A DNA stretch of 32,000 nucleotides from Crocosphaera subtropica ATCC 51142. GTDB lineage: Bacteria > Cyanobacteriota > Cyanobacteriia > Cyanobacteriales > Microcystaceae. Under the pieces are notes generated by a model. The model was not told the origin of the DNA. It ran no database searches and worked only from the letters and a program-made list of their open reading frames with translations. A program made the translations under genes and the position numbers. The stretch lies in the NCBI RefSeq assembly GCF_000017845.1, contig NC_010546.1, positions 4,320,001-4,352,000 of the forward strand. Direction: 5' to 3'. Of the stretch, positions 1 through 32,000 are shown piece by piece. How positions within the stretch are numbered: the first letter of the stretch is position 1; each line of letters begins with the position of its first letter.

Positions 1-1240
1 TATTAACTTGAACATCATGGTTACCACTGGCAAATTGCTGAGTCGCAGTTTGTAAGCGTTTAATCGGTTTGATAATAGTTGAAGCAATGGCCGCTGTAAT
101 TATGACCACAATTCCTAAAACTGCCACCGATAAAGCCAGTTGTAACATTAAACCTTCTTTGAGAATCTGATTTAATCCTAGTTCTGGATCACCGTAAACT
201 AAAATGGCAATCTCCTGGCCGTTATAGTTAGAAATAGCTTTAGCTGCTAGGGTATAGGGATGATTGTTGAGATAACCTCGTTGGGCAACCCCTTGTCCTT
301 GAGCTTGTACCGCCTTTTCTAAGATGGATTTATCGGGAAGGGGTAGATTAACATTGGCTTCTCTTCCTTCGGTTTTTTCAAATGCGGTAGCTAGGGTAAA
401 TGCTTTATTTTTAGGATCGTAAAGATACACTGCACTATACCCTATGCCTTGAAACCTATCGACAGTTTCCTGAACCATCTCTACATTACCGTTGACAATA
501 TCCCCAGCAACAAGAGTACCGATGACGGTTTGTGTCCCTGGCAATTTAACAGGGGTAACGGTATAACGAATCAGAGCCTCCTGGCTAGTGAGTCCAGCAG
601 GTAAAGGGGCTTTTTCTTGGATAAGTTCTTCCCAACTAACTAATTCACTGGTGCGAATCTGTTTTTGTTGTTTGATCGCTTCGGTGACTAACCCTTGGGG
701 ATTAAATATCTCTCCTTGACGTTGGCCATTCGCATTGGCGATGATCCGTAAATCTTTGCCCACTAGGGTGACATATTCTAGATCATGAATTTTTTGTTCA
801 TTTTTTAAGATAGATTGTAGTTGAGTACGAATTTCAGGGGATAAAGACTGTCCTTGACTAGCAGTTTTGCTGGCTTCAATAATGGTAGGGTCTTCGGCTT
901 CAGAGGCAAAGCCTAAAGCCATGATCTCTAAATCCCTACTATAATTAAATTCGGTAACTGCTAATTGAGACTTGGTTTGATACAGTCCATAAGAGCGCAA
1001 ACTACCCACTAAGGAAGTTGAGCCTAACCCCATTAATCCTCCTAAAGCCAGAAAAGTTAAGGCGGTAATCATCTGAGTTTTGCGACGGATCGGCAAGTTA
1101 TAAAACTGCTCAATCAGGGGTAATTTGGAGGAGGAAGGTGGGTTAGACGTGGGTAGGGTCTTAGAGGGTAAGTCAGAAGAAGGGGATGGAGAAACCCTAG
1201 AAGAAGAAGAGTTAGAAACTGGCTTGACAGGGGTTTGCAT
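1..1240 (-). CDS. Methyl-accepting chemotaxis protein, N-terminal 413 codons only (3' part lies beyond the left window edge): S/P-rich leader, TM, ~270-aa extracytoplasmic sensor region, TM, start of HAMP. It sits in the position of pixJ2/taxD' of the Synechocystis tax1 locus.
   Basis: Absent from the ORF track because no stop lies in the window. My own reverse-strand translation from the ATG (complement of 1238-1240) reads MQTPVKPVSNSSSSRVSPSPSSDLPSKTLPTSNPPSSSKLPLIEQFYNLPIRRKTQMITALTFLALGGLMGLG... It stays open to position 2 and ends ...IIKPIKRLQTATQQFASGNHDVQVN (HAMP-like). The layout matches the upstream MCP, and it starts 88 nt after that gene's stop. Confidence 0.75.
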   Translation of the reverse strand, partial: MQTPVKPVSNSSSSRVSPSPSSDLPSKTLPTSNPPSSSKLPLIEQFYNLPIRRKTQMITALTFLALGGLMGLGSTSLVGSLRSYGLYQTKSQLAVTEFNYSRDLEIMALGFASEAEDPTIIEASKTASQGQSLSPEIRTQLQSILKNEQKIHDLEYVTLVGKDLRIIANANGQRQGEIFNPQGLVTEAIKQQKQIRTSELVSWEELIQEKAPLPAGLTSQEALIRYTVTPVKLPGTQTVIGTLVAGDIVNGNVEMVQETVDRFQGIGYSAVYLYDPKNKAFTLATAFEKTEGREANVNLPLPDKSILEKAVQAQGQGVAQRGYLNNHPYTLAAKAISNYNGQEIAILVYGDPELGLNQILKEGLMLQLALSVAVLGIVVIITAAIASTIIKPIKRLQTATQQFASGNHDVQVN

Positions 1241-1328
1241 GGTACTGGATAAGGGAGAATCAATAAGGGATAATTCAGAATAATTAATTAGGGAGCATAA
1301 GGGTAAATAAATGACAATTCCCTAGAAC

Positions 1329-4300
1329 CTATTTAACTTTGAACTGTCGAACGCTCTCTTGTAATGACTGGGCAACAGCTAAGAGTTCTCGGAACGAATC
1401 AGACACTTGAATTGCCTCGCTAGAGGTTTTATCCGAGATGGCTGCTACTTGAGCCATGGTTTGGGTTACCGTCTGACTGGTTTGAGACTGTTCAATGGCA
1501 GAACGGGTAATGGCTTCGACTAATTCACTGATTTGAATACTGGCAGCCGTAATTTGATTAAGACTCTTACGGGTTTCATCCACTAATTTCGTCCCGGTAA
1601 CCACCTGTTCTGTCCCTGCTTCCATGGCCGCCACTACCTCGTTGGTTTCGGTTTGAATACTGGCCACTAGGGCTTCAATTTCTGCTGTGGCTGAGGCTGA
1701 CTGACGAGCCAGCGATCGCACTTCATCGGCAACCACCGCAAAGCCCCGTCCCTCTTCTCCTGCGTGGGCTGCCTCAATGGAGGCATTCAAGGCGAGTAAG
1801 TTGGTTTGGTCAGCAAAACTACTAATGAGGTTAACTACCTTAGAAATTTTCTGGGACGACTCCCCTAACCGTTTCACTTTTTTGGCGGTTTCTGCTACTG
1901 TTTGTCGAATAGCCATAATGCCATCTACGGTGCGGTTCATGGCATCTTCTCCCTGTTCTACGGTTTCGGTTGCTTGTTGTACAGTGGCTTCGGCTAATTC
2001 TGCGTTGGCAGCAACGGCCCGAATGGAGTCGTTCATGACCTGTAGTTTATCTAGGGTAGCAGAGATATCTTTTGCCTGTTCAAAGGCTTCTTGGGACAAG
2101 GATCGAATGGCAGACTCGTTTTTATGGGTCGTGTCTGAGAGTTGTCCGGTGGCGTTTTGTACCTGGTTTACGATCTTTCTTAAGTTTTCGATAGTGGCGT
2201 TATAAGAGTCGGCAATAGTCCCAATTTCATCTTCTGTGACCCTAGCCCGAATGGTGAGATCCCCTTGGGAAACGGGATCAACTTCCATGAGTAATTCTAA
2301 GGCCCGTCGTTGTAGTTGTTCTTTGGCTTTTCTTTGTTCTTGTTCAGAAATTTTCTGTTGTTCGAGGAGATCCGCTCTTTCTAGGGCAAAACCGATCTGA
2401 GCAGCCACTTGGGAGAAAAAGCTAATTTCAGAAGCATTCCAGTTCCTTGGGCCCGAACATTCGTGGGCAATATATAATCCTAAGAGTTTTCCTTTACGAA
2501 TAATGGGGGCCACTAGATTAGCACGGACTTTAAAGGGTTTGAGTTCATTGAGGTGACATTCGGTCAGTCCTGCGTTATGAATATCGGCGGTGGCTTGAAC
2601 TCGACCATTGAGGTATCTATCGACAAATTTTGTTGCAAAACAGGGGTCCATAATTTCGGCGTTTAATGCCTTGGGATATTCGTTGGCTACGTCTTCGGCC
2701 ACAATGGTTCCCATCCATTGCTCATCGAAGGTGTAAATCAGTACCCGATCGGTCTTCAGAGCGCGACGCATGTGTTCAACAGCTATCTGCATCACCTCTT
2801 CTGTGTTCAGGGAAGCTGCAATTTTAACGGTAATATCCCGCAACATTTGGGCCCGTTTAGCATCTCCTCGTTGTTGTTGTTGTAAGGTGATGCGATCGAG
2901 GGTAATGGTTAATTGTTCGGCCACTCGTTGCATAAAGCTAATTTCATCTTCTTGCCATTGATGAGGTCCTTGACAATGATGGGCAATTAATAAACCAAAG
3001 AGGTTTCCTTCTTGGAGAACTGGAACGACTAAATTGGCTTCGATGTGTAACTGTTCCATGAGTTGATGGTGTTCTGGGTGAAATCCTGCTTCATGGACAT
3101 TGTTGGTAGGGACAACTCGGCCTCTCAAGTATTGATCGAGTAATTTTTGAGGAATACATTGATCTTTTATGTCCGTTTCTAAAGCACTTGGATAAACGGG
3201 ATCATTGACTTCGTGAGAGATAAAGGCAGTTCCCTGAAAATTAAATTGATAGATGACCATCCGATCCACTTTAAGAATATCTCGTACCCCTTCTAAGGTC
3301 TGAGTTATCATCTTGTCTAAGGCACGGCGATCGGCAATAACGCTACTGGCAATTTCGGCGAGGAGGTTGGCTTGTTGAGTGGAAAAGATTTGTTTTTCTA
3401 CTAAGTGATTAATCCGTTGAGCCATGGTATTGACGTTTTCTGCTAAAACAGCAAACTCATCATCACCCAAAGCTTCTACTTCTACGGTTAAATCTCCCTG
3501 GCCAATTTTCTTCACAGCAGAGGTGACACGACGCAGGGGACGGATAATTTGTTCAGAAAGCAAAATAGCCACTGCTCCAGCTAAACTAGCCGTCACCAAA
3601 GTCCCTAAAAAGATGGCAGATAGGAGTTTTCGTTGAAGGCCAAAGGCGACAGCATTATCGAGGGTAACCACGGCATTCCATCCTAGATCAGGTAGCTTAT
3701 CAATGCTGGTAAAAGGGGATAAAGCTACTAATTGTTCTGTATCTACTTTTGCTCCTGGTTGTTGTTGATCGTTAAGAGTAGAATAAACCGAAAACAAGGA
3801 GGAAGCTTTAACTGCTTGGTGTTCAAACTTTCCGCTTCTCTCATCAGCTTTGCCAGCACTATTGGTTTGCGTTACTTGAATCCCATCAGGGGCAAGAAAA
3901 ACCTCTTCATTCTTATTGACTAAGTAAATATCTTCTCCTTGATTCATGCCCTGCTTAACCACGTTTTGCAGGTGTTTAACGGGCATTCTAGAGCGAATAA
4001 CTGCAACGATATCCCCCGTGTTACTGTCACGAACAGGAGCAGCAAAATAGACGTTAAACGTTCCTTCTGTAGTAGAAATGAGGGGTTGAGTGACAGTAGG
4101 TGATTGAGTGTTGAGAACTTCTTTAAAATAACTACGATCGCCATGATTTTTAAGAGGAGTCCCTCCGGATTGACCAATCACATCCCCTTGTAAATCAAAG
4201 ACAGCAATACTGTCATACAACTGATAAATATTAATATAACGATCTAAAACTTTTTGTTTCTCTTGAGGAGAAACCTCATTTCTTAATTCAGCCTTGGTAA

Positions 4301-4757
4301 AAGTGTCTAAGGTGGCTAACGTTTGGATATCGAGATAGCGATCGCTTATAAACCGAGACACCTCATCGCTCAACCCGACTGCACGGGAAATTTCTGTTGC
4401 TTTGGTCTGATGGTAGATAATCTTGTTGGAAATACCATAAGCTAAAGACCCCACGGCCACAACTGGCGTAATACCAATAACGGTAGCAGCGATAATACTT
4501 TTGGAACGTAAGGTTAAATCTTGCCACCATTGAATGATCGGGGAGTTTTTTCGGGGAGGGGGGGCTATGGTGGATGGTTCTCTAGGAAGTTCAGAGGTCA
4601 TGGGAACTTCGCTTTCAATGGCTAAAATTGGGGATTCCTCCCTTTGGCTGTCCGGGGTTTCTGGGGATTGATGGTTTTCTAGGGAAACTTCTTGATGAAC
4701 CAAGCCGTTGCTTTCGTTATTGTTCTGGGAATTGGAGTTAGGAGAGGTCTGAGTCAT
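1329..4757 (-). CDS. pixJ1: Photoreceptor-type methyl-accepting chemotaxis protein (PixJ1/TaxD1-like): TM, periplasmic sensor, TM, HAMP, GAF1, GAF2 (DXCF cyanobacteriochrome type), MCP signalling domain
   Basis: 1146-aa ORF. The MCP signature [31 protein letters not shown] is at aa 991-1021. Two GAF-like blocks lie at aa ~485-625 and ~655-797. GAF2 carries DPCF (Cys710) and TECH (Cys738). The track start at 4769 is TTG; the in-frame ATG at 4757 (MTQTSPNS...) is the more likely start. Confidence 0.9.
1712..1719. repeat. HIP1 octamer GCGATCGC
   Basis: Exact match read in sequence. Confidence 0.95.
2379..2807 (-). other. GAF2 domain with both cyanobacteriochrome cysteines (DXCF motif plus canonical Cys-His)
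   Basis: The segment reads ...[40 protein letters not shown]... The Cys codons are the complement of 2640-2642 and 2556-2558, checked directly against the nucleotide sequence. Confidence 0.75.
4338..4345. repeat. HIP1 octamer GCGATCGC
   Basis: Exact match read in sequence. Confidence 0.95.
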
Positions 4758-4879
4758 AACGTTAACCAAAGAGTAAATTTCAATAAAGGGGTACTAGCAA
4801 CCTAAGTTCGGAGTAGGAAGATCAATAAATTCAGAAGCTAAAAATAGTTAAATTTTTGAAATTAAGCAATAAGGAAATG

Positions 4880-4899
4880 ACAGAAGTTGACGCTTCTGT
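4880..4899 (-). promoter_or_regulatory. 7-bp hairpin (ACAGAAG / 6-nt loop / CUUCUGU) in the cheW-MCP spacer, followed on the minus-sense RNA by a U-rich tract; possible attenuator or processing site
   Basis: Inverted repeat read directly: acagaag ttgacg cttctgt. The stem is AU-rich and weak. Confidence 0.2.
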
Positions 4900-4931
4900 G
4901 ACTGGTGGGTCTTCTCAAGACGGTTGAATGA

Positions 4932-5480
4932 TTAGGGTTTAGGCATAGCTGCCAGGATCGCTTCTCCATCAAGAACGACCAACATATCTCCGTGGGGTGG
5001 CAACCAATAGCCTCGTAGAAAAGGGGCTAAATTAGAGGTCATGGTTGATCCAGGAGGGGATTGAATATCATTAGGGTTACACCATTCAATGTCATCGACT
5101 CCGCTAACCACAGCCCCTAAATGCTGACGATGGGCTTTATTTTGGGATATTGCCCCTGAATGGAGGACAATAGTACGATAAATGGGGGTAACTTGAGGTT
5201 GTTGCTGCCAAGGGGTTAACCCCAATAATTCCCCTAAGTCGATCATCCAGAGAATTTCTCCGCGCCAGTTATACACTCCCATTACCCAAGAGGGCATTTG
5301 GGGGATAGGAACGATTTGACCCACGGGAATGGTGATAACTTCCGTGAGTTGGCTGACGGGTAAGAGTAACGTGGTGTCTGGAATGAGTCGAAATCGCAAA
5401 AATTGTTCTAATTGATGACGATCCTGGGTTTCTAGGGAGGTTGTTGCAGGGTTGGTTTGAGAAAGTCCATGTTGAACCAC
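4932..5480 (-). CDS. pixI: CheW-like coupling protein
   Basis: 182 aa with a single CheW domain (PVSQLTEVITIPVGQIVPIPQMPSWVMGVYNWRGEILWMIDLGELLG). GTG start, 37 nt after the cheY-like stop. It sits between the CheY and MCP genes as in tax1. Confidence 0.85.
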   Translation of the reverse strand: MVQHGLSQTNPATTSLETQDRHQLEQFLRFRLIPDTTLLLPVSQLTEVITIPVGQIVPIPQMPSWVMGVYNWRGEILWMIDLGELLGLTPWQQQPQVTPIYRTIVLHSGAISQNKAHRQHLGAVVSGVDDIEWCNPNDIQSPPGSTMTSNLAPFLRGYWLPPHGDMLVVLDGEAILAAMPKP

Positions 5481-5517
5481 AATGGGTAACTCCTTTGATT
5501 ACGCTGGGTGCTTGAAT

Positions 5518-5880
5518 TTAGGCAATGAGTTGTTTAATGGTGTTAAGGAATATATCTTGATCGATGGGTTTGGGAATGTAAGCGTCTGCGCCTTGGCGTT
5601 TGCCCCAAAATTTGTCCATATCCGTGTCTTTGGTCGAACAAATAACGATAGGGATTTTACTGGTGCGTTCTTCGGCTTTGATCGCTCGGCAAATTTCAAA
5701 GCCACTGACTCCTGGTAAAACCACATCTAAGACAATAAGATCCGGAAGTTCTCCATTCAATTTTTCTAGGGCTTCTTCTCCACTGGTGGCAATGGCAGCC
5801 GTAATTCCTGCAATTTTTAAATATTGGGTAATAATTTCTCTTTCTGTTAAAGAATCTTCAATAACAAGCACAGTTCCCAT
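5518..5880 (-). CDS. pixH: Single-domain CheY-like response regulator
   Basis: 120 aa with receiver hallmarks: VLVIEDS, LIVLDVVLPG (phospho-acceptor Asp), ICSTK, and the conserved Lys in AYIPKP. Confidence 0.9.
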   Translation of the reverse strand: MGTVLVIEDSLTEREIITQYLKIAGITAAIATSGEEALEKLNGELPDLIVLDVVLPGVSGFEICRAIKAEERTSKIPIVICSTKDTDMDKFWGKRQGADAYIPKPIDQDIFLNTIKQLIA

Positions 5881-6013
5881 AATGATTTCTACCTCGGTTA
5901 ATGGTTGATTAAAGGGGTTCTATAGTCTTACAATTCCCGAAAATTCAAGGAAAGTAACATTTTTGATGGATAGGGTGCGTAAAATTTACAAAGGGAAAAC
6001 CTTGAAATGATCC

Positions 6014-7219
6014 CTAAGCGACGTTTTCTTGTTTAAGATGTTTGCGAATGGCACTGAGAACTAAGTCAGGATTAACCGGTTTACTCATAAAATCCGTTGA
6101 ACCGACCATTTTTGCCCGAACGCGATCAACAATGCCGTCATTTCCTGTGAGAATAATGATGGGGGTATGACGGAAAAAAGAAAGTTTTCTGAGTTGTCCA
6201 CAAATTTCATAGCCGTTGGCATTAGGCATCACCAAATCTAAGAAAATAACAGCCGGTTTACGGGCTAATAAGATGGCGATCGCTCTTAAGGGATCATTGA
6301 TGCCCAAAAATTGATAGTTAGCCCCCACTAGGATTTTTTCTAGGGTTTGACACATCAAGGGACTATCGTCGACACAGGCTATCAAAGGCCCCACGGACAC
6401 TTCTGGTGTGGCTACGGTGGGGGTAGAAGGGGGGATAGAAACGGGAGGGGATAAGTCTTCGATGGTAATTAATTCCACTAATCCCATCTGTACATAGGGC
6501 AGCAGGGAACTGGTGACCGTCACCACATCCCGTTTCATGCGAACGGAAAGATCCCGTAAGGTTTGATTGCCGTCTAGGAGTTGTTTTAAGGTTTGATAAA
6601 CTTGGGGAGAGGTACGCTGTTGTAATTCCTCAGCCTGTCTAATAATGGGGGCAGAATTGGGAGAGCGATCGGCAACTTTTGCCCCTTGCCAAGCTTGCCA
6701 TTGTTGATGGGCTTCGCTAATTAATTGATCGGCATCGATTAACACCAATCGGGTTGACAGTAAGTTGTCTTGTCTCAGTTCACAGGTCACTTCCATGGTT
6801 TGGGTGATATCAAACAGCACTTCGATAATCACTGAACGAATCATTCTGGCTGCTTGTTCACGACTAACTTTTTGTTGTTCTACCCACAAACACAGTAGTT
6901 GATATTCCCAACATAAGCGAAAGTCTTGATTGCCTAAACTGGCTAAATCCAGTTGCAAAGAGGATAATTTAGAGGCAATTTCAGGCAAGTAACGGGCAAT
7001 ATGTCTTCGCCAGCGTCTGACGGGATGGGTTCCCCCGGTGGCGTACATAATTCGTCCCAAGTACAAATAGAAAAACCATTTTTCTCCTTTACTATTCGTC
7101 AGGATCAGTTGACCACTGAATCTCGGTTGTTTAAGGGTATCAAAAAAGCTTGCTTGTCTTGAGGGGGTAAATTCTGGTATGGAAATTGGATTTTGAGGAG
7201 GATAGGAAGCTGTCATCAT
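6014..7219 (-). CDS. pixG: PatA-subfamily response regulator (N-terminal PATAN/DUF4388 domain plus C-terminal receiver)
   Basis: PATAN-like N-terminus (FSGQLILTNSKGEKWFFYLYLGRIMYATGG). C-terminal receiver (ACVDDS...IFLDLVMPNANG...ILTGN...FMSKP). The track ORF begins at a GTG (7246); the in-frame ATG-ATG at 7219/7216 is the more likely start. Confidence 0.85.
   Translation of the reverse strand: MMTASYPPQNPISIPEFTPSRQASFFDTLKQPRFSGQLILTNSKGEKWFFYLYLGRIMYATGGTHPVRRWRRHIARYLPEIASKLSSLQLDLASLGNQDFRLCWEYQLLCLWVEQQKVSREQAARMIRSVIIEVLFDITQTMEVTCELRQDNLLSTRLVLIDADQLISEAHQQWQAWQGAKVADRSPNSAPIIRQAEELQQRTSPQVYQTLKQLLDGNQTLRDLSVRMKRDVVTVTSSLLPYVQMGLVELITIEDLSPPVSIPPSTPTVATPEVSVGPLIACVDDSPLMCQTLEKILVGANYQFLGINDPLRAIAILLARKPAVIFLDLVMPNANGYEICGQLRKLSFFRHTPIIILTGNDGIVDRVRAKMVGSTDFMSKPVNPDLVLSAIRKHLKQENVA
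6276..6283. repeat. HIP1 octamer GCGATCGC
   Basis: Exact match read in sequence. Confidence 0.95.
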
Positions 7220-7345
7220 TGCATCTTTGATAAAGTGACTAATCACAGTTTTACAGTTATAGGATGCCCTGAATTTTTAGAAAAATAACATTTTCGAGGG
7301 GGTAGGGTTGAGGATATAGGGGAAATTAGGGGCTATGATTAGTCT

Positions 7346-8020
7346 TTAATTATCTTGATCTTCTTCTAATTGTTTGTAGGCAACAGCCCTCAATTTTCCA
7401 TAAAAGTCTGAAGAATCGGAATGGGGGACAAATTGATTAATGGTACTAGGAGTCTTTCCTTGATCTGAGGGGGTTGGAGACTCTAATTCTTTTTGAGCGA
7501 TCGCTAAGTTTGGTTGCTCTACTTTTTCGGAAACGACATCGTTTAAGAACGCTTTTGGGTTAGTTTTACTGTTTAATTTTTCTGAAGCGATAGAAATGGG
7601 AATAGCTATTTTCTTAACTAATTCTTGAATAGGGGTTAAACTAATGCTATTTTTGGGAACAGTTTTTACCGATTCCTCTGGGGTCAATGACTGTTCTTCT
7701 GGTTGTTCTTCTTCTCTTTTTTGATGATTGTTGACCTCTTCAAAAAAGAGATTACGGGTGATAAATCGTTCAAATTCATAGGTAAAATGATAGGTGGGAT
7801 GTCCCAATCGTTTCCAAAGAGCAAGAATATGCTCGACAGAAATGGCTTTATACCGTCCTTGATAAAGGGCTTCGACAATAGCCAGACGAATCCAATACAC
7901 TGAATAAGATGCTATCCACGTTTCGATTAACTCAGAAATGCTAATTTCCTTGATCTCGAATCCGTAGCGAGTCAATAATGCCTCTATTTGATTTAGGTTT
8001 TTGTTCCTGCACTGGTGCAT
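7346..8020 (-). CDS. Hypothetical protein: ~95-aa folded N-terminal domain followed by an acidic, low-complexity C-terminal region
   Basis: 224-aa ORF with an ATG start. The segment WIRLAIVEALYQGRYKAISVEHILALWKRLG loosely recalls the DnaD/DnaB_2 C-terminal pattern (A..A....k...Y...IL..W...G). The remainder is E/Q/S/P/K-rich. Confidence 0.6.
   Translation of the reverse strand: MHQCRNKNLNQIEALLTRYGFEIKEISISELIETWIASYSVYWIRLAIVEALYQGRYKAISVEHILALWKRLGHPTYHFTYEFERFITRNLFFEEVNNHQKREEEQPEEQSLTPEESVKTVPKNSISLTPIQELVKKIAIPISIASEKLNSKTNPKAFLNDVVSEKVEQPNLAIAQKELESPTPSDQGKTPSTINQFVPHSDSSDFYGKLRAVAYKQLEEDQDN
7497..7504. repeat. HIP1 octamer GCGATCGC
   Basis: Exact match read in sequence. Confidence 0.95.
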
Positions 8021-8205
8021 AGCATCTTTACTGTCCCTATAGCCACTCTTTTAGCACATTTTCGTTTTAACAATATAGCAATTTACACTTCTTTTAGGAG
8101 AGGCAACATTAATACAACCAAATTAACAATGCTTTATGAAGATAAAATTAAATAGCAAATTTTCTTTTATTGGTACAAATTTCTATTAATTTAACACACG
8201 AGATA

Positions 8206-9438
8206 ATGACCATGATTTCGGTTCAAGAAGCCCAAACAATTATTCTACAGTTAGTAGAAAGTTTACAAGAAAAGGAAGTCATTTCCCTAGATGAAGCAAT
8301 GGGAAGAATTTTGGCTCAACCCGTTAGTAGTTCTTTGAATTTTCCCTATTGGGATAATTCAGCTATGGATGGTTATGGGGTACGCTTTGAAGATGTTAAT
8401 CAGAGTAATTTAGATTATCCTATCATCCTCGATATTGTAGCAGAAATCCCCGCCGGCATTCACCCTAAACTATCGATCCAATCAGGGGAAGCTTGTCGAA
8501 TTTTTACTGGGGCAATGTTACCTAATGGGGTTGATACGATTGTAATGCAAGAAAATACCCGACCAGAAGAGAACAAAGTAATCATCTTATCCCCTCCTAA
8601 TTATCTTGGAGAATTTGTTAGAAAACAAGGAATTTTTTATCAAGCTGGTACTATTTTATTAAATTCAGGGATTAAAATTAATGAGTCAGAAATGGCTGTT
8701 CTAGCAACGGCACAATGTTCTACTGTTAGAGTTTATCGTCGTCCCCGTGTGGCTATTCTCTCAACGGGCAATGAATTAATAACCCCTGCCGAAAGGTTAC
8801 AACCGGGACAAATTGTTGATTCTAATCAATATGCTCTTAAAGCTTTTATCCTGAAAAATGGAGGAGTTCCTATCACTTTAGGCATTATTCGGGATGAACC
8901 TGAAATGATTAAACAGAAAATACTAGAAGCTATTAATACTGCAGATATTGTTCTGTCAACCGGTGGCGTTTCTGTGGGAGATTATGATTACATTGAGACT
9001 ATTTTAGCTGAATTAGGAGGAGAAATTAAAATTAGTGGTGTTGCGATGAAACCAGGAAAACCTTTGACAGTAGCTAAATTTGATAATGGATGTATCTATT
9101 TTGGTTTACCTGGAAATCCTGTGTCTGCTTTGGTGAGTTGTTGGCGGTTTGTGCAACTTGCTTTAGATAAATTATCAGGGATTAAAGGAGATTATGAACC
9201 GAAATTGATTACAGCAACATCTGCCGATGAGTTATCTTCTAATGGTCGACGAGAAACCTATATTTGGGGACAGTTAAAATTAATTAATGGTGAATTTTTA
9301 TTTACTCTGGCAGAAGGAAGTCAAAATTCAGCTAATTTAATTAACTTAGCATCAACCAACGGTTTAGCTATTTTACCGATCGGTGTGACTACAATTCATC
9401 AAGGAGATATCGTTACGGTTCTTTCTATTTCTAGATGA
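8206..9438 (+). CDS. moeA: Molybdopterin molybdenumtransferase MoeA
   Basis: Motifs NSAMDGYGVR, IVLSTGGVSVGDYDY and GLPGNPVSALV are present, and the length is typical. The track start at 8170 is TTG; ATGs at 8206 and 8212 are more plausible. Confidence 0.9.
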   Translation: MTMISVQEAQTIILQLVESLQEKEVISLDEAMGRILAQPVSSSLNFPYWDNSAMDGYGVRFEDVNQSNLDYPIILDIVAEIPAGIHPKLSIQSGEACRIFTGAMLPNGVDTIVMQENTRPEENKVIILSPPNYLGEFVRKQGIFYQAGTILLNSGIKINESEMAVLATAQCSTVRVYRRPRVAILSTGNELITPAERLQPGQIVDSNQYALKAFILKNGGVPITLGIIRDEPEMIKQKILEAINTADIVLSTGGVSVGDYDYIETILAELGGEIKISGVAMKPGKPLTVAKFDNGCIYFGLPGNPVSALVSCWRFVQLALDKLSGIKGDYEPKLITATSADELSSNGRRETYIWGQLKLINGEFLFTLAEGSQNSANLINLASTNGLAILPIGVTTIHQGDIVTVLSISR

Positions 9439-9540
9439 AAAATACAGTTGGCAACTAGGATAAGCCTTTCTCTTAGTAATAGTTAGTAATAGTTATTCGA
9501 CTGGTTTACATACAGAGGAACCCAATAAACAGATATTATT

Positions 9541-11955
9541 ATGACTCATTTTTCAGGTTCTAAAACAATTTTATCTCAAGTTCCTTCCCTTACCTTACGA
9601 AATCAGCAAGGTCAGATTTTGGGACCTTTTGAGTTAACAAAAGACGTACATCATTTAGGCAGAAATCCTGATAAAGCTGATCTGATTGTTCCTGAAAATA
9701 ACAATTGGATGATGGTTAGTGGTTGTCAAGCTTCTTTCATTAAAGAAGGAAATGATTATCGAATTTATGATGGCGATCAAGTTAAACCTAGTAGTAATCG
9801 CTTATTTTTAAATAATACTTTAATTACCCCAAAAGAAGGATTATTATTACAAGATGGTATGGAAATTACTATTGGAACAGTAATGGGAAACCATATCATT
9901 ATTACCTATTCTAATTCTAATAGTAATCAACCCTTAAAACCTGTAAACAAAACATCTATTTCTCTTAAAAATAAATCAGTTGTTATTGGTAGAGATACTC
10001 AAGCTAATTTACGATTAGATGCGCCGACGGTTTCTCGTTATCATGCCATCATCGATACGAATAATCAAGGTGAATATATTCTGACAGATCGTAGCACTAA
10101 TGGGGTCTTTGTGAATGGACAAAAAGTAACAGGTCAAGCAATTCTTTCTAATGGATCGACTATTCGTATTGGACCGTATACTTTAATTTTACAAGGGGAT
10201 GATTTACTAATTGCAGATACAGGGGATAATATTCGCCTTGATGCTAAGAACTTATCTCGGACTGTTCAAGACAAACATGGAAAAAAGATTACTTTATTAA
10301 CAGATATTTCTTTGCCTATTAATCCTGGGCAATTTGTTGTTATTGTTGGGGGAAGTGGGGCAGGAAAATCCACTTTAATGCGAACTTTATTAGGGTTGGA
10401 ACCAGTAGACAGTGGAATAGTTGAATTAAATGGAGAAGATTTACGGAAAAATTTTAATATTTATCGTAATCTTATTGGTTATGTCCCTCAATATGATATC
10501 GTTCATTCTAATTTGACAGTAAAAGAAGTTTTAGATTATGCAGCTAAATTACGCTTACCTGCTGATATTAATCTTGAACAAGAAAGAGAGAAAGTTTTAA
10601 AGCAAATAGACTTAAAAGAACGAGAAAATACTTTAGTTAAAAATCTTAGTGGAGGACAACTTAAACGGGTGAGTATGGGGGTTGAATTATTAGCTGACCC
10701 TAAACTTTTCTTCTTAGATGAACCTACGTCTGGACTCGATCCAGGGTTAGATAAAAAAATGATGGAATTACTTGACCACTTATCTAAAGAAGGACGAACT
10801 ATTATTTTAGTTACTCACACGACCTTGAATATTAATCTTTGCGATCGCTTAGTTTTTCTAGGAAAAGGAGGCAATCTTTGTTATTTCGGACCTCCTCAAG
10901 AAGCTATGACCTTTTTCGGAGTTAAAAGTAATAATTTTGCTGATATTTATGTTCATCTTGAAGATAAAAATAAAGTAAAAGAAGAGGCAAATCGATTTAA
11001 AAATGATCCTAATTTTCATGATAAATATATTGCTCAATATTTAGTACAGTTATCAACCCCTACTCATCAAAAATCTAAACCCAAAAAAGTCAAAAGCTCT
11101 TTTTTACAACAGTTCTCTATTTTATCTCAAAGGTATGGTCAGTTATGGTTGAGAGATCCTTTAAATATCAGTTTAACTTTAATGACTGCACCTTTGGGAA
11201 TTCTAGCAATGAGAATTGCTTTATCTGAGACAATTCCTTTTAATCTATCTAATGAAAATGACCCAACTTTTGCCACTTTATCTCTAAAAGTTTTGTTCGT
11301 TTTTACCTGTGCAGCTATTTGGGTAGGGTTAGCAACTTCATTACAAGAAATTGTTAAAGAGTCGAAAATTTATCAACGAGAAAGATTAGTCAATTTAGGA
11401 ATTTGGGCTTATTTGGGATCAAAAGCATCTATTTTAGGTATCTTAGGATTCTTACAAAGTTTATTAATATCTTTAACAATTTTTATCTCTTTTAAAGCAC
11501 CAGAATCAAATCAACTTGCTTGGATCTTAGGAACAGAAATAACCATATTTTTGACTTTATTTTCTACTATTGCTTTAGGAATCATGGTATCAGCTTTTGT
11601 TAAAAATATTACTCAAGCTAATAGTTCTTTACCCTTACTACTATTGCCTGAAATTATCTTTTCGGGAGTCTTGTTCAAAATGACAGGGGTTGGTAAACTA
11701 CTATCTTGGTTAATGATTAGTCGTTGGTCAGTAGGTGCATTGGGCAGTTTAGTTAATATTCCTTCTATGATTCCTGAAGCTAAACCTATTTCCCCATTAA
11801 ACCCTAATCCAGTGGTAGTTCCCGTAGATATTCCGACAGAGGTTTATGCTGCTGATTCTAGTAATTTATTAATCAATTGGGGCTTATTATTATTACATAG
11901 TTTTATTTATTGGTGTGTCACTTATATCTTGCAAAAACGTAAAGATATTTTATAA
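9541..11955 (+). CDS. FHA-FHA-ABC ATPase-ABC2 permease fusion (Rv1747-like, ABCG-type half transporter)
   Basis: FHA1 spans aa ~36-112 (LGRNPD...VSGCQ...SSNRLFLNN). FHA2 spans aa ~146-216 (VIGRD...VSRYH...STNGVFVNG). ABC motifs: Walker A GGSGAGKST, signature LSGGQLKR, Walker B LFFLDEPTSGLD. About 6 TM helices follow in the C-terminal 270 aa. Confidence 0.9.
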   Translation: MTHFSGSKTILSQVPSLTLRNQQGQILGPFELTKDVHHLGRNPDKADLIVPENNNWMMVSGCQASFIKEGNDYRIYDGDQVKPSSNRLFLNNTLITPKEGLLLQDGMEITIGTVMGNHIIITYSNSNSNQPLKPVNKTSISLKNKSVVIGRDTQANLRLDAPTVSRYHAIIDTNNQGEYILTDRSTNGVFVNGQKVTGQAILSNGSTIRIGPYTLILQGDDLLIADTGDNIRLDAKNLSRTVQDKHGKKITLLTDISLPINPGQFVVIVGGSGAGKSTLMRTLLGLEPVDSGIVELNGEDLRKNFNIYRNLIGYVPQYDIVHSNLTVKEVLDYAAKLRLPADINLEQEREKVLKQIDLKERENTLVKNLSGGQLKRVSMGVELLADPKLFFLDEPTSGLDPGLDKKMMELLDHLSKEGRTIILVTHTTLNINLCDRLVFLGKGGNLCYFGPPQEAMTFFGVKSNNFADIYVHLEDKNKVKEEANRFKNDPNFHDKYIAQYLVQLSTPTHQKSKPKKVKSSFLQQFSILSQRYGQLWLRDPLNISLTLMTAPLGILAMRIALSETIPFNLSNENDPTFATLSLKVLFVFTCAAIWVGLATSLQEIVKESKIYQRERLVNLGIWAYLGSKASILGILGFLQSLLISLTIFISFKAPESNQLAWILGTEITIFLTLFSTIALGIMVSAFVKNITQANSSLPLLLLPEIIFSGVLFKMTGVGKLLSWLMISRWSVGALGSLVNIPSMIPEAKPISPLNPNPVVVPVDIPTEVYAADSSNLLINWGLLLLHSFIYWCVTYILQKRKDIL
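10841..10848. repeat. HIP1 octamer GCGATCGC
   Basis: Exact match read in sequence. Confidence 0.95.
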
Positions 11956-12036
11956 AAAAATAAACAATCATTTAGATTTTAACTACCTAAAAAGGTTACA
12001 ATAAGAAAAGAAAAAAATTAATTTTGATATAAAAGT

Positions 12037-13128
12037 ATGGGTAACACTTTTGGCCATCTATTTCGTATCACAACCTTTGGAGAATCTCACGGGGGAGGAG
12101 TCGGGGTGATTATTGATGGTTGTCCCCCTCGTTTAGACTTATCAGAAAGCGATATTCAGGGGGATTTAGATCGTCGTCGTCCCGGACAAAGTAAGATTAC
12201 CACACCCCGAAAAGAAACAGATACTTGTGAAATTATTTCAGGGGTGTTTCAAGGGAAAACATTAGGGACTCCCATTGCTATTTTAGTTCGCAATAAAGAT
12301 GCACGATCACAAGATTATAATGAGATGTCTGTTAAGTTTCGTCCCTCCCATGCAGATGCAACTTATGAAGCAAAATATGGCATCAGAAACTGGCAAGGGG
12401 GAGGTCGATCTTCTGCTAGAGAAACGATTGGAAGAGTGGCAGCTGGTGCGATCGCTAAAAAAATATTAAAACAAGTTGCTAATGTTGAAATTGTTGGCTA
12501 TGTAAAACGCATTAAAGACTTAGAAGGAAACGTTAATCCAGATACTGTTACTCTTGAAGAAGTTGAAAGTAATATTGTTCGTTGTCCCGATGCCGACATG
12601 GCAGAAAAAATGATCGATCTGATTGATCAAACTCGACGAGATAAAGACTCCATTGGTGGTGTGGTTGAATGTGTTGCTCGTTATGTTCCTAGAGGGTTAG
12701 GAGAACCTGTTTTTGATAAATTAGAGGCAGATTTAGCTAAAGCTGTCATGTCTCTTCCTGCGAGTAAAGGATTTGAAATTGGCTCAGGATTTGCTGGAAC
12801 CCTATTAACAGGAAGTGAACATAATGATGAATTTTATATTGATGATAATGGAAATATCCGTACTAAAACCAATCGTTCAGGGGGTATTCAAGGGGGAATT
12901 AGTAACGGAGAACATATCATTATTCGTGTTGCTTTTAAACCCACTGCTACCATTGGCAAAGAACAAAAAACTGTGACTTCTGAAAGTGAAGAAACTACCT
13001 TAGCAGCCAAAGGAAGACATGATCCCTGTGTTTTATCTAGGGCAGTTCCTATGGTAGAAGCGATGGTTGCCTTAGTATTATGCGATCATTTATTACGTTG
13101 GCAAGGACAATGTCAAGTATTAACTTAA
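12037..13128 (+). CDS. aroC: Chorismate synthase
   Basis: Motifs [44 protein letters not shown] and GRHDPCV; 363 aa. Confidence 0.95.
12448..12455. repeat. HIP1 octamer GCGATCGC
   Basis: Exact match read in sequence. Confidence 0.95.
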
Positions 13129-13160
13129 TAGTATTAATTTTAGGCTTAAAATGGTGCAAT

Positions 13161-13592
13161 ATGGAAGAATTAATCACCCTCAAAGAACTCTTACAACAGG
13201 GGAATATTCCTGAAGCCATTACTTTAGTTGAAGAAATGGAAGAAATGAGCAAAGATGATAGAATTAATAATATCATTAGTTATGGAATTATTTTGTTAAT
13301 TTATCTCATTAAACAACAAGTTGAAAAACGTAAAATTCGTTCTGGGGATGTATCAATTGGCAATTCTGTCTTAGCCATTCAAGAAAAGAAAAAACGCCGT
13401 AAGTCAGGGGGTTATTATCTATCTTTAGAAGAGTTAAAACTGTCCTTAGAAGCTGCTTATAAACAAGCTATTAATAAAGCATCCTTAGAAGTAGAAGAGG
13501 GGCGTTATAGTCGTCAAGAATTACTCAAATTAGTAGATAAACCAGTAATCATTGATCAGGCAATGGATTTAATTGTGACTCTTGATGATTAA
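13161..13592 (+). CDS. Small hypothetical protein, possibly DUF29-like
   Basis: The track ORF (13080) overlaps the aroC 3' end; the ATG at 13161 (MEELITLKELLQQG...) avoids that overlap. The pattern EEMEEMSKDDR...LLIYLIKQQVEKRK...AYKQAINKASLE parallels the DUF29 layout, but the family call is weak. Confidence 0.55.
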   Translation: MEELITLKELLQQGNIPEAITLVEEMEEMSKDDRINNIISYGIILLIYLIKQQVEKRKIRSGDVSIGNSVLAIQEKKKRRKSGGYYLSLEELKLSLEAAYKQAINKASLEVEEGRYSRQELLKLVDKPVIIDQAMDLIVTLDD

Positions 13593-13602
13593 TGAAGAAA
13601 AA

Positions 13603-13622
13603 TAACGTCAATTCGGGATAAG
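13603..13622. repeat. Left copy of an imperfect ~20-nt inverted repeat bracketing the hcp segment (TAACGTCAATTCGGGATAAG)
   Basis: Its reverse complement, CTTATCCCGAATTGACGTTA, matches 15973-15992 (CTTATCCCGAATTCAGGTTA) at 18 of 20 positions. The first 13 nt are identical. Confidence 0.6.
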
Positions 13623-13689
13623 CTCAAAGGTTAATAAAATCGTTGCCTAAAACACCCATTATTTCTTTGCATATGCTCTAACTCCTTTG

Positions 13690-13855
13690 CGTAGCACGAC
13701 GTAGTCGCACTCCAAACTCCTAACCCCGAACTCAGGTAAAAATAGGTTACCCAATAGCATGAGAAAAGCACCTGGAAGTCTTGCCTTGTTTCGACACCAA
13801 GTGCTTTACTCTTTAAGCTCTCACACCACACAATCACTCTTTCACACCACAATCG
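13690..13855 (-). ncRNA. Candidate structured non-coding RNA (family unknown), minus-sense
   Basis: GC-richer island inside a 650-bp AT-rich spacer. Three hairpins: 13811-13761 (about 17 bp in three blocks), 13752-13734 (6 bp, 7-nt loop) and 13710-13694 (7 bp, triloop). They contain four G-U wobbles in the minus sense that become C-A mismatches in the plus sense. An 18-nt imperfect tandem repeat lies at 13818-13854. The only ORF here (13631-13852) is W/C-rich and not protein-like. No promoter or terminator could be defined. Confidence 0.3.
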
Positions 13856-14004
13856 AACTCAATCGATTAGTAATAAAGATAAGAGTTTTATTCTTGGAAT
13901 TCAATCAACAATAGACAGTTTTAAAATTGTCACCTTATAAGTTCTAAATAATAAAGTTTTCATAAAATTAACCTTTAGATTTAATAAAATTTTTCAAGCT
14001 ATAT

Positions 14005-14020
14005 TGTCATTAATGCTACA
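14005..14020. promoter_or_regulatory. TGTC-N8-TACA palindrome-like site (CRP/FNR/NtcA-family half-site geometry) about 230 nt upstream of hcp
   Basis: Read directly: tgtc attaatgc taca. It has one mismatch to the NtcA consensus TGTA-N8-TACA. The context is AT-rich, so a chance match is possible. Confidence 0.2.
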
Positions 14021-14243
14021 GCTAATAAAAAGTAAATATAAAAATAATCTATTTAATGATACAAATGATACAATATAAATAAAAGTGAGGTCAATAGTTT
14101 TAGATATCGCACTACACATTAAGGTGAGAAAATTATTAAAATCTTAAATTTACATAACAAACTTTTATCTTTTGTGTAGGGTCGGGTTCTCTTCAAAACC
14201 CAATATTGATTGCCTTACTTTCCATCCGAAGGAGTCTTAAATT

Positions 14244-15893
14244 ATGTTTTGTGAACAATGCGAACAAACCGCTAGTGGTAACGGATGTCATCAATGGGGG
14301 GCTTGTGGAAAAAGCCCAGAAGTTAATGCTGTACAAGACTTATTAGTTTACTGTTTAAGGGGGCTTGCACCTGTTACCATTAAAGCCAGAGAATTAGGCA
14401 TTTCTTGTCATGAAGCAGACGTTTTTACCGGGGAAACGTTATTTGCTACTATGACCAATGTTAACTTTGAGCGGAAACGATTTAATGTCTATATTCGTCA
14501 ATGTATTCACATTCGAGAAGGATTAAAAAATAGCATTGAAAAGATAAGTAAAAAACCCATAAGCTGGTCTGAGGTTTCTAACTATCAACCCAATTTTTCA
14601 GAAAGTTTAGCCGAACAAGGCAGGGAAAAAGACTTAACTTTTATTAGTCAATCCACTAATAATGTCGATATTTTCTCTTTAAAACTGACGGTTCTATATG
14701 GAATTAAAGGCACAGCTTCTTATACCTTTCATGCTCAAGAATTAGGCCAAGAAGATGAAAAAGTTTACGCTTTTATTCAAGAAGCATTAGCTTCCCTTGA
14801 TCGCAATGATTTGAGTTTAGAAGATTGGGTTAATATAGCCCTAAAAGTAGGAGAAATTAACCTACGGGCAATGGAATTATTAGATCAAGGACATACCACC
14901 ACCTATGGACATCCTACCCCCACAAAAGTACCATTAAACCCCAAACAAGGTAAAGGGATTTTAGTATCGGGTCATGATATTAAACAATTAGCTGCTTTAC
15001 TGCAACAAACCGTTAATAAAGGGCTAATGGTTTACACTCACGGAGAATTATTACCGGCTCATGGTTATCCTATTTTAAAAGAAAAATACCCCCATTTTTA
15101 CGGTCATTATGGCACAGCATGGCAAAATCAAACCAAAGACTTTGCTCATTTTCCTGGGGCAATTATTGTCACTACAAATTGTTTAATGCCTCCTCATGAA
15201 ACCTATGAAGATAAGTTGTTTACTATTGGTCCAGTAGGCTATTCAGGTATTAATTATTTATCATCAGATGATAAGGGAGTTCCTGACTATAGTTTAGCCA
15301 TTGAAACTTCACTAAAAATGGCAGGGTTTACAACAGATGAAGCCCCTCGTCATGTCATGGTTGGATTTGCCCATAACACGGTTTTAAATGTGTCTGAACA
15401 AGTGATTGAAGCAGTCAAAAAAGGTGAAATTCGTCATTTCTTCCTGGTTGGAGGGTGTGATGGGGCAAAACCTGGACGGACTTACTATACCGAATTTGTG
15501 GAAAAAGTTCCTAAAGATTGTATTGTTTTGACCCTTGCTTGTGGTAAATTTCGCTTCTTTGATAAACAGTTAGGAGAGATCGGAAATTTACCCCGTTTAA
15601 TGGATGTTGGACAATGTAATGATGCTTATTCTGCCATAAAAATTGCGTTAGGATTAGCTGAGGCGTTTCAAGTAAGTGTCAACGATTTGCCGTTATCCAT
15701 GATTTTATCTTGGTACGAACAAAAAGCGGTAGCCGTTCTTTTAACCTTACTTTATTTAGGTATTAAAGACATCCGTTTAGGGCCGACATTACCAGCTTTT
15801 ATTACCCCCAATGTCTTAAGATTTCTCTCAGAAACTTATAATTTACAACCCATTACAACCCCTGATCAAGATTTAGTTGCTTGTTTAGCTTAA
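14244..15893 (+). CDS. hcp: Hybrid cluster protein (hydroxylamine/NO reductase Hcp)
   Basis: N-terminal Cys cluster MFCEQCEQTASGNGCHQWGACGK. Also VSGHD, THGELLPAHGYP, TTNCLMPP, LVGGCDG, ACGKFRF and GQCNDAYSA; 549 aa. AAGGAG (14229-14234) lies 9 nt before the ATG. Confidence 0.95.
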   Translation: MFCEQCEQTASGNGCHQWGACGKSPEVNAVQDLLVYCLRGLAPVTIKARELGISCHEADVFTGETLFATMTNVNFERKRFNVYIRQCIHIREGLKNSIEKISKKPISWSEVSNYQPNFSESLAEQGREKDLTFISQSTNNVDIFSLKLTVLYGIKGTASYTFHAQELGQEDEKVYAFIQEALASLDRNDLSLEDWVNIALKVGEINLRAMELLDQGHTTTYGHPTPTKVPLNPKQGKGILVSGHDIKQLAALLQQTVNKGLMVYTHGELLPAHGYPILKEKYPHFYGHYGTAWQNQTKDFAHFPGAIIVTTNCLMPPHETYEDKLFTIGPVGYSGINYLSSDDKGVPDYSLAIETSLKMAGFTTDEAPRHVMVGFAHNTVLNVSEQVIEAVKKGEIRHFFLVGGCDGAKPGRTYYTEFVEKVPKDCIVLTLACGKFRFFDKQLGEIGNLPRLMDVGQCNDAYSAIKIALGLAEAFQVSVNDLPLSMILSWYEQKAVAVLLTLLYLGIKDIRLGPTLPAFITPNVLRFLSETYNLQPITTPDQDLVACLA

Positions 15894-15927
15894 ATATGGG
15901 GTTGTCTCATCAATTTTAAAGCTGTAG

Positions 15928-15956
15928 GGTGGGCAAAAGGTTTAGATTTGTCCACC
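15928..15956 (+). terminator. Probable hcp 3' hairpin / intrinsic terminator
   Basis: GGUGGGCAAA, a 9-nt loop, then UUUGUCCACC: 10 bp including one G-U that pairs only in the plus sense. It starts 35 nt after the hcp stop. An interrupted U-rich tract (guuguuauuuucuuau) begins 6 nt downstream. Confidence 0.45.
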
Positions 15957-15972
15957 TCGCCGTTGTTATTTT

Positions 15973-16007
15973 CTTATCCCGAATTCAGGTTACAATAAGT
16001 TCTAAAT
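15973..16007. repeat. 35-nt mosaic intergenic repeat (cttatcccgaattcaggttacaataagttctaaat), right partner of the inverted repeat
   Basis: Three overlapping exact 13-mers have copies elsewhere. 15973-15985 matches the reverse complement of 13610-13622. 15987-15999 matches 11993-12005. 15995-16007 matches 13937-13949. There is also a gapped imperfect copy at 13724-13757. Confidence 0.6.
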
Positions 16008-16080
16008 TATAGAAATACCAGCATTATAGACGTTCACCTCTGGTTTAAACTTAAATCTTAAATCAATCTTAAAACAGCCA

Positions 16081-16680
16081 ATGCCACAAGTTTCTCAACA
16101 AGAATTAATTGCAGGGGTCAAACAAGGAAAAGTAATTAGTTTTCCTACGGATACTGTTCCTGCTTTAGCTGCGTTACCTGAGTCTGCTTCTCTGATTTTT
16201 GCCACGAAACAACGACCTCCTGATAAACCTTTAATTTTGATGGGGTCATCTTCGGACGCTATCTGGAAATATGTTAAAGGAACGCCCCAAGAATTCGAGA
16301 TATGGGAAAAAGTTGTTAAGCAATATTGGCCAGGTCAATTAACATTAGTGTTACCTGCTTCTGAGTGGGTTCCCAAAGCCATGAATCCCCTTGAACCCAC
16401 TACTATCGGGGTTCGGATTCCCAACTCGATAATTGCCCAAAATATACTGAAACAAACTGGTTGTTTAGCCACCACTAGCGCAAATTTATCAGGGGAACCA
16501 CCCATCGAAACCTTAAGTGAAATTGCGGCTAATTTTCCTGATGTTTTAGTTTTAAATGAAGAAGTGTTAAAGAATCAGAAAAAATACGGTAGTGGGTTAC
16601 CTTCAACTGTGGCAAAATGGACAGATACAGACTGGAAAATTTTGCGTCAAGGCAGTATTAAATTAACGGAAAATAAATAA
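16081..16680 (+). CDS. tsaC: L-threonylcarbamoyladenylate synthase (TsaC/YrdC family)
   Basis: Motifs FPTDTVPALAA, KQRPPDKPLILM, IGVRIP and TTSANLSGEPP; 199 aa. Confidence 0.85.
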   Translation: MPQVSQQELIAGVKQGKVISFPTDTVPALAALPESASLIFATKQRPPDKPLILMGSSSDAIWKYVKGTPQEFEIWEKVVKQYWPGQLTLVLPASEWVPKAMNPLEPTTIGVRIPNSIIAQNILKQTGCLATTSANLSGEPPIETLSEIAANFPDVLVLNEEVLKNQKKYGSGLPSTVAKWTDTDWKILRQGSIKLTENK

Positions 16681-17474
16681 TGGAAGCCATAGAAGCGTTA
16701 CAAAAAGAACTAGAAGCGACTCGATTAGCTTACGAAATGACAACACAAATAAGTCAGTTTAAAAGCAGTTATTTAGCAAAAACTGCTCACGAATTACGTT
16801 CTCCTTTAAGCAGTTTGATGGGGCTACATCAATTGATTTTAGGTAATTTATGTGAAGATCCTCAAGAAGAAAAAGAATTTTTACAACAAGGATTTGAAGC
16901 AGCTAAAAAATTAGTAGAAATTATTGATAGAATTGTCACAATTTCTAAAATTGACTGTGGAAAAATCCCACTGAATTTAGAGACTGTGTCTTTACATAAT
17001 ATTGTTAAGGAAGTTTATCAGTTAACAGAGTTTCAAGCAATAAATTATAGTTATCGAATCAAGGTAAAACAGCCTGAAACTGAAATTTTCATTCAAGCTG
17101 ATGAAACTCTTTTGATTCAGGGATTAACTACTTTAATTGATAATTCTCTAACTTTGATGAATAAAGGTACAATTTTCATCAGTAGTCAATTTAATGAAAG
17201 AGAAAATCAAGCAAAACTTCTGATTGATATTCCTTGTTCTCCTCAACACTGGGAAAAACAACAAGAAGACTTATCAACTTCTGACTTAACATTAAGTTCT
17301 CTCAAAAAATGGAGTCATGATTTACAATTATCTCCAGCTATGACCTTGACATTATGTCAAACTTTATTAGAAAAAATGGGGGGAAATTTAACTGTTTTAG
17401 ATATTTCCCCCGAAAATAAACCAGAAACTTTTACACGCTTGCAGTGTCTAATGCCTTTGATTCAGCTACCATAG
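16680..17474 (+). CDS. Sensor-less histidine-kinase-like protein (coiled coil, DHp H-box, degenerate HATPase_c)
   Basis: H-box AKTAHELRSPLSSL (His37) and an N-box-like LIDNSL. The G1 position reads DIPCS instead of DxGxG, and the GLGL position reads MTLTL; GGNL is retained. The ATG overlaps the tsaC TAA (TAATG at 16678-16682). Confidence 0.7.
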   Translation: MEAIEALQKELEATRLAYEMTTQISQFKSSYLAKTAHELRSPLSSLMGLHQLILGNLCEDPQEEKEFLQQGFEAAKKLVEIIDRIVTISKIDCGKIPLNLETVSLHNIVKEVYQLTEFQAINYSYRIKVKQPETEIFIQADETLLIQGLTTLIDNSLTLMNKGTIFISSQFNERENQAKLLIDIPCSPQHWEKQQEDLSTSDLTLSSLKKWSHDLQLSPAMTLTLCQTLLEKMGGNLTVLDISPENKPETFTRLQCLMPLIQLP

Positions 17475-17919
17475 AACCATCTCCTAAGGAAATGGGGTTA
17501 ATTTCGTAAGCATTTTGTAGAACCATTGTGGTCGATTTATTTTCCTGAAATCCAATTTTTTGATAGAATTTTTGTTGATAGGTTGTCATGAGATAAACCC
17601 TTTCTACCTGACTCATTAAAGGATGACTTAAGGCGGTTTCAACTAATTTACGACCTAATCCTAATCCTTGGTATTCTTTGTGAATAACCACATCCCAAAT
17701 AGTGGCCCGATAAACCCCGTCTGAGGTTCCACGACAAAAACCAATCATTGTTTTACCATCCCAAACTGTCACCACGGGATTACTATTTAAAACCGCAGTT
17801 TTTAAGTCTTGTATGGTTCTTTCTCTAGCCCAAAATGCTGCTTGATTAAACAATATTTGTAGTTGTGGATAATCAACGTTTGACTTTTGCAGAGAAAACT
17901 GAATATTACTACAATCCAT
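17431..17919 (-). CDS. GNAT-family N-acetyltransferase
   Basis: Motif A is present: VVIHKEYQGLGLGRKLVE...FYQKIGF. 162 aa. The 3' end overlaps the convergent kinase-like gene by 44 nt. Confidence 0.85.
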   Translation of the reverse strand: MDCSNIQFSLQKSNVDYPQLQILFNQAAFWARERTIQDLKTAVLNSNPVVTVWDGKTMIGFCRGTSDGVYRATIWDVVIHKEYQGLGLGRKLVETALSHPLMSQVERVYLMTTYQQKFYQKIGFQENKSTTMVLQNAYEINPISLGDGSMVAESKALDTASV

Positions 17920-18340
17920 TGTTAGTAATTCCTATGAATGTTAATCGAGAGAATACTGGGTTTAGATAACAACCCAAATTATAAAGAACTGAAACGATTA
18001 TTTTTGAGACGCTAAGAAAATTGTAGCGAATTTTACAAAAAAAACAATCACTTTCTGAGTAAGTTTGTGTTTATTTCTTGACATTTGTGGAACATCTAGT
18101 AATTCTTCCCTGTCGTTGTCTCTGGTGGTGCTAATAGTTGATTACAAGTCATTTACATCGGTTTTCTGGCGAAAAAACCGAATAAAAAGTTAATGGCATG
18201 ACATAGGTTTTTTAGGGCTTATGGTCTTCTAATCAGTTGAAATTAATTCAAAATTAGGTGTGTCCACAGTCCAAATATTTAGTACCATCAAGGCGAAAAC
18301 CTACTCATCTTATTTTATCTTAATCGGTTCTGACGAGGAT

Positions 18341-19051
18341 ATGTTAGTATTGTCTTCCCCCGCAACGTCCCTAGAATTAATACCTCCTTCTGTTTCTGGA
18401 GAATATTGCTGTCGTATTCCCCTCAATTTATACAATTCAGCGACAGGGGAAGAGTTAGCTACCCAAATAGCAACAGGGAGGCATCTTAAGCTATTAGAAG
18501 CAACGTTAACCAATCAATTTATACAAGTTCAACTCTGTGAAGATGGTTACTTAGCTTGGTTATCTTTAAATGATGTGCCAAGTTTAGACGCTGCTACAAA
18601 AATTTATCAATCTAGACCCATATCCCGTCGACAAATTGAACAAAAGATCCCTAGGATTATTGCGTTTACTAAAGCAGCAATGAAACAGTCTAATTATTAT
18701 TTGTGGGGTGGAACCATTGCCCCTAATTATGATTGTTCCGGATTAATACAAGCTGCTTTTTGTGCATCAGGAATCTGGCTACCTAGGGATTCTTATCAAC
18801 AAGAAGCTTTTGTTAAAAAGATTTCTTATGAGGAATTATTACCAGGAGATTTGCTCTTTTTTGCCACAACTAGAGTAGACCATGTTGCCCTTTATTTAGG
18901 AAATGGTTATTATATTCACAGTTCAGGTCAAGAAGTAGGACGCAATAAAATTGCTATTGATCCTCTTTCTAATAAAGGCGATAAAGTCAGTAGCTACTAT
19001 TATCAGAAAATTTACAGTTTTGGGCGAGTGATGGAAAGTTATTGTCCCTAG
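18341..19051 (+). CDS. NlpC/P60 cell-wall peptidase with N-terminal SH3-like domain
   Basis: Catalytic Cys in YLWGGTIAPNYDCSGLIQAAF and His in DHVALYLGNGYYIHSS. The track start is a GTG at 18260. I prefer the ATG at 18341, but the start is uncertain because its GAGGA is only 1 nt upstream. Confidence 0.8.
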   Translation: MLVLSSPATSLELIPPSVSGEYCCRIPLNLYNSATGEELATQIATGRHLKLLEATLTNQFIQVQLCEDGYLAWLSLNDVPSLDAATKIYQSRPISRRQIEQKIPRIIAFTKAAMKQSNYYLWGGTIAPNYDCSGLIQAAFCASGIWLPRDSYQQEAFVKKISYEELLPGDLLFFATTRVDHVALYLGNGYYIHSSGQEVGRNKIAIDPLSNKGDKVSSYYYQKIYSFGRVMESYCP

Positions 19052-19100
19052 ACTATTATAGGAAAAGAAGTTAAGCGCACCGCCGATTAATAGGGACTGT

Positions 19101-21818
19101 ATGGACTTAATTTTATGCCATCAGACGGTTGATTTTGACGCATTAGGGGCAGCCGTTGGTTTATCTTGTCTCAAAGTAGGAAGTCGCATTGTTTTAACCG
19201 GTGGGGCCCATCCGACGGTTAAGGATTTTTTAGCATTGCATCGAGATGAAATCCCCCTGATTGAGTTAAGAAGTGTTAACCCTAAGCAAATTCGTCATTT
19301 AATTGTTGTCGATAATCAACAACTGAATCGTTTAGGAAAAGCCTCTGATTGGTTTAGCTTGTCTCAGATTAAAAGTGTTGAATTATATGACCATCATCTT
19401 AACAATAAATGCGATATTCCTACCACGTTTCAACAAATCGAACCAGTGGGGGCAACCACAACTTTAATTGTAGAAAAAATACAGGAAGCAAACATTATTC
19501 CTAACCCCATTGAAGCGACAATTATGGCGTTGGGAATTCATGTAGATACAGGGTCTTTAACCTTTTCTCAGTCCACTGCTAGGGATGCTAAAGCATTAGC
19601 TTGGTTAATGGAAATAGGGGCTAATGTGAAGATTGTAGCTGAATATTGTGACCCTGGTTTTACCCCTCAGTTACAAGGAATCTTTAGTGAAGCCTTAGAT
19701 AAATTTGAGACAAAAAATATTAGGGGTTATCAAATTGCTTGGGTACTCATTGAAACAGAAAATTTTGTATCAGGGTTATCGAATTTAGCAGAAAGATTAA
19801 TCGAATTAACCGAAAGTGATGCTTTATTATTTGCTCATAGTTATCACAAACGACACAATGATAAGCCTTATCCTCAAAACCGTTTAATTATTATTGGTCG
19901 AACCCGTATAGAAGGCACAAACCTCAATGAATTATTCTCAGTTTATGGTGGTGGTGGTCATAGTCAAGCTGCTTCTTTAATGTTAAGGGATGTAGACCCT
20001 GAAAACAAATTACAGCAATTAGTAGAAGAATTTATTACTCAAATTCCTCACCCTTTAACAGCGAGAGATTTAATGTCTTCTCCGGTAAGAACAATTCGAC
20101 CCGAAACTACCATAGAACAAGCACAAAGAATGTTATTTCGCTATGGCCATTCGGGGTTATCGGTAGTAGATGAAAACGATCATTTAGTAGGTGTTATTTC
20201 CCGTCGGGATTTAGATTTAGCCCTGCATCATGGGTTTAGTCATGCACCGGTAAAAGGATACATGAGCAAAAACCTAAAAACCATTCATCCTGATACTTTA
20301 TTACCTGATATTGAATCAATTATGGTAACTTATGATGTGGGAAGATTACCAGTTATTAATGATGATAAGTTAATCGGAATTGTCACCCGAACTGACTTAT
20401 TAAGGCAAATTCATCAACAGAGAAAAGAAGTTAAAGACGAAAATGGGAAAAAAGTAGCAACGGTTTCCTGTTTATTGCCCTCCATTCGTAACTCTTTAGA
20501 ACCTTCTATCTGGAAATTATTAGAAGAAATTGCCCAAGAAGCAGAACATAAAGGTTGGCATTTATATATTGTTGGTGGGGCAGTTAGGGACTTATTACTA
20601 ACAAGAAATTACGAAAAAGTTTTACTTCAGGATATTGATTTAGTCGTAGATGGATTTCATCGATCCGCAGATGTTGGGGCAGGAGTGGAATTAGCTTCAA
20701 CCATACAAAAAAAATACTCAAACTGCCGATTATCAGTACATGGTGAGTTTCAGACGGCAGCTTTATTATGGCATAAAGATCCAGAATTTGGATCACTATG
20801 GCTCGATATTGCTACCTCCAGAACTGAATTTTATCCTTACCCGGCTGCTAACCCAGAAGTAGAAGCGAGTTCTATTCGTCAAGACTTATATAGAAGAGAT
20901 TTCACCATTAATGCTTTAGCCGTGAGATTAACCCCACCAAGAGAAGGGGAATTACTTGACTTTTTTGGCGGTTTATTAGATTTAAAAGCGAAAGAAGTTA
21001 GGGTACTTCATGCCAATAGTTTTATTGAAGATCCTACCAGAATTTATCGTGCAGTTCGGTTCGCTGTCCGTTTAAAGTTTGAAATTGAACCGCAAACAGA
21101 AGCTTATATTCGTTACGCTATTGAAAGCGGCATTTATGAAAAATTACGGCTTAAAAATCATGTTGCCCCTGCATTGACAACACGATTAAAAGCTGAATTA
21201 AAATATATTTTAGAAGCAAATTATTGGAAACCAGCTTTACAATTACTTTCAGAGTTAGATGCTTTAAAATGTTTACATAATCAAGTTAGTTTAGATGACA
21301 AAATCTGGTGGCAGATTCGATGTGCTTCTCGTTGGTTAAAATATCTTGATCCTGATAATAAGATTGGTCATTGGTTGATTCGTCTAGAAATATTAATCTC
21401 TCAAATCAATATAAAAGAAAGAAAACAACTTGCTCAAAATTTGCAACTGCCTAAAGAAAGTCTAGAAAGGATCGAAATAGTAAATACACTTTCTTCAGAA
21501 ATACAAGAAAATTTAAAAAAATATGATAAAACAAGCGAAAAATATAAACAATTATATCGCTATAAATTACCTGACTTAATGTTAGTTGCAGTCAATTGTA
21601 ACAAAAAAATTAGACGTATTATTTGGCAATATTTAACCCAATGGTCAAAAGTTGAAAGTCCTTTAAATGGTAATGATTTAAAACGAATGGGATATAAACC
21701 AGGGCCTAAATATAAAATGGTATTAGATAGGTTATTGAGTTTAACCTTAGATGGAGAAATTCAAAGCAAAGAAGAAGCAGAAATAATAGTTAGGGAAATG
21801 ATGAAAGAGTTAAACTAA
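19101..21818 (+). CDS. DHH/DHHA1 phosphoesterase - CBS pair - class II nucleotidyltransferase (CCA-adding enzyme/poly(A) polymerase family) fusion
   Basis: DHH motifs: DFDALGA, VVDNQ, YDHH (codons 19389-19397), [12 protein letters not shown]1 motif GGGGH at aa 283-287. Two CBS repeats at aa ~321-438. Nucleotidyltransferase head GGAVRDLLL (aa 492-500), DIDLVV (511-516) and RRDFTINA; 905 aa. Confidence 0.9.
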
Positions 21819-22047
21819 CCGCTCAATGATCTATCAAAACTCACTTAATATACCTATATCATGAATATCTTTACTGATTTTTATTTTTCACAATGTAATG
21901 ATAGCAAGCATCTTATTTGATTGTTCTCAAAGAAGACAAGAAAATGCTCACAGCATCAAATACGAATATCTATCCCATCAATTCATAAATTGACAAGACC
22001 GCAAAACAAAAACCTGTTATTATGTAGTAGTTTTAGGATTGAGAATT

Positions 22048-22686
22048 ATGATTTACCTTGACTCAGCTATTATCAAAGATGTAGAAACTGCCATAAAATA
22101 TGGATGGGTAAAAGGGATTACTACGAATCCAACTATATTAGCAAAAAGTAACTTATCTCCAGAAGAAACTTTACGAAAATTAGCTAATCTGAGTCCAGGG
22201 GAACTGTATTATCAGTTAACAGCAACCGAAGCTGAAACTATGATCGCAGAAGCACAAAAAGCCTATGAATTAATAGGAGAAAAAACTGTCTTAAAAATTC
22301 CTGCGACAACCATCGGGTTTCAAGTGACAGCCAGCTTATCTCCTAAAATTCCTTGTGCTGTTACTGCTATTTATAGTAGCGCACAAGCTGCCATTGCCAA
22401 AGAAGCCGGGGCAAAATATGCGATCGCTTATGTTAACCGTGCAACTCGGTTATTAGGAGATGGTTTAGCCTTAGTTAATAATATGGCAAAAGTGTTAGAA
22501 GGTAGCGACACTGAGATTTTAGCAGCCAGTTTAAAATCCCCCGAAGAAGCAGCAGCCGCTTTAAAAGCAGGGGCGCATCATTTAACCATTCCTTTAGATA
22601 TTTTAACCGCTATGACCACTCATGAATTATCAGAAAAAACGGTCATAGAATTTAACGAAAAAGGACAAGGCATTGAAGTTAAATAA
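22048..22686 (+). CDS. Transaldolase-family protein (short TalC / fructose-6-phosphate aldolase type)
   Basis: Motifs ITTNPTIL, the Schiff-base Lys context TVLKIPAT, AIYSSAQAAIAKEAGAKY and VNRA; ~212 aa. The track start at 22039 is TTG; the ATG at 22048 is preferred. Confidence 0.8.
   Translation: MIYLDSAIIKDVETAIKYGWVKGITTNPTILAKSNLSPEETLRKLANLSPGELYYQLTATEAETMIAEAQKAYELIGEKTVLKIPATTIGFQVTASLSPKIPCAVTAIYSSAQAAIAKEAGAKYAIAYVNRATRLLGDGLALVNNMAKVLEGSDTEILAASLKSPEEAAAALKAGAHHLTIPLDILTAMTTHELSEKTVIEFNEKGQGIEVK
22420..22427. repeat. HIP1 octamer GCGATCGC
   Basis: Exact match read in sequence. Confidence 0.95.
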
Positions 22687-22727
22687 ATAGCTTATTTTTT
22701 AGAAAAAACAAGATTCAACCTGGAAAA

Positions 22728-24257
22728 ATGAAACATGAAAAGCAAATAATCATTCTTATCGCTCTTTTATTCACAACCGTTTTTATTAGTTCTTTTTGTC
22801 TATTAATAGGGGGAACTGAAGCTGCTATTATGGGAGCCTTATTAGTTCCTTGTACCGTATTTTCTTATTGTTTTCCTCGATGGGGTCTTTTAGCTTTTTT
22901 GATTTATCTTCCCCTGGGAGGAACTATTACTTATGCTATAGCTGATGTTTTTAAAGAAGTGGGTAAGGGTGTTCGCTATACAGGATCTTATTCCTTATTT
23001 CATTTAGCTAAAAATGCTTTCTATATACCTGCTTTACTAGGAATTTGTGTTAGTTCTCAAATTTGGCAAAAGAAAACATTAAAATTCAAACCTTTATTAC
23101 TTACTATTGCTGTCTTTGCATTCACTTGTTTTTTGACCTTCTTTTTGGTAAATTTTCCTCAAGATTTTTCTAATTCTAAGGATAAGATTATTTTAATGGG
23201 ACTGGTGGGTCTGAAGGTTTGGTTAGGTTACATACCTTTAATTCTTTGTGCTTATTATTATCTCAATAATCAAAAAACTCTACTGTGGTTAAATCGGGTT
23301 TTAGTTCTTATTATTGCTACTGCTTGTATTTTATGTCTGATTCAATATTTATTATTAGTGTATGGTATTTGTCCAGACAGCAGCGAATTACCTTCACCTT
23401 CTAATACTGCTGCTAGTTTACGCGCTCAATGTTTTGTGGGAGGTTCTTTACTTTATAATCCAGCCAAAAACTTAATTCGACTACCAGGAACCTTTGTTGC
23501 TCCTTGGCAATGGGCTTGGTTTCTTATTACTAGCAGTTTTATCACTTATGGGGTTAGTTTGAGTGACCCTTCTCGTCTTTGGAAAGGTATCAGTTTTGCT
23601 TCTATTATAACTGTCTTAATTGCTACATTAATTTCAGGACAAAGAACAGCTTTATTATTGGTTCCTATCATTGATTTACTCCTCTTTCTTTTGACCGAAA
23701 AAAGAAATAAAAATTTATTAATTAAATTAGCAATTATCTTTATAATAACTGTAATTATAACTACTCAAGTTGGTTTAGTGGATGAAAGAGTTGCCAATTT
23801 TATTCAACGTTGGCAATATGCACCACCATATGAATTTATAGCCAAACAAATACAATGGTTAAGTCACGATCGCATTACCTTATTTGGTCATGGACTCGGA
23901 AAAACAGCTAGTGCGGCTCGTCGTTTAGGTTCAATTCAACTGGTAGAAACCTTTCCTGTTCAACTAATCTATGAAATAGGAATATTAGGATATTTAGCAT
24001 TTTTAAGTGTTGTGACTACCTTAACGATTCTTACCTTTAAAGCTTATCGTTCCCTAAAAACTCCTAGGTTGCGGGGACTGGGATTGTGCCTATGGGTTTT
24101 TATTTTATTTATTAGCTATAATCCTTATTATTATCCTCTCGCTGTTGATCCGGTTGCTGTGTATTACTGGTTCGTTGCAGGAATGTTATTAAAATTACCT
24201 GTCTTAGAACAAAAAACCATGTCTATATCTCCAGAAAACAGTAAATTATCAAATTAA
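22728..24257 (+). CDS. Polytopic membrane protein, O-antigen ligase / Wzy_C-like
   Basis: 509 aa with at least 10 hydrophobic helices. It has a central loop and an ISGQRTALLLVP segment typical of the O-antigen ligase/polymerase family. The family call is by pattern only. Confidence 0.55.
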   Translation: MKHEKQIIILIALLFTTVFISSFCLLIGGTEAAIMGALLVPCTVFSYCFPRWGLLAFLIYLPLGGTITYAIADVFKEVGKGVRYTGSYSLFHLAKNAFYIPALLGICVSSQIWQKKTLKFKPLLLTIAVFAFTCFLTFFLVNFPQDFSNSKDKIILMGLVGLKVWLGYIPLILCAYYYLNNQKTLLWLNRVLVLIIATACILCLIQYLLLVYGICPDSSELPSPSNTAASLRAQCFVGGSLLYNPAKNLIRLPGTFVAPWQWAWFLITSSFITYGVSLSDPSRLWKGISFASIITVLIATLISGQRTALLLVPIIDLLLFLLTEKRNKNLLIKLAIIFIITVIITTQVGLVDERVANFIQRWQYAPPYEFIAKQIQWLSHDRITLFGHGLGKTASAARRLGSIQLVETFPVQLIYEIGILGYLAFLSVVTTLTILTFKAYRSLKTPRLRGLGLCLWVFILFISYNPYYYPLAVDPVAVYYWFVAGMLLKLPVLEQKTMSISPENSKLSN

Positions 24258-24260
24258 TTA

Positions 24261-24971
24261 TTATAATGTTTGATAAATAGTTTCTAATTTACTTCTTTCC
24301 CAAATGCTTTCTAACGAGGGTAAATAGTGAGGAAAACTGAAATTTAAACCAGCTTCTTCTTGAAAATTTTTAACTAAATCTGCTGCTATTATTCTCAAAG
24401 CATTGCAATTAAACTCTTTTTCTATACTTGTTTGATATTCAATATTGTTGAAGAAATTATCTTGATTATTTCTAAATTGGCTTGCTGTTAAGTCAGTTTC
24501 TGTTAAGTCAGCTTCTTGTAGATTTGCTCCTGTTAAATTCGCTCCTATTAAATAACTTCGTTTCAAATTACATCCTTTTAAATTAGCATTTCCTAAATTG
24601 GTATCGACTAAATAACTATCGATAATATAGGATTGATACAAGTTTGCATTCTCAAGATTGGCTTTACTTAAATCTGAATTAATTAAAATTGTATGACATA
24701 AATTAGCTTCAGATAAAATGGCTTTAAAACACACAGCACCAGCTAAATTAGCATAACTTAAATTAGCTTTTTTAAAAGAAGCATTGCTTAAATTTGTATT
24801 GACTAAAATAGCTTGCTCAAGGTTAACAGAATTAAGATTAGCACCTCGCAAATTTAATTGACTTAAATTGGCTGTTTTGAGATCCGGAATAATTTCTGGG
24901 TTCTGATTTCGCCATTGATTCCAAGTATCCACACTCTTTAATAAAATGTCAAGTTGCTGTTGATTTGCCAT
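24261..24971 (-). CDS. Pentapeptide-repeat protein
   Basis: About 27 consecutive A(D/N)LxX pentapeptides (ANLSQLNLRGANLNSVNLEQAILVNTNLSNASFKKANLSYANL...) followed by a ~70-aa non-repeat tail; 236 aa. Confidence 0.9.
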   Translation of the reverse strand: MANQQQLDILLKSVDTWNQWRNQNPEIIPDLKTANLSQLNLRGANLNSVNLEQAILVNTNLSNASFKKANLSYANLAGAVCFKAILSEANLCHTILINSDLSKANLENANLYQSYIIDSYLVDTNLGNANLKGCNLKRSYLIGANLTGANLQEADLTETDLTASQFRNNQDNFFNNIEYQTSIEKEFNCNALRIIAADLVKNFQEEAGLNFSFPHYLPSLESIWERSKLETIYQTL

Positions 24972-25158
24972 TCCGATTTTCCCTAGATTTACAAAACTTT
25001 ATTTGCTTAGTTTCAGTATAGTCACGGAATAGGTTAATCTGTGTGATCATTATCTCTATCTTATGGTGAGATTTAATCTAGACATACAGAAAATTCTATG
25101 TTAAAGAAGCATTTATAATCAATAATCATTTTACATCACTAATTTTATCAATAACTTC

Positions 25159-26577
25159 TTATTTGGCTTGAATTTTGCTAACTAATTGATTAAAAGGATA
25201 CCAATTATTCTCATTAGCGATCGCTTCCCATACGAATTCAATTTGAGGTCTGAGTAAGGAAATTTTACTATTAAATTGATTCATCTGTTTAGTTATCTCA
25301 TCTAAACAATCAGGGGAAAGATTACTAAGGGTTTCATAATAAACTTGTCGCCAATTTTCCCAATGAATTTCTGCTAAATTACTATTTTCCAAGATGGTTG
25401 ATTTATCTTTCCACCAACCTTGATTAATTTGAGTCATTAAATCTATGAAAAATTGATGATAAGGAAATTGGCTCTTTTTCAAAGCTTCAATCGTAACATT
25501 AACTAATTGATTTCCGTCTTGTATTAATCCGTATAATCCTAATTTTTTCAACATTTCCTGAGTGTAAGCCGTTTGATAATAATCATCAAAATTGTTTAAA
25601 GCGGCTTCTAAAGTTCCAGGAGAGACAATTGTCATTAATGGTAACTGCAACATCTCCAAATTAACCCGAACAATTAAAGGCTGATTTCCATAGGAATAAC
25701 GTTTAGCATAATCAAAGTAAGCAGCAGTAAAAGACGGATCATAGGTGGGAATGAAAGCATAGGGGCCATAATCAAAACTCTCCCCCGTAATAGACATATT
25801 ATCAGTATTCAATACCCCATGACAAAATCCAGCTGCCATCCATTGTGCTGCTAATTGGGCATGACGTTGCACTAATTCTTGATAAAATAAACCGTAACAA
25901 TCTGATTCATTAGAGTTAATTTCTGGATAATAAATATCAATCACAAAATCCAATAACTTTTTGATTAAATCGGGTCGTTTTATATAGTATAAACGCTCAA
26001 AAGTTCCAAAGCGAATATGAGAACGACTCATACGAATCATGACAGAAGAACGGGTGGGAGATGGTTCATCCCCTCGCCATAATGCTTCCCCGGTTTCTAC
26101 TAAACTTAAACATCGAGAAGTTGTGACTCCCATTTTGTGTAAGGTTTCGGCTGCAAGAACTTCTCTTACTCCTCCTTTTAGGGTTAATCTACCATCCCCA
26201 CCCCGTGAATAGGGGGTTTGTCCGGACCCTTTTGTACCGAAATCATATAATTCTCCATCTACCCCTCTCACTTGTCCATAGAGGAACCCTCTACCGTCTC
26301 CCAAAGAAGGATTATATGCTCCAAATTGATAACCGTGATATCGTAAAGCGAGAAAGGGTCTTACCCCTTGAAATTTCCCAAAGGCTTCGATGAAATGTTC
26401 ATCTTCTACCTGTTCTACCCTTAACCCTAATTTGGGTAATAAATCATCGTTACGAAACCTTAAAATATGTTGAGGAAATTCTGCAGCCGGCACTTGATCA
26501 TAGTAATCTTCTCCCAAATTTTCTAAAGCAGGTTCATAATCGAGATTGAGAAAAGGATTATCTCCGTTTAAAGTCAT
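25159..26577 (-). CDS. selO: Protein adenylyltransferase SelO (YdiU/UPF0061)
   Basis: Motifs [39 protein letters not shown] and [23 protein letters not shown]; 472 aa. Confidence 0.9.
25217..25224. repeat. HIP1 octamer GCGATCGC
   Basis: Exact match read in sequence. Confidence 0.95.
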
Positions 26578-26589
26578 AAGGTTCGTTTC

Positions 26590-26617
26590 AGTTATCAGTG
26601 ATCAGTGACCAGTTATC
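26590..26617. repeat. STRR-like tandem heptamer array (AGTTATC AGTGATC AGTGACC AGTTATC)
   Basis: Four contiguous 7-mers read directly in the 98-nt spacer between the helicase stop and the selO start. Confidence 0.7.
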
Positions 26618-26675
26618 ATAATTGACTACTCACTGTTTTAATTTTACCTTTATCTCGATTTATGATCTGAATTGA

Positions 26676-29138
26676 TCAGTTATAATTCATAATTCCTTGG
26701 GTATTATTGAGAATTACATCGGTTAAGTCTGTGTTAGTTAAATCGGCATCGGTTAAATTGGCGTTGGTCAAATCTGCACCGATCAATTTAGCTTTAACTA
26801 AACTGACTCCTGTTAAGTTAGCATTTTTCAGATTAGCTGCGATTAATTTAGCCCGATTAAGGTTACTGTTTTGCAAATTCGTCCCAGATAAATTTGCCCC
26901 AATAAGATTAATATCTTCTAAATTGAGTTTTTGCAAATTCATATTAGAAAGTTCAGCTTGTTGAAAGTTTCTTTCTCCTAATTGATAACGTTGTAATAAT
27001 TCTGCTGCTTCTGTGACTCGAATTTCTCGTTGTTTGGGAGGGGTATAAGTAATCGTAAAAGTATCTTTTTGTTCTAGGACTTTTTCTAACTCTTGATACA
27101 GAGAATACTGACCAATTCCACTGACGGTTAACCATCCTCGTGATCGTGTCATTGCTACAAATAATTGATTCCTTAACAATAAGTCATTTTCTACTTTAGC
27201 AATCTGATCCAATCCTAGAATATAAACCATATCTGCTTCTTGTCCTTTAGCCCGATAAATACGAGAAATTGTAATAGCCCCCTCATACCAAAATTGATTA
27301 GGATTCTGCTCACTTTCTTGGCTGAAATCATTACAATTTTTACTGCCTGGAATGTAAATATCGATTCCTTGTCTGATGAGAAAATTAGCAATGGCTTGCT
27401 GTAGTTTTAAAGATTCAAAATAATCCCCTAAAATTAATACTAAAATTTCTTTGCTGGGTCGTAATCCATCGTGACGTAAATTATTATAAATTTGTTGAGA
27501 TAAAGCACTAATTTCTTGCTGTCTTGATAAGTATTTATTGAATTGAATGAATGGTTCTTTCCAAGCTTTATATAAAGGATTAGGTGAATTGTTAAGCGGT
27601 CGTTTAATAGTTATTTTTTGTCCTTTTTTCAACTCTCCCTCAATTTCATAACCTAATGTTTTCCAATCTTTTTGAGCGGTCATTCCTGTTAATATGCCTT
27701 GGGATCTTAACCATCCCATTCCCATAGCATGAGCAGCAATTATAATGGAATGAGGGGTACGATAACAACAGGACATCACCTCTGTTTTATTCACATCATT
27801 ATCATATTTTCCCGTGACAATATTGCCTAATTCTTTCCCAAAAATTTCACTAGGATGAGGAACTTTCAAACTTCCTAAACTTTGTAATTCATCATAAGTC
27901 CAGATCAATCTTTTTTGTTGAGTATTAATAGCATCAATAGGACGTAATGCTTGATAAGCTAACCAATAAAAAGGCTGTTTTCCTTGATAAAGCCAATTGT
28001 TTACCATTAAATCTTGTCCTTCATCAATTAAAATAGCATCAAAAATCTGAGGGATAGCTGTTTGATTTAAGAGGTTAACACACACTTCTCCTAAGGCTTC
28101 TGACGGTTGTTGAAAACTGGTTTGATGAACCCCTAAAGGAACCACTCCCGTTACTTGGCATAAAAAGCGATAAAATCCTAATTGTTCCCTGGAACCCCAA
28201 GCATGAAAAATTTGTAATTGTTGACTATTTTTATTATAGGTTTTTTGCTGATGACTAAAATATCTAATCCATTGATCAATCTGTTCTATAATTTCCTCAT
28301 AAAGACTGCGAGAAAAGAAAATAAATGCAATTTTCCACTGGGGATTTTTTAGATACATTATGGCTGCTTTTTGACAGAGTAAGACAGTTTTTCCCGAACC
28401 AGCAACTCCTCGTATTCTTTGAAATCCTGGAGGGATTTGTTTAGCAATTTTCTCCTGTTGTAAATCAAATTGATGAAGATGTTTTCTTAGTTGTTTTAAA
28501 ATTTTTCCTTTACTGTTATTTTTACTTAGAACTTGATGAGAGTCTGTCGATAAAACAGGAGTGCCAGATAGGATACTTAGCAGTAAATTCCATTGATAAT
28601 TATTTATGCTTTGTCCTTTAATGATTTTTGGTGTTTGGCGAATAATTCGCTTAATGGTTTCTAATGAAAGTAAATTATCTTGAAACAAAATAGGGGGATT
28701 ACTAGGGATTTTATGAAATCCTTTGAGTTGCCATTTTTGGGAAGTAATAAAAGGTAAAGCAACTAATGCTTTTGCTGCAATTTTATTATATAAACTGGGT
28801 TCTTGATTAACATATTCTAATAAGGAAAATAACTGAGTTTCTGCTTGTTGGTAAGGATTCCCTGAAGGAATATAGAAATTTTGATAATTCCAAGAATGTC
28901 CTTGAATACTAACAAGTTGATCAATCAGTAAAGATTTAACTTCAATGATTATTAATCCTAACTCATAATCAGCGATTAAAATATCAGCTTCTTTACGGTT
29001 ATTTTTCCCTATTGAGAAGATAGGATAACGCCAATAAATTAGACATTTCCTCTGATCGAATACTTGTTTTATTTTTTCCCATACTATTATTTCTCCCTTT
29101 TGTCCCCTATAGTTAAAAGATTCAGTCGTAATAAACAT
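26676..29138 (-). CDS. NERD (PD-(D/E)xK-type nuclease) - SF1 UvrD-like helicase - C-terminal pentapeptide-repeat fusion protein
   Basis: The NERD core is EADILIADYELGLIIIEVK (aa 50-68). Helicase motifs are Walker A GVAGSGKT (aa 244-251, nt 28386-28409), Walker B/II ILIDEGQD (DEGQD = nt 28011-28025), motif V-like RAKGQEADMVYI and motif VI-like LFVAMTRSRGW. About 17 pentapeptide repeats span aa 726-812 (nt 26703-26963). Confidence 0.85.
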   Translation of the reverse strand: MFITTESFNYRGQKGEIIVWEKIKQVFDQRKCLIYWRYPIFSIGKNNRKEADILIADYELGLIIIEVKSLLIDQLVSIQGHSWNYQNFYIPSGNPYQQAETQLFSLLEYVNQEPSLYNKIAAKALVALPFITSQKWQLKGFHKIPSNPPILFQDNLLSLETIKRIIRQTPKIIKGQSINNYQWNLLLSILSGTPVLSTDSHQVLSKNNSKGKILKQLRKHLHQFDLQQEKIAKQIPPGFQRIRGVAGSGKTVLLCQKAAIMYLKNPQWKIAFIFFSRSLYEEIIEQIDQWIRYFSHQQKTYNKNSQQLQIFHAWGSREQLGFYRFLCQVTGVVPLGVHQTSFQQPSEALGEVCVNLLNQTAIPQIFDAILIDEGQDLMVNNWLYQGKQPFYWLAYQALRPIDAINTQQKRLIWTYDELQSLGSLKVPHPSEIFGKELGNIVTGKYDNDVNKTEVMSCCYRTPHSIIIAAHAMGMGWLRSQGILTGMTAQKDWKTLGYEIEGELKKGQKITIKRPLNNSPNPLYKAWKEPFIQFNKYLSRQQEISALSQQIYNNLRHDGLRPSKEILVLILGDYFESLKLQQAIANFLIRQGIDIYIPGSKNCNDFSQESEQNPNQFWYEGAITISRIYRAKGQEADMVYILGLDQIAKVENDLLLRNQLFVAMTRSRGWLTVSGIGQYSLYQELEKVLEQKDTFTITYTPPKQREIRVTEAAELLQRYQLGERNFQQAELSNMNLQKLNLEDINLIGANLSGTNLQNSNLNRAKLIAANLKNANLTGVSLVKAKLIGADLTNANLTDADLTNTDLTDVILNNTQGIMNYN

Positions 29139-29155
29139 AGTGTTAATTATTGCAT

Positions 29156-30787
29156 CTATTTTTCTGAAACTTTATAAATGCGAATCATTGGCCCTTGACG
29201 AACCTTATTATTTTTTTGCGCCTCGTAAATTAGTTCTCCAGAATTGATAATATCTTCGTAACGATCAACAATCTTAGGATACCTATTTTTCTCTCGAAGA
29301 TAAAGATCGTAATAATTACCCATAATAATATATTGTATTTTATTTTTATCAATTTCTTCAATACTTTTTAGATTTCCAATTTTTCCATAAGGATAAAAAG
29401 TTGCATGGGACGATCTTTCAGCATTAAACTTTTCTATTATGCCATCTTTATTATGTTTAACTATAAAAAACTGAAACGATGTTTTGGGAAGTTGTGGAGT
29501 ATAGTTTTCTACCAAAATTTTAGAATTTTTAGGAATATTTCTAAGCATCCATTCTCCCGTAAACGTTCTAGTATCTACCCCAGACAATTTATAACCTTGC
29601 AGCATATTGTTCTGTAATAGAGGAATTATAATTGATGTCAATATGATCAAAATTAAACATGATCCTAAAAAGTAATTAAACCTTAACTCAATTAACTTAG
29701 ATATTTGATAAATAGTATAAGCAAGAAGAATACAGAGAAAAGGAATCATAGGAATGATCCACCGTTCCCATCGTAAATTAAGAACAGAAATAAATAATAA
29801 AAATAAGCTTGGGAAACTAACTAAGAGCAAAAGTTTTTCCTGATTTATCACTAATACCAAAAAGATTCCAAAGCTGATTAGTAATATACCCAAAAATGTA
29901 AAAGATTGTATTAAGGGATTTTGAATATACCAGATTAAATCGTTGATAAATCCTTCTCCTGTTGCTCCTAAATGAAATAACCTATTTTCTTGACTAATGT
30001 CTATTAATACTTGCTTAAAATCCAAAAACAAAAAAGGAGAAGCAATAAATACAGCCCCTGTACAAGTCAAAACACTACTAACGGGTTTTAAATAACCTTT
30101 AACATTCCATCCTTTGGTTAAGATATAGGCTAAAATAATGGTGAATACAAAAATAATAGCCGGGTATTTAGTCGCTATAGCTAAACCAAGAAAGAAACTA
30201 GCGTGAATATAGTTTGATAACTTATCTTCTTCAAGAATTTTTAAACAATAGTAAAAAGAGATAAGTAATAAAAAAGGCATTAAAGTATCCATGCGAGCTA
30301 ATTTTGATAGTTCCACATGGAGGGGAATGATGGCCACTAAAAAAGCGGAGATCAACCCTACCGTCTTATTAAACAGTTTACTCCCAATGAGATAAACAAC
30401 CCAAATAGTTGCAACCCCAAAAAATGTACTCCATAAGCGACCTGTTAGATAAAAAATGCTTGGATCTTGACGATACAATTCTAAAAAATCTTCAGAACTA
30501 TTACAAATACCCAAAAAGCGACTTCCAACAAACATCAAGCCATAGGATAACAGTAAAAGATAAATAACAGTTGATGCTGGATGGCCAAACCAATGAGGAT
30601 TTACATCTTGAGTTGATAACATACGAAAAACCCGTCTTACCCTATTAGGTTCATCGGGATTATATAAATAGGGTAAACCAAAATTGATGCCATAAAGACG
30701 CAACAGTAAACCCATCAATAGAATTCCTATTAAAATAGGTTGGTGGTGTCGATCTATAATTCGGTCAAAATCTTTTAAAGATTTCAT
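29156..30787 (-). CDS. GT-C fold membrane glycosyltransferase (ArnT/PMT, GT39/GT83-like)
   Basis: 543 aa. About 12 N-terminal TM helices with a DE-containing first loop (GLPYLYNPDEPNRV), then a ~150-aa soluble C-terminal domain. The start lies 10 nt after the yvcK-like stop. Confidence 0.6.
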   Translation of the reverse strand: MKSLKDFDRIIDRHHQPILIGILLMGLLLRLYGINFGLPYLYNPDEPNRVRRVFRMLSTQDVNPHWFGHPASTVIYLLLLSYGLMFVGSRFLGICNSSEDFLELYRQDPSIFYLTGRLWSTFFGVATIWVVYLIGSKLFNKTVGLISAFLVAIIPLHVELSKLARMDTLMPFLLLISFYYCLKILEEDKLSNYIHASFFLGLAIATKYPAIIFVFTIILAYILTKGWNVKGYLKPVSSVLTCTGAVFIASPFLFLDFKQVLIDISQENRLFHLGATGEGFINDLIWYIQNPLIQSFTFLGILLISFGIFLVLVINQEKLLLLVSFPSLFLLFISVLNLRWERWIIPMIPFLCILLAYTIYQISKLIELRFNYFLGSCLILIILTSIIIPLLQNNMLQGYKLSGVDTRTFTGEWMLRNIPKNSKILVENYTPQLPKTSFQFFIVKHNKDGIIEKFNAERSSHATFYPYGKIGNLKSIEEIDKNKIQYIIMGNYYDLYLREKNRYPKIVDRYEDIINSGELIYEAQKNNKVRQGPMIRIYKVSEK

Positions 30788-30797
30788 TTTCAGTGAC

Positions 30798-32000
30798 TTA
30801 ATTCTTGCTGTACCAACGTAACAAGACTCTCGCTAACCGTTGGGGATGGTGAGTCACTTTCGCCGTCATGGGATCTTCATCCATAATATTCGCTAAAACA
30901 ATACGACATCCCAAGGTGGTGACATCTTCTCGGTCTAAAAATACCGGATGAGATTGTTCTTTAGCATAATGTTTTAATGCAGTGGTAGAAGGAGAAATCC
31001 TCTGTACTAAAACAGCATCAAAGATGCGTTGATCGCAAACACGATCAATGGCTTTAATATGATCAGCAACGGTATAACCGTCTGTTTCCCCTGGTTGGGT
31101 CATAATATTGCAAACATAAATACGAGGAACTTTTACCTTAGCTAAAGCTTCCCTAATTTCTGGAACAAGAAGGTTAGGGATAACGCTGGTGTAAAGACTG
31201 CCTGGACCCATAATAATGTAGTCAGCTTCGCCAATTGCTTGCAACGCTGCGGGTAAAGCGGGGGGACTTTCAGGAAAACAGCCAATTTCAGCAATTTTTC
31301 CCCCGGCTTCGGTAATATGGGATTCCCCTTCTACAAAGCGACCATCATCCAATCTAGCCCATAAACGCACATCACTGACTGTTGCTGGTAAAACTTTACC
31401 TCGAATGGCTAATACTTTAGAACTAGCTGCGATCGCCTTTTCAAAATCCCGTCCGGTAATGGCTGTCATGGCCGTTAAAAATAAGTTACCAAAACTATGG
31501 CCGTTTAAACCTTCTCCTGCTTGAAAGCGATATTGAAATAACTCCGTTAATAACTTTTCTTCATCCGCTAAAGCGGCCATACAGTTACGAATATCCCCAG
31601 GAGGTAAAACACCGATTTCTTCTCTGAGTCGTCCTGAAGATCCCCCATCATCAGCGACGGTAACAATGGCGGTTATATTGGCACTATACTGTTTTAATCC
31701 TCGTAATAGGGTCGATAGTCCCGTTCCTCCCCCAATAGCCACAATTTTTGGACCTCGATGTAAGCGACGATGGGTTAGGAGGCGATCAACCAATTCTTGA
31801 TCGCTATCGGGAAAGGCATCGGTAATTGAACCGACGGTTCGGCTTTGTCCCCATAATAATAAAAAGAGTCCCAATAATAAGGCGATAGGACCAGAAATAT
31901 AGCTAGGGACGTAGTTAGTAATGGTTTCAAGGAGTTGAGTGACTAACTCCAACAGACGATCCACTGGGGTAAGTTTCACCCAAATAGCTAAACCTAAGAC
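30798..32000 (-). CDS. YvcK/CofD-family protein (UPF0052, gluconeogenesis-factor type) with N-terminal TM segment; the 5' end may lie beyond the window
   Basis: Motifs [46 protein letters not shown] and the rest of the YvcK pattern. The track start is a GTG at 31979. The frame stays open upstream to the window edge (…[12 protein letters not shown]), so the true start is undetermined. Confidence 0.8.
31429..31436. repeat. HIP1 octamer GCGATCGC
   Basis: Exact match read in sequence. Confidence 0.95.

Follow-up and report, generated by a model that had tools for sequence, protein, structure and literature searches.

The window, by which we mean the whole 32,000-nucleotide stretch of Crocosphaera subtropica ATCC 51142 DNA that was analysed (contig NC_010546.1, positions 4,320,001 to 4,352,000), contains an open reading frame of 820 aa with an ATG start on the minus strand at 26676..29138, exactly where a previous sequence-only reading had placed it. 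Its product, which joins a NERD nuclease, an SF1 helicase and a pentapeptide-repeat tail, is 100% identical to the C. subtropica ATCC 51142 'rfrA family pentapeptide repeat' protein. We found that the gene starts 17 bp past the stop of the upstream gene, that its neighbours (PMT_2 and SelO) belong to a housekeeping run in which all genes point in the same direction, and that it matches them in GC and GC3. No tRNA genes were found in the whole window, no transposase or integrase domains among the ten large ORFs scanned (all four flanking genes included), and no DUF2290 or GajA-like gene beside the window gene. An island or compositional anomaly at the locus was rejected, since composition is that of the neighbours and tRNA genes are absent from the window. 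The earlier description of this gene as the most accessory-looking one in the window is thus not supported.

The N-terminal module (aa 1-150; 28689..29138; this and all features below lie on the minus strand) was assigned to the NERD-type PD-(D/E)xK nucleases from orthologue PF08378 matches, an AF2 model and Foldseek. The window protein itself has no match to PF08378 (NERD) at E <= 1, but 11/20 orthologues with 53-82% identity to it do (best E = 2.8e-9), and precomputed NERD matches are given for the majority of homologues. Translation placed the residues picked out by the sequence-only reading, D52 (28983..28985), the catalytic Asp of PD-(D/E)xK, and E66-V-K68 (28935..28943), the (D/E)xK catalytic motif, at the positions claimed. 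D52, E66 and K68 are invariant across 53 orthologues, as is the translation-checked E16 (29091..29093), a conserved acidic residue in the first helix (GE motif). In the AF2 model, the nuclease core runs alpha-beta-beta-beta-alpha-beta (H11-27, E32-41, E48-57, E61-67, H95-111 and E122-128). Foldseek searches of the PDB with the isolated N-terminal model returned PD-(D/E)xK nucleases only, namely SduA, NucS/EndoMS and MspJI; SduA (Shedu) is the closest solved structure (E = 1.9e-5, 21-24% identity), and NucS matched at E = 3.5e-4. The alignments and the model confirm the N-terminal module as a NERD-type PD-(D/E)xK nuclease with an intact catalytic motif and predicted activity. A helical linker follows (aa 151-229; 28452..28688; helices in the AF2 model), which is the least conserved part, with a mean identity to the window protein of 0.44 vs about 0.60 in the other parts.

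The central module (aa 230-700; 27039..28451) is a UvrD-like SF1 helicase/ATPase core. Aligning orthologues and checking the translation located Walker A or motif I (GVAGSGKT, aa 244-251; 28386..28409), Walker B or motif II (DEGQD, aa 372-376; 28011..28025), motif III (WTYDELQS, aa 413-420; 27879..27902) and motif V (TISRIYRAKGQEAD, aa 623-636; 27231..27272). Also checked by translation were an invariant motif IV-like YRTP (aa 459-462; 27753..27764) and motif VI (VAMTRSR, aa 661-667; 27138..27158), whose T664 and R665 are invariant. No key residue of motifs I-VI varies among 53 orthologues. PF13538 (UvrD_C_2) scored 37.4 bits (cutoff 27.4), the PADLOC 'Helicase' profile PDLC03002 aligned its positions 147-650 (of 707) to aa 181-706 at E = 1.2e-92, and the PADLOC candidate 'NERD+UvrD' model matched at E = 2.4e-17. 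The AF2 model of the whole protein (pLDDT 88.3, pTM 0.86) gave Foldseek matches of probability 1.0 to SLFN11/14, RecD, PcrA (1pjr), UvrD (2is4), Rep (1uaa) and Upf1. Both SF1A and SF1B proteins are thus among the matches of the helicase core, and motifs IV and V (YRTP; HRAKGxE) look UvrD-like, resembling those of the UvrD/PcrA/Rep DNA helicases. Motif invariance and the structural model confirm a UvrD-like SF1 helicase with every motif intact.

The tail begins with a connector and an N-terminal cap helix (aa 701-722; 26973..27038), which is conserved (R704, E705, L714, Y718 and G721) and modelled with pLDDT 81-88; the connector proper, of about 8 residues, is conserved and ordered in the AF2 model. 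The pentapeptide right-handed beta-helix follows (aa 723-812; 26703..26972). We counted 18 contiguous pentapeptides, or about 4.5 coils, directly in the sequence, where a pentapeptide-repeat protein calls for 8 or more A(D/N)LXX repeats in a row, so the repeat helix proposed earlier is real and its count of about 17 is one short. The domain matches PF00805 (E = 1.1e-24, 86 bits, cutoff 20.2), PF13599 (E = 1.8e-14) and pentapeptide-repeat proteins in the PDB (Np275/276, Rfr and Alr5209, best 6.5e-26), and has pLDDT 91-96 in the AF2 model. With this, the three modules of the sequence-only reading and their intact nuclease and helicase motifs are borne out by Pfam, by orthologue invariance and by AF2/Foldseek; of the Pfam families it named, PF00805 and UvrD_C_2 match the window protein, and PF08378 matches orthologues but not the window protein.

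By our estimate from standard beta-helix geometry, the tail is about 22 Å long. Only eight residues follow the last repeat in the window protein (certain orthologues are longer), so there is no space for a dimerisation helix. Summed over the residues of the tail (about 114 aa), net charge has a median of -1 in 79 orthologues, with extremes of -7 and +4, and is -2 in the window protein. Conservation is similar in the nuclease, the helicase and the tail (0.61, 0.60 and 0.57), and within the tail it is uneven: the outward residues of face 1 (repeats 1, 5, 9, 13 and 17: N724, N744, I746, K764, I766, K784 and G787) reach 0.70 vs 0.44-0.49 for the three remaining faces, and this face bears an exposed Ile ladder (Ile746/766/786) plus the lysines K764 and K784. 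On residue composition and conservation, this face is a better fit to a docking surface than to a B-DNA mimic. In the core, Y109 and F586 alone met strict criteria for conservation specific to the tailed clade, and relaxing the criteria brought out no convincing cluster of such residues; hence, a clear docking surface on the core is not visible.

We found full-length tailed orthologues in at least 80 cyanobacterial species. The best 120 matches are all cyanobacterial (811-896 aa, 52-100% identity), and identity falls with phylogenetic distance from 84% to 50%: 69-84% within Crocosphaera, about 61% in Microcystaceae, 53-58% in Pleurocapsales/Xenococcaceae and 50-53% in Coleofasciculaceae, Microcoleus and Symploca. 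The 441 species genomes that match our search patterns cannot be taken as a measure of the tailed clade, since 23/95 tail-less representatives contain those patterns too. Among the best 120 proteins and the 80 loci listed, there are no Microcystis, Synechocystis or Nostoc orthologues, so lineage losses or patchiness are possible. In a sequence tree, the tailed proteins form a single clade nested among tail-less ones; on this tree, the tail was acquired once, in one monophyletic cyanobacterial branch.

Synteny is conserved clade by clade amid housekeeping genes. In most of 23 loci, the gene directly upstream is a VTT/DedA gene, and AdoHcyase and ExoD come farther upstream; ChlM is at -1 or -2 in 12 loci and SelO at +1 in 13 loci. 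No conserved partner gene was found beside tailed orthologues in the loci compared, and no defence neighbour recurs among 135 flanking proteins from 34 loci. One tailed orthologue adjoins GmrSD-like and OLD-like genes, and another adjoins a BrnT toxin gene. All tailed orthologues on long or complete records are chromosomal, the remainder being on unassigned contigs. None was found on 72,556 plasmids, where the best match is tail-less with 46% identity, and no relatives were found among 50,697 phages and the IMG/VR viral contigs. The sequence-only reading had named universal conservation and synteny in the clade as grounds for refuting it, and conservation with synteny is largely what we found, for at least 80 species if not for cyanobacteria as a whole; the patchy, island-associated distribution that it expected gives way to at least 80 species, identity that tracks phylogeny, clade synteny, and plasmids, phages and IMG/VR empty of the gene. 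The gene is thus conserved on the chromosomes of one large cyanobacterial group and is not an accessory island gene.

The tail-less NERD-helicases (about 720 aa; 629 50%-identity clusters at E <= 1e-30) are collinear with the window protein over aa 2-705 at 28-48% identity and share its helicase motifs and NERD catalytic residues. This widespread family is named 'nuclease-related domain-containing DEAD/DEAH box helicase' by NCBI and is uncharacterised. Its members have no pentapeptide domain and end in a peptide of mostly <60 residues (median 24) that is often acidic; since this C-terminus is short and variable, the position behaves as an adaptor slot. A uniformly acidic tail, as an equivalent of a mimic, was rejected for these relatives (the C-terminus has a net negative charge in 60% and a charge of -3 or lower in 27%). 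Unlike the tailed clade, many tail-less members are on plasmids, in Nostoc, Leptolyngbya, Calothrix, Deinococcus and haloarchaea; plasmid-borne relatives have 40-46% identity, and insertion sequences flank or interrupt some of them. For Deinococcus, a review mentions a 'NERD domain protein' only as one whose presence varies.

PDLC03002 'Helicase' and the NCBIfam 'STM2767 family helicase' presumably both model the helicase of the Helicase+DUF2290 system, judging from PADLOC naming; the STM2767 model scored 102 bits against the window protein (cutoff 550). An Acinetobacter pSSA3_1 helicase has 30% identity to the window protein over aa 151-705 (E = 6e-68), and its gene directly precedes a DUF2290 gene, the pair matching the Helicase+DUF2290 system, which blocks T7 (Rousset et al. 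2022, PMC9122126). With the PDLC03002 match, this DUF2290-adjacent helicase supports a kinship of the helicase core with anti-phage helicases, in line with the sequence-only reading. The homology lies in that core: the N-terminal 147 or so positions of PDLC03002 are not aligned to the window protein, the pSSA3_1 helicase N-terminus is without the ExK lysine where the window protein has E66-V-K68, and the Helicase+DUF2290 helicase has no pentapeptide tail. That system also needs its DUF2290 partner, whereas the window protein is unaccompanied by one, and phmmer with a DUF2290 protein gave no credible match in 84 loci.

The explanation that we favour, tentatively and at somewhat under an even chance, is a chromosomally fixed, self-contained ATP-driven nuclease-helicase that uses its repeat domain as an adaptor in constitutive DNA processing or surveillance. 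The UvrD-like SF1 motor (aa 230-700) would translocate on or unwind DNA, coupled to the N-terminal Mg2+-dependent NERD/PD-(D/E)xK endonuclease (aa 1-150), with DNA ends, gaps or branched intermediates as possible substrates. The repeat domain, attached rigidly, would act as a dock or adaptor instead of imitating B-DNA electrostatically, and its face 1 (Ile746/766/786, N724, N744, K764, K784 and small residues) may contact the protein's own core or a conserved cellular partner. After a single gain of the tail, descent would have been vertical, as one chromosomal gene, making the protein a domesticated descendant of mobile nuclease-helicase stock and not a mobile defence cassette. Of the sequence-only interpretation as a whole, the architecture and the anti-phage helicase kinship are supported, and the accessory status, patchiness and DNA mimic are not. 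Against a DNA-processing role, an anti-phage helicase is the closest relative whose function has been tested, and conflict systems often use NERD domains as effectors (PMC10853773).

An alternative is a single-protein innate immune nuclease-helicase with Nhi-like logic, long kept chromosomally, which would recognise and break down phage or plasmid DNA that is foreign or replicating, with the tail as a sensor or partner-binding module; we consider it rather unlikely, though with an appreciable chance. In its favour are the PDLC03002 and 'NERD+UvrD' matches (E = 1.2e-92 and 2.4e-17), the 30% identity to a plasmid helicase upstream of DUF2290 in a match to the anti-T7 pair (PMC9122126), the tail-less relatives (40-46% identity) on cyanobacterial, Deinococcus and haloarchaeal plasmids, some with insertion sequences, and the Shedu defence nuclease SduA, to which the nuclease domain is closest among solved structures. 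Pentapeptide repeats occupy variable positions in cyanobacterial conflict systems (PMC7159879), and defence or toxin neighbours (GmrSD-like, OLD-like, BrnT) appear now and then. However, the distribution is the opposite of that of Nhi (bioRxiv 10.1101/776245): identity tracks phylogeny, synteny within clades is with housekeeping genes, defence neighbours do not recur, and copies on plasmids, phages or viral contigs were not found in the sets searched. The DUF2290 partner is present in 0/84 loci, the Nhi, AbiO and GajB profiles cover P-loop or motif V-VI regions only, and the evolutionary rate is ordinary and uniform across the domains.

The built-in DNA mimic of the sequence-only reading, a tethered B-DNA mimic that fills the protein's own DNA groove for auto-inhibition until substrate arrives or that targets gyrase or another DNA-binding enzyme as MfpA/Qnr do, fares worse and seems improbable. 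In its favour, the beta-helix fold is that of MfpA/Qnr (by weak matches), the enzymes to which the tail is joined handle DNA, selection acts on one face, a docked tail would agree with the high pTM, and some tail-less relatives have acidic C-terminal peptides at the same position. Against these points, the tail is near neutral (median -1; -2 in the window protein), its 4.5 coils span an estimated 22 Å with no room for a dimerisation helix in the window protein, its conserved face carries K764, K784 and exposed isoleucines, and the Qnr and MfpA models score 26.8 vs a cutoff of 240 and 24.3 vs 360, so membership of both families was rejected. In addition, the short connector is conserved, ordered and confidently modelled, so the tail is not flexibly tethered. 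An RNA-acting enzyme, with a Schlafen-like N-terminal nuclease and C-terminal SF1 helicase that would cleave, for example, tRNA, rRNA or mRNA under stress, is highly improbable. Human SLFN11 and SLFN14 are the top whole-protein structural matches, the SLFN-g3_helicase Pfam family matches weakly (E = 0.042), and the RNA helicases Upf1 and Sen1 are among the structural matches, but the SLFN TM-scores are low (about 0.3), the nuclease has a NERD-type restriction-endonuclease fold whose significant structural neighbours are all DNA nucleases, and motifs IV and V resemble those of DNA helicases.

Cyanobacteria encode dozens of pentapeptide-repeat proteins per organism, whose biochemical functions were described in a 2021 review as "almost completely unknown" (PMC8145042). 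Here, such a domain is fused to two simply assayed enzymes, a DNA-dependent ATPase/helicase and a nuclease, in at least 80 species and with one face selected, so this fusion is a tractable route to the function of a cyanobacterial pentapeptide domain. The family also shows two fates, a mobile plasmid branch with a distant defence-linked branch vs a chromosomal, vertically inherited one, and the contrast is useful for studying how nuclease-helicases are domesticated or immune genes turn core. In an unlikely but more specific version, the helix would be an allosteric strut or gate whose conserved Ile/Lys face links the NERD nuclease to the insertion domain of the helicase, perhaps through the clade-specific Y109 and F586, and the nuclease would be licensed only on particular DNA structures or on partner binding. 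If true, a biochemical role would be defined for a cyanobacterial pentapeptide-repeat domain for the first time, and a nuclease-helicase from mobile defence would have been domesticated as a DNA-surveillance enzyme of a whole lineage.

On present evidence, the locus does not reveal a new kind of system, and the literature searched contains no description of a NERD-helicase-pentapeptide fusion, in agreement with the earlier remark that no system of this three-part architecture had been described. It likewise offers no experimental description of any tailed-clade member and nothing specific on STM2767 or on NERD domains in cyanobacteria; a 2-nonanone paper on Synechococcus 7942 was set aside, its genes being unrelated. 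Among known systems, Nhi (SERP2475) shares the logic of an N-terminal PD-(D/E)xK nuclease, an SF1 helicase and a variable C-terminal domain (bioRxiv 10.1101/776245), but pairs an HsdR-like nuclease with a DUF2075/SF1B (Dda/Upf1-like) helicase, unlike the window protein. The PADLOC Nhi profile matches the P-loop only (aa 227-274, E = 2.6e-5), and PF09848 gives E = 0.042; the comparison with Nhi in the sequence-only reading thus survives as an analogy of design, with the profile match limited to the P-loop. Fewer than 1% of genomes carry Nhi, its distribution does not follow host phylogeny, plasmids often bear it, and in 72% of cases a defence gene lies no more than 20 genes away (bioRxiv 10.1101/776245); Nhi is rare, horizontally spread and defence-island-associated, whereas the window gene has none of these traits. 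Membership of Gabija was rejected because the GajB profile matches P-loop and motif V-VI segments only (E = 6e-7) and there is no GajA-like neighbour; AbiO profile matches are likewise confined to P-loop or motif V-VI regions.

MfpA, Qnr and AlbG share the right-handed quadrilateral beta-helix fold with the tail (by weak matches) and are stand-alone dimers with a B-DNA-like surface shape and charge that act on gyrase (PMC8145042, PMC7980463). In contrast, the window tail is fused, near-neutral and 4.5 coils long with a conserved Lys/Ile face; judged by net charge, coil number and C-terminal space, it does not look like an electronegative dimeric DNA-like rod. SduA and NucS/EndoMS share the PD-(D/E)xK core with the nuclease domain, but with TM-scores of only 0.25-0.40 and without a helicase or pentapeptide domain. 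AddA and RecB combine a UvrD-like SF1 motor and a PD-(D/E)xK nuclease in one chain. The window protein does not belong with them at the sequence level, its structural matches being generic SF1 ones, RecD included, and the domain order is reversed, with the nuclease C-terminal in AddA/RecB and N-terminal here. AddA and RecB also work with AddB or RecC/RecD partners, whereas the window gene has no conserved partner gene. As a functional analogy for the processing of DNA ends, AddA/RecB are nevertheless plausible.

The 820-aa ORF claimed by the sequence-only reading is present at 26676..29138 on the minus strand with an ATG start, and its product is 100% identical to the Crocosphaera subtropica ATCC 51142 protein named "rfrA family pentapeptide repeat", whose database record lies on a 4.93-Mb chromosome. 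The three-module architecture proposed for it, a NERD nuclease followed by an SF1 helicase and a pentapeptide tail, was also confirmed. The predicted pentapeptide module is unambiguous: we found a Pfam match to PF00805 (E=1.1e-24), tail matches to PDB pentapeptide-repeat proteins down to 6.5e-26, and 18 contiguous pentapeptides read directly at aa 723-812. For the helicase, the protein scores above the Pfam curated cutoff for UvrD_C_2, and its translation carries the motifs GVAGSGKT, DEGQD, WTYDELQS, YRTP, TISRIYRAKGQEAD and VAMTRSR, whose key residues are invariant in 53 orthologues. An AlphaFold2 model built on these 53 orthologues is confident (pLDDT 88.3, pTM 0.86) and matches SLFN11/14, RecD, PcrA, UvrD, Rep and Upf1 at a structural-match probability of 1.0.

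On the protein's single sequence, NERD is the weakest of the module assignments, with no Pfam NERD match at E<=1, and it holds by four other lines. PF08378 is matched by 11 of 20 orthologues (best E=2.8e-9); E16, D52, E66 and K68 are invariant among orthologues; the N-terminal model has the canonical alpha-beta-beta-beta-alpha-beta core; and the only significant PDB matches of the isolated N-terminal model are the PD-(D/E)xK DNA nucleases Shedu SduA (E=1.9e-5), NucS/EndoMS and MspJI.

In the window, the gene is third of five co-directional minus-strand genes, encoding a YvcK/CofD-like protein, a PMT_2 glycosyltransferase, the NERD-helicase, SelO and a stand-alone pentapeptide protein, and 17 bp separate its start from the stop codon of the PMT_2 gene. 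With GC 0.328 and GC3 0.222, it resembles its neighbours in composition. We found no tRNA in the window and, in a scan of ten large ORFs that took in all four flanking genes, no transposase or integrase domain; the locus bears no mark of a genomic island. The stand-alone protein (236 aa, 24261-24971, minus strand; PF00805 E=6e-33), two genes downstream, is kept near the same position in seven loci, mostly Crocosphaera. The spacer between the gene and selO (26578-26675, minus-strand reading) holds a short imperfect tandem, ...GGTCACTGATCACTGATAACTGA.... There is also a GC step between window positions 1-7000 and 8000-31000: the first 7 kb (GC 0.41-0.47, GC3 ~0.40) encodes an MCP/GAF/HAMP chemotaxis-type receptor and a response regulator, and beyond the step GC is 0.29-0.38 and GC3 ~0.19-0.26.

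To place the gene among its relatives, 5.8 billion proteins were searched, and the 120 best matches are all cyanobacterial, 811-896 aa long, with 96-100% query coverage and 52-100% identity. Scanning one genome per GTDB species gave 441 genomes with a relative, an upper bound for the tailed clade since some tail-less relatives satisfy the search patterns too. The best 80 of these 441 are all cyanobacterial except one contig labelled Gracilibacteria, and all complete copies among them have the tail. Across these 80, identity to the C. subtropica protein drops with phylogenetic distance, from 69-84% in Crocosphaera to ~61% in other Microcystaceae, 53-58% in Pleurocapsales/Xenococcaceae, 53-55% in Spirulina and 50-53% in Coleofasciculaceae, Microcoleus, Phormidium and Symploca. 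Carriers include the genetically tractable Cyanobacterium aponinum (PCC 10605 or UTEX 3222); Microcystis, Synechocystis and Nostoc do not occur among the matches listed. The exceptional contig (L021; JAAUUT010000104.1, labelled a Candidatus Gracilibacteria MAG) carries a full-length orthologue, 56% identical, and an upstream ORF of the same length and at about the same coordinates as in Hydrococcus rivularis; the contig is probably cyanobacterial and mis-binned.

Clustering the neighbours of 84 loci, we found synteny among housekeeping genes that is conserved clade by clade: most of 23 loci have a VTT/DedA gene directly upstream and AdoHcyase and ExoD farther out on that side, 12 loci have ChlM at -1 or -2, 13 have SelO at +1, and nine loci of Crocosphaera have PMT_2 at -1 or -2. 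PADLOC was run on the flanks of 34 loci (135 proteins); no defence system recurred, and the matches were generic ones to methyltransferase, kinase and ATPase-like models. Tailed orthologues were absent from 72,556 plasmids (best match 46% identical and tail-less), from 50,697 phage records and from IMG/VR, and mean identity to the C. subtropica protein is alike in the three domains (0.61, 0.60 and 0.57). The identity gradient, synteny, lack of plasmid or phage copies and even domain conservation together point to a chromosomal gene that is inherited vertically and is under ordinary purifying selection. The gene had been proposed as accessory-looking; instead, it is largely conserved and syntenic in its clade.

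Some neighbours are sporadic. The replicative-helicase loader DciA (PF05258) is within two genes on either side in 4 of 34 loci (flanks in L011-L061), and C. watsonii has an HhH-GPD glycosylase at -2; both are too rare for a functional link. In one 9.3-Mb genome (L003:10774-14520) GmrSD_N, DUF4276 and OLD-like AAA_15 genes come after the orthologue, and in Rippkaea orientalis (L001:7565-7994) a BrnT toxin gene and a small ORF precede it; these defence and toxin neighbours are isolated and were not seen in other clades.

Beyond the tailed proteins, of which the 1.84 billion cluster representatives searched include only some four full-length clusters at 50% identity, lie hundreds of tail-less proteins of ~700-750 aa that are 28-48% identical and align collinearly over aa 2-705. 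A neighbour-joining tree of the core places the tailed proteins in one clade nested among the tail-less ones, so the tail was gained once. At the tail position, the tail-less relatives have short, variable, often acidic peptides, which suggests that the C-terminus is an adaptor slot across the NERD-helicase family. Unlike the tailed clade, the tail-less relatives are found on plasmids, in Nostoc, Leptolyngbya, Calothrix, Deinococcus and haloarchaea; insertion sequences flank or interrupt some of them, and some adjoin other nucleases and helicases. On the Nostoc cf. commune plasmid pANSO36A (L088:5989-9495), one of them is interrupted by an IS4 transposase insertion, which leaves separate ORFs for the 'NERD domain' and the 'ATP-binding domain'. 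In the tail-less set P0124-P0269, 60 of 90 proteins have a C-terminal tail of <=60 residues (median length 24 among those); 60% of such short tails are net negative, and several proteins have hydrophobic ends (...DEPQLF, ...DGQLPLRF, ...DEFDLV, ...DDFEWVEQE) that recall SSB C-terminal or clamp-binding peptides.

The sequence-only reading had also proposed the tail as a built-in B-DNA mimic that could auto-inhibit the enzyme, and most of what such a mimic predicts was not found. Net charge over the ~114-aa tail is near neutral in 79 orthologues (median -1, range -7 to +4; -2 in the C. subtropica protein). The C. subtropica tail has only 4.5 coils, and only eight residues follow the repeats, so there is no room for a dimerisation helix. 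Since the connector from the last helicase strand to the cap helix is short (~8 residues), conserved (R704 and E705) and confidently modelled (pLDDT 81-88), the tail looks rigidly attached in the model, not leashed. The outward residues of face 1 (repeats 1, 5, 9, 13 and 17) are conserved at 0.70 vs 0.44-0.49 on the other three faces, and this face carries N724, N744, K764 and K784, the small residues G747, A767 and G787, and an exposed Ile746/Ile766/Ile786 ladder. Such a pattern fits a specific protein-contact surface, or possibly one for the DNA backbone, and not an anionic DNA surrogate. The partner of this Ile/Lys face may be the protein's own core, where Y109 and F586 are the only conserved residues specific to the tailed clade, or a separate protein.

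The nuclease active site is intact, as is the set of SF1 ATPase and helicase motifs, and one face of the tail is constrained. An ATP-driven translocase/helicase would feed or position DNA for the NERD endonuclease, and the tail would hold the enzyme either to itself or to some conserved partner. Because of the evolutionary pattern, we tentatively favour constitutive DNA processing or genome maintenance, by an enzyme domesticated from mobile nuclease-helicase stock. By the same ranking, innate immunity retained on the chromosome is possible but doubtful, the auto-inhibitory DNA mimic is improbable, and a Schlafen-like RNA role is very improbable. The case for defence and for a DNA mimic is weakened, and the protein is best classed as a putative nuclease-helicase of the NERD/UvrD-like kind, whose presumed pentapeptide adaptor is specific to its lineage.

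This architecture is already in public annotation ('pentapeptide repeat-containing protein', 'NERD domain protein', 'superfamily I DNA and RNA helicase'). We found no published description or test of a NERD-helicase-pentapeptide fusion in the literature, and a 2021 review of pentapeptide-repeat proteins (PMC8145042) mentions no helicase or NERD fusion. The fusion offers an assayable handle on a long-open question, the function of cyanobacterial pentapeptide domains.

Among known systems, the protein matches the PADLOC 'Helicase' model at E=1.2e-92, probably because this model is, we presume, the helicase of Helicase+DUF2290. A more distant branch is a helicase on an Acinetobacter plasmid, with 30% identity over aa 151-705 and followed directly by a DUF2290 gene, and this pair matches the Helicase+DUF2290 system, which blocks T7 (PMC9122126). 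The locus (L087:2314-5114, A. nosocomialis pSSA3_1, an 11.4-kb tet(39) plasmid) encodes a 709-aa helicase, then the DUF2290 gene and a BrnT/BrnA pair; the helicase N-terminus has a NERD-like layout with the ExK lysine replaced (..LVEG..). In contrast, the C. subtropica protein has its own intact nuclease and no DUF2290 partner, and since none of the 84 loci has a DUF2290 gene, it is not a member of that system. The proposed logic of motor plus nuclease is like that of AddA/RecB, whose domains come in the opposite order, and like that of Nhi. However, Nhi homologues are rare (<1% of genomes) and often plasmid-borne, they do not track host phylogeny, and 72% of them lie within 20 genes of a defence neighbour (bioRxiv 10.1101/776245); the C. 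subtropica gene shares none of these traits.
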